Of a stretch of 16,685 nt of DNA, positions 1 to 16,685 are shown one piece after another. Positions within the stretch are counted from its first letter, which is position 1. Each line of letters starts with the position of its first letter. The notes beneath the pieces were generated by a model that saw only the letters and a program-made list of their open reading frames with translations, did not search any database and was not told where the DNA came from. Location: UHGV virus genome UHGV-0121436; one strand, given 5' to 3'. The position numbers were made by a program, and so were the translations under genes. The DNA comes from a virus.

Positions 1-869
1 TGCGCCGCAAACGTATGGCGCAGAACGTGTGTCAGTTGACCGCGAGGGAGCACGATAGACGTTTTTTCCATCACGGATAAAAATTGAAAATAGCAGTCTG
101 TGAAGAAATTGAACCCATCGAGCGCCATGATCTCTTCGTAAAGCTCTTTACTGATAGGGATGCTTCTGTTTTTCTTCCCCTTCGTTCTGACAAAGGTAAT
201 TCGGTATTTGGTCACCTGTGAGCGGGTAAGGTTTATTGCTTCTCGCCAGCGTGCGCCTGTGCTTAAGCATATCTTGACTACCAGTGCCAGAATTGGGTCC
301 TGACGTTTGCAATCATCCAGCAGTTCAACAATCTGCTCATGGGTAAGCCATGCCATCTCTTTTTCTGCGATGGTGAATTTTCGCATGTTCTCCAGTGGGT
401 TTGGATACGACCATTCGCCCAGGCGGGATAGTTCGCTAAAAACACTACTTAGATAGCTTTGCTCCAGGTTAATGGTGACCGGGCTGGCCCCTTTCTTCCA
501 TTTCTCGCTGAAGTAGATCTCACCTGTCAGTCGTTTATCTCGATAATGGGCAAACATTTTAGATGTGAGATCGGTTGCAAGGGGATTGCCCAGAGCGTCA
601 ACCATCAGCAGCAATTTGTCATAGACATGCTGCCCAGCAGTCAGAGATTTACCATGTAGTTTGAACCATAGCTCAACCACGTCTTTCAGGGTTCGACGAT
701 CTACTGATTCGCCCAGCCAGGGCTTTGCTTCGGTTTCTTCCATCGTGTGACGCTCAAAAGCCAGTGCTTCGCCTTTGGTGGCGAATTGTTTACGCACACG
801 ACGCCCACTACGTCCGGCGGGGTAACATTCGCAAAGCCATTTTCCTGTGGTGAGTTTTCGTACTGCCAT
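1..869 (-). CDS. int: Tyrosine integrase, P2/186-like; 3' end lies beyond the window start (partial)
   Basis: Reverse-strand reading frame opens at ATG 869..867 and stays open to position 1 (about 289 codons), so the six-frame track did not report it. Translation begins MAVRKLTTGKWLCECYPAGRSGRRVRKQFATKGEALAFE and contains LSTGARWREA and HVLRHTFA, which match the conserved boxes of P2 Int as I recall them. GGAGG lies 9 nt upstream of the ATG. Confidence 0.85.
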   Translation of the reverse strand, partial: MAVRKLTTGKWLCECYPAGRSGRRVRKQFATKGEALAFERHTMEETEAKPWLGESVDRRTLKDVVELWFKLHGKSLTAGQHVYDKLLLMVDALGNPLATDLTSKMFAHYRDKRLTGEIYFSEKWKKGASPVTINLEQSYLSSVFSELSRLGEWSYPNPLENMRKFTIAEKEMAWLTHEQIVELLDDCKRQDPILALVVKICLSTGARWREAINLTRSQVTKYRITFVRTKGKKNRSIPISKELYEEIMALDGFNFFTDCYFQFLSVMEKTSIVLPRGQLTHVLRHTFAA

Positions 870-1030
870 AAAAAATGCCCTCCAATAGAGAGCATTTTTA
901 CTGTATGTATAACCAGTGTCAATGTATGAAATCTTGCGACCATACATCTCACTGAAGCCATAATGAAGTTGGCTATTTTTTGCTATGTGAGTATGTGACT
1001 TTTGCGGTTAGCCTGCGGCTCATTGTTATA

Positions 1031-1246
1031 TTAGGCGCAGATATAAAAGCAAAAATTATCGCGAGTTTTTAGTACAGATTTTTTTGATTTACTAATAGTT
1101 CCATCATTGCAAACGAACTTTCCATCGGAGGTACAGTGAGAGACACCTCCCTTTTTCCCAGAACAAGGATAATTTTTAGCATAGGTAGTTAGTGGGTTTA
1201 ATAACAAAGAGCATGATAAAACCACAAAAAATACCTTACCAAGCAT
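1031..1246 (-). CDS. Small secreted cysteine-containing protein (71 aa), unknown function; cargo between repressor and integrase
   Basis: ORF with strong RBS (GGGAGGAAACT) just upstream of ATG 1246. N-terminus [23 protein letters not shown] looks like a Sec signal peptide; the roughly 48-aa mature part has 5 Cys. AT-rich. It starts 16 nt downstream of the repressor stop, on the same strand. Confidence 0.5.
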
Positions 1247-1261
1247 AGTTTCCTCCCGGTA

Positions 1262-1831
1262 TTACCTAACGTACTTAATTGTTAAACTTATAATTTTTCC
1301 AATTATTTCAACATCTTCTATCTTGCACTCGAAGGATCTGTTTCCACCTTCAACGAAGATTCTTCCACCGGGTAAACGAGTAATGTCGCGGATTGTTATT
1401 TCGCCATCAATACTTATTACCCATTTACCATCACGTATATCATCAAATTCTTTATCACAAATAAATTCAGAATTGTTATCTGTGATGACAAAAGGTTTTT
1501 TAAACGTAGAGGGTAGAAATCCCTTATCAAAAATATAAAAACCGTCTTCACGCAAGGCACCATCAGATAATACATATTTAGCAACTTCCATCGTATTTGT
1601 ATTACCTGAAGTTTGCTTTGAACCATGTCCAGTTGTGAGCCAATTAAGCGAGGTGCCCGTTTCAAGGGCGCACTGGATTACCCATTCTGCTGGGAATGAG
1701 TCACGCATGTAGCGTGTGGCGAGTGTACTTTTAGAGATTCCTAAATGATCGCACAACGCCTGTCGAGTTTTGAATCCATAAGCTTCTACCATGCGCTCTA
1801 TAGCGCCTCGTCCGCCTTTCTCCAAATTCAT
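1262..1831 (-). CDS. cI: Phage immunity repressor (CI/C-like) with N-terminal HTH
   Basis: ORF on minus strand; ATG at 1831 preceded by GGAG at 5-nt spacing (the track's GTG at 1837 is an alternative start). N-terminal region ERMVEAYGFKTRQALCDHLGISKSTLATRYMRD is HTH-like and resembles the phage CI-repressor N-terminal domain. It is divergent from the early operon, as in P2/186. Confidence 0.8.
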   Translation of the reverse strand: MNLEKGGRGAIERMVEAYGFKTRQALCDHLGISKSTLATRYMRDSFPAEWVIQCALETGTSLNWLTTGHGSKQTSGNTNTMEVAKYVLSDGALREDGFYIFDKGFLPSTFKKPFVITDNNSEFICDKEFDDIRDGKWVISIDGEITIRDITRLPGGRIFVEGGNRSFECKIEDVEIIGKIISLTIKYVR

Positions 1832-1855
1832 GGTCACTCCAAGTGAACTTTTATC

Positions 1856-1884
1856 TTGACGATTTCATAGTGCGATCGTATGTT
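1856..1884 (+). promoter_or_regulatory. Candidate early lytic promoter (pR/Pe-like) in the repressor/early-operon switch region
   Basis: TTGACG (1856..1861), 17-nt spacer, TATGTT (1879..1884), located between the repressor start and the apl-like ORF and oriented rightward. Sequence pattern only. Confidence 0.35.
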
Positions 1885-1956
1885 TATGGTGTTCACAAAA
1901 TACAAACGATCCGTATTCGCCCTGATTAATCATCATTAAACGAGGAATGTTGCATC

Positions 1957-2115
1957 ATGAGACCTAACATTTCAATCACTCTTACCACGCCTCATGTGAC
2001 TATTGAACGCTATAGCGAGCTGACAGGGCTATCCATCGATACCATCAATGACATTTGGCTGATGGACGCCTTATCCGTCACCGTCTGCGCAAAGATAAAA
2101 AACGCGAAAAAGTGA
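1957..2115 (+). CDS. Apl/Cox-like small HTH protein (excisionase / repressor of lysogenic promoter), 52 aa as read; possibly frameshifted
   Basis: First ORF of the rightward operon: MRPNISITLTTPHVTIERYSELTGLSIDTINDIW..., with an HTH-like segment. Position matches P2 cox / 186 apl. Shorter than the roughly 87-91 aa I recall for those proteins; see the finding on a possible frame change. Confidence 0.5.
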   Translation: MRPNISITLTTPHVTIERYSELTGLSIDTINDIWLMDALSVTVCAKIKNAKK

Positions 2116-2209
2116 TGATCAACATAGCAGCCATGACCGTTGATGCGCTTTCAGAATGCAATCTAAACCTTAATTAGTTCGATTCTGAAATACATCAGAG
2201 GCATTGACC

Positions 2210-2719
2210 ATGTTTGATTACCAAGTTTCCAAACATCCACATTTTGATGAAGCCTGTCGTGCATTCGCATTGCGCCACAACCTGGTGCAACTGGCAGAAC
2301 GTGCTGGCATGAATGTGCAGATTCTGCGGAACAAGCTGAACCCAGCTCAGCCTCATTTATTAACCGCACCAGAAATCTGGCTGCTTACCGATCTGACTGA
2401 AGATTCAACGCTGGTAGATGGTTTTCTGGCACAGATTCACTGCCTGCCATGTGTACCGATTAATGAGGTGGCAAAAGAGAAACTGCCACATTACGTCATG
2501 AGTGCAACCGCAGAGATCGGGCGTGTTGCTGCAGGTGCGGTATCTGGCGATGTAAAAACCAGTGCAGGTCGTCGTGATGCTATCAGCAGCATTAACTCTG
2601 TAACACGACTGATGGCGCTGGCTGCTGTTTCATTGCAGGCCCGTTTACAGGCTAATCCTGCGATGGCGAGTGCAGTTGATACCGTGACTGGCCTCGGTGC
2701 TTCATTCGGTTTGCTGTGA
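2210..2719 (+). CDS. cII: CII-like lysogeny-establishment transcriptional activator (186 CII-like), 169 aa
   Basis: ATG 2210 with AGAGG 9 nt upstream. Translation [24 protein letters not shown]...[25 protein letters not shown] closely resembles what I recall of coliphage 186 CII (same length class, same N-terminal motif). Second gene of the early operon. Confidence 0.7.
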
Positions 2720-2726
2720 GGTGCTT

Positions 2727-2927
2727 ATGCTGACGAAAGAACCATCATTTGCATCGCTGCTGGTAAAACAAAGCCCGGCAATGCACTACGGTCACGGCTG
2801 GATCATGGGTGAGGATGGTAAACGCTGGCATCCGTGCCGTTCACAAGATGAATTGCTGGCAGAACTATCTACGAAAAAACGGGGGAACAAATGGCTATTG
2901 AAGGCGCTGCGGCGACTGTTCCATTAA
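2727..2927 (+). CDS. Hypothetical early-operon protein (66 aa)
   Basis: ATG 2727 with GAGG 5 nt upstream, immediately after the cII stop. Same strand, tightly packed. No recognisable motif. Confidence 0.5.
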   Translation: MLTKEPSFASLLVKQSPAMHYGHGWIMGEDGKRWHPCRSQDELLAELSTKKRGNKWLLKALRRLFH

Positions 2928-3232
2928 GCCCCGGTGAACGCCTGAATGGACTTAATCACATAGCGGAATTAAGGGCAAAAGTTTTTGGCCTGAATATTGA
3001 GTCAGAGCTTGAGCGGTTTATTAAAGATATGCGTGATCCTCGGGATATCAATAATGAACAAAATAAACGGGCACTGGCTGCCATATTCTTTATGGCAAAA
3101 ATTCCGGCTGAACGTCATAGCATCAGCATCAATGAGCTGACCACTGACGAAAAGCGGGAGTTGATTAAAGCAATGAATCATTTTCGTGCAGTGGTGAGCT
3201 TATTTCCCAGACGGCTAACCATGCCGAATTAA
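2891..3232 (+). CDS. Hypothetical early-operon protein (113 aa)
   Basis: ATG 2891 preceded by GGGGGAA; overlaps the previous ORF by 37 nt. No recognisable motif. Confidence 0.5.
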   Translation: MAIEGAAATVPLSPGERLNGLNHIAELRAKVFGLNIESELERFIKDMRDPRDINNEQNKRALAAIFFMAKIPAERHSISINELTTDEKRELIKAMNHFRAVVSLFPRRLTMPN

Positions 3233-3299
3233 CCAACTAATGAAATTAATGGCGTAAACCCGCCGGGCATCCCTTTATCTAAATTCAGGAGAATTGATT

Positions 3300-3533
3300 A
3301 TGCGTAATATTGAGATCCTCACGACTAAAACCGGATCGGATGATGCAGGGCTTAATATTTTACTGACAGTGGCTCGTCTGGAAGAACGCCGGGCAAGGGC
3401 TGAAGCAATGGCAGCTCGCCTTGATAGCCTGGCGTGTCATATCTCATCCCGTCAGCTAAACCACGTGGAAGCAGCAGAACTACTGCGTGTAACTGCTGAA
3501 GCAATCCAGAACGAAGCGCAGGAGATCCACTAA
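3300..3533 (+). CDS. Hypothetical early-operon protein (77 aa)
   Basis: ATG 3300 with AGGAG 8 nt upstream. Its stop TAA overlaps the start of the next gene (TAATG). Confidence 0.55.
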   Translation: MRNIEILTTKTGSDDAGLNILLTVARLEERRARAEAMAARLDSLACHISSRQLNHVEAAELLRVTAEAIQNEAQEIH

Positions 3534-3760
3534 TGGCTGATGCAATGGATCTCGTACAGCAGCGCGTTGAAGAAGAACGCCAGCGCCATATTCGTGCTGC
3601 CCGTGCCAAAACACCGGGCGTGTCTCGCGTGCTTTGTATTGAATGTGAAGCGCCAATTCCGCCAGCACGACGCCGCGCCATTCCGGGAGTGCAGCTTTGC
3701 ATTACCTGCCAGGAAATCGCAGAGCTGAAAGGCAAACATTACAACGGAGGTGCTGTATGA
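3533..3760 (+). CDS. TraR/DksA-family C4 zinc-finger protein (P2 orf82-like)
   Basis: 75-aa product with CIECEAPIP...(18 aa)...CITCQ, a four-cysteine zinc-finger arrangement typical of phage TraR/DksA-like proteins. Translationally coupled to the flanking genes. Confidence 0.75.
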   Translation: MADAMDLVQQRVEEERQRHIRAARAKTPGVSRVLCIECEAPIPPARRRAIPGVQLCITCQEIAELKGKHYNGGAV

Positions 3761-4614
3761 GCACCATCCTGAAATGGGCGGGAAATAAAACCGCCATTAT
3801 GTCCGAACTGAAAAAACACCTTCCTGCTGGCCCGCGACTGGTTGAACCTTTCGCGGGTTCCTGTGCTGTGATGATGGAGACGGATTACCCCAGCTATCTG
3901 GTTGCGGATATTAATCCTGATTTAATCAACCTCTATAAAAAGGTTGCCGCTGATTGTGAATCGTTTATATCTCGCGCCAGAGTTTTATTTGAGATCGCAA
4001 ACAGGGAGGTGGCTTATTACAACATAAGGCAGGAGTTTAATTACTCCACTGAAATTACTGATTTCATGAAAGCGGTATATTTCCTGTATCTCAATCGTCA
4101 CGGTTACCGTGGTTTATGTCGCTATAACAAGAGCGGGCATTTCAACATTCCCTACGGTAATTATAAAAATCCGTATTTCCCTGAAAAAGAAATTCGCGCA
4201 TTTGCAGAAAAGGCCCAGCGAGCAACGTTTATCTGCGCCAGCTTTGATGAAACGCTGGCGATGTTGAAGGCGGGGGATGTGGTGTATTGCGATCCGCCGT
4301 ATGACGGTACGTTTTCCGGCTATCACACTGACGGCTTCACTGAAGATGACCAGTATCACCTGGCATCTGTTCTTGAACATCGGTCATCAGAAGGACATCC
4401 GGTCATTGTTTCTAACAGTGACACATCCCTGATCCGTTCGCTGTATCGCAATTTTACTCACCACTACATCAAGGCAAAACGCAGCATCGGTGTGGCAGCT
4501 GGCGAGGGTAAATCAGCAACAGAAATCATTGCTGTTTCCGGGCCGCGCTGCTGGGTGGGATTTGATTATTCGCGTGGCGTGGATAGTTCTGCCGTGTACG
4601 GAGTACGTGCATGA
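3757..4614 (+). CDS. dam: DNA adenine methyltransferase, D12 class (Dam-like, probably GATC-specific)
   Basis: ATG 3757 with GGAGG upstream; start overlaps the preceding stop (ATGA). Translation has [16 protein letters not shown] (SAM-binding motif I-like), [17 protein letters not shown] and the catalytic DPPY motif (VVYCDPPY). Strong resemblance throughout to E. coli Dam as I recall it. Confidence 0.85.
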
Positions 4615-7025
4615 GTCATGCCGATATGAACAACTGCTGCGGCTTTAACGAGGCTGCCGCAGCATTCTCATGGAACAGCCCGAAAAAGGCCATTAACCCT
4701 TATCTGGACCCGGCGGAAGTTGCGCCGGTTTCTACGCTTTCAAACCTGATCACTCTGTACGCTGCCGATAACGAGCAGGAACAACTGCGCCGCGAGGCAC
4801 TGAGTGATCAGGTCTGGGAGCGTTATTTCTTTAATGAATCACGTGATCCTGTCCAGCGCGAAATGGAGCAGGATAAGCTCATTAGCCGGGCAAAGCTGGC
4901 GCATGAGCAGCAGCGTTTTAATTCAGACATGGTCATTCTGGCGGACGTCAACGCCCAGCCTTCCCATATCAGCAAGCCGCTGATGCAACGTATTGAATAC
5001 TTCAGCAGCCTGGGCAGGCCAAAGGCTTATTCCCGCTATTTACGTGAGACGATTAAGCCATGTCTGGAACGACTGGAGCATGTACGCGACAGTCAGCTAT
5101 CTGCATCTTTTCGCTTTATGGCAAGCCATGAAGGGCTGGACGGCCTGCTGATCCTGCCTGAAATGAGTCAGGATCAGGTGAAACGCCTGTCCACCCTGGT
5201 AGCTGCGCATATGAGTATGTGCCTTGATGCAGCTTGTGGTGATTTGTATGCCACCGATGACGTTAAGCCAGAAGAAATCCGCAAGACATGGGAAAAGGTG
5301 GCAGCGGAAACCCTGCGTCTGGATGTCATCCCACCTGCGTTTGAGCAACTCCGTCGGAAAAGAAACCGCCGTAAACCCGTGCCCTATGAACTCATTCCGG
5401 GTTCGCTGGCGCGTATGTTGTGCGCCGACTGGTGGTATCGGAAATTATGGAAGATGCGTTGCGAATGGCGGGAAGAGCAGTTGCGCGCTGTTTGCCTGGT
5501 CAGCAAAAAAGCATCTCCTTATGTCAGCTATGAAGCCGTGATGCATAAACGTGAGCAGCGCCGTAAGTCGCTGGAGTTTTTCCGTTCTCATGAACTGGTG
5601 AACGAAGACGGCGACACGCTGGACATGGAGGATGTGGTAAACGCCAGCAGCAGCAACCCTGCGCATCGCCGCAATGAGATGATGGCCTGTGTTAAAGGTC
5701 TGGAGCTTATCGCGGAAATGCGCGGTGACTGCGCCGTTTTCTACACTATCACCTGTCCGTCGCGTTTCCATTCCACGCTAAATAACGGCAGGCCAAACCC
5801 GACCTGGACAAACGCGACGGTAAGACAAAGCAGCGATTATCTGGTCGGCATGTTTGCTGCATTTCGTAAGGCGATGCACAAAGCCGGGTTGCGCTGGTAT
5901 GGCGTGCGGGTGGCTGAGCCGCATCATGATGGCACAGTTCACTGGCACCTGTTGTGTTTCATGCGCAAAAAAGACCGCCGTGCCATCACTGCATTACTGC
6001 GTAAGTTTGCCATCCGTGAAGACCGCGAGGAGCTGGGCAATAACACTGGGCCGCGCTTTAAGTCTGAGTTGATTAACCCGCGCAAAGGAACGCCGACAAG
6101 CTACATCGCGAAATATATCAGTAAGAACATTGACGGTCGTGGTCTGGCTGGCGAGATCAGCAAGGAAACGGGTAAATCTCTGCGTGATAACGCTGAATAC
6201 GTGAATGCCTGGGCGTCTCTGCATCGTGTTCAGCAATTCCGCTTCTTTGGTATTCCGGGGCGTCAGGCTTACCGTGAACTTCGCTTGCTGGCTGGTCAGG
6301 CGGCAAGGCAGCAGGGTGACAAAAAAGCAGGTGTGCCGGTACTGGATAACCCGCGTCTTGATGCCATTCTGGCTGCTGCTGATGCTGGTTGTTTTGCCAC
6401 CTACATCATGAAGCAGGGCGGCGTACTGGTTCCCCGTAAATATCACCTCATCAGAACCGCTTATGAAATCAACGAAGAGCCGACCGCCTATGGCGATCAC
6501 GGCATTCGTATTTATGGCATCTGGTCACCCATTGCAGAGGGCAAGATCTGCACTCATGCAGTGAAGTGGAAAATGGTTCGTAAGGCCGTTGACGTTCAGG
6601 AGGCGGCAGCCGACCAGGGCGCTTGCGCCCCTTGGACTCGTGGCAATAACTGTCCCCTTGCTGAAAATTTGTACCAACAAGGGAAAGACAAATCAGCTGA
6701 TGGGGATACCAGAACGGATATCACCCGCATGGATGACAAGGAATTGCACGATTACCTGCACAGTATGAACAAAAAAGAGCGCCGGGAACTGGCTGCAAGG
6801 TTACGCCTGGTGAAACCGAAACGGCGTAGAGACTACAAACAGCGAATTACAGATCATCAGCGACAGCAGCTCGTCTATGAACTGAAGTCCAGAGGATTTG
6901 ATGGCAGCGAGAAAGAGGTCGATTTACTCCTTCGCGGCGGCAGCATTCCGTCAGGAGCAGGCCTGCGTATTTTCTATCGGAACCAGCGTTTGCAGGAAGA
7001 TGATAAGTGGCGGAACCTGTATTAA
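4611..7025 (+). CDS. A: Replication initiation protein A (rolling-circle nicking endonuclease, P2 gpA-like), 804 aa
   Basis: Large ORF whose start overlaps the dam stop. Contains a histidine-rich [11 protein letters not shown] segment (HUH-type metal site) and [12 protein letters not shown] (candidate catalytic Tyr region). Size and position match P2/186 gene A. Confidence 0.9.
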
Positions 7026-7119
7026 TTACGCGGGTTAACAATTCGTGCTCTTAATAATACCAGGTATATCAGGCTGATGAACGTAAAAAAACGTTTTACA
7101 TCAGTAAGATTATTATATA

Positions 7120-7135
7120 CTGTAAATATAAACAG
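7120..7135. promoter_or_regulatory. LexA (SOS) operator, perfect CTGT-N8-ACAG
   Basis: CTGTAAATATAAACAG at 7120..7135 matches the LexA box consensus CTGT-(AT-rich N8)-ACAG. It lies in an AT-rich promoter-like stretch 44 nt upstream of the ORF starting at 7179. Confidence 0.6.
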
Positions 7136-7178
7136 TGGTTATGCGTACAGTATTGCTTGTGGTGTCATAGGAGGAAAG

Positions 7179-7367
7179 ATGCAGGACTATTTTTTGGAGT
7201 CTTTGAAGCTCCAGCGCATTGATTTTTTTCTTAAGCTTGTAGCGGCTAGTGAGTGTAGTGATGAAGAGAAGGGGCTGGCCCTGCAGTGGGTTTCTGAACT
7301 GACAGATGAACTCATGGCAAAAATCAGAACCCACGAATACAACCGCTCAATGGATGTCATCAGCTGA
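7179..7367 (+). CDS. Small protein (62 aa) in the LexA-controlled module; possible Tum-like antirepressor N-terminal part
   Basis: ATG 7179 preceded by AGGAGGAAAG. Acidic, helical-looking product MQDYFLESLKLQRIDFFLKLVAASECSDEEKGLALQWVSELTDELMAKIRTHEYNRSMDVIS. Sits directly upstream of the DinI-like ORF. Confidence 0.45.
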   Translation: MQDYFLESLKLQRIDFFLKLVAASECSDEEKGLALQWVSELTDELMAKIRTHEYNRSMDVIS

Positions 7368-7377
7368 GGTGACTTTT

Positions 7378-7611
7378 ATGCGCATTGAAATAATGATCGA
7401 TAAAGAGCAGAAGATTAGCCAGTCTACCCTGGACGCCCTTGAATCCGAGCTTTACCGCAATCTGCGCCCCCTGTATCCCAAAACGGTAATTCGCATTCGC
7501 AAAGGTAGCTCTAACGGTGTGGAACTGACCGGACTGCAACTGGACGAAGAAAGGAAGCAAGTGATGAAAATTATGCAGAAGGTGTGGGAAGACGACAGCT
7601 GGCTGCATTAA
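7378..7611 (+). CDS. DinI-family protein (77 aa); Tum/DinI-like SOS-regulated modulator
   Basis: MRIEIMIDKEQKISQSTLDALESELYRNLRPLYPKTVIRIRKGSSNGVELTGLQLDEERKQVMKIMQKVWEDDSWLH aligns by eye with E. coli DinI (MRIEVTI..., DAL..EL, W..D.W C-terminus). GAGG RBS 8 nt upstream. Confidence 0.7.
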   Translation: MRIEIMIDKEQKISQSTLDALESELYRNLRPLYPKTVIRIRKGSSNGVELTGLQLDEERKQVMKIMQKVWEDDSWLH

Positions 7612-7682
7612 GAAACGTTGCCCCCAAGAGGATTCATTCTGATGGGGGACTATTTTGGGCAACGAGTGAAACGAGGCGTTAG

Positions 7683-7720
7683 GTGGACGGCCATTTTGAT
7701 AAGTGATCGTCCGCTTTTTG
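7683..7720 (+). terminator. Possible intrinsic terminator after the DinI-like gene
   Basis: GTGGACG (7683..7689) pairs with CGTCCGC (7708..7714), one G-U pair, followed by TTTTT (7715..7719). The loop is large (18 nt), so this is weak. Confidence 0.3.
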
Positions 7721-7898
7721 TTCTGAGTTCAAGCGATGGATTTAACACACTGGTTGAAGCAGAAGTATCTAAGTTCAATTTATATTATTTGAAGGGCACT
7801 GGTCTGATGTAGTACGATTTTTGCCGGAGATGGCATGTTCTATATTGATCTCATCCATATAATGATTGGTATTATTAGCTTAGTTTAAAGAGGATTGA

Positions 7899-9476
7899 AT
7901 GGATATCAACTATGTTGTTTCAAAAATGGGGTTCGTAGATGATCTTATTAATGCAGGTTCATTTGATTCTGCCTATAAAAATGTAAAGGATATTCTTAAC
8001 GGTATCGATGAGATAAATACAATCAAAGAAAATAGAATAATTATATTATCTAATTTGGCCGGAAATCTTATTGATATCGGAAGTTTTAGTAATGTAAAAA
8101 ATATAGCGGAGGAAGGCTTAAATATCTTTATAAACAATAAAAATGAATTTCTGACTATAATGAAAGAATCCTTATATTACTATAACTTGGCAAATGGAAT
8201 GAGCGCAGTTCTTGATTTTAATCCTAATGACAATGCAGATATTGATAGTTTCATTAAGCTGAATGATGTAAAAAATAATTACTGGAAAGCGTTTAAACTT
8301 TCACAAGAAGATGGATGGGTGCCCCCTGATTTAATAGTTAATCTAGCTAATGTATTAAAAAAACAATATCGTATATCTGAATCAATGGATTATTATGAAC
8401 AAGCAATATCTATTGATAACTCAATTCCTCAGGCGTGGGTAAACAGATCTGAGGCATTAGAATTGCTTAATGAATTATCTACAACATATACATATAAAAT
8501 GATTAAAGAAGTTATTCGAGGTTATGAGTGTGCAATAAAGTCAGGGAAATGTTTTCCTTCATGGAAGGTTGCTCTTCAAAGAAAAATAAAGTACAACGAA
8601 AGTATATTGAGTGAATCATGTGTATATGGCATAGAGGATATAAGTACAGATGAAAGGCTCACGCAGGAGGAGTATGATACTTTATCAAACTACCAGAGGT
8701 TTTGTATAGATAATAATCTAATGTTGTCTGATCATTCGCTATATTGCAATTGTTATGCGTCATCTAAAGATAATATAACTATTGCTACCACCGAGGAAGG
8801 TGTGTTTGGTGATTTTATAGTGCCAATGGAAATGGTGTTAAATAGACTTAAAGCAGAGTATTCCTTAGCACGAAAAATGTTTTTTGAATATAAGGTTGAT
8901 AGTGAGTTTTTTGATGAGGATTCGGAGGTATGTTATTCTGAATTGTATAATGGAGAAATATTGTATGAAAATGTTGAGAAGTTAAGGGTTGCATTTAGAG
9001 CTTGCTTTGGTATCTTGGATAAAATAGCAGTTGCTCTGTGTCAATTATTTGATTTAAAACCAGATAGAGGACATATATACTTTCATAACTTCTGGCGGAT
9101 TAGTGATGAAAAAAGAAAGCTTAAAATAAACAAAATAAATAATAAAGGATTGCTGGGTTTGTTTAGTATTGCTATGGATTTGAATGATAAAAATGGTGAG
9201 CTTGCTTTTTTTAAAGAATGGAGGAATGATTTAGAACATAAACTGTTAGTTATTCACGAGAAAGACATGTTAGTTGATTTATATAATTCTTATGGATTTT
9301 TTGATGAGGTGAGATTTATTGAGAAAGAAAAGTTTGAGAAACAGCTCTTACAACTCATGAAAATTGTGAGATCAGCCGTTATTCTTTTTGTGTTTACCAT
9401 ACGTATAGAGGGGAAAAAAAGTATTCCTAAAGATATGTTGACCATTAAAAATACCATCGAGAGAAAAGTATTGTAG
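7899..9476 (+). CDS. AT-rich 525-aa protein with N-terminal TPR-like helical repeats and C-terminal HEPN-like region; candidate anti-phage / abortive-infection effector
   Basis: Uninterrupted ORF with AGAGGA RBS before ATG 7899. Visibly much lower GC than the flanking phage genes (by eye; not computed). TPR-like segment around YYEQAISIDNSIPQAWVNRSEALELLNEL. C-terminal R-x4-H (RNDLEH, nt 9222..9239) and R-x5-H (RGHIYFH) fit the HEPN R-x4-6-H signature. No Walker A motif seen. Located in the P2 tin/old-equivalent position. Confidence 0.75.
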   Translation: MDINYVVSKMGFVDDLINAGSFDSAYKNVKDILNGIDEINTIKENRIIILSNLAGNLIDIGSFSNVKNIAEEGLNIFINNKNEFLTIMKESLYYYNLANGMSAVLDFNPNDNADIDSFIKLNDVKNNYWKAFKLSQEDGWVPPDLIVNLANVLKKQYRISESMDYYEQAISIDNSIPQAWVNRSEALELLNELSTTYTYKMIKEVIRGYECAIKSGKCFPSWKVALQRKIKYNESILSESCVYGIEDISTDERLTQEEYDTLSNYQRFCIDNNLMLSDHSLYCNCYASSKDNITIATTEEGVFGDFIVPMEMVLNRLKAEYSLARKMFFEYKVDSEFFDEDSEVCYSELYNGEILYENVEKLRVAFRACFGILDKIAVALCQLFDLKPDRGHIYFHNFWRISDEKRKLKINKINNKGLLGLFSIAMDLNDKNGELAFFKEWRNDLEHKLLVIHEKDMLVDLYNSYGFFDEVRFIEKEKFEKQLLQLMKIVRSAVILFVFTIRIEGKKSIPKDMLTIKNTIERKVL

Positions 9477-9798
9477 TATATTTTCATCGAGCGATGAAAC
9501 GGTCTGTTTTTCTTTATAGTTTTGTCATAAAAAAGAGATTTCCTGCTTAAAATTTGGCTATTACAGAGCAACTATGTATGTTCCTCGCTCACAGTAGAGC
9601 TTCATCTTTGTAAGTCTGTATGTTTCGTTTTTCAAGTGGTCATTCAGATACGGACTTTCACTTCTCTTAGACAGTGCATGACTATGCTGCATGAAATCGC
9701 ATGATCGTTTAAGGATCGTTTTTGCTAAGGCTCGCCAGAACTAGCGGGCTTTTACGTAGAACATGCAGGTGCATGAAAACCACTACATAAAGCGGGCA

Positions 9799-9817
9799 GG
9801 CGTGGCGGGGATACGAG
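9799..9817. other. Probable cos site (cohesive-end sequence of P2/186-type phage)
   Basis: GGCGTGGCGGGGATACGAG: the first 12 nt match the 19-nt cohesive end I recall for 186 (GGCGTGGCGGGGAAAGCAT) and it is close to that of P2 (GGCGAGGCGGGGAAAGCAC). It lies upstream of the portal gene 3' end, as expected, in a GC-rich non-coding patch. Confidence 0.45.
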
Positions 9818-10030
9818 CGCGCGCAAAGGGGTTAAATGGCAAAAATCCGGCGCAATCTTCTGCTCGCTGTCGGCTTTAATTGGTGAGGGGGAGGGAATAG
9901 GCGCAAAAAAGAAATGCCCCGCAGAATGCGATCTATACACGCAGAATCGCGGATAACTCTTAAGCTATGATTGACGTACAATTTTACAGGAAGTATTAAA
10001 GTCTCATGTTCATTTTTTCAGGATGATGAC

Positions 10031-10807
10031 ATGTTAGCTGGTACGCGAAGTGCGACGAACGGAAAGGTTTTTGCTAAAGACTGCGAAAAAGAAGAAGGGC
10101 CATTTTTTTGCATTGGATGCAAAAAAGAATTGGTTTTAAAGAAGGGGCGAATTAAAGTTCATCACTTCGCCCATAAGCCCCCGTTTTCTTGCAACAGAGG
10201 TCATGGGGAGACTGAAAAACACCGAGAATGCAAAGAATCTATGTATAACTTGTTGCTTTCAATGCCGAATGTTAGAGATGTTGACATAGAGCATGATCTT
10301 GGTAGTGCTGTAGCTGATGTGTATGCTGTGATAAACAATGTTCCAGTCGCTATTGAAGTACAACGCAGCATTCTTTCCGTAAATGAAATAACAAGACGCA
10401 CCAAAGAATATCATCGTTTAGGTGTACATGTGCTTTGGCTTTCACTGTTCAGCACGCGACTTGTAGAAGATCGCTTTAGCCCATCAGCGTGGGAAAAGTG
10501 GTGTCATGCTACCTATTATGGCAGGGTATATTATTGGCTTTCTGGATTGGATGTGATCCCATATCATTTTTCTGACTATAAATTATATGTTGAAGAAAGT
10601 ACATGGTACGAGTCGGGTGGAAATGAGAGAAGCGCAGGTGGATACTATAAATTTTCAAAACGTTATAAAACGCCACTCGCTGGGCAAAGAGTAAATATAG
10701 CGGAAGACTTTTCGCCTAAAAGAAAAGCAGCATGGAATAGTAAGACTATTTATATACCAGAATGTAGTATTTATTTGGATGGACAGTCAGCGTGGTGGAG
10801 TAAATAA
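10031..10807 (+). CDS. CoiA-like protein (putative PD-(D/E)xK-type nuclease with N-terminal Cys/His cluster), 258 aa
   Basis: ATG 10031 (the track's TTG at 9971 is less likely). Translation has CIGCKKELVLKKGRIKVHHFAHKPPFSC, GETEKHRECKE, ADVYAVINNVPVAIEVQRSILSVNEITRRTKEYHRLGVHVLWL. This order of motifs (C-x2-C...HFAH...GE-x3-H...ADV...AIE-x-Q-x-S...LG-x-VLW) is what I recall for the competence protein CoiA family. Moderately AT-rich; lies between cos and the portal gene. Confidence 0.7.
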   Translation: MLAGTRSATNGKVFAKDCEKEEGPFFCIGCKKELVLKKGRIKVHHFAHKPPFSCNRGHGETEKHRECKESMYNLLLSMPNVRDVDIEHDLGSAVADVYAVINNVPVAIEVQRSILSVNEITRRTKEYHRLGVHVLWLSLFSTRLVEDRFSPSAWEKWCHATYYGRVYYWLSGLDVIPYHFSDYKLYVEESTWYESGGNERSAGGYYKFSKRYKTPLAGQRVNIAEDFSPKRKAAWNSKTIYIPECSIYLDGQSAWWSK

Positions 10808-10814
10808 GAATTGT

Positions 10815-10858
10815 TAATATAAATTCAGCAGCAATTGCTGCTGCATTTATTATATTAA
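10815..10858. terminator. Bidirectional intrinsic terminator between the convergent CoiA-like and portal genes
   Basis: Perfect 18-nt palindrome CAGCAGCAATTGCTGCTG (10826..10843) flanked by A/T-rich runs on both sides. It sits exactly between the stop of the plus-strand ORF (10807) and the stop of the minus-strand portal gene (10855). Confidence 0.55.
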
Positions 10859-11910
10859 CCGTTGTGCTTGTCTTCTGTCAGTCCCAGCGTGTACGGTTCA
10901 AAGCGGATCACTTCTTCGCCCAGCCACTCGTTAAGCTCCTGTAGTCGCTTCTGCAGCGGCATCAGCTCGTTGCGGACAAAGACGCGGCTGGCCTTTTCTA
11001 CATCACCAAAGCCGCCGGTATTGTTGGGAATAATGCCCATCATTTGTGGTGGCACGCGGTGTGCTGCCATCATGTCATCGCGGCTGACATTTTTGATATT
11101 CAGAAATTCATCCTTCGCCGCAACTTCTGACAGAGGAATGATCTGAAGCCCGTCCTTTTTGCCGTTAGGCGAGTACATAAACAGATTGCGGAAGTTGCCA
11201 GGGCCTTTGGCGCTTTTCATCGCATTGCGGAGGTTGTTCACATCCTCCTGGTTTTGCGCGGCATCGGTCATGTACATGATAAAGCCCGCATGACTGCCGT
11301 TAATGTAATATTTGCGTCGGAACAGCGTGGCGGACTCGTTGAGCAGGGCTGACGGAATGGCAGAAAGATAACCGGGCAGGCCGTAAATCTCCTGGTTGAT
11401 ATCCGGTTCCATCAGATGAAAAATGCTGCCTTTCGTGAACTGATACGGCTGGGTTGTCATACCGTATTGCACAAACCAGTAGGTATCCAGGTCTAACCCG
11501 CGTCGGGTGTATTTTGCCAGCGCAGGCTCAAGGGCGATAACTTCACCGAAGCGGTTCGTGCGTTTCTCCAGGTAGGCGTTACCAAATACCAGGTAGTCCT
11601 GCACAAAACGTGAAAAAGCCTGCTGGCTGAGCAGCGGGTGAGGGATATAGGTACTGGTCAGAATGTTGCACTTTACTGCAATCGGGGAACTGTGATGCAC
11701 GGCAGCGCGGAAGGTGCGCGCCAGTCCGTCAAAGCTGACGGGCGGCTCATACCAACGGTCCATCTGTACGCATTCCACATAGTCCAGTAATTCTCGGCGG
11801 TCCAGAACAGGAACGGGATCGCCGAAGCTGAATGCTTCGGCTGTAGTTTGACTTTTAAGCTGGATCTGATTCGTCGCCGCAGCGCGGTTCTTCTTACTCT
11901 TTCCCATCAA
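10855..11910 (-). CDS. Q: Portal protein (P2 gpQ-like), 351 aa
   Basis: Minus-strand ORF starting MMGKSKKNRAAATNQ...; size, position next to cos and adjacency to the terminase ATPase gene match P2 Q. Its start overlaps the stop of gene P (ATGA). Confidence 0.88.
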   Translation of the reverse strand: MMGKSKKNRAAATNQIQLKSQTTAEAFSFGDPVPVLDRRELLDYVECVQMDRWYEPPVSFDGLARTFRAAVHHSSPIAVKCNILTSTYIPHPLLSQQAFSRFVQDYLVFGNAYLEKRTNRFGEVIALEPALAKYTRRGLDLDTYWFVQYGMTTQPYQFTKGSIFHLMEPDINQEIYGLPGYLSAIPSALLNESATLFRRKYYINGSHAGFIMYMTDAAQNQEDVNNLRNAMKSAKGPGNFRNLFMYSPNGKKDGLQIIPLSEVAAKDEFLNIKNVSRDDMMAAHRVPPQMMGIIPNNTGGFGDVEKASRVFVRNELMPLQKRLQELNEWLGEEVIRFEPYTLGLTEDKHNG

Positions 11911-13673
11911 AAAATCTCCACAATATTGCTGGCATTGGCGGATTCGCCCTGCAGCGGTTCGTTAAACAGTGCGTGCATCGTTGCCCAGGCCAGATCGGCG
12001 TGGCTGGCTTCTTCGCTGCGGCTGGCTTCATAGGTCGGGCGGTTGCCGCTGGCGGTGGTAGCGCGACGGATTGCCATAAATGATTGCGCAATGTCGGTGT
12101 GCCCGGCGTCAAACTCCAGACGGCGGTGGCTGATAATGTCGTAGGCCTTGAGCACCAGGGCGTTTTTAACGTTGGGGTTGTAGACAAACTCCCGGACGGC
12201 AGGAAAGAATGCTTTCACGTTCTCGTAAACCCCGTGACCAACGCCGGTTGAGTCGATACCGATATAAGTCACGTTGTACTGTTCGGTCAGTTTTTTGATG
12301 GCGTCAGCCTGGGCGCGGAAGTCCATCCCGCGCCACTGGTGACGCTCAAGAATGCGGAATTTACCGCCCGGTACGGCTGGCGGTGCCACCACCACGCATC
12401 CGGCACTGTCGCCGTTCTGAGTACCTTTTGCGGGGTCATAACCGATCCATACTTCGCGCCAGCCAAACGGGCGCAGGGCCAGTGCATGAAAGTCGGTCCA
12501 GACTTCCCAACTGTCCACCATGCACGCCTGCAGTTCGCTGAGCGGGAACACGGACGCGAGATCGTCCACGAACTCACACATCAGCAGGTTCTGGTATTCG
12601 TCCGGGCTGTATTCCATGCGCAACTGGTCAAGGTCGAACAGGTTACAGCCGCCGCGCACCGCATCTTCCACGGTGACTATCTGGCGGTATTGTCCGTCTG
12701 CGCACAGCAGGCCGGGGGCCAGATTGCTGTGGGACAGGTCGATGTCCACCTTATCGGCTTTGTTGCGCCCACGGTTGAACAGCGCACCGGACCAGAACGG
12801 ATAAGCACTGTGTGTCAGGCTGGATGGCGTGGAAAAATAGGTCTGTCGCCATTTTTTGTGAATAGCCATACCGGAAGCCACTTTGCGCAGCTCCTGGAAT
12901 TTCGGTATCCAGAAATATTCATCCAGATACAGGTTGCCGTGATAACTCTGGGCCGTGCGGGCATTGGTGCCGAGGAAGTAAAGCGTGGCCCCGTTAGGAA
13001 GCACCATCGGATCGCCTTTCAGCTCCACCTCCACTTCTTTGGCGAAGTCGATGATGTACTGCTTAAAGACGTGGGCCTGTGCCTTGCTGGCGGAAAGGAA
13101 AATCTGGTTACGTCCGGTAAGCAGAGCGTCAATCAGGGCTTCACGGGCAAAGTAAAAGGTCGCGCCGATCTGGCGTGACTTCAGCAGGTTGCGGATGCGG
13201 TTGGTTTTTCCGGCTTCCCACCAGTGGCGCTGGTAGTTGAACATGAAGGAATGGAAGATTTCTTCCAGCTTCTCAATCTGCTCATCGGTGAAAACATTCT
13301 TTTCCGGCTGACGGCGCGGGCCTTTGTTGCGGTTGGCGACGTTAGGGTTTAAGTCGGCTTCGTTGCCGCCATTGTTAAACTTGCCGATCCGCGCGTGGCG
13401 TTCCGACTGGCGCGCCAGCAGGTCAATCTCTTTGAAATCTTTCCCTTCTTTGTGCTCCTTCATAATGAGCTGGCAGTAGCGTGCGGCGGTGGTGAGCTGC
13501 ATCTGATCCAGCGGCCCATAGTCACCCCACTTGTCGCGTTTTTTCCAGCTGTGAACGGTTGCAACTTTCTCGCCCAGCATTTCAGCAATGCGGGCTACGC
13601 GGTATCCCTGAAAGTACAGCAGCATGGCCTGCCGACGGGGATCGAGATCTGCGGGTGTCAGTGTGGTGTTCAT
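11907..13673 (-). CDS. P: Terminase large (ATPase) subunit (P2 gpP-like), 588 aa
   Basis: Long minus-strand ORF, divergent from the O-N-M-L cluster across a 142-bp intergenic region, as in P2. Length and organisation fit gpP. Confidence 0.88.
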   Translation of the reverse strand: MNTTLTPADLDPRRQAMLLYFQGYRVARIAEMLGEKVATVHSWKKRDKWGDYGPLDQMQLTTAARYCQLIMKEHKEGKDFKEIDLLARQSERHARIGKFNNGGNEADLNPNVANRNKGPRRQPEKNVFTDEQIEKLEEIFHSFMFNYQRHWWEAGKTNRIRNLLKSRQIGATFYFAREALIDALLTGRNQIFLSASKAQAHVFKQYIIDFAKEVEVELKGDPMVLPNGATLYFLGTNARTAQSYHGNLYLDEYFWIPKFQELRKVASGMAIHKKWRQTYFSTPSSLTHSAYPFWSGALFNRGRNKADKVDIDLSHSNLAPGLLCADGQYRQIVTVEDAVRGGCNLFDLDQLRMEYSPDEYQNLLMCEFVDDLASVFPLSELQACMVDSWEVWTDFHALALRPFGWREVWIGYDPAKGTQNGDSAGCVVVAPPAVPGGKFRILERHQWRGMDFRAQADAIKKLTEQYNVTYIGIDSTGVGHGVYENVKAFFPAVREFVYNPNVKNALVLKAYDIISHRRLEFDAGHTDIAQSFMAIRRATTASGNRPTYEASRSEEASHADLAWATMHALFNEPLQGESANASNIVEIF

Positions 13674-13718
13674 GGAACAAACCTACAGCCTTGAATGAAG
13701 GCTTTCCCCGCCTGCGGT

Positions 13719-13736
13719 TTGTGTGGTTGTCGGTAC
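13719..13736. promoter_or_regulatory. TGT-N12-ACA dyad in the P/O divergent late-promoter region (candidate Ogr/B-type activator site)
   Basis: TGTgtggttgtcggtACA at 13719..13736, centred about 55 bp upstream of a plausible start site for the rightward O transcript. P2-family late promoters are known to carry a TGT-N12-ACA element near -55. Confidence 0.4.
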
Positions 13737-13815
13737 AAATACCGCGCATTGTTTCACTGCCCCTATCACCGCAACCATAAGGCTCCAGTAAGTTTTTTCT
13801 AACGGAGCACGGCTC

Positions 13816-14649
13816 ATGACAGTGAAAGCAAAGCGTTTTCGCATCGGGGTGGAAGGTGCCACCACCGACGGACGCGAAATCCAGCGTGAATGGCTGGAAC
13901 AGATGGCAGCCAGCTACAACCCGGCGGTGTATACCGCGCTGATTAACCTTGAGCACATCAAGTCTTATCTGCCGGACAGCACCTTTAACCGCTACGGCAA
14001 GGTGACGGCGCTGTTTGCTGAAGAAATCACGGAAGGTCCGCTGGCAGGCAAGATGGCGCTGTATGCCGACGTTGAGCCAACGGAGTCCCTGGTGGAACTG
14101 GTGAAAAAAGGCCAGAAATTATTCACCTCTATGGAAGTCAGCCCGAAGTTTGCTGATACGGGCAAAGCCTACCTGGTCGGCCTGGCTGCCACTGATGACC
14201 CTGCCAGTCTGGGCACTGAAATGCTGACATTCAGCGCCAGTGCAGCCCATAACCCGCTGGCAAACCGCAAGCAGAATCCCGCCAATCTTTTTACCGCTGC
14301 AGAGGAAACGGTGATCGAACTGGAAGAAATCCAGGATGACAAACCGTCCCTGTTTGCCCGTGTCACGGCGCTGTTCACCAAAAAAGAGCAGTCCGATGAC
14401 GCCCGGTTCTCTGATGTGCATAAGGCCGTGGAACTGGTCGCCACTGAGCAGCAGAACCTGAGTGCGCGCACCGAAAAATCCCTGTCTGAGCAGGAAGAAC
14501 GCCTGTCTGAGCTGGAGACTGCCCTGCAGGCACAGCAGACCGCCTTTAACGAACTGGTGGACAAGCTGAGCCATGAAGACAGCCGCCAGGACTACCGCCA
14601 GCGTGCAACAGGCGGTAACGCCCCCGCTGACACTCTGACCAATTGCTGA
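13816..14649 (+). CDS. O: Capsid scaffolding protein (P2 gpO-like), 277 aa
   Basis: ATG 13816 with GGAG upstream. Translation includes FRIGVEGATTDGREI, LINLEHI, YLVGLAATDDPASLGTEML, closely resembling P2 gpO as I recall it. Confidence 0.85.
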   Translation: MTVKAKRFRIGVEGATTDGREIQREWLEQMAASYNPAVYTALINLEHIKSYLPDSTFNRYGKVTALFAEEITEGPLAGKMALYADVEPTESLVELVKKGQKLFTSMEVSPKFADTGKAYLVGLAATDDPASLGTEMLTFSASAAHNPLANRKQNPANLFTAAEETVIELEEIQDDKPSLFARVTALFTKKEQSDDARFSDVHKAVELVATEQQNLSARTEKSLSEQEERLSELETALQAQQTAFNELVDKLSHEDSRQDYRQRATGGNAPADTLTNC

Positions 14650-14665
14650 TGGAGCACAAAACCTG

Positions 14666-15724
14666 ATGAAGAAGAATACCCGCTTTGCTTTTAACGCTTA
14701 CCTGCAGCAACTGGCACGTCTGAACGGTGTGGCAGTTGAAGAACTGTCCAGCAAGTTCACTGTAGAGCCGTCTGTGCAGCAGACGCTGGAAGACCAGATC
14801 CAGCAGTCCGCCGCTTTCCTGACGCTGATTAACGTCACGCCAGTGACTGAGCAGTCCGGTCAGCTGCTGGGGCTGGGTGTTGGCAGCACCATTGCCGGAA
14901 CCACTGACACCACCGCGAAAGAGCGTGAACCTGTCGATCCGACGCTGATGGTCGATGTGGAATACAAATGCGAGCAGACCAACTTTGACACGGTGCTGAC
15001 CTACGCGAAGCTGGACCTGTGGGCGAAGTTTCAGGATTTCCAGGTGCGTATCCGTGACGCCATCGTGAAACGTCAGGCACTGGACCGCATCATGATCGGC
15101 TTTAACGGCGTGAAGCGTGCGAAAACCTCCAACCGTAGTGAAAACCCGCTGCTGCAGGATGTGAACAAAGGCTGGCTGCAGAAAATCCGTGAGGATGCAC
15201 CGGATCACGTCATGGGCAGCACCACCGCGGGCGGCGAAACCACACCGGGTGCGGTGAAAGTCGGGAAAGGTGGCGAATATGCCAACCTGGACGCTGTGGT
15301 GATGGATGCCGTCAATGAGCTTATCGACGTGGTTTACCAGGACGATGACGATCTGGTGGTGATTTGCGGTCGTGAACTGCTGTCTGACAAGTATTTCCCG
15401 CTGGTCAACAAAGAGCAGGAAAACAGTGAAAAACTGGCTGCCGATATGATCATCAGTCAGAAACGCATGGGTGGCCTGCAGGCCGTGCGTGCGCCGTTCT
15501 TCCCGCCGAATGCGCTGCTAATCACCCGTCTGGATAACCTGTCCATCTACTGGCAGGAAGACACCCGCCGCCGTTCAGTTATCGACAACCCGAAACGTGA
15601 CCGGATTGAAAACTTTGAATCCGTTAATGAAGCCTATGTGGTTGAGGACTACCGCTGCGCCGCACTGGTGGAAAACATCCAGATTGGTGATTTCAGCGCC
15701 GCCGCAGCCGAAACCGGAGCGTAA
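14666..15724 (+). CDS. N: Major capsid protein (P2 gpN-like), 352 aa
   Basis: Translation MKKNTRFAFNAYL...KFTVEPSVQQTL...LDLWAKFQDFQVRIRDAIVKRQALD...VGKGGEYANLDA... matches the P2 gpN pattern nearly throughout. Confidence 0.9.
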   Translation: MKKNTRFAFNAYLQQLARLNGVAVEELSSKFTVEPSVQQTLEDQIQQSAAFLTLINVTPVTEQSGQLLGLGVGSTIAGTTDTTAKEREPVDPTLMVDVEYKCEQTNFDTVLTYAKLDLWAKFQDFQVRIRDAIVKRQALDRIMIGFNGVKRAKTSNRSENPLLQDVNKGWLQKIREDAPDHVMGSTTAGGETTPGAVKVGKGGEYANLDAVVMDAVNELIDVVYQDDDDLVVICGRELLSDKYFPLVNKEQENSEKLAADMIISQKRMGGLQAVRAPFFPPNALLITRLDNLSIYWQEDTRRRSVIDNPKRDRIENFESVNEAYVVEDYRCAALVENIQIGDFSAAAAETGA

Positions 15725-15727
15725 TCC

Positions 15728-16378
15728 ATGAGCCTGAGTCCCGCACGGCAGCATCGCCTGCGCGTTCAGGCTGAACAGGCCGCCCGCGAGGGCGGCAGTG
15801 TTCGCCACGCATCGGGCTATGACCTGATGCTGCTGCAACTGGCGGAAGACCGCCGCCGTCTCAAGGGCGTTCAGTCCACGGTCAAAAAAGCGGAAATCAA
15901 GGTGGAGCTGCTGCCGAAGTACGCCGCCTGGGCAGAGGGTGTCCTGGCTGCCGGAGGCGCTCAACAGGATGACGTGCTGATGTACGTGATGCTGTGGCGC
16001 ATTGATGCCGGAGATTATGCCGGAGCGCTGGAGATCGGGCGTCATGCCCTGCGTCATGGCTGGGTGATGCCGCTGGGTAACCGCAACGTGCAGACCGTGC
16101 TGGCAGAGGAAATGGCAGACGCCGCGCAGAGCGCAATGCTTGCCGCCACCGGCTTTGATGCCGATCTGTTGCTGCAGACGCTGGAGCTGACAGACGGTCT
16201 GGATATGCCGGACCAGTCACGGGCGCGTCTGCATAAAGCGATTGGCGCTGTCCTGAGTGAAAGCAATCCGGCTTCCGCCCTTAATCATCTCAACCATGCG
16301 TTACAGCTCGATCCCCGCTGTGGCGTGAAAAAAGACAAACAGCAGCTGGAGCGCAGACTGCGCAATGACAGCCGCTGA
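15728..16378 (+). CDS. M: Terminase small (endonuclease) subunit (P2 gpM-like), 216 aa
   Basis: ORF immediately after N in the conserved Q-P / O-N-M-L arrangement; Arg-rich N-terminus (MSLSPARQHRLRVQAEQAAREG). Confidence 0.8.
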   Translation: MSLSPARQHRLRVQAEQAAREGGSVRHASGYDLMLLQLAEDRRRLKGVQSTVKKAEIKVELLPKYAAWAEGVLAAGGAQQDDVLMYVMLWRIDAGDYAGALEIGRHALRHGWVMPLGNRNVQTVLAEEMADAAQSAMLAATGFDADLLLQTLELTDGLDMPDQSRARLHKAIGAVLSESNPASALNHLNHALQLDPRCGVKKDKQQLERRLRNDSR

Positions 16379-16473
16379 CAGAACGTGCCCCCGCGCACGG
16401 GCGGCACGGGGTGGCGAAAGGCACTGCCACATCAAAACCCCGTCCACCGCCCTCTATTTCAGGAGAAAGCAGC

Positions 16474-16685
16474 ATGAAGTTTGTTGCGCCAGAACAGGCA
16501 CCGGAACAGGTGGAAATCATCAGAAATACGCCGTTCTGGCCTGATGTGGACCTGTCGGAGTTTCGCAGTGTCATGCGCACTGACGGCACGGTGACGCAGC
16601 CGCGTTTAAAGCAGGTTGCGCTGTCGGCAATTTCGGAGGTCAACGCAGAGCTGTATGAGTTTCGCAGACGTCAGCAGATGCTGGG
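16474..16685 (+). CDS. L: Head completion/stabilisation protein (P2 gpL-like), N-terminal part only (runs off the window end)
   Basis: ATG 16474 preceded by AGGAGAAAG. Translation MKFVAPEQAPEQVEIIRNTPFWPDVDLSEFRSVMRTDGTVTQPRLKQVALSAISEVNAELYEFRRRQQML resembles the P2 gpL N-terminus. Still open at position 16685. Confidence 0.8.
   Translation, partial: MKFVAPEQAPEQVEIIRNTPFWPDVDLSEFRSVMRTDGTVTQPRLKQVALSAISEVNAELYEFRRRQQML

Follow-up and report, generated by a model that had tools for sequence, protein, structure and literature searches.

The sie2009 gene of lactococcal phages sits between repressor and integrase. Together with Ltp of S. thermophilus TP-J34, Sie2009 belongs to the exclusion proteins that are encoded in a lysogeny module, produced from the prophage and able to block DNA injection (PMC3952083). 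Glo of Vibrio phage K139 is described, in the passage of the same paper that cites Nesper 1999, as a soluble periplasmic protein with a signal peptide and a role in exclusion (PMC3952083); the annotation of glo reads 'periplasmic protein; involved in phage exclusion', and the gene order in K139 is cI-orf2-glo-int. A chromosomal gene of E. coli K-12, ydcA (b1419), encodes a 57-aa protein that has been described as periplasmic and signal-peptide-bearing (bioRxiv 10.1101/2024.02.12.579971). For E. coli ydcA the only phenotypes on record are that its deletion makes cells sensitive to 300 mM 3-hydroxypropionate (3-HP) and that its expression is reported to rise at pH 5 by way of YdcI (PMC7642389); both are suggestive of envelope or stress physiology and not of defence against phages. 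Dis2 of the Legionella Dot/Icm secretion system consists of two similar, disulfide-pinned lobes, lies in the periplasm beside the outer membrane and was previously without structural relatives (PMC8486379, PMC12716638). It touches DotK, DotC and DotD close to the outer membrane, is dispensable for Dot/Icm assembly and function, and is regarded in the literature as Legionella-specific (PMC12716638).

The window analysed here (the whole 16,685-nt stretch of UHGV virus genome UHGV-0121436) is a 186-like Peduoviridae prophage of E. coli, and the short open reading frame (ORF) between its repressor and integrase genes is almost certainly a member of the YdcA family. K139 glo likewise occupies the interval from cI to int and belongs to the PL lysogenic operon, the arrangement proposed below for the window gene; Glo differs from YdcA in its length (137 aa) and in lacking the basic four-cysteine mini-domain. 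Homology between the two was rejected, as hhalign gave a probability of 2.7% and aligned the signal peptides alone, and Glo may be taken as the best functional analogue, although a non-homologous one, for an exclusion role. Sie2009 and Ltp resemble YdcA in being small, envelope-located (in the case of YdcA by prediction) and encoded in a lysogeny module, but have Gram-positive hosts, a membrane-helix or lipid anchor and no sequence relationship to it. E. coli K-12 YdcA has the same layout as the window protein, with the four-cysteine pattern PCSGxKGGxxHC...FxCxDGxxSxSKxxC placed after a signal peptide, and the same core. The K-12 gene is chromosomal and adjoins rydC, whereas the window gene is prophage-borne, coupled to cI, and frameshifted so that the fourth cysteine is missing.

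The ydcA gene between cI and int

The features of this region are listed below in window coordinates, with the basis of each call in brackets.

3-869, minus strand: tyrosine integrase, N-terminal 289 aa, clipped by the window edge (Int_N at 1.7e-32, and Phage_integrase)
871-899, minus strand: stem-loop with U-run, resembling an intrinsic terminator (fold of 870-1060)
894-922, minus strand: promoter-like site TTGACA-17-AAAAAT upstream of int (consensus match only)
1031-1246, minus strand: YdcA-family ORF, frameshifted, 71 aa (ATG start; open-reading-frame list; identical to WP_097298247.1)
1056-1246, minus strand: extent matching the intact 63-aa allele WP_001321204.1 with the missing base restored (annotated CDS in relatives)
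1079-1085: run of seven T (seven A on the coding strand), eight T in related prophages (alignment with related prophages)
1079-1168, minus strand: conserved YdcA core still in frame, P27-K56, with three of the four invariant cysteines (invariant alignment columns)
1178-1246, minus strand: predicted Sec (SPase I) signal peptide, codons 1-23, predicted cleavage after A23 (hydropathy, -3/-1 rule)
1247-1261, minus strand: cI-ydcA spacer, 15 nt (direct reading of the sequence)
1262-1837, minus strand: 186-type CI repressor (Pfam Phage_CI_repr at 2.8e-33 and Phage_CI_C at 1.1e-28)

The ORF that the first-pass annotation had placed between repressor and integrase was recovered at the same coordinates, on the same strand and with the same ATG and 71-aa length, and its neighbours proved to be the 186-type cI gene and the tyrosine integrase gene. 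The cI gene starts at a GTG (1837) according to the ORF list, versus an ATG (1831) in RefSeq homologues (189 aa), and ends with TAA (1264-1262). In the 15-nt spacer that follows, a Shine-Dalgarno sequence, GGAGG (1256-1252), lies 5 nt ahead of the ydcA ATG (1246-1244), as expected from the ribosome-binding site reported earlier, and a terminator scan gave no terminator-like site between cI and the ydcA ORF. This is a Glo-type placement. The ydcA ORF is probably the second cistron of the lysogenic (pL) operon, directly after cI, and the operon layout suggests that the two genes would be co-transcribed in lysogens. Across the switch from cI lie an Apl-like gene and a CII (CP76) gene, and an Rfam scan of 700-2300 gave no match at E <= 1. 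The AT-richness attributed to the ORF is real (34.7% GC versus 48.5% for the whole window) but is not confined to it: the low-GC tract of about 900-1600 takes in the ORF and also the C-terminal half of cI (32.6% GC), and the two may travel together.

Family membership is supported by a match to NCBIfam NF007463 (PRK10040.1-2) at E = 1.9e-31, with 107.6 bits against a curated cut-off of 93, and by a match to phrog_6000 at E = 1.3e-31. Pfam PF27300 'YdcA' is recorded for the exact 71-aa protein in a public collection; a Pfam-A release older than PF27300 gave no match for the ORF even at E <= 10. Homologous coding sequences are labelled 'YdcA family protein' or 'hypothetical protein' in RefSeq. 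The gene is no orphan, the founding member of the family being the chromosomal E. coli K-12 gene, and what we describe was in part known already: the family is annotated, the locus type is known and the protein is held in RefSeq as WP_097298247.1. A scan of 1.84 billion representatives found 460 YdcA clusters. A tblastn search of phages with the ORF matched only those of Moraxella, Acinetobacter, Haemophilus and Pseudomonas, with no enterobacterial phage among them, and an IMG/VR scan returned near-identical E. coli prophage copies only, with no further diversity. Related prophage DNA is present in 1350 of the 5426 complete E. coli genomes. When the region was compared by megablast with 50,697 phage records, the sole match was a 78-nt stretch that lies upstream of int in Klebsiella phages; the immunity module is absent from these records of isolated phages. 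Two further candidate relatives were rejected, namely the lpg1681 family (NF052673), which scored 13.2 bits against a cut-off of 95 (E = 0.087, not significant), and the Pin-II (potato type II) proteinase inhibitors, whose matches in the PDB (E = 0.06-1) are probably cysteine-pattern noise.

The precursor very probably leaves the cytoplasm by the Sec route, with signal peptidase I cleaving behind A23, a call made by a rule of thumb that draws on hydropathy, the -3/-1 residues and the family alignment. The leader has K4 in its n-region followed by an 11-residue hydrophobic core (Kyte-Doolittle 9-residue means of 1.9-2.7), and the AlphaFold2 model has a helix at residues 3-15. The predicted cleavage site, T-Y-A23/K with the cut at the slash, has small residues at -3 and -1, and every one of 33 homologues has Ala at -1. 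By this rule the signal peptide claimed by the first-pass annotation is supported, and so is its description of a cysteine-containing mini-protein, with secretion a prediction. The predicted mature peptide of the intact allele has 40 aa (4.27 kDa, pI 9.6) with nine K/R and four Cys, and K32 and K55 are invariant in the family alignment.

Identity between alleles is 74-97% over the core (P27-C58) and 15-40% over the signal peptides, and the linked CI proteins are just 29-38% identical in distant allele pairs. Over 25 core codons, the window gene differs from the E. coli 61-aa allele by 14 synonymous and 2 non-synonymous substitutions and from the Yersinia allele by 14 and 1, counts that cover these two alleles, with the Klebsiella comparison left out. 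The codon comparisons indicate that strong purifying selection acts on the YdcA core.

The 71-aa allele

The gene is real, but the length of 71 aa reported for it is specific to a frameshifted allele. A 1-nt deletion in the T-run at 1079-1085 (A8 to A7 on the coding strand) moves the reading frame after K56, so that residues 1-56 are those of the common 63-aa allele and residues 57-71 are out-of-frame read-through; the intact coding sequence is annotated in two related prophage loci, L001 (3207..3398) and L005 (2556..2747). Just two indels separate the window from two closely related prophages over 15.6 kb. The second, a 1-nt deletion at 2055, cuts the Apl-like excisionase/switch protein from 73 to 52 aa, and with apl frameshifted as well, the prophage may be decaying. 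The window allele keeps the invariant cysteines C28, C38 and C46 and loses C58, a residue shared by all 35 aligned homologues, whereas the common 63-aa allele has all four. The new tail brings the number of cysteines in the mature part to five. With C58 missing and an odd cysteine count, the window copy is probably damaged and its product impaired. The tail could be rescued by -1 slippage, in translation or transcription, on the A7 run, which in the mRNA would form an A_AAA_AAA slippery heptamer; a slip of this kind would bring back the normal sequence.

The prophage gene, with 63 aa in its usual allele, is found in 632 of the 5426 complete E. coli genomes, and strains ATCC 8739 and HS are carriers of the intact allele. 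Even the closest of these 632 matches has 99.6% identity with one gap, so the T7 form is present in none of them; the match is 1 base longer than the query in this genome and in the 29 other, evenly spaced genomes listed. The 63-aa cluster representative occurs on at least 1000 contigs, against 8 and 14 contigs for the two 71-aa forms listed, and in a separate look-up the exact 71-aa sequence was found on 18 contigs, including Illumina-based assemblies with an intact apl. The 71-aa form is a real but rare allele that probably arose by slippage; since independent assemblies yield the exact protein on at least 18 contigs, a sequencing error is not the favoured source of the frameshift.

Slightly short of an even chance falls to the reading in which the window prophage is decaying and locked in and its ydcA a pseudogene, with a misfolded product that has no function. 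The loss of an invariant cysteine, the five cysteines left in the mature part, the truncation of the Apl-like protein by the deletion at 2055, the absence of the T7 form from the complete genomes and the small number of contigs with 71-aa forms all favour it. It is weakened by the recurrence of the 71-aa allele in independent assemblies with intact apl, which shows that the allele persists and is not a one-off error, and by the normal tail that a -1 slip would recreate. This reading concerns the window copy and is compatible with either an exclusion/defence or an envelope-fitness role of YdcA.

The cI-int interval in related phages

In phages 186 and Fels-2, cI abuts int with no gene between them, and 'inserted', the word used by the first-pass annotation, is apt for the window gene. 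The interval holds a DUF2511 gene in PSP3, a gene for a 349-aa protein in 4LV2017, one for a 558-aa ATPase in KP12, orf2 and glo in K139, and genes for YdcA and a KAP NTPase in other E. coli and Klebsiella prophages. It is a variable cargo slot in the 186-like phage family. The KAP NTPase encoded right after ydcA matches PADLOC PDC-S20 at 1.3e-171, and YdcA stays directly behind cI even where this NTPase gene lies between it and int. A search of relatives for homologues in cI-int intervals, as proposed in the first-pass annotation, found them behind cI in Escherichia, Klebsiella and Yersinia prophages and in Haemophilus phage HP2; the order cI-then-ydcA holds for both the 63-aa and 61-aa alleles of E. 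coli and for Klebsiella, Yersinia and HP2, where the start of an unannotated 60-aa YdcA ORF overlaps the cI stop.

The 191 nt between the ORF and int close with a 13-bp stem and a U-run. The minus-strand fold of 870-1060 has -51.5 kcal/mol and z = -4.33, better than all 200 shuffles. The hairpin stops 1 nt short of the int start codon, and the int Shine-Dalgarno sequence, GGAGG, is buried in its 3' arm. Six phages that differ in cargo retain the hairpin with altered stem sequences; it marks the right-hand edge of the cargo slot, and the -35 region of the promoter-like site is conserved in six related phages. The arrangement suggests that cI-ydcA transcripts may end before int, which may be under its own control.

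Across the wider family, a phage repressor accompanies the gene in 15 of 80 species-level loci examined, and about 80% of homologues are not beside one. A 186-type CI is encoded in the flank of seven of the 80 loci and directly upstream in six; the Atlantibacter gene lies after int. In another eight, all betaproteobacterial, the gene is preceded on its own strand by one for an XRE or S24 repressor, and four of these eight are among the five loci with an Ogr/Delta-like zinc-finger protein nearby. When genes neighbouring ydcA were clustered, the largest cluster proved to consist of YdcA genes themselves. In Moraxella phages ydcA adjoins tail genes, and in Acinetobacter phages it lies amid unannotated hypothetical genes, in neither case within an annotated lysogeny module.

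Candidate roles of prophage YdcA

The AlphaFold2 model of the protein has a mean pLDDT of 76.6, reaching 88-90 over residues 30-50. Dis2 (Lpg0823; 7muc_AN) is the only candidate relative of YdcA with a solved structure: it is the top PDB match by sequence with the full protein (phmmer, 3.2e-5), with the mature part alone (2.2e-4) and with the family profile (1.9e-4), and also the top Foldseek match (probability 0.96, 38% identity). Each disulfide-pinned Dis2 lobe aligns to the YdcA core (CCSKMGGINYC...LVCNNG; GGV...VVCNDGYVS). Dis2 is a two-lobe, 124-aa secretion-machine subunit with five disulfides, whereas YdcA would be a single small domain like one lobe, and Dis2 belongs to a T4SS, whereas the window, a P2/186-like prophage, has no T4SS genes. 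Among the 149 best representatives of the 460 clusters, six carry a nuclease domain C-terminal to YdcA (Endonuclease_NS in three, SNase in two and PLDc_2 in one), and in five alphaproteobacterial loci (three Brucella, one Shinella and one unclassified MAG) an SNase gene lies 49-212 nt downstream of YdcA. Tandem YdcA repeats also occur, as does a second, PBCV_basic_adap-like Cys motif.

Taken as a whole, we give an even chance to the explanation that the ORF is a prophage YdcA, encoded by the second lysogenic cistron, exported, and serving as an exclusion- or defence-type envelope factor. YdcA would be made in the lysogen from the cI operon, with the hairpin setting its transcript apart from int. 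In the periplasm, the four invariant cysteines of the intact mature peptide would pair as two disulfides, and the resulting small domain would resemble one lobe of Dis2, which lies under the outer membrane. Such an envelope factor would hinder incoming phage or foreign DNA, or the delivery machinery, at the periplasm or outer membrane; it would be a moron for superinfection exclusion or defence and a counterpart of K139 Glo.

The exclusion or defence role, considered on its own, is a tentative proposal. By analogy, the superinfection exclusion suggested in the first-pass annotation is plausible, and it has a direct precedent in K139 Glo, a periplasmic exclusion protein encoded in the same slot. 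In its favour we count this precedent, the KAP NTPase neighbour, the capture of ydcA behind two types of repressor and the links to nucleases; against it we count the mostly chromosomal family, the acid and 3-HP phenotypes, the near-invariant core, the placement of the gene in Moraxella and Acinetobacter phages, the frameshift of the window copy and the PADLOC-DB 2.0 result, which gave no defence family for the 63-aa or the 71-aa allele at E <= 0.01.

Rather doubtful, in our judgement, is a host-fitness (lysogenic-conversion) moron, in which the prophage copy would do the work of chromosomal YdcA, a periplasmic envelope or stress function such as acid or organic-acid tolerance, to the advantage of the lysogen and with no action on phages. 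The core is near-identical in the prophage ORF and chromosomal E. coli YdcA (PCSGSKGGISHC...FVCNDGSISASKKTC), the 3-HP sensitivity of the deletion and the pH 5 induction through YdcI (PMC7642389) agree with such a function, and the majority of the family lies outside prophages. Such strong conservation of the core from host to host is suggestive of a conserved target in the cell, and fits one better than a phage arms race. However, a second copy calls for an explanation in a species whose chromosome carries ydcA anyway; insertion directly behind phage repressors, of two types, has taken place more than once and apparently in independent events; and defence candidates adjoin prophage ydcA.

It is unlikely, though overlapping and compatible with exclusion, that YdcA is a periplasmic DNA-binding or envelope-anchoring module and a prophage accessory rather than a defence effector. 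Such a module would bind DNA, lipid head groups, peptidoglycan or outer-membrane lipoprotein assemblies, as its very basic character and the invariant K32 and K55 might suggest, together with its fusion or adjacency to three unrelated families of secreted nucleases, the contacts of Dis2 with DotK, DotC and DotD near the outer membrane (PMC12716638), and the tandem repeats and PBCV_basic_adap-like second domains. Binding is nevertheless a prediction from sequence, the nuclease fusions are confined to 6 of 149 representatives, and the dispensability of Dis2 means that this structural precedent says little (PMC12716638). Less probable still is a broader scheme in which YdcA would be a widespread periplasmic module acting on DNA or DNA-transport machinery towards the outer membrane, captured by phages (186-like, HP1-like, betaproteobacterial P2-like, Moraxella and Acinetobacter), serving in P2-like prophages as a soluble exclusion factor or DNA-entry block encoded behind the repressor, used elsewhere to bring secreted nucleases to their substrate and built into Dis2 as its two lobes.

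We attach a negligible probability to a chance ORF in an AT-rich spacer, for which the short, AT-rich frame might speak, or a lipoprotein of Cor/Llp/Ltp type, for which V-L-S before Cys12 is loosely lipobox-like, since the NF007463 score exceeds the curated cut-off, the family comprises 460 clusters and substitutions are overwhelmingly synonymous, and since V-L-S-C12 would leave an 11-residue leader with Leu at -2 and a cysteine that is unconserved, unlike the A-x-A-type site at residue 23, which is conserved in homologues.

At present the locus stands as a well-supported annotation in an interesting context and not as a new kind of system. About 1 in 9 complete E. coli genomes (632/5426) carry ydcA directly behind a prophage repressor. 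If the exclusion or defence role of prophage YdcA is true, it would assign a role to an entire family of very small periplasmic proteins, make the cI-int interval of 186-like phages a further cargo and defence hotspot, and suggest a role for Dis2, an unexplained subunit of the Dot/Icm system.

Sequence features flanking ydcA

Immediately upstream of int, on the side of the interval facing the frameshifted YdcA-family gene (ydcA), the window carries a conserved promoter-like site followed by a stem-loop.

871-922, minus strand, TTGACA-17-AAAAAT promoter-like site, then stem-loop and U-run, just upstream of int

The stem-loop and U-run end 1 nt upstream of the int ATG, with the int Shine-Dalgarno sequence buried inside. 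This structure is kept in six phages that differ in cI-int cargo, while the stem sequences themselves differ. The stem-loop may be a terminator or a translational operator, setting int apart from cI-ydcA. A low-GC tract (32-38% GC, about 900-1600) takes in ydcA, the spacer separating it from int, and cI's C-terminal half. GC content is 46.5% in the N-terminal half of cI, which suggests that a recombination joint lies inside cI and that the CI C-terminal domain was transferred together with ydcA.

Frameshifts and the state of the prophage

The gene for an Apl-like protein is also frameshifted in the window.

1957-2177, plus strand, Apl-like gene (excisionase and switch protein; product of 73 aa in related prophages)

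A 1-nt deletion at about 2055 (CATTTGG in the window versus CATGTTGG in related prophages) breaks the reading frame into two ORFs of 52 and 40 aa. Aligned over 15.6 kb with L005, a closely related prophage with intact ydcA, the window shows no indels other than the apl and ydcA deletions. Together, the two frameshifts suggest a decaying or locked-in prophage.

YdcA-family genes and domains beyond the window

Unannotated YdcA-family ORFs were detected in two other phages. In Haemophilus phage HP2 (NC_003315), a 60-aa ORF (2920..3102, plus strand) lies between cI and orf1(S), its ATG overlapping the cI stop codon; Acinetobacter phage Ab11510-phi encodes a similar ORF (2920..3105). Five loci (L035, L038, L040, L078 and L095), three from Brucella, one from Shinella and one from an unclassified MAG, encode a secreted SNase-type nuclease 49-212 nt downstream of the YdcA-family gene, an adjacency paralleling YdcA-SNase fusion proteins found elsewhere (P0104). 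The Legionella Dot/Icm subunit Dis2 (Lpg0823; PDB 7MUC chain AN) appears to be a YdcA-like domain duplicated in tandem. The Dis2 literature describes it as Legionella-specific and without structural relatives (PMC8486379, PMC12716638), and a keyword search of these two papers found no statement linking Dis2 to YdcA.

Cargo genes of the replication-portal region and cI-int interval

The variable region from the replication gene to the portal gene, which we take to be the P2 old/tin hotspot, contains two genes that are likely defence cargo.

7899-9476, plus strand, HEPN_LA2681 protein, 525 aa (1.8e-38)
9971-10807, plus strand, CoiA-like nuclease-domain protein, 278 aa (CoiA_N 6.3e-12, CoiA_nuc 2e-10)

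Positions 9825-10896 do not align to the closest prophage. Two prophages, of E. coli and Klebsiella, encode a further protein between ydcA and int.

L017 4198-5529 and L020 4198-5529, KAP NTPase, 443 aa

This NTPase matches the PADLOC candidate system PDC-S20 (1.3e-171), and the cI-int interval therefore holds defence candidates besides ydcA.

Follow-up and report, generated by a model that had tools for sequence, protein, structure and literature searches.

Two independently varying cargo slots around the predicted cos site of the gpA-gpQ hotspot in a 186-like prophage

In a 186-like prophage, the interval from replication gene A to portal gene Q raises the question of what kind of locus it is, and whether the two cargo genes that flank a probable cos site within it, one encoding a HEPN protein and the other a CoiA-like protein, form one system or two. 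The interval (7026-10854, 3,829 bp) was analyzed within a stretch of viral DNA of 16,685 nucleotides, hereafter the window. An earlier note on this DNA had correctly given its coordinates from the end of gene A (7025) to Q as well as its gene content, and the three modules named there (SOS module, HEPN gene, and CoiA-like gene) were recovered by profile matches. Because the interval sits between gpA and gpQ with cos inside, as in PMC9122126 and PMC9519451, it is the known variable gpA-gpQ accessory (“defence”) hotspot of a 186/Fels-2-like prophage of the P2 family. The overall reading, to which a probability of about 0.8 was given, is that this known hotspot has two cargo slots around a cos block of ~245 bp, which hold independent single-gene modules with putative defence roles that were joined by recombination.

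Like the window, the P2-family hotspot lies between the genes for the replication endonuclease and the portal, adjoins cos, and shows extreme cargo diversity, known defence systems included, in otherwise near-identical prophages. The region (old/tin, “TO region”, or “P2 hotspot #1”) was reportedly described by Odegrip in 2006. As the P2 gpA-gpQ defence hotspot it was published by Rousset 2022 (PMC9122126) and Vassallo 2022 (PMC9519451) and was also treated in NAR 2026 (PMC13586616). This published status had been missed by the earlier note. The interval had also been called expanded; its size of ~3.8 kb holds, but the expansion is not unusual compared to a mean P2 hotspot length of 3.2 kb (PMC9122126). 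While gpA-gpQ is treated as one locus in PMC9122126, PMC9519451, PMC13586616, and bioRxiv 2024.10.15.618418, two slots are found in the window. The new detail is this internal structure of the hotspot, with two independently varying slots, a conserved cos block of 245 bp between them, and sharp breakpoints (Table 1).

Table 1. Features of the gpA-gpQ interval and its borders, in window positions.
Feature	Position	Strand	Basis
Replication gene A, 804 aa, left hotspot boundary	4611..7025	+	Pfam Phage_GPA, E 1.4e-127
Conserved left block, common to related prophages whatever their cargo	7026..7740	+	blastn breakpoints against prophages L001-L030
LexA box CTGTAAATATAAACAG, perfect CTGT-N8-ACAG	7120..7135	+	Sole match in window
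62-aa ORF, first gene past LexA box	7179..7367	+	phrog_698, PHROG match E 3.6e-38
DinI-like protein, 77 aa	7378..7611	+	PF06183, E 6.6e-23
Pre-cos cargo cassette, AT-rich (~30% GC), carries HEPN gene	7741..9579	+	Breakpoints against L028-L030 (DarTG, TIR, and RNase-A-like prophages); GC profile
TPR + HEPN(LA2681) gene, 525 aa, identical to WP_000354145	7899..9476	+	HEPN_LA2681 PF18733, E 1.8e-38; N-terminal TPR profile matches
Conserved cos block: TGCAT repeats, ~55-bp core common to P2/186/P4, GCGCGC end	9580..9824	+	blastn; alignment with P2, 186, P4; P4 clone sequences (PMC9122126 supplement)
Interval of the recombination junction, HEPN-type left arm to CoiA-type right arm; spans cos	9762..9826	.	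SNP pattern
Predicted 19-nt cohesive end (cos), GGCGTGGCGGGGATACGAG	9799..9817	+	Homology to annotated P2/186 cos; SEN8 19-mer
Post-cos cargo cassette: CoiA leader, CoiA gene, terminator, last ~12 Q codons	9825..10890	+	Homology breakpoints against HEPN-type prophages
Short CoiA-like PD-(D/E)XK nuclease gene, 258 aa, identical to WP_117255857	10031..10807	+	CoiA_N and CoiA_nuc, both above Pfam gathering scores
Bidirectional intrinsic terminator between CoiA-like gene and Q, counterpart of tQ/tW	10826..10843	.	Terminator scan; fold -18.6 kcal/mol, z -5.3
Portal gene Q, right hotspot boundary	10855..11910	-	Pfam Phage_portal; RefSeq annotation of identical loci

The blastn breakpoints were located at ~7740, ~9580, 9824, and ~10890, with the left block ending at 7621 in CoiA-type, empty-slot prophages. 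Homology to HEPN-type prophages ended at 9824-9826 and returned at ~10890-10950. The pre-cos cassette is self-contained with 1.84 kb and lies where P2 has old/tin and 186 has orf97. The post-cos cassette accounts for 1.07 kb, and its slot begins 7 bp past the cohesive end, at the same point as the hotspot of the P4 satellite. This slot is empty in phages 186 and P2, whereas it is filled in the window. The 554-bp stretch between the cargo genes (9477-10030) is non-coding, as had been stated before, and neither an Rfam match nor a conserved ORF was found in it. It begins with the 3' tail of the HEPN cassette (9477-9579), continues through the cos/terminase recognition block (9580-9824), and ends with the CoiA promoter and leader (9825-10030).

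The cos site proposed for this stretch is probable, given its base-for-base alignment with the cohesive ends annotated for P2 and 186, and the cuts are predicted at 9799-9817. Conserved flanks were found in the same alignment, with CATGCAnnTGCATnAAAACC...AAAGCGGGC to the left of the site and GCGCGC to its right. Phage 186 shares these flanks and the first 12 nt of the window's cos, while four of the last seven bases differ. The 19-mer is identical to the position-1 “putative cos site” annotated by the depositors of Salmonella phage SEN8, and the same cos occurred in at least 80 viral contigs (IMG/VR).

Within the conserved left block, the LexA box occupies the position of the LexA site in the 186 p95 promoter, which the 186 record annotates, together with p95, upstream of tum. 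As in the SOS operon of 186 (p95-LexA-tum-orf97), the box lies upstream of the first gene after A, and a cargo gene (orf97 in 186) follows downstream in the same orientation. The “DinI/Tum-like pair” of the earlier note was borne out for one member: the DinI-like protein has 41% identity to residues 71-145 of 186 Tum, its C-terminal half, whereas no similarity was found between the 62-aa ORF and the N-terminal half. Where 186 has Tum, the window has it split or replaced by an unrelated 62-aa ORF and a stand-alone DinI-like protein. The hairpin 3' of the DinI-like gene is weak (z -1.55), and a promoter scan found no strong sigma-70 promoter for either the HEPN gene or the CoiA-like gene. Since no strong promoter was found for the HEPN gene and only this weak hairpin precedes it, read-through from the LexA-controlled promoter is possible, and the gene could be SOS-induced in this way rather than expressed in the lysogen.

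The HEPN protein carries an R-N-x-x-E-H motif at residues 442-447 (nt 9222-9239), whose R442, N443, E446, and H447 do not vary across 47 homologues; the catalytic motif is intact, and the AF2 model is confident (pLDDT 88). The PF18733 match and the invariant R-x4-H motif are shared with the LA2681-family HEPN proteins (Anantharaman 2013, PMC3710099), for which the same TPR fusion is listed. Like members of this family and the HEPN abortive-infection RNases (AbiD/F/J, ApeA, RnlA-type), the protein is encoded by a stand-alone gene in mobile or defence contexts, and its distant homologues were found in defence-island-like neighbourhoods. The exact protein is already present in hotspot arrangements of Table S5A of PMC9122126. 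Two other HEPN candidates from P2/P4 hotspots, pFR83 “HEPN-TPR” and pFR103 “Putative HEPN”, appear among the “additional tested systems” in Table S2B of that paper, and the pFR103 protein as listed differs in sequence from the one in the window. In the literature, no experimental function of any LA2681 member and no published report of anti-phage activity of an LA2681-type HEPN were found. Its domains and context suggest a sensor-coupled RNase of the abortive-infection type, whose TPR array would keep the HEPN RNase inactive until a phage-derived ligand binds.

The CoiA-like protein resembles CoiA of Bacillota (PF06054/PF25164) in its N-terminal zinc finger (C27, C30, H44, and H48) followed by a PD-(D/E)XK core; the CoiA_nuc profile match covers only positions 1-79 of 158, and a confident structure model predicts the PD-(D/E)XK fold for the core. 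The catalytic residues, an Asp in beta2 and a Glu in beta3, are placed at nearly the same positions, D96 (nt 10316-10318) and E109 (nt 10355-10357) in the window and D95 and E105 in S. pneumoniae CoiA, and this motif is intact and invariant in the homologue comparison. Unlike CoiA of Bacillota, the window's protein has 258 aa and a different, beta-rich C-terminal half, and it is encoded on enterobacterial and other prophages, not in Bacillota or in a competence regulon. True CoiA is a D-loop resolvase (10.1101/2024.02.06.579203). Similarity to PD-lambda-4B (Vassallo 2022) is restricted to the N-terminal zinc ribbon, and PD-lambda-4 is a two-gene system with an ATPase that is absent in the window. 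No published report of anti-phage activity was found for a full-length CoiA-like protein. Domains and context suggest a zinc-finger-guided, structure-specific DNA endonuclease, which may act on an incoming phage by attacking its branched or single-stranded intermediates of replication and recombination.

The earlier note had offered two options for these genes, independent single-gene systems or one paired system. A two-component system (RNase and DNase, or toxin and partner) that is split only in packaged DNA would agree with the location of both genes on the same strand, 554 bp apart, and with both being predicted nucleases. However, among 5,426 complete E. coli genomes the HEPN gene occurred in 11, the CoiA-like gene in 1, and both in none, and the respective counts were 11 and 1 among the ~1,280 E. 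coli genomes with a prophage of this type. The identical HEPN protein was found with other post-cos cargo in 10 out of 10 non-redundant places shown, from 24 contigs, and adjoined at least seven different post-cos cargos (98-aa ORF, STM3845+RT, 554-aa ORF, IS+GmrSD, 585-aa RT, AIPR, and AAA_21+287 aa); its partners also vary in Table S5A (PMC9122126). For the identical CoiA-like protein, the pre-cos slot was empty in all ten non-redundant places shown, likewise from 24 contigs. Other combinations of pre- and post-cos cargo were DarTG+AIPR, TIR+AIPR, and RNaseA-like/CdiI+hypothetical/HNH, and pairing was combinatorial in 80 IMG/VR contigs with the same cos, which held 24 clusters of pre-cos cassettes (54 sequences) and 45 of post-cos cassettes (55 sequences). 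Distant homologues of each gene occurred without the other nearby, in other prophages, in a Tn7-like element beside Cap4, or adjoining AbiEii, Fic, or ArdA, and no conserved partner gene was found beside them. The interior of an operon would not be expected to hold a strong terminator and a conserved packaging site, and the window is a recombinant with its junction between the two genes. With the HEPN and CoiA combination not found elsewhere among the relatives sampled, comparative genomics of the interval, as the earlier note had suggested it, contradicted the paired system, which is highly improbable, and supported independent single-gene modules.

Recombination between a HEPN-type and a CoiA-type prophage brought both genes together, and the SNP pattern places the junction in 9762-9826. 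Up to 9824 the window matches the HEPN-type EC100 prophage at 100% identity, and compared to CoiA-type prophages it has eight SNPs at 9681-9761 and none at 9762-9826. The two-slot picture would be an artefact if the combination were an assembly chimera or if cos were located elsewhere; no other record with both genes was found, and the cohesive-end positions were placed by homology only. Such an artefact is hardly credible given that the junction falls in a ~150-bp block with 94-100% identity in both parental types and that each arm runs on into an ordinary prophage backbone, the left one at 99.5% to L005 and the right one at 99.2% to L021. The cos core moreover aligns with the annotated P2 and 186 cos ends, and the same two-slot layout recurs across dozens of independent sequences, both complete genomes and phage isolates, SEN8 included.

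In lambda-type genetics, the vegetative map places markers on either side of cos at its opposite ends, and on this ground we infer that cos may mediate the re-assortment of the two slots. Because the linear genome is cut and its two ends are rejoined at cos, a single exchange elsewhere in the ~30-kb backbone between two co-replicating relatives, followed by cos-to-cos packaging, would re-assort the flanking slots. They would thus act as unlinked loci though 245 bp apart in the prophage. The 65-bp junction interval fits cos-mediated re-assortment and an ordinary homologous crossover inside the cos block alike. In the 126 bp left of cos, the haplotype was linked to pre-cos cargo (21 of 147 same-cargo pairs vs 2.2 expected) and not clearly linked to post-cos cargo (1 of 9). 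Pre- and post-cos cassettes were not in perfect equilibrium, with 3 out of 48 same-pre pairs sharing the post-cos cassette compared to 0.4 expected, and this excess is probably due to near-identical phages.

For each cargo gene, domains and context suggest a defence role. Neither protein matched PADLOC-DB v2 models, which we take to include ApeA and the PD-T4/T7/lambda systems, at a meaningful E-value. It is unlikely that one or both genes serve the phage itself instead of the exclusion of other phages. In that case the CoiA-like protein could be a resolvase of recombination or replication intermediates, which would agree with the activity of true CoiA and with the location of CoiA-like genes at the borders of replication and morphogenesis modules in other phage contigs. 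Alternatively, the protein could spread its own cassette beside cos as a free-standing endonuclease of the homing type, although the slot cargo is far too diverse for the product of one homing element. In a distant Pantoea P2-like prophage, the post-cos slot likewise holds a CoiA-like gene, with 60% identity, and the portal (63%) and terminase (68%) of this prophage have diverged to about the same degree, which would fit long residence on the backbone; in close relatives, however, both cargo genes are rare and dispensable, at the frequencies given above. For the HEPN protein, a role as an SOS-induced host shut-off or addiction toxin is conceivable, with expression driven by read-through from the LexA-controlled promoter: its gene is co-oriented with the LexA/DinI unit with only the weak hairpin between, and orf97, in the same slot in 186, is part of the SOS operon. 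The defence-island-like neighbourhoods of HEPN homologues argue for a defence role instead, and the same slots hold validated defence systems (DarTG, retron-like RTs, AIPR, GmrSD, and TIR).

The window covers part of a P2-family, 186/Fels-2-like prophage, with CII/CP76 between the CI repressor and gene A, and with large terminase P, scaffold O, capsid N and the small terminase beyond portal Q. An earlier note had described the 3,829-bp interval at 7026-10854 as an expanded accessory region with cos embedded between two cargo genes, and profile matches and coordinates confirmed both this observation and the gene content listed. As in the P2 hotspot, the interval is bounded by replication gene A and portal gene Q, adjoins cos, whose core at 9799-9817 aligns with the cos of P2, 186 and P4, and carries cargo that varies among otherwise closely related prophages. 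This gpA-gpQ locus was termed a defence hotspot adjacent to cos in E. coli, where 18,150 loci, averaging 3.2 kb, fell into 1,650 gene arrangements (Rousset et al. 2022, PMC9122126). The same locus was named P2 hotspot #1 (Vassallo et al. 2022, PMC9519451) and was handled as a single hotspot in a 2026 NAR study (PMC13586616) and a 2024 preprint. It is an already known kind of hotspot and a textbook example of phage-borne defence cargo, and its existence is therefore not news.

Features of the gene A to portal Q interval and its surroundings, in window coordinates
Feature	Position	Strand	Detail
186-type CI repressor	1262-1837	minus	Phage_CI_repr + Phage_CI_C
Gene A	4611-7025	plus	Phage_GPA, E 1.4e-127
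LexA box	7120-7135		CTGTAAATATAAACAG; perfect match, sole one in the window; predicted operator
Conserved left block	to ~7740		blastn; ends at 7621 in the empty-slot type
HEPN-specific cassette	~7741-9579		blastn
HEPN gene (pre-cos slot)	7899-9476
Conserved cos block	9580-9824		blastn; 9673-9824 in the empty-slot type
cos	9799-9817		GGCGTGGCGGGGATACGAG; predicted 19-nt cohesive end, from alignment with P2 and 186
Right-hand (post-cos) cassette	9825 to ~10890		blastn
CoiA-like gene (post-cos slot)	10031-10807
Bidirectional terminator	10826-10843		strong, z -5.3; between the CoiA-like gene and Q
Portal Q	10855-11910	minus	Phage_portal

Whether the HEPN gene left of cos and the CoiA-like gene right of cos are independent single-gene systems, or one pair that is split only in virion DNA, was assessed by their co-occurrence. 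A related interval was found in ~1,280 of 5,426 complete E. coli genomes. The HEPN gene (≥99.6% identity) occurred in 11 of the 5,426 genomes and the CoiA gene (100% identity) in one, and both together in none. The exact proteins were also looked up in public assemblies, with 24 contigs read for CoiA, and 10 non-redundant places were listed for each. The identical HEPN protein was accompanied by seven different post-cos cargos among its 10 listed places in P2-like prophages, namely a 98-aa ORF, STM3845 with a reverse transcriptase, a 554-aa ORF, an IS element with GmrSD, a 585-aa reverse transcriptase, AIPR, and AAA_21 with a 287-aa ORF. The pre-cos slot was empty in all 10 places listed for the identical CoiA protein (DinI, 436 bp, CoiA). 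None of the places listed for either protein contained the other cargo gene, which was likewise absent from the distant homologues of each. WP_000354145, whose sequence the window's HEPN protein shares exactly, is listed with a number of different partners in Table S5A of PMC9122126, and three P2-like contigs in IMG/VR carried the HEPN gene pre-cos with three different post-cos lengths. Other relatives paired DarTG with AIPR, TIR with AIPR, and RNase-A-like/CdiI with hypothetical and HNH genes, so that the pre-cos cargos seen with AIPR number at least three (HEPN, DarTG and TIR). The paired-system reading is refuted by these distributions, and that of two independent modules is supported, as each cargo was seen with other partners or beside an empty slot. 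This is a clean negative answer to whether hotspot neighbours form one system. It matters for the prediction of defence systems through guilt by association, because arrangement tables spanning cos mix two independent slots.

The position of cos between the two slots was examined by building the circular junctions of P2 and 186 from GenBank records with annotated cohesive ends and aligning them to the window. The window cos GGCGTGGCGGGGATACGAG was identical to the 19-nt cos of 186, GGCGTGGCGGGGAAAGCAT, at 15 of 19 bases, including the first 12. Its flanks are conserved in the alignment of P2, 186, a P4-like satellite and the window: CATGCAnnTGCATnAAAACC...AAAGCGGGC adjoins cos on the left and GCGCGC on the right, and TGCAT repeats lie further upstream. 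The window 19-mer also starts the record of Salmonella phage SEN8, where it was labelled a "putative cos site" by the depositors. Because of the alignment with the P2 and 186 ends, the conserved flanks and the SEN8 19-mer, the position of cos is well supported by homology, and the cut sites are predicted. TGCAT/CATGCA motifs are repeated at 9620-9798, left of cos (e.g., GTGCATGAC, GCTGCATGAAATCGCAT, and CATGCAGGTGCATGAAAACC). Their positions are kept in P2, 186, the P4-like satellite and the window prophage, the sequence around them having diverged, and they may be recognition elements of the small terminase subunit. Small ORFs across cos (e.g., 9763-9879), listed as pseudogene or hypothetical in some RefSeq records, were judged spurious.

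The boundaries of the blocks around cos were obtained by blastn of the window against related prophage loci and were sharp. The HEPN cassette has a GC content of ~30% compared to ~52% in gene A. The conserved cos block ends at 9824, and thus variable DNA starts 7 bp past the cohesive end, directly after GCGCGC. P4-satellite hotspot clones diverge at the same point after GCGCGC (PMC9122126 supplement). The 554-bp non-coding stretch between the cargo genes, for which the earlier note had sought an explanation, is therefore accounted for by the block boundaries: the 3' tail of the HEPN cassette fills 9477-9579, the conserved packaging region 9580-9824, and the 5' leader of the CoiA cassette 9825-10030. 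A search of Rfam over 6900-11000 at a permissive E-value returned no match, and no known sRNA or riboswitch accounts for the gap. Sites found in a sigma-70 promoter scan were no commoner than in shuffled sequence, and none was convincing upstream of either cargo gene. TTGACG-17-TATTAA at 9971-9999, found by eye, is a guess at the promoter of the CoiA-like gene. An imperfect direct repeat, CGCAGAATGCGAT ... CGCAGAATCGCGG, at 9915-9955 is ~80-115 bp away from the downstream start codon of the CoiA-like gene, directly precedes this candidate promoter and could be an operator. At the far end of the interval, the last ~12 codons of portal Q (10855-10890) move with the post-cos cassette. In comparison with prophages of different cargo, homology restarts only at ~10890-10950, inside Q, and a mosaic boundary therefore falls within an essential gene.

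The window itself is a recombinant. It was 100% identical to the HEPN-type prophage of EC100 up to 9824. Compared to CoiA-type prophages, which carry the CoiA-like gene and an empty pre-cos slot, it showed 8 SNPs in 9681-9761, none in 9762-9826, and ~99.9% identity after 9826, through the CoiA cassette. The left arm was 99.5% identical to one HEPN-type prophage (L005) and the right arm 99.2% to one CoiA-type prophage (L021). The SNP pattern and the EC100 identity therefore place the junction within a segment of at most 65 bp that contains cos. In cos phages, markers flanking cos adjoin in the prophage, whereas packaging puts them at the two termini of the genome. If two co-replicating relatives underwent a single homologous exchange at any point of the backbone and the product was then cut from cos to cos, the two flanking slots would re-assort, and the apparent junction would fall at cos. 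An ordinary homologous crossover inside the 150-245-bp cos block may also have produced the recombinant, as it has the same look at present resolution.

Variation around cos was further examined in IMG/VR as an independent sample, where a scan for the 26-nt cos + GCGCGC string yielded at least 80 contigs. Among these, the distance from DinI to cos ranged from 203 to 3,217 bp and the distance from cos to the portal anchor from 173 to 3,544 bp. Clustering resolved at least 24 pre-cos cassette types among 54 sequences and at least 45 post-cos types among 55. Among the contigs listed, a single pre-cos type was paired with up to at least eight post-cos types, and a single post-cos type also occurred with different pre-cos types. 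The 126-bp haplotype left of cos was shared within a pre-cos type in 21 of 147 pairs compared to 2.2 expected, a value reached in 0 of 5,000 permutations. Sharing within a post-cos type was found in one of nine pairs, a near-identical phage, and showed no clear excess. With 67 haplotypes among 79 sequences, this exact-haplotype association is crude and small, and it agrees as a trend with cos as the boundary between two independently assorting units. One of the IMG/VR contigs, IMGVR_UViG_3300011853_000021, contained the string twice, at 3440-3465(-) and 6704-6729(+), ~3.2 kb apart, which may reflect misassembly or an inverted duplication next to cos.

We give a probability of roughly one in four to the reading that the published gpA-gpQ hotspot comprises two hotspots that are genetically unlinked via cos, with both cargos being new single-gene anti-phage systems. 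The two slots would be unlinked because cos is the point at which linear genomes are cut and rejoined. If this is true, P2-like phages could shuffle pairs of defence cargos combinatorially. The breakpoint shared with P4 and the junction at cos suggest a simple mechanism for rapid shuffling of the defence repertoire in cos phages. Compared with published work, the division into two slots around cos and the location of the junction at cos add modest refinements.

The pre-cos cargo follows the SOS module. As in the SOS operon of 186, a LexA box, the predicted operator, lies upstream of the operon, and it is followed by a 62-aa ORF (phrog_698) and a 77-aa DinI-like gene. The earlier description of these genes as a "DinI/Tum-like pair" holds for the second gene, whose product shared 41% identity with the C-terminal half of 186 Tum, and fails for the 62-aa ORF, which in sequence comparison had no similarity to the N-terminal half. 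186 Tum is a full-length protein with an N-terminal antirepressor half and a DinI-like C-terminus, whereas in the window the DinI-like half alone is homologous. The hairpin 3' of DinI was weak (z -1.55), and in the fold test neither this hairpin nor the one after the HEPN gene was significantly stable. Because the hairpin after DinI is weak, the LexA-controlled promoter may read through into the HEPN gene. The same slot is taken in 186 by orf97, a member of the SOS operon that blocks 186 infection when expressed from a plasmid (186 record annotation). An ORF of 56/64 aa at 7618-7812, between DinI and the HEPN gene, was rejected as an antitoxin or partner of the HEPN protein, since it straddles the boundary between conserved block and cassette at ~7740 and is called inconsistently among assemblies; it is probably not a real gene.

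In the 525-aa HEPN protein, TPR repeats at the N-terminus are followed by a C-terminal HEPN_LA2681 domain (PF18733, residues 309-504) that scored 132.4 bits against a Pfam cut-off of 27. The sequence R442-N-D-L-E-H447 is an R-x4-H motif, within the R-x4-6-H pattern of HEPN domains, and R442, N443, E446 and H447 were invariant in 47 aligned sequences. The AlphaFold model is confident (pLDDT 88) and all-helical, and its N-terminal half is a TPR solenoid. The fusion corresponds to the LA2681 family, recorded as "fused to TPR" with a conserved catalytic motif (Anantharaman et al. 2013, PMC3710099), and a literature search found no experimental work on any LA2681 member. Homologues of ~525 aa with 74-85% identity occurred in several Enterobacterales (Enterobacter, Yersinia, Salmonella, Erwinia, and Cronobacter), and homologues at ~40% identity in Vibrio, Pseudomonas, Cellvibrio and others. 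The HEPN gene was also found in non-P2 viral contigs of IMG/VR. Distant homologues were neighboured by AbiEii, Fic, a HigBA-like pair and ArdA, by a Cap4 nuclease in a Tn7-like element, or by an integrase and a PAAR toxin, with no conserved neighbour among the neighbourhoods examined. Judged from domains and motifs, the protein most likely acts on its own as both sensor and effector in the manner of abortive infection, with a TPR array that would gate the predicted HEPN RNase. A possible earlier assay of this HEPN protein by Rousset et al. was looked for among their HEPN candidates. Their "Putative HEPN" pFR103 was rejected as the same protein, as its sequence is different. The same authors list pFR83 "HEPN-TPR" from a P4 locus of ATCC 8739, and a DNA search for distant similarity gave no diverged version of the HEPN gene in a P4 context. 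In E. coli ECONIH5 (4874-6415 of the compared locus), the HEPN gene is annotated with 513 aa instead of 525, and its nucleotide match falls short by one base, which suggests a frameshifted C-terminus.

The post-cos cargo encodes a 258-aa protein with CoiA_N (45.4 bits, Pfam cut-off 26.3) and CoiA_nuc (41.6 bits, cut-off 20.3) domains, the latter match being limited to profile positions 1-79 of 158. It belongs to a ~256-aa family with 50-65% identity in Proteobacteria, cyanobacteria and other phyla, in which C27, C30, H44, H48 and C54 of a zinc finger and E87, D96, E109 and Q111 are invariant. Genuine CoiA occurs only in Bacillota, has an N-terminal zinc finger and catalytic D95/E105 in S. pneumoniae, and resolves transformation D-loops (bioRxiv 10.1101/2024.02.06.579203). 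The zinc finger and the PD-(D/E)XK core are alike in both, with D96 and E109 in the equivalent predicted strands (beta2, 94-101, and beta3, 104-110), whereas the beta-rich C-terminal half of the window protein is different. Restriction to Bacillota, competence regulation and joint action with RadA in transformation were not found for the window protein, which by these sequence features is a CoiA-like nuclease and not a competence orthologue. Prophages of enterobacteria, Pantoea and Kistimonas, as well as other viral contigs, carried CoiA-like genes. A 60%-identical copy was located in the same cos-to-portal slot of a distant P2-like prophage of Pantoea (GCA_026541045.1, 4761-6847), whose portal and terminase were 63 and 68% identical to those of the window, respectively. 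This similar divergence hints at long residence on the phage backbone and not at recent acquisition. Other copies lay in a lambdoid prophage beside Endonuclease_1 and GmrSD_N and in a cyanobacterium, where antitoxin and HNH genes were close by; several non-P2 viral contigs also had one. The CoiA-like protein is most likely a structure-specific DNA endonuclease, which would act against branched or single-stranded intermediates of an incoming phage. That it instead serves recombination of its own phage or is a selfish endonuclease is a genuine alternative; the combined reading, in which the HEPN protein likewise serves the phage itself, is considered unlikely. PD-lambda-4B, the sole CoiA-related precedent in defence, was rejected as a CoiA-domain precedent, as only the N-terminal zinc ribbon is in common.

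A PADLOC-DB v2 scan of both cargo proteins gave no significant system match, the best being TPR (3.5e-4), Csx1/Csm6 (0.074), and DruB (0.0047, zinc-finger region only). Beyond Pfam, no informative family was obtained for either protein with PADLOC, NCBIfam or PHROG. The two uncharacterised cargos are not represented in current defence models. They are nominated as two compact, single-gene defence candidates, catalytically intact by motif, that current defence-finding models miss. TPR-HEPN(LA2681) ranges over Enterobacterales and more distantly Vibrio, Pseudomonas and Cellvibrio, and the ~256-aa CoiA-like nuclease family over many phyla, often on prophages. If the two-hotspot reading holds, the pre-cos cargo would be an LA2681 HEPN RNase gated by its TPR array and the post-cos cargo a short CoiA-like nuclease cutting intermediates of phage recombination or replication.

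Outside the interval, the base composition of the immunity region differed from that of the rest of the prophage. The segment at 1000-1850, which holds the CI repressor gene, is low in GC (34-40%), and two small unannotated minus-strand ORFs were present in the low-GC segment (701-961 and 1031-1246).

Follow-up and report, generated by a model that had tools for sequence, protein, structure and literature searches.

A probable LexA-controlled SOS induction operon, with a Tum-like antirepressor gene and a separate DinI-like gene, in a Fels-2/DuoHS-type prophage of the P2 family

Two small genes lying directly 3' of the replication gene A of a P2-family prophage, together with the LexA operator and promoter in front of them, very probably form the SOS induction operon of a 186-like phage of the Fels-2/DuoHS type, in which the antirepressor and a DinI protein are encoded separately (Table 1). 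The window, that is, the whole stretch of 16,685 nucleotides analysed here (virus genome UHGV-0121436), comprises the early region and the head-gene region of the prophage. The arrangement itself is already known: it has been published for Fels-2 and PSP3, and it was tested genetically in E. coli HS. The requirement of the 62-aa gene and of a cleavable LexA for mitomycin C induction is likewise published, with the genetics coming from the orthologous prophage of E. coli HS and not from the prophage studied here.

Table 1. Features of the tum-dinI module and of associated genes (positions in the window)
Feature	Position	Strand	Basis and remarks
cI, immunity repressor of 186 type	1262..1837	-	PF07022 (Phage_CI_repr) and PF16452 (Phage_CI_C)
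Gene A (replication)	ends at 7025		Pfam match, PF05840
-35 hexamer TTTACA	7095..7100	+	sequence reading; putative, by analogy with 186 p95
LexA operator, 20-mer TACTGTAAATATAAACAGTG	7118..7137	+	consensus match; predicted binding
-10 hexamer TACTGT, first six bases of the operator	7118..7123	+	putative
Shine-Dalgarno sequence of ORF1, GGAGGA	7170..7175	+	sequence reading
ORF1, tum (tumA-type), 62 aa	7179..7367	+	ATG 7179, TGA 7365-7367; 189-nt ORF in the HS orthologue
Shine-Dalgarno sequence of ORF2, GAGGTGA	7366..7372	+	sequence reading; overlaps the ORF1 stop codon
ORF2, dinI-like (tumB-type), 77 aa	7378..7611	+	ATG 7378, TAA 7609-7611; PF06183
First hairpin after ORF2, CCCCC/GGGGG core followed by ACUAUUUUGGG	7616..7664	+	RNA fold and position
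Second hairpin, G+C-rich stem followed by UUUUUGUU (U-tract)	7681..7722	+	RNA fold

The left edge of the window contains the 5' part of int, and the module is followed by a cargo island (HEPN/CoiA-like) and then by the portal, terminase and capsid genes. The phage encodes CII (PF06892 match) and a 186-type CI, the presumed target of the Tum-like protein, in which the Peptidase_S24 match falls below threshold. In near-identical prophages, the interval from cII to A contains no annotated P2 B gene. The preliminary description had reported a perfect LexA operator, CTGTAAATATAAACAG, at 7120-7135, a 62-aa ORF and, after a 10-nt gap, a 77-aa ORF in another frame, and each of these is found at those positions. 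Its proposal of a LexA-controlled Tum/DinI module in a 186-type SOS-inducible phage is borne out by the location after gene A, the presence of CII and of a 186-type CI, and the lack of an annotated B gene. Large parts of the window are contained in approximately 1,350 complete E. coli genomes, and the module itself is present in 1,125 of 5,426 such genomes (about one in five), in all of which the two genes are annotated as 'hypothetical protein' and 'DinI-like family protein', respectively.

The operator TACTGTAAATATAAACAGTG agrees with the LexA consensus TACTGTATATATATACAGTA at 17 of 20 positions, and LexA binding to it is predicted. No other site in the window comes within three mismatches of the consensus, and no such site appeared in any of 200 shuffled sequences; the simpler pattern CTGT-N8-ACAG occurs once in the 16.7 kb, with 0.20 occurrences expected. 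The record of phage 186 describes the promoter p95 as TTCACA-18 nt-TACTGT, with the LexA site beginning at the -10 hexamer. Here, TTTACA and TACTGT are separated by 17 nt, and related loci carry a -35 hexamer of the TTTCA(G/C) type at an equal distance. At the sequence level, the operator thus overlaps the -10 hexamer of the antirepressor-gene promoter as it does at the annotated 186 p95, and by this analogy TTTACA-17 nt-TACTGT is probably a LexA-controlled promoter equivalent to p95. This promoter escaped a generic promoter scan on account of its weak -10 hexamer; its transcription start is predicted near 7130.

Over 7040-7700, the window shares 97.7% identity with Salmonella phage Fels-2 and with numerous Peduoviridae of Klebsiella and Escherichia, and the similarity to Fels-2 stops exactly at the stop codon of ORF2. 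Both ORFs are annotated in the Fels-2 record, which refers to 'TumB [PsP3]'. As described in the relevant passage of Lemire et al., tum is split in two in Fels-2 and PSP3, with the upstream gene encoding the antirepressor; for PSP3, the assignment is given there second-hand, as a personal communication, beside Bunny et al. 2002. The most direct evidence comes from the Phollow study (PMC12055606, PMC11195241), which reports that deletion of tum (ECHS_RS04495) in the DuoHS prophage abolishes mitomycin C lysis of E. coli HS, that lexA(Ind-) likewise abolishes this lysis, and that both mutants are without viral foci; no complementation of the tum deletion was found in the available text of that study. 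In the HS genome annotation, ECHS_RS04495 is the 62-aa ORF, followed 10 nt further on by the DinI ORF. The deletion primers join the ATG of ECHS_RS04495 to its TGA, leaving the DinI ORF untouched, and are identical to the window sequence at 7159-7181 and 7365-7387. ORF1 of the window is identical to ECHS_RS04495 at 61 of 62 residues, and so it is to the Fels-2 protein; ORF2 is identical to ECHS_RS04500 throughout (77/77). The LexA box of the HS prophage is the same as that of the window, and the CI proteins of the window and DuoHS are 95% identical overall and 100% identical in the N-terminal domain.

Little could be learned about ORF1 from standard searches. It has no match in Pfam, NCBIfam or PADLOC, a profile search of PDB sequences returned nothing, and phrog_698, to which it belongs, is listed with unknown function. 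The similarity to Tum expected from the preliminary description failed to appear in pairwise BLASTP, where ORF1 showed none to 186 Tum or to PSP3 TumA, and emerged from profile comparison. For the latter, the families of ORF1, of the N-terminal part of 186 Tum and of TumA were assembled from database searches and an exhaustive search of representative sequences, and were then compared profile to profile. The hhalign comparison of the ORF1 family with the 186 Tum N-terminal family gave a probability of 95.6% and an E-value of 1.3e-8, with columns 3-44 in register and 19% identity across 42 columns; the score was 42.8, compared to 14.1 at most in 40 column-shuffled controls. The two families share the pattern E..(L/M).(Q/E)R(I/V)(D/E)...(K/R)L......C..(E/D)(K/R)..A(L/I).(W/L)(I/V).E(L/I). 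The Tum N-terminal family in turn matches the TumA family (probability 89%, E-value 2e-6), and the match between the ORF1 and TumA families is weak and in the same register (E-value 0.011, probability 3.9%). Independently of hhalign, cross-hits join phrog_698, phrog_8554 and phrog_1993: the N-terminal part of 186 Tum matches phrog_698 (E-value 5.9e-6), this part and ORF1 both match phrog_8554, and ORF1 matches phrog_1993, the TumA family (E-value 0.0022). These profile matches make ORF1 a homologue of the antirepressor region at the N-terminus of 186 Tum; by sequence it is clearly of the Fels-2 type, whose family is sister to that of TumA.

The AlphaFold2 model of ORF1 is a two-helix hairpin (helices 2-23 and 28-61; pLDDT 87.6). 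A Foldseek search of BFVD with this model produced no match with an E-value below 0.4; no informative neighbour was expected, because the model is a two-helix hairpin. The exhaustive search of 1.8 billion representatives yielded 66 relatives of ORF1, all short (~60-70 aa), and no fused Tum-like member of the family was found among these representatives. A longer reading of ORF1, 96 aa from the ATG at 7077, was rejected: it would run across the promoter and operator, and it is also contradicted by the conserved N-terminus of the family, which coincides with M1 of the 62-aa form, and by the Shine-Dalgarno sequence that precedes 7179.

The assignment of the downstream ORF to the DinI family, made in the preliminary description, was confirmed. 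ORF2 matches PF06183 over all 63 profile positions (1-63) with an E-value of 6.6e-23 and 81.3 bits (cutoff 24.2), belongs to phrog_189, 'RecA filament binding protein DinI', and gives a full-length alignment with E. coli DinI (PDB 1GHH; E-value 2.7e-6) that starts at residue 1; its N-terminus, MRIE, is the native N-terminus of DinI. Against NF007893, the NCBIfam equivalog for host DinI, it scores 42.7 bits, below the cutoff of 111, and by this measure ORF2 is a prophage paralogue rather than an orthologue of host DinI. In the comparisons with 186 Tum and DinI proposed in the same description, ORF2 proved to be 41% identical to residues 71-145 of 186 Tum in addition to aligning with 1GHH. Residue 1 of ORF2 aligns with residue 71 of Tum, which is encoded by an annotated internal GTG start; the two cistrons therefore correspond to the pair of functional products made from 186 tum. 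The spacer between the ORFs occupies 7368-7377, and ORF2 is in the +1 frame relative to ORF1. Of the two hairpins 3' of ORF2, neither of which was reported by a simple terminator scan, the first is possibly a partial terminator and the positional equivalent of 186 t95a, and the second appears terminator-like in the predicted fold.

To assess conservation, we scanned one genome per species with a query derived from a 9-sequence alignment subset, which yielded 28 loci with ORF1 homologues (40-100% identity) across Enterobacterales. A homologue of gene A immediately precedes the ORF1 homologue in nearly all of them. A LexA box, counted as a match to at least 15 of 20 consensus positions in the 200 nt preceding the ORF1 homologue, was detected in 24 of the 27 loci with sufficient upstream sequence, 18-49 nt before the start codon, and is kept even where the flanks diverge; in the remaining three, the box is mutated or the upstream region has been replaced, and the ORF of one of these loci is also broken. 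The Shine-Dalgarno sequence, AGGAGG or GGGAGG, is kept in all related loci, 5-8 nt before the start codon. By contrast, a DinI-family ORF is present within 3 kb in only 7 of the 28 loci and absent from 21; the LexA box and the small ORF are therefore the conserved core, and DinI an optional passenger. On this distribution, DinI is accessory to the antirepressor. Where a DinI ORF follows, the spacers are 3, 9, 10 or 15 nt (9-15 nt in the related loci and 3 nt in PSP3), and the frame relation varies: ORF2 is at +1 here, whereas in PSP3 and at loci L011 and L032 a stop codon separates two ORFs that share one frame. According to the preliminary description, the sequence alone could not decide between a split or frameshifted Tum and an antirepressor with a separate DinI-like modulator. 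This was too cautious: the conserved layout, the separate Shine-Dalgarno sequences, the variable frame and the frequent absence of DinI indicate an antirepressor plus a separate DinI, not a frameshifted Tum.

Several other explanations of the locus were considered. The two ORFs could be the frameshifted or nonsense remnant of a fused 186-type tum in a prophage that is losing its inducibility, as might be suggested by the single 146-aa fusion of both parts in 186 and by the frame of ORF2, which differs from that of ORF1 and stays open upstream to 7306. Such decay is scarcely credible, however, given that the two-ORF layout, with the ATG and the Shine-Dalgarno sequence proper to ORF2, persists in some 1,100 E. 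coli genomes and recurs in Fels-2, in many Klebsiella phages and in diverged loci, that ORF2 begins at the native DinI N-terminus, and that the tail of ORF1 has no similarity to the 186 linker. The uniformly short ORF1 family, devoid of fusions, speaks against it as well, and it is contradicted by the inducible E. coli HS prophage of equal layout. Programmed recoding, by a +1 frameshift or stop read-through, would make an ORF1-ORF2 fusion the real antirepressor. The spacer is short (10 nt), and the frame of ORF2 reaches back into the end of ORF1, but the frame relation and spacer length vary among relatives, leaving no conserved recoding mechanism, no slippery or prfB-like motif is found at 7340-7378, and most relatives are missing the DinI ORF altogether; we consider recoding extremely improbable.

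A different objection is that ORF1 is not an antirepressor, and that the module serves only to modulate the SOS response of the host by means of the DinI-like protein, while induction proceeds by another route. ORF1 indeed lacks a curated family and is annotated as a hypothetical protein everywhere, and the binding of CI by members of its family is extrapolated from Tum. Nevertheless, deletion of the ORF1 orthologue alone abolishes mitomycin C induction in E. coli HS, ORF1 is a homologue of the N-terminal part of Tum, the LexA box and the ORF1 homologue occur together in the 21 of 28 loci that are devoid of DinI, and CI is of the 186 type, with its Peptidase_S24 match below threshold, so that we judge this explanation very unlikely. 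Finally, the palindrome might be a chance AT-rich sequence without a regulatory role: the region is AT-rich, and at least one CTGT-N8-ACAG was found in 38 of 200 whole-window shuffles. None of the shuffles, though, approached the consensus as closely as the actual 20-mer; the box lies on the -10 hexamer as in 186 p95 and persists where the flanks diverge, and lexA(Ind-) stops the induction of the HS prophage, which has the identical box. A fortuitous origin can hardly be entertained.

Under the preferred reading, an SOS induction operon with an antirepressor and a separate DinI, the switch would work as follows. In the lysogen, LexA bound at 7118-7137 would cover the -10 hexamer of a sigma-70 promoter and keep the operon off; upon DNA damage, active RecA would promote the self-cleavage of LexA, and the operon would be transcribed. 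The 62-aa helical-hairpin protein, which has its homologues in PSP3 TumA and the N-terminal part of 186 Tum, would then act as an antirepressor that binds the non-cleavable 186-type CI, the lytic promoter would no longer be held, and lytic growth would follow. The DinI-family protein, translated from its own ribosome-binding site, would have an accessory role, modulating the SOS signal by its action on RecA filaments, and would be the counterpart of the DinI-only product made from the internal GTG in 186 tum. The literature presents 186 Tum as an anti-CI factor under LexA control that works by sequestering CI, and CI binding is established for this protein only (Shearwin et al. 1998, as related in papers citing it); for the phage analysed here, we infer both the direct contact between the Tum-like protein and CI and the role of the DinI-like protein. 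In Gifsy prophages, deletion of the dinI homologue had no measurable effect on induction (Lemire et al. 2011).

The CI repertoire of the relatives was also compared. Among phages with 98-100% identical Tum-like proteins, the CI repressors show pairwise identities of only 36-59%, with a mean of 73% in the N-terminal DNA-binding domain and 35% in the C-terminal domain. In 186, which has a different Tum N-terminal family, the N-terminal domain of CI is approximately 42% identical to those of these repressors. The pattern, drawn from few lineages, fits a Tum that would target the N-terminal domain of CI and work across many CI variants.

A second LexA-type box occupies 899-918 and lies 31 nt before the start codon of int. 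It fills the 17-nt spacer of TTGACA...AAAAAT (922-894, - strand), a predicted promoter, presumably occluded by LexA, that the scan reported unaided with 10 of 12 matches. The CTG-N10-CAG core of this box is kept in E. coli HS, 4LV2017, 813R9 and KP12, and also in ESSI2_ev129 despite flanks that are only ~69% identical. Fels-2 is without the intergenic region that carries the second box, and a literature search found no published LexA box at int of P2-like phages. One might tentatively envisage a two-point SOS circuit in which LexA represses both the tum and the int promoters, and a Fels-2-type Tum hits the N-terminal domain of CI and so inactivates repressors with C-terminal domains ~35% identical, but we regard this as rather doubtful. 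If it were true, cross-induction between co-resident Fels-2-like prophages would be expected.

The module decides whether a P2-family prophage wakes on DNA damage, for example, that caused by SOS-triggering antibiotics. The 62-aa gene of this induction switch is nevertheless a 'hypothetical protein' in RefSeq and of 'unknown function' in PHROGs, and neither Pfam nor NCBIfam provides a model for it. Recognising it would make the SOS inducibility of P2-like prophages predictable from sequence.

Among the known systems, p95-tum of phage 186 resembles the present module in the LexA operator placed on the -10 hexamer TACTGT, the promoter straight after gene A, the antirepressor domain (by profile homology), the DinI part with its 41% identity, the existence of a DinI-only product, the 186-type CI and a hairpin 3' of the operon. 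The 186 record gives one tum with four in-frame starts, the last of which, the GTG, leads to the DinI-only product that 'modulates SOS induction'; AAGGAGG precedes this internal GTG, just as ORF2 here has its own Shine-Dalgarno sequence. The two systems differ in that both parts are fused in the 146 aa of 186 Tum, whereas here two cistrons in different frames are separated by a stop codon and 10 nt. The N-terminal parts are ~19-23% identical, the LexA box of the window lies ~26 nt further upstream in the alignment, with a half-site left at the 186 position, and orf97 of 186 is replaced by other cargo.

PSP3 has, as here, a separate small antirepressor gene and then a 77-aa DinI homologue after gene A; its record describes tumA as 'similar to 5' end 186 tum; UV induction of prophage' and tumB as 'similar to dinI and 3' end of 186 tum'. 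TumA, however, belongs to a different sequence family (phrog_1993) weakly linked to ORF1, the two PSP3 genes are in the same frame with a 3-nt spacer, and the PSP3 cI appears much longer (annotated coordinates, 861 nt). The closest counterparts are STM2728 and STM2726.1 of Fels-2 and ECHS_RS04495 and ECHS_RS04500 of DuoHS, which are essentially the same module, with DNA ~98% identical and identical LexA box, Shine-Dalgarno sequences and 10-nt spacer. In contrast, the Fels-2 CI is ~40% identical overall and 70% identical in the N-terminal domain, and the cargo 3' of the DinI ORF is different in each phage. The dinI-gfoA/gftA operons of Gifsy prophages (Lemire et al. 2011) also combine a LexA-repressed small antirepressor gene with a DinI homologue, and the repressor is inactivated by binding rather than cleavage; unlike the operon described here, they have dinI in the first position and belong to lambdoid phages with an unrelated repressor family. 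With E. coli DinI (1GHH), ORF2 shares PF06183 and the alignment over its full length, and a corresponding effect on RecA is predicted.

In addition to the box preceding the tum-dinI module, the window contains a second LexA-type box, upstream of int (see the table). A strong promoter-like site directed into int has a 17-nt spacer, which this box fills; the box is kept in E. coli HS, ECONIH5, Klebsiella phages 4LV2017 and KP12, and Escherichia phage 813R9, as well as in ESSI2_ev129 (TACTGTTTATTTATACAGTG), despite flanks that are only ~69% identical. The location of the box within the promoter spacer, together with its conservation, suggests that the int promoter of DuoHS-type prophages (those resembling the E. 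coli HS prophage) is LexA-repressed. In Fels-2, cI abuts int, and the region with the int-side box is absent. A literature search for a LexA box at int of P2-like phages found no paper.

Features around int, the tum promoter and the cargo island
Feature	Position	Strand	Details
Second LexA-type box	899-918	- (promoter context)	TACTGTATGTATAACCAGTG
Promoter-like site, directed into int	894-922	-	TTGACA-17 nt-AAAAAT; strong
int start codon	868-866	-
Hairpin 1, gene A end to tum promoter	7029-7047		RNA fold
Hairpin 2, same interval	7073-7105		RNA fold; contains -35 hexamer
LexA half-site	7146-7152		TACAGTA; 20-mer CAGTGGTTATGCGTACAGTA at 7133-7152
Cargo island	7612-10850		between DinI ORF and portal gene
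TPR + LA2681-type HEPN protein	7899-9476		525 aa; PF18733, E 1.8e-38
CoiA-like nuclease-domain protein	9971-10807		278 aa

The main LexA box is adjoined on its downstream side by a half-site that is conserved in the Fels-2/DuoHS subgroup; 186 and PSP3 have a full LexA box at the same alignment position. The half-site may be what is left of an ancestral box, or it may serve as a weak second site.

A LexA box and a Tum-like ORF, with no DinI-family ORF within 3 kb, were detected in 21 of the 28 related loci (DinI-less loci are noted under L012-L035, genome contigs), and the 186-type Tum N-terminal part is also represented by stand-alone 'Tum protein' database entries of 63-91 aa. Therefore, fused, split and DinI-less forms all exist.

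Near-identical Tum-like proteins (98-100%) are found alongside CI repressors that are only 36-59% identical overall (window cI, 1262-1837 on the - strand, compared with related loci L005, L006, L007 and L036-L041). Among these same-Tum phages, mean CI identity is 73% in the N-terminal domain vs 35% in the C-terminal domain, with a conserved patch, SKST(L/M)A.RY.RD.FPA(E/D)W(V/I)IQC.LETG.SL.WL. A near-constant Tum paired with a CI conserved mainly in its N-terminal domain hints that this domain is the contact point of Tum, and Tum may be active across CI variants. The Tum N-terminal family of 186 differs from that of the window's Tum-like protein, and the 186 CI N-terminal domain is ~42% identical to those of phages with the Fels-2/DuoHS-type Tum.

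The content of the cargo island is not the same in Fels-2, E. coli HS and ECONIH5, although its flanks are conserved; the island probably represents a variable hotspot for accessory or defence genes. PADLOC and PHROG yielded no significant family for the HEPN protein or the CoiA-like protein. Read-through from the SOS promoter might reach the island. Upstream of this promoter, the two predicted hairpins (fold z-score -2.6) may shield tum from early-operon transcription; they can be likened to the palindromes that precede LexA boxes in Gifsy prophages, where they were noted as insulation.

Follow-up and report, generated by a model that had tools for sequence, protein, structure and literature searches.

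The window analysed in this study, a stretch of 16,685 nucleotides, is a P2/186-like prophage, and it raises the question of what is encoded by an AT-rich gene lying between gpA and cos. An earlier note on this DNA had proposed the gene as a candidate undescribed single-gene anti-phage system. Our analysis indicates that it probably encodes a single-polypeptide latent LA2681 HEPN RNase of the abortive-infection type, carried on a moron cassette in the cos-proximal hotspot of the P2/186-like prophage, and an anti-phage function is credible. The features of the locus are listed in Table 1.

Table 1. Features of the HEPN gene, its product and the surrounding prophage region
Feature	Position (nt)	Residues (aa)	Strand	Basis or remark
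gpA	4611..7025			PF05840; upstream of the HEPN gene
AT-rich mobile cassette (gene, 81 nt upstream and 128 nt downstream)	7818..9604		+	blastn; GC 0.310
Upstream region co-mobile with the gene (putative promoter and RBS)	7818..7898		+	read from the sequence
CDS, LA2681-family TPR-HEPN protein	7899..9476		+	ORF, RefSeq identity
TPR-like alpha-solenoid, 12 helices in ~6 hairpins (presumed sensor/regulatory domain)	7899..8633	1-245	+	AF2 model, Foldseek
Sole repeat with canonical TPR signature, VNLANxLKxQYRISEaxxYYeqAi	8331..8432	145-178	+	Pfam, profile search
Conserved linker, LSxHxLYCxC...DN	8682..8816	262-306	+	invariant alignment columns
HEPN domain	8817..9419	307-507	+	PF18733 match
Predicted catalytic motif R442-N-D-L-E-H447 (Rx4H)	9222..9239	442-447	+	invariance in homologues
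Conserved non-coding cos region, right border of the cargo slot	~9649..9929		.	DNA matches to P2-like phages
CoiA-like nuclease ORF, low-GC cargo	9971..10807			same gpA-gpQ interval, downstream

The ORF begins with ATG and encodes a protein of 525 aa that is identical to RefSeq WP_000354145.1, named LA2681-like HEPN in RefSeq. Its GC content is 0.307 (GC3 0.267) against 0.514 elsewhere in the window, with 0.53 for gpA and 0.53-0.57 for the portal and terminase genes, so the strong AT-richness against a backbone of about 50% GC that had been judged by eye was measured as 31% versus ~51%. Using blastn, three genomic-island loci of Yersinia enterocolitica, which are not P2 prophages, were found to share 85.6% identity with exactly the 1.79-kb cassette and nothing beyond it, the HEPN gene being the sole gene of the shared segment. 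The cassette moves solo between unrelated mobile elements. This recurrence, together with a clear RBS (AAGAGGA, 7888-7894) placed 4 nt ahead of the ATG, agrees with the earlier view of a stand-alone foreign unit with its own RBS. Putative promoter elements were read directly as TATAAT (7858-7863) and as TTGATC (7845-7850) plus TATTAT (7870-7875), and a promoter of the gene's own is only presumed because a consensus scan of the upstream region gave 0 sites scoring at least 9/12, with counts not exceeding those in shuffled sequences. Scanning 3' of the gene yielded no convincing terminator, the hairpin directly 3' of the stop codon was unremarkable (z = -0.74), and the sole Rfam match over 7400-10900 was a sub-threshold, chance match to mir-15.

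Besides gpA, a DinI-like gene lies upstream of the HEPN gene, and downstream of it the minus strand carries the portal and terminase genes. Within 7600-10000, DNA matches to sequenced P2-like phages were confined to the block 9649-9929 (Fels-2 and Klebsiella phages, 87-88%), inside which a cos-like sequence, GGCGTGGCGGGGATACGAG, is found at 9799-9817. The exact P2 cos 19-mer was absent even when 3 mismatches were allowed, and cos was placed instead by homology to the 186/Fels-2-type region. The cos-region sequence also lies, as its reverse complement, beside hotspot cargo in clone pFR109 (Rousset et al. 2022), in the position held by P2 cos in clone pFD239. With gpA and the DinI-like gene on one side and the conserved cos region on the other, the assignment of the gene to the P2 cargo hotspot between gene A and cos was upheld, and the gpA-gpQ interval is a documented P2 defence hotspot.

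P2 Old and Tin sit where the HEPN gene does with respect to gpA and cos and share its moron-like, AT-rich character, and the earlier note had set the protein apart from both. P2 Old is composed of an N-terminal ABC-type ATPase with a Walker A motif and a Toprim domain, whereas a motif search of the 525-aa protein found no Walker A and the Pfam search found no ATPase or Toprim match, so it is not an Old-type protein. Similarity to P2 Tin was likewise lacking (best BLASTP E 0.044 over 51 aa), and both distinctions therefore hold.

Since a CoiA-like nuclease ORF of low GC occupies the same gpA-gpQ interval as the low-GC HEPN gene, the latter might be half of a two-gene system, with this ORF or another partner, and inactive alone. 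A conserved partner does exist in a separate subfamily (41-47% identical; Citrobacter, Moellerella, Pantoea, Rahnella and Phytobacter), in which a conserved 1356-aa gene abuts the homologue upstream. However, cos separates the HEPN gene from the CoiA-like ORF, and the slot on the other side of cos is variable in E. coli, holding AIPR, PIN, KAP NTPase, AAA_15/21 or CoiA-like genes. E. coli EC100 matches the window at 100% identity up to 9824 and then diverges into a different gene, other E. coli copies of the HEPN gene are paired with an AIPR, a PIN or a small hypothetical gene, and the CoiA-like segment was found in one other E. coli genome, outside the 11 that carry the HEPN gene. The CoiA-like neighbour was rejected as a partner on these varying partners and on the solo Yersinia cassette, and a two-gene system in general is regarded as extremely improbable. 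No NCBIfam family was detected for either the HEPN ORF or the ORF downstream.

The architecture of the protein was resolved by modelling and profile searches. The AF2 model (pLDDT 86.5, pTM 0.88) had OGT TPR, consensus TPR and MamA as its top Foldseek matches (probability 1.0), and a family profile searched against the PDB retrieved consensus-TPR and OGT chains (E 1.6e-15 to 1e-10, profile positions 127-196). Both results place the N-terminal domain among the TPR repeats, i.e. superhelices of 34-residue helix-turn-helix units, and Pfam TPR_10, TPR_8 and TPR_2 match a single repeat at E values of 1e-3 to 7e-3, under the gathering cut-offs. The earlier description of the N-terminal two-thirds as TPR-type is thus correct in kind and somewhat overstated in extent, because the solenoid ends at about residue 245 (47% of the protein), a linker follows, and the HEPN match in Pfam does not begin until aa 309. 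Against distant homologues, identity is 32% in the N-terminal domain and 50% in the HEPN domain, and the faster evolution of the former may reflect sensor-like behaviour. The linker is mostly coil, with block-mean pLDDT of 77-93 over aa 261-310, and contains the invariant residues S277, H279, Y282, C283, C285 and D291 (H279-C285 at nt 8733-8753), which are also kept in most of the further genomes checked; as a speculation, the linker could form a structural metal site together with the invariant C369.

The Pfam HMM search and the structure prediction, both of which had been suggested in the earlier note, also bear on the C-terminal part. Pfam returned the HEPN family PF18733 (132.4 bits versus a cut-off of 27, E=1.8e-38, profile 9-204 of 204, aa 309-504), a full-length match over the curated cut-off that places the protein in the LA2681-like HEPN family. 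Because a Foldseek search with the whole model returned TPR proteins only, the C-terminal part was modelled and searched apart, and its closest structural matches were HepT toxins; structure prediction supported the TPR-like N-terminus and gave only moderate similarity for the C-terminal part, in which a HEPN protein would have a four-helix up-and-down bundle. The domain comprises long helices at aa 307-334, 357-384, 404-429, 436-447 and 476-507, with a beta-hairpin insert at 449-475.

Two matches to R-x4-6-H are present in the protein compared with a mean of 0.52 in shuffled sequences, and by themselves they are not remarkable. Conservation distinguishes them: RNDLEH had been correctly positioned and read as a HEPN signature, since R442, N443, E446 and H447 do not vary across 34 homologues (38-84% identity), and RN..EH is kept in 12/12 further genomes ranging from Psychrobacter to Bacteroidota. 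R442-x4-H447 conforms to the Rx4-6H pattern of the HEPN superfamily. The other candidate, RGHIYFH (aa 390-396), is indeed present, but R390 and H396 are unconserved in the same 34 homologues, and it was rejected as a second active-site element. An inert HEPN scaffold that binds ligands or proteins as an adaptor and lacks RNase activity might be considered given that several HEPN families are non-catalytic (Anantharaman 2013, Table 1) and that the structural similarity is moderate. In the same 2013 table, however, Rx4-6H is marked as conserved for LA2681, and invariance of the motif R, N, E and H in very distant homologues is the pattern of active HEPN RNases, which makes a non-catalytic role very improbable.

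The earlier note could not place the protein in a named defence family and considered it possibly undescribed, and this part of its proposal is not supported. The LA2681 family and its TPR fusion were described in 2013 ('fused to TPR'; Anantharaman 2013) in a purely computational account, and the 525-aa protein has this typical TPR plus HEPN architecture with no difference. The family comprises at least 121 clusters at 50% identity (E<=1e-30) and extends over Gammaproteobacteria, Campylobacterota, Bacteroidota and other phyla; among the best 150 representatives at 50% clustering, most are ~500-550 aa long and match end to end. WP_000354145 itself was entered as 'HEPN_LA2681' in the P2-like gpA-gpQ hotspot in the supplementary hotspot table of Rousset et al. 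2022 (Table S5A in the main text), with the same accession, locus and flanking DinI and hypothetical genes as in the window. In the part of Table S2 of that study covered here, neither the accession nor 'LA2681' occurs among the cloned systems, and two systems that were tested there, 'Putative HEPN' (pFR103, E. coli S88) and 'HEPN-TPR' (pFR83, P4 locus), begin with other sequences; no BLASTP similarity was found between the pFR83 protein and the 525-aa protein (best E 2.1). A 335-aa LA2681-family protein of E. coli is listed by DefensePredictor as a 'predicted novel defense gene' (2026) with log-odds of 9.1, the NAR 2026 authors reporting 4 as the suggested cut-off of this predictor. The exact protein and six family motifs were absent from the DefensePredictor supplements, and no LA2681 family member is among the validated systems in part 1 of its Table S6. 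Our literature search on the family found only the 2013 paper and no experiment on any member. Family, architecture and presence in the P2 hotspot are thus already on record, and the gene is less novel than first thought.

No known or candidate defence system in PADLOC-DB v2.0.0 gave a significant match, the only models to appear being a generic TPR model (E 3.5e-4) and Csx1/Csm6 (E 0.074). No PHROGs family was found for the protein, a tblastn search of 50,697 sequenced phage records gave no match, and plasmids contributed only 6 distant family members of 24-27% identity.

PrrC stays latent until a phage cue is received, its N-terminal regulatory domain silencing the HEPN RNase. The PrrC/RloC anticodon nucleases resemble the logic proposed here in combining a latent HEPN RNase with RNA-repair enzymes as its counterpart, which the Rtc linkage of LA2681 homologues (see below) echoes, but their regulatory domain is an ABC-type ATPase tied to restriction-modification, whereas the present protein has an NTPase-free TPR solenoid. 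STAND/Avs-type proteins place a central STAND NTPase between effector and TPR sensor, and the 525-aa protein has no NTPase domain or P-loop. The single-gene HEPN abortive-infection proteins AbiD/AbiF, AbiJ, AbiU2, AbiV, ApeA and the DS-11 CBS-HEPN of DefensePredictor likewise join a HEPN effector to a regulatory or sensor domain within one protein, and the 2013 table connects AbiU2 with repeat proteins of the Sel1 (TPR-like) kind. Across the known and candidate systems modelled in PADLOC, however, the best match to the 525-aa protein was the above, non-significant one to Csx1/Csm6.

HEPN domains are common as toxins of toxin-antitoxin systems, and the HepT matches of the C-terminal model raise the alternative of a selfish toxin or competition module, which would stabilise the prophage post-segregationally or interfere with rival elements such as P4-like satellites or plasmids. 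In Enterobacterales the gene is always on mobile or variable DNA, and P2 hotspots have been proposed to act in inter-viral competition, which would suit such a module. In HepT-MntA (HEPN-MNT), however, a stand-alone toxin of ~130 aa is neutralised by an adjacent MNT nucleotidyltransferase, whereas here the HEPN domain, joined to a TPR domain, is ~200 aa long and includes a beta-hairpin insert. The adjacent MNT gene of the type II/VII HEPN-MNT systems is missing from the one-gene cassette, no MNT domain was present among the neighbours in the contexts examined, and the flanks differ in every context, leaving no conserved small neighbour as an antitoxin candidate. Since a solitary toxin with constitutive activity could not be maintained, trigger-dependent control would still be needed, and we consider a selfish module clearly unlikely.

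The genomic contexts of the homologues were then compared. At the loci examined in Pseudomonas, Vibrio, Cellvibrio, Enterobacter and Pantoea the gene stands alone, with different neighbours in each, including Mrr_cat, Cap4 nuclease and PIN_12 in Vibrio and AbiEii, Fic, HigBA-like genes and ArdA in a Cellvibrio mobile element; AbiEii also lies beside a homologue in a Yersinia island. At 19 distant loci with 139 neighbouring ORFs, the neighbours were mostly housekeeping genes and a handful matched defence models, a survey that is descriptive only because ORFs were called crudely, from ATG starts, and without a matched control. Enrichment in defence islands, which the earlier note had named as a check on its proposal, is therefore not general for the family, distant homologues being not consistently located there.

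In seven Psychrobacter species, two Acinetobacter species and one gammaproteobacterial MAG, a homologue (36-38% identical) lies between rtcB and rtcA on the same strand, with a divergent rtcR. The RtcB of the Psychrobacter reference shares ~76% identity with the Acinetobacter and MAG copies, which implies long retention of this arrangement, and rtcB is also close to the homologue at two Chitinophagaceae loci. The Rtc system deals with RNA ends carrying 2',3'-cyclic phosphate, and these contexts suggest a housekeeping or stress role for the embedded homologues in at least one lineage. Together with the many distant homologues amid housekeeping genes, they favour a stress or RNA-damage RNase, whose regulated cleavage of tRNA or rRNA would be coupled to Rtc-type repair and whose prophage copy would modulate host physiology, e.g. 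growth arrest or persistence in SOS induction. However, the copy in the window and its close relatives form a foreign AT-rich cassette that moves between the defence hotspot of a prophage and integrative islands with Abi or toxin-antitoxin genes, and the Rtc linkage, seen in distant homologues, probably represents one or two evolutionary events. An RNA-repair system beside an RNase also fits a logic of defence and recovery, and a pure stress function of the gene studied here appears unlikely.

The reading of the gene as a latent HEPN RNase of the abortive-infection type is favoured by the PF18733 match, the invariant RNxxEH, the hotspot with its defence occupants, the defence and toxin neighbours, the machine-learning score of the E. 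coli relative and the Rtc linkage. Counted against it are that the gene was catalogued in 2022 yet does not appear among the cloned systems in the part of the table covered, that no PADLOC model applies, that phage records and PHROGs lack it, and that distant homologues have mostly housekeeping neighbours. Under this reading, the lysogen would express the protein from a promoter of the gene itself, and the TPR domain would keep the single HEPN domain inactive, probably monomeric or occluded, while serving as a sensor of an infection-associated protein or peptide cue. The trigger would allow two HEPN domains to pair into a composite Rx4H active site, and metal-independent cleavage of RNA, with tRNA or some other translation-apparatus RNA as the likeliest substrate, would leave 2',3'-cyclic phosphate and 5'-OH ends. 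Translation would halt and the superinfecting phage would be aborted or delayed, so that the lysogen population, and therefore the prophage, would be protected.

A broader proposal, which we advance tentatively and hold to be doubtful as yet, is that the LA2681 TPR-HEPN proteins form a distinct, widespread single-gene immune family in which the TPR domain reads a phage protein, the HEPN domain cuts tRNA or translation RNA, and the damage is coupled to RtcR/RtcB/RtcA, resulting in reversible arrest and not suicide. Such an arrest would explain both the fixation of the gene between rtcB and rtcA in Moraxellaceae and its solo shuttling among enterobacterial prophages, islands and single-gene insertions. 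Abortive infection by HEPN proteins is a familiar theme, and because the literature already records the family, its architecture and its occurrence in the P2 hotspot, the finding would seem plausible rather than surprising to a specialist. Confirmation would give the prophage arsenal of E. coli a compact single-gene RNase defence of 1.6 kb and provide the first function for a family of this size. The direct joining of an NTPase-free TPR sensor to a HEPN effector would offer a minimal model of how repeat domains gate a HEPN nuclease, and the embedding of homologues in Rtc operons provides a testable tie between immune RNases and RNA repair.

The 525-aa protein is almost certainly a TPR-HEPN protein of the LA2681 family. 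The single strong Pfam match was PF18733 (HEPN_LA2681; E=1.8e-38; score 132 bits, cut-off 27), which spans aa 309-504 and nearly the entire profile, and one sub-threshold TPR repeat was found by Pfam at aa 145-174. An AlphaFold2 model built with an alignment was confident (pLDDT 86.5, pTM 0.88) and comprised 12 helices forming a solenoid from aa 1 to about 245, a linker that is mostly non-helical yet well predicted and carries the invariant residues S277, H279, Y282, C283, C285 and D291, and a C-terminal domain of helices (aa 307-507); helix 436-447 of that domain ends in RNxxEH and is followed by a beta-hairpin insert. Foldseek with the full model retrieved TPR proteins (OGT, consensus TPR and MamA; probability 1.0), and the family profile matched consensus-TPR chains of the PDB (E 1e-15 to 1e-10). 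What carries the HEPN assignment is the match to the family HMM together with the invariant motif; the modelled fold is consistent with it, not decisive.

Across 34 aligned full-length homologues (38-84% identity), R442, N443, E446 and H447 were invariant, and each of 12 additional genomes examined, ranging from Psychrobacter to Bacteroidota, kept this RNxxEH motif. Two R-x4-6-H matches are near chance for such a composition (shuffles average 0.52), so the evidence for the motif is its conservation, not the pattern itself. The TPR plus C-terminal HEPN architecture read by the earlier note, and RNDLEH as its HEPN signature, are thus borne out; a second motif proposed there, RGHIYFH (R390-x5-H396), was not conserved in the alignment and is dropped. 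An Old-type ATPase and Tin had rightly been set aside, as the protein has no Walker A motif and no similarity to Tin. The PADLOC check suggested at that time was run with v2 and, like NCBIfam and PHROG, gave no model matching the protein. H279, C283 and C285 (H-x3-C-x-C; window 8733..8753, aa 279-285) and C369 were also invariant among homologues of 38-84% identity, C345 and C381 nearly so, and these residues may make up a structural metal (Zn) site that would connect the linker with the HEPN domain.

The genes around the ORF identify a P2/186-like prophage. The HEPN gene has a GC content of 0.307 (GC3 0.267), against 0.514 for the remaining window, 0.53 for gpA and 0.53-0.57 for portal and terminase, in agreement with its description as AT-rich and foreign to the phage backbone, and the RBS ascribed to it is present. 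A second low-GC stretch (0.35-0.43), at about 750..2250, covers the lysogeny region; it includes the CI repressor and a small ORF (1031..1246, -) whose position matches that of an annotated YdcA-family gene of E. coli EC100, and is another compositionally distinct prophage module. Within 7600-10000, only 9649-9929 matched sequenced P2-like phages in a nucleotide search (Fels-2 and Klebsiella prophages, 87-88% identity, unannotated there). The reverse complement of the cos-like sequence in this block adjoins hotspot cargo in one clone of Rousset et al., at the place that P2 cos takes in that study's P2 clone. The HEPN gene therefore lies between gpA/DinI and cos, where it had been placed. The 64-aa ORF upstream of the cassette had no Pfam or PHROG match and is unannotated in RefSeq copies, and is therefore probably spacer that codes for nothing. 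Visual inspection alone picked out, near 7683-7720, a hairpin with a T-run behind it, a possible terminator of the DinI operon.

Features of the window and of fetched loci carrying LA2681-family homologues
Locus	Feature	Position	Strand	Remarks
Window	186-type CI repressor	1262..1837	-	gene identification
Window	D12 Dam methylase	3697..4614		gene identification
Window	gpA replication endonuclease	4611..7025		PF05840, E=1.4e-127
Window	DinI-like gene	within 7306..7611
Window	64-aa ORF	7618..7812	+	TTG start; between DinI-like gene and cassette
Window	AT-rich cassette	7818..9604		1.79 kb; HEPN gene plus 81 nt of upstream and 128 nt of downstream sequence
Window	RBS AAGAGGA of HEPN gene	7888-7894	+	read from sequence
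Window	LA2681-family TPR-HEPN CDS	7899..9476	+	525-aa ORF, ATG start
Window	cos-like sequence GGCGTGGCGGGGATACGAG	9799-9817		inside conserved block 9649-9929
Window	CoiA-like cargo ORF	9971..10807	+	278 aa, GC 0.40; between cos and portal
Window	portal	10855..11910	-
Window	terminase	11907..13673	-
L044 (Psychrobacter)	rtcR	7166-8383	-
L044 (Psychrobacter)	rtcB	8678-9904	+
L044 (Psychrobacter)	LA2681 homologue	10001-11509	+
L044 (Psychrobacter)	rtcA	11653-12483	+
L026, L027, L030, L032	1356-aa-gene subfamily loci	5882-9949/9970	+	enterobacterial subfamily

Among the fetched loci compared by blastn, E. coli EC100 was 100% identical to window 7001..9824 and diverged just past the cos-like sequence, and three Yersinia enterocolitica loci, which are integrative islands and not P2 prophages (one carries AlpA, primase, AAA_25 and AbiEii), had only 7818..9604 in common with the window, at 85.6% identity; the cassette limits follow from this match. 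The cassette was found in 11 of 5,426 complete E. coli genomes (at least 99.4% identity, always chromosomal) and stood after a hypothetical-DinI pair in all four E. coli copies inspected. The slot across cos holds a 554-aa hypothetical protein in EC100, AIPR in ST130, PIN in M8, a small hypothetical protein in ECONIH5 and a CoiA_N/CoiA_nuc protein in the present window. This last protein (CoiA_N, E 6e-12; CoiA nuclease-like domain, E 2e-10), with no significant PADLOC or PHROG match, may be an independent nuclease-type defence candidate; its segment occurs in 1 of 5,426 complete E. coli genomes, one without the HEPN gene. Since the gene across cos varies and that genome is not among the 11, the two slots assort independently and the HEPN gene is independent of its neighbour, a stand-alone unit as originally supposed. 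In ECONIH5 (L019, 3600-5141), one of the 11 E. coli copies, the gene is annotated as a shortened CDS of 1542 nt. Its DNA match falls one base short of the query, so a frameshift truncating the C-terminal end, and with it occasional decay of the gene, is likely.

Rousset et al. 2022 define the gpA-gpQ interval as a hotspot of defence genes and count 1,650 arrangements among 18,150 loci; their supplementary hotspot table repeatedly lists HEPN_LA2681 / WP_000354145, the accession of the protein studied here, the HEPN_LA2681 entries adjoining DinI and AAA_15/21, KAP_NTPase or hypothetical genes. The gene, once considered unplaceable and possibly undescribed, is instead a member of a known family (PF18733), whose fusion to TPR was described by Anantharaman et al. 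in 2013, at a catalogued position, with a predicted function; the core interpretation (TPR plus HEPN, RNDLEH as predicted catalytic motif, hotspot cargo, neither Old nor Tin) is right. In the available part of that study, WP_000354145 is not among the cloned systems of Table S2, and two cloned genes begin differently from the LA2681 protein, namely 'HEPN-TPR' of a P4 locus (also no BLASTP similarity) and 'Putative HEPN' of E. coli S88. DefensePredictor (Science 2026; PMC13092281 Table S10) lists WP_244588239.1, an E. coli LA2681-family protein of 335 aa, as 'Predicted novel defense gene' (log-odds 9.1); it may be a truncated copy or shorter paralogue of the 525-aa protein, and in the accessible part of that source neither it nor family-specific motifs appear among the cloned/validated systems. 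No mention of PF18733, 'TPR-HEPN' or the accession WP_000354145 was found in the literature searched.

An exhaustive phmmer search over 1.84 billion cluster representatives gave 379 clusters at E<=1e-10, of which 121 reached E<=1e-30, and most of the best 150 were about 500-550 aa long with end-to-end matches. A pattern-seeded scan of one genome per species gave 69 loci, spread patchily over Gammaproteobacteria, Campylobacterota, Bacteroidota, Ignavibacteria, Desulfobacterota and others, as is typical of horizontal transfer. Identity to distant homologues was 32% in the N-terminal domain versus 50% in the HEPN domain, and this divergence fits a sensor or regulatory role. Context outside Enterobacterales is mixed. 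A survey of the 4.5-kb surroundings of 19 diverse homologues (139 ORFs, crudely called), descriptive only because it had no matched control, did not show a general defence-island association: the majority were housekeeping genes, with three integrases and few defence-model matches (DpdE/ZorD-like helicase, AbiTii, AriA-like ATPases and OloB). The gene also stood alone, beside unrelated neighbours, in Pseudomonas (PAAR-Ntox44, integrase and transposase), Vibrio (Mrr_cat, Cap4 nuclease and PIN_12), Cellvibrio (relaxase, AbiEii, Fic, HigBA-like genes and ArdA), Enterobacter (between MFS transporter and DinB) and Pantoea (near an orphan Hcp). Members of one enterobacterial subfamily, from Citrobacter, Moellerella, Pantoea, Rahnella and Phytobacter (L026, L027, L030, L032, L068 and L012/L013), share 41-47% identity with the window's protein and are directly preceded by a conserved 1356-aa gene. 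For this gene the precomputed annotation gives DUF8371, and its N-terminal P-loop signal is no more than faint (AAA_22/AAA_16, E about 0.002-0.004); the pair may be a separate two-gene system.

The functional site of HEPN RNases (Cas13, Csm6, HepT and PrrC) takes two HEPN domains, and a one-HEPN protein must therefore dimerise; their products carry a 2',3'-cyclic phosphate. The analysis shows the domain architecture, an invariant motif of predicted catalytic role, a solo cassette and residence in the hotspot. The TPR domain would autoinhibit the HEPN domain and sense an infection cue; once activated, the protein would cleave RNA, so that translation stops and infection is aborted or delayed. 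The protein is probably an active RNase, and anti-phage defence by trigger-activated RNA cleavage is, somewhat less firmly, the role we favour.

The homologue sits between rtcB (PF01139, E=1.7e-131) and rtcA (PF01137, up to E=3.7e-76), in the same orientation as both and with rtcR divergent, in ten loci (L040, L041, L043-L047, L050, L073 and L042) from seven Psychrobacter species, two Acinetobacter species and one gammaproteobacterial MAG; in L044 the gaps are 96 and 144 nt. These homologues are 36-38% identical to the window's protein and keep RNxLEH intact. Two Chitinophagaceae loci (L071 and L066) have rtcB about 1.4 kb downstream, Pfam-confirmed for L071. The activators of RtcR are 5' tRNA halves with a terminal 2',3'-cyclic phosphate, and tRNA repair is a function in which the Rtc operon has been implicated (PMC7790460); such ends are made by metal-independent RNases such as HEPN (PMC9879122). 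Through this handling of 2',3'-cyclic phosphate ends, the rtc embedding supports RNA cleavage as the family chemistry and hints at tRNA as a candidate substrate; it also opens a non-defence reading of the LA2681 family. Of the new leads, this rtcB-HEPN-rtcA arrangement of Moraxellaceae is the most interesting, and suggests a functional link between the LA2681 RNase family and the repair of RNA ends bearing 2',3'-cyclic phosphate.

Follow-up and report, generated by a model that had tools for sequence, protein, structure and literature searches.

A short CoiA-like nuclease gene as variable cargo between cos and the portal gene of a 186-like prophage, and its candidate role in defence

A 186-like (P2-family) prophage carries, between its cos site and its portal gene, a gene for a 258-residue protein, which from sequence comparison and structure modelling is predicted to consist of an intact and conserved metal-dependent nuclease core of the CoiA type, together with a zinc finger and an extra domain. 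The gene fills a slot where sister phages keep defence genes. We consider it a credible candidate defence nuclease, in which a CoiA-type core has both an architecture and a setting that are new.

Layout of the window and the insertion

The window, by which we mean the whole stretch of 16,685 nucleotides that was analysed (UHGV virus genome UHGV-0121436), covers the early-to-late junction of the prophage. At its left end is an integrase gene, which is cut by the end of the window. The CI repressor gene is at 1262–1837 on the minus strand, and between it and the gene for the replication endonuclease gpA (4611–7025) are genes for CII, DUF5347 and a Dam methylase. DinI is at 7306–7611, and a protein of 525 residues containing TPR and LA2681-type HEPN domains (HEPN_LA2681; Pfam 1.8e-38) is encoded at 7899–9476 on the plus strand. 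The conserved cos region spans 9673–9929, with the cohesive-end core GGCGTGGCGGGGATACGAG at 9799–9817. The right border of the cargo slot is the portal gene, a gpQ/W homologue recognized by Pfam Phage_portal, at 10855–11910 on the minus strand; the large terminase gene is at 11907–13673 on the same strand, and is followed by scaffold and capsid genes.

The cos core, GGCGTGGCGGGG at position 9799, agrees with the first 13 nucleotides of the annotated cos of 186 and recurs in every P2-like locus examined. Of 5426 complete E. coli genomes, 1277 have the cos stretch as a whole (9673–9929) conserved. The portal stop codon of the P2 and 186 reference genomes is 168–177 nucleotides away from the cohesive end; in the window, 1038 nucleotides separate the portal stop codon from the cos core. 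The claim made in the earlier note, that roughly 1 kb has been inserted between cos and the portal gene, is therefore right.

The CoiA-like gene and its signals

The inserted gene occupies 10031–10807 on the plus strand and encodes 258 amino acids plus a stop codon. It is a real open reading frame, as had been proposed. The mechanical call for this reading frame is 9971–10807, beginning from a TTG codon. The true start is taken to be the ATG at 10031, because there is a Shine-Dalgarno sequence AGGA at 10020–10023 on the plus strand, 7 nucleotides before the ATG, and because every homologue opens with Met-Leu at this position.

Inspection by eye identified a candidate promoter on the plus strand, with a −35 hexamer TTGACG at 9971–9976, a spacer of 17 nucleotides and a −10 hexamer TATTAA at 9994–9999. 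The consensus promoter scan passed over this site because the −10 hexamer is without its final T, and we put forward 9971–9999 as no more than a promoter-like sequence from which the CoiA-like gene might be transcribed.

On its other side, the gene is closed by a two-way intrinsic terminator at 10813–10859, which it shares with the convergent portal gene. The core hairpin of the terminator, at 10826–10843, is GC-rich and flanked by A/T runs on both strands, and its calculated stability (−19.6 kcal/mol, z = −4.6) confirms the bidirectional terminator that had been recognized from the sequence. The G+C content of the gene is approximately 40%, as against 52–60% in the flanking late genes. With its low G+C content, its own ribosome-binding site and its terminator, the CoiA-like gene is a small self-contained cassette. 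An Rfam scan of positions 7000–11200 returned no RNA family, and a repeat search around the gene recovered the terminator alone, so that there is no sign here of a retron-type non-coding RNA or of an antitoxin RNA.

Domain structure of the CoiA-like protein

The motifs on which the original assignment to the CoiA family was based are all present in the 258-residue product, and in the order given: C27-x2-C30, H44-H-F-A-H48, G59-E60-x3-H64, A95-D96-V followed by A107-I-E109-V-Q111-R-S113, and L130-G-x-H-V-L-W136. Pfam CoiA_N matches residues 20–55 with 45.4 bits (cutoff 26.3; 5.8e-12), and Pfam CoiA_nuc matches residues 60–138 with 41.6 bits (cutoff 20.3), the latter match covering model positions 1–79 of 158 only.

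The protein can be divided into three predicted domains, all encoded on the plus strand. The N-terminal C2H2-type zinc finger (residues 20–55, nucleotides 10088–10195) corresponds to the CoiA_N match. It is followed by the PD-(D/E)XK nuclease core (residues 59–139, nucleotides 10205–10447), for which the candidate active site residues are E60, D96, E109 and Q111; the candidate catalytic codons on the plus strand are 10316–10318 for D96, 10355–10357 for E109 and 10361–10363 for Q111. The remainder of the protein (residues 140–258, nucleotides 10448–10804) forms a family-specific β-rich C-terminal domain, with invariant residues from W154 to W256.

Invariance was judged on an alignment of 31 diverse homologues, with identities of 48–84%. 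In the zinc finger the invariant residues are C27, C30, H44 and H48, and in the core they are E60, H64, K68, E87, D96 and E109-x-Q111. The C-terminal domain contributes a further set, namely W154, E155, W157, H159, R165, H179, C245, D250, W255 and W256. The AlphaFold model of the protein has a pLDDT of 91.5 and shows a PD-(D/E)XK fold. The Pfam scores, the invariant residues and the predicted fold all bear out the proposal that this is a PD-(D/E)XK nuclease with a zinc-binding N-terminus. When the family profile was compared with the sequences in the PDB, classical C2H2 fingers were matched and nothing else.

As a reference for CoiA we used the Listeria gene that adjoins a MecA-like open reading frame, as judged from its translation. 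A search with Listeria CoiA gave 14 proteins only, and the resulting profile of true CoiA is consequently narrow and centred on Listeria. Listeria CoiA contains CoiA_N, the full CoiA_nuc and CoiA_C (180 bits). Its identity to the CoiA-like protein is 30% and is limited to residues 20–156. Comparison with the Listeria-centred profile using hhalign gave a probability of 99.4% for residues 19–155, ending at residue 155; within this region D96, E109 and Q111 align with D103, E113 and Q115 of Listeria CoiA. The corresponding comparison of residues 140–258 with the remainder of CoiA gave a probability of 0.2%, and there was no Pfam hit to CoiA_C in the CoiA-like protein. The match to the CoiA family therefore holds for the zinc finger and the nuclease core (residues 19–155), and fails for CoiA_C and for the second half of CoiA_nuc.

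The C-terminal domain and the extent of the family

The C-terminal domain (119 residues) was modelled by itself, and a profile of it was searched against 1.84 billion proteins, giving 367 clusters at 50% identity. Among the full-length matches listed, the domain is found at approximately residues 140–260, and the shorter entries resemble fragments. Ten longer variants were checked, and these retain the N-terminal zinc finger and/or the nuclease together with the C-terminal domain. By these sequence comparisons the protein belongs to a distinct short CoiA-like family, whose third domain differs from that of CoiA; this C-terminal domain has no described fold and probably occurs in this family only.

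A word-indexed search for the family gave 362 matches. Members of 250–265 amino acids share 40–65% identity across Gamma-, Beta- and Alphaproteobacteria, Cyanobacteria, Acidobacteriota, Verrucomicrobiota and other groups. In a set of 185,579 species genomes there were 131 matches with the sequence patterns used. The family is thus rare and patchy, by this count and by the number of clusters given above. Most homologues sit outside phages, and in Proteobacteria they are borne by prophages, an integrative and conjugative element (ICE), plasmids and islands.

The NCBI pipeline names the gene “competence protein CoiA” (WP_117255857.1). The scan of the protein with PADLOC v2 gave no convincing match, the one weak hit being to the N-terminus of DruB (E 0.005); there was no match in PHROGs and no hit of note in NCBIfam. 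No account of the short CoiA-like family, as a defence system or otherwise, was found in the literature and the defence libraries that were searched.

The slot as a hotspot for variable cargo

The P2 hotspot holds more than a thousand gene arrangements. The interval between gpA and gpQ around cos is a defence hotspot of P2, and a large share of the cargo tested from it is anti-phage (PMC9122126, PMC9519451; Rousset et al., 2022; Vassallo et al., 2022). The gene order in the window places the CoiA-like gene in this position: gpA (4611–7025), cos (9799), the CoiA-like gene (10031–10807) and the portal gene (10855–11910).

Related E. coli 186-like prophages were compared at this site. In three of them (L002, L021 and L022) the terminase is 99% and the portal 93–96% identical, while the remaining ones have 88–94% DNA identity over cos plus portal. 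Their cos–portal cargo is in one case a gene for a hypothetical protein of 120 amino acids, and elsewhere DUF4145, SieB-family or DUF6953 genes, three hypothetical genes, an HNH endonuclease with unknowns, or the reverse transcriptase of retron Ec67, which is a known defence system. The insertion site is therefore not unusual: the cos–portal slot of E. coli 186-like prophages is usually filled, and its cargo varies.

The CoiA-like gene is present in 1 of the 5426 complete E. coli genomes, corresponding to roughly 1 in 1300 P2-like prophages of this species. In a larger assembly collection the exact protein recurs in 234 blocks. A reading of 24 contigs gave six non-redundant places, in all of which the exact protein was in the same prophage slot. 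The gene swaps with other genes between near-identical prophages, and is variable cargo and not a core gene of P2-like phages, as had been supposed.

The HEPN-TPR gene at 7899–9476 is a second, independent item of hotspot cargo, positioned between gpA and cos. In sister prophages the CoiA-like gene is present and the HEPN-TPR gene absent, and strain ECCTRSRTH03 has the HEPN-TPR gene and retron Ec67 without the CoiA-like gene. The idea that the two genes form one two-gene system was rejected, since each is found without the other.

Homologues and their neighbours

The same cos–portal slot is occupied by homologues in diverged P2-like prophages of Rahnella (64% identical) and Pantoea (60% identical). 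The Serratia homologue (78% identical) adjoins a truncated fragment of a P2-type portal gene, as well as TIR and toxin-antitoxin genes and IS elements. Across these three lineages the identity of the CoiA-like protein (60–78%) is similar to that of the portal (63–65%) and the terminase (68%), which suggests that cargo and packaging module have long resided together in a single phage sub-lineage.

Elsewhere the settings are diverse. In a lambdoid-type prophage of Kistimonas, the homologue lies between nin-like DNA-processing genes and the terminase, near GmrSD_N. The ICE homologue adjoins VapBC, an AAA_13 ATPase and RES-Xre, and a cyanobacterial homologue adjoins the antitoxins Phd and HicB and an HNH gene. 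Further homologues are found on megaplasmids and on a few IMG/VR viral contigs. We surveyed 150 open reading frames located within three genes of approximately 30 homologues, as a listing without background control and not as an enrichment. They include AbiEi/AbiEii, ThsB, a Pycsar cyclase with PycTIR, NucC and several PADLOC candidate families, and also methyltransferases, transposases and ordinary housekeeping genes.

Clustering of the neighbours at 87 non-redundant loci gave no partner gene that is generally conserved. The recurrent neighbours are specific to lineages, being XPB-Bax1 in Pyrinomonadaceae and ATPases in some elements. In 20 species of Pyrinomonadaceae, the CoiA-like gene ends a same-strand block that encodes SSB, an unknown protein, an XPB helicase with a damage-recognition domain, and DUF790/Bax1, and some of these blocks also hold an RNase_T exonuclease. 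In a few Verrucomicrobia a HerA/TrwB-like ATPase follows the gene. In Microcoleus the gene is at a stable chromosomal position upstream of secA.

Proposed role and alternatives

Our best reading, to which we give an even chance, is that the protein, made in the lysogen, is a stand-alone structure-specific endonuclease that cuts the intermediates formed when incoming phage or other mobile DNA replicates or recombines. Its anti-phage role is suggested by the genomic context, and we infer in addition that it is expressed in the lysogen and that its cleavage is structure-specific. The gene would be an accessory cassette of the “moron” type, in the variable hotspot near cos of a temperate 186-like phage, and would produce its protein in the lysogen from a promoter of its own. 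As true CoiA does, the protein might nick or cleave according to the structure of the DNA and not its sequence, the targets being ssDNA–dsDNA junctions, D-loops, and branched intermediates of replication and recombination. A superinfecting phage or another invader would thereby have its DNA destroyed or stalled, and the ordinary duplex chromosome would be spared. The C-terminal domain may be used for recognition of a substrate or partner, or for autoinhibition. The absence of a conserved partner gene fits a one-protein system.

Several observations count against defence. Conservation within the family (40–65% across phyla) is atypical of fast-evolving phage sensors. The SSB-XPB-Bax1-exonuclease context in Pyrinomonadaceae is suggestive of DNA repair or recombination rather than of immunity, and the nin-region-type context in Kistimonas points in the same direction. 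Furthermore, a constitutive nuclease without an immunity partner would need a rule for distinguishing self from non-self. A wider proposal is that the short CoiA-like family as a whole is a one-protein immune system, spread by prophages, ICEs and plasmids over at least six phyla, which senses D-loop or junction structures of invaders and not their sequence or modification. This is possible, and on balance we lean against it.

The nuclease could instead serve the phage, as a debranching or recombination resolvase (compare RusA, Rap/NinG and T4 endonuclease VII) that cleans DNA before packaging or promotes recombination, in which case the gene would be an optional fitness gene. In keeping with this are the relatives that act as resolvases, a nin-like context in one prophage, and an association with the packaging genes that is of long standing. 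We think it unlikely, however, given that so few E. coli P2-like prophages carry the gene (about 1 in 1300), that unrelated genes (retron Ec67, SieB) take its place, that it is convergent to the late operon and closed by its own terminator, and that most homologues are outside phages. The very low frequency in the P2-like target population is also hard to square with a selfish free-standing homing endonuclease, copying itself into the empty cos–portal junction of P2-like genomes. Moreover the homologues are at many unrelated sites with no common flank, and the strong conservation across phyla, with no degenerate copies, is unlike the decay cycles typical of homing endonucleases, which together make this explanation very improbable.

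A function in host DNA repair or recombination, by lysogenic conversion, would make the protein a general structure-specific nuclease working beside helicase-nuclease machines. Here the relevant evidence is the SSB-XPB-DUF790/Bax1-RNase_T block in the 20 Pyrinomonadaceae species, the high sequence conservation across phyla and the stable position upstream of secA in Microcoleus. The family is nonetheless rare and patchy (131 hits in 185,579 species genomes; 367 clusters in 1.84 billion proteins), its proteobacterial members are found on prophages, an ICE, plasmids and islands, and we regard this function as distinctly improbable. Lastly, the database name “competence protein CoiA”, together with the zinc finger and catalytic core that the two proteins have in common, might indicate a genuine CoiA that promotes natural transformation. 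Against this, the protein lacks CoiA_C as well as the second half of CoiA_nuc, and the gene is enterobacterial prophage cargo and not part of a mecA-coiA locus. True CoiA is confined to Bacillota and works with RadA, whereas diderm bacteria use YraN with ComM (bioRxiv 10.1101/2024.02.06.579203). The domain test by itself goes far to refute a true competence role, which in view of the host and the context as well can be regarded as essentially excluded. This agrees with the original suggestion that defence or DNA processing is more plausible than natural transformation, which is supported by the position of the gene as phage cargo and by the missing CoiA_C.

To return to the proposed defence endonuclease, the gene is a good and cheap candidate for experiment, and in so diverse a hotspot it comes as no surprise. 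If it is protective, a compact single-gene system of 258 amino acids would join the repertoire of the P2 hotspot, the view of the CoiA nuclease as a competence factor of Bacillota only would have to be revised, and a first function would be provided for a strongly conserved C-terminal domain without a known structural relative. The closest characterised relative cuts D-loops and ssDNA–dsDNA junctions, so that self/non-self discrimination could be approached on defined DNA structures. If the immune reading is true, a resolvase module of transformation and an immune effector would be two uses of one enzyme core. If the gene is not protective, the XPB-Bax1 link and the nin-like context would point to a wider role of CoiA-type nucleases in the processing of branched DNA.

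Comparison with known systems

The closest comparison is with CoiA of Bacillota (PF25164, PF06054 and PF25166; S. pneumoniae CoiA and B. subtilis YjbF), which shares the C2H2-type finger and the atypical D...E-x-Q core. Pneumococcal CoiA, an endonuclease that acts as a monomer, nicks supercoiled plasmid, cleaves at ssDNA–dsDNA junctions and resolves D-loops made by RecA (bioRxiv 10.1101/2024.02.06.579203). This protein, the only CoiA for which activity on junctions and D-loops is known, requires D95 and E105 (Hardy et al., bioRxiv 10.1101/2024.02.06.579203), which correspond to D96 and E109 of the CoiA-like protein. The differences are nevertheless considerable. The CoiA-like protein has 258 amino acids compared with about 320–400 for CoiA, and in place of CoiA_C and the second half of CoiA_nuc it has an unrelated domain of approximately 120 residues. 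Its hosts are Proteobacteria, Cyanobacteria, Acidobacteriota and Verrucomicrobiota, where it is often on mobile elements, whereas CoiA belongs to the competence regulon of Bacillota. We do not file the protein as CoiA, because it departs from CoiA in two of the three domain criteria and in its biological context.

Small structure-specific nucleases of the PD-(D/E)XK type (Hjc, VRR_NUC, NucS, DUF820/Uma2 and the nuclease domain of Can2) are more distant, with identities of 10–18%, and none of them has the zinc finger or the C-terminal domain of the CoiA-like protein.

Among defence systems, the statement in the earlier note that no CoiA-based anti-phage system has been described is nearly right. 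Many of the systems in the screen of Vassallo et al. (2022) are prophage-borne, and one of them, PD-lambda-4, is a two-gene system found in E. coli, in which PD-lambda-4B, the only published defence protein said to have a “CoiA domain”, is accompanied by the ATPase PD-lambda-4A (Vassallo et al., 2022). The likeness reported is to the zinc ribbon of CoiA_N (HHpred 93.6% over residues 1–66), and no CoiA nuclease core was reported. The published “CoiA domain” is thus an exception to the statement in name, whereas the CoiA likeness reported for PD-lambda-4B spans the zinc ribbon only, unlike that of the CoiA-like protein. In addition, PD-lambda-4 has an ATPase partner, whereas the cos–portal interval in the window has no ATPase gene. 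PADLOC v2 includes a PD-lambda-4 model, and this was not returned in the scan of the CoiA-like protein. In the supplements of Rousset et al. (2022), CoiA appears only as a weak HHpred hit of an unrelated gop-beta-cII protein.

None of the systems described or validated for the P2 hotspot belongs to the CoiA-like family. With the known cargo of this hotspot (Old, Tin, retron Ec67 and the systems of Rousset and Vassallo) the gene nevertheless shares the same cos-side locus, the same swapping between prophages and the same form of a low-G+C cassette.

Cargo exchange and neighbouring accessory genes

The CoiA-like gene occupies the slot between cos and the portal gene. On the portal side (10855-11000), similarity to most related E. 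coli prophages ends in the last 40-140 nt of the portal gene, and on the cos side it ends about 25 nt past the cos core. Judged from this loss of similarity at both ends, the cargo seems to be swapped through recombination at cos and within the 3' end of the portal gene.

A second cargo gene, independent of the CoiA-like gene, is located on the gpA side of cos (7899-9476, plus strand). It encodes a 525-residue protein with TPR repeats and an LA2681-type HEPN domain, and has a G+C content of about 30%. A search with this protein against PADLOC matched no defence model, and gave only weak TPR and Csx1 matches. In E. coli ECCTRSRTH03 the same gene is found together with retron Ec67, the latter being in the cos-portal slot. 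Another small accessory gene (1031-1246, minus strand), flanked by those for the integrase and the CI repressor, encodes a 71-residue protein with a signal-peptide-like N-terminus. In sister prophages this position is taken by a gene with the Pfam label YdcA.

Relatives of the CoiA-like protein in other genomes

In Serratia sp. DD3 (locus L009, 8001-9369), a homologue that is 78% identical adjoins a truncated fragment of a P2-type portal gene (63% identity). Its other neighbours encode a TacA-type antitoxin with a GNAT acetyltransferase, and a TIR_2 protein, and IS elements are present too. The locus is a decayed P2-like prophage that has retained its cargo gene. A distant relative (29% identity) is present in the lytic Brevundimonas jumbo phage vB_BpoS-Bambus (L020, 3932-4840), and contains CoiA_N and the first half of CoiA_nuc. 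The deposited coding sequence (4313-4840) appears to start too late, leaving out the zinc finger and the N-terminus of the nuclease.

In Pyrinomonadaceae the CoiA-like gene ends a block on a single strand (approximately 2000-8800), which is kept in L063, L064, L066 and 17 other loci. The order is SSB, an unknown 335-residue protein, XPB helicase (XPB_DRD and ResIII), DUF790/Bax1, an RNase_T exonuclease, a 160-residue protein, and the CoiA-like gene, the exonuclease and the 160-residue protein each being optional. The conservation of this block suggests that the family of CoiA-like nucleases is functionally linked to XPB and Bax1, a helicase-nuclease pair.

Comparison with known defence systems

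The CoiA_N-type zinc ribbon (residues 10-55; 10058-10195) has weak matches to Pfam DUF7830 and, in PADLOC, to the N-terminal part of DruB from the Druantia system (E 0.005). The 'CoiA domain' of PD-lambda-4B is a zinc ribbon of the same type (Vassallo et al., 2022). This small zinc module may be recurrent among defence proteins.

ATPase genes also adjoin several homologues. In an ICE (L018), the gene for a 784-residue AAA_13 ATPase (8776-11130) starts 4 nt after the CoiA-like gene, and in several Verrucomicrobia (L101, 2437-4203; L085 and L089) the next gene after it encodes a HerA/TrwB-like ATPase. These pairs may represent two-gene variants, and recall PD-lambda-4, which consists of an ATPase plus a CoiA_N-like protein.
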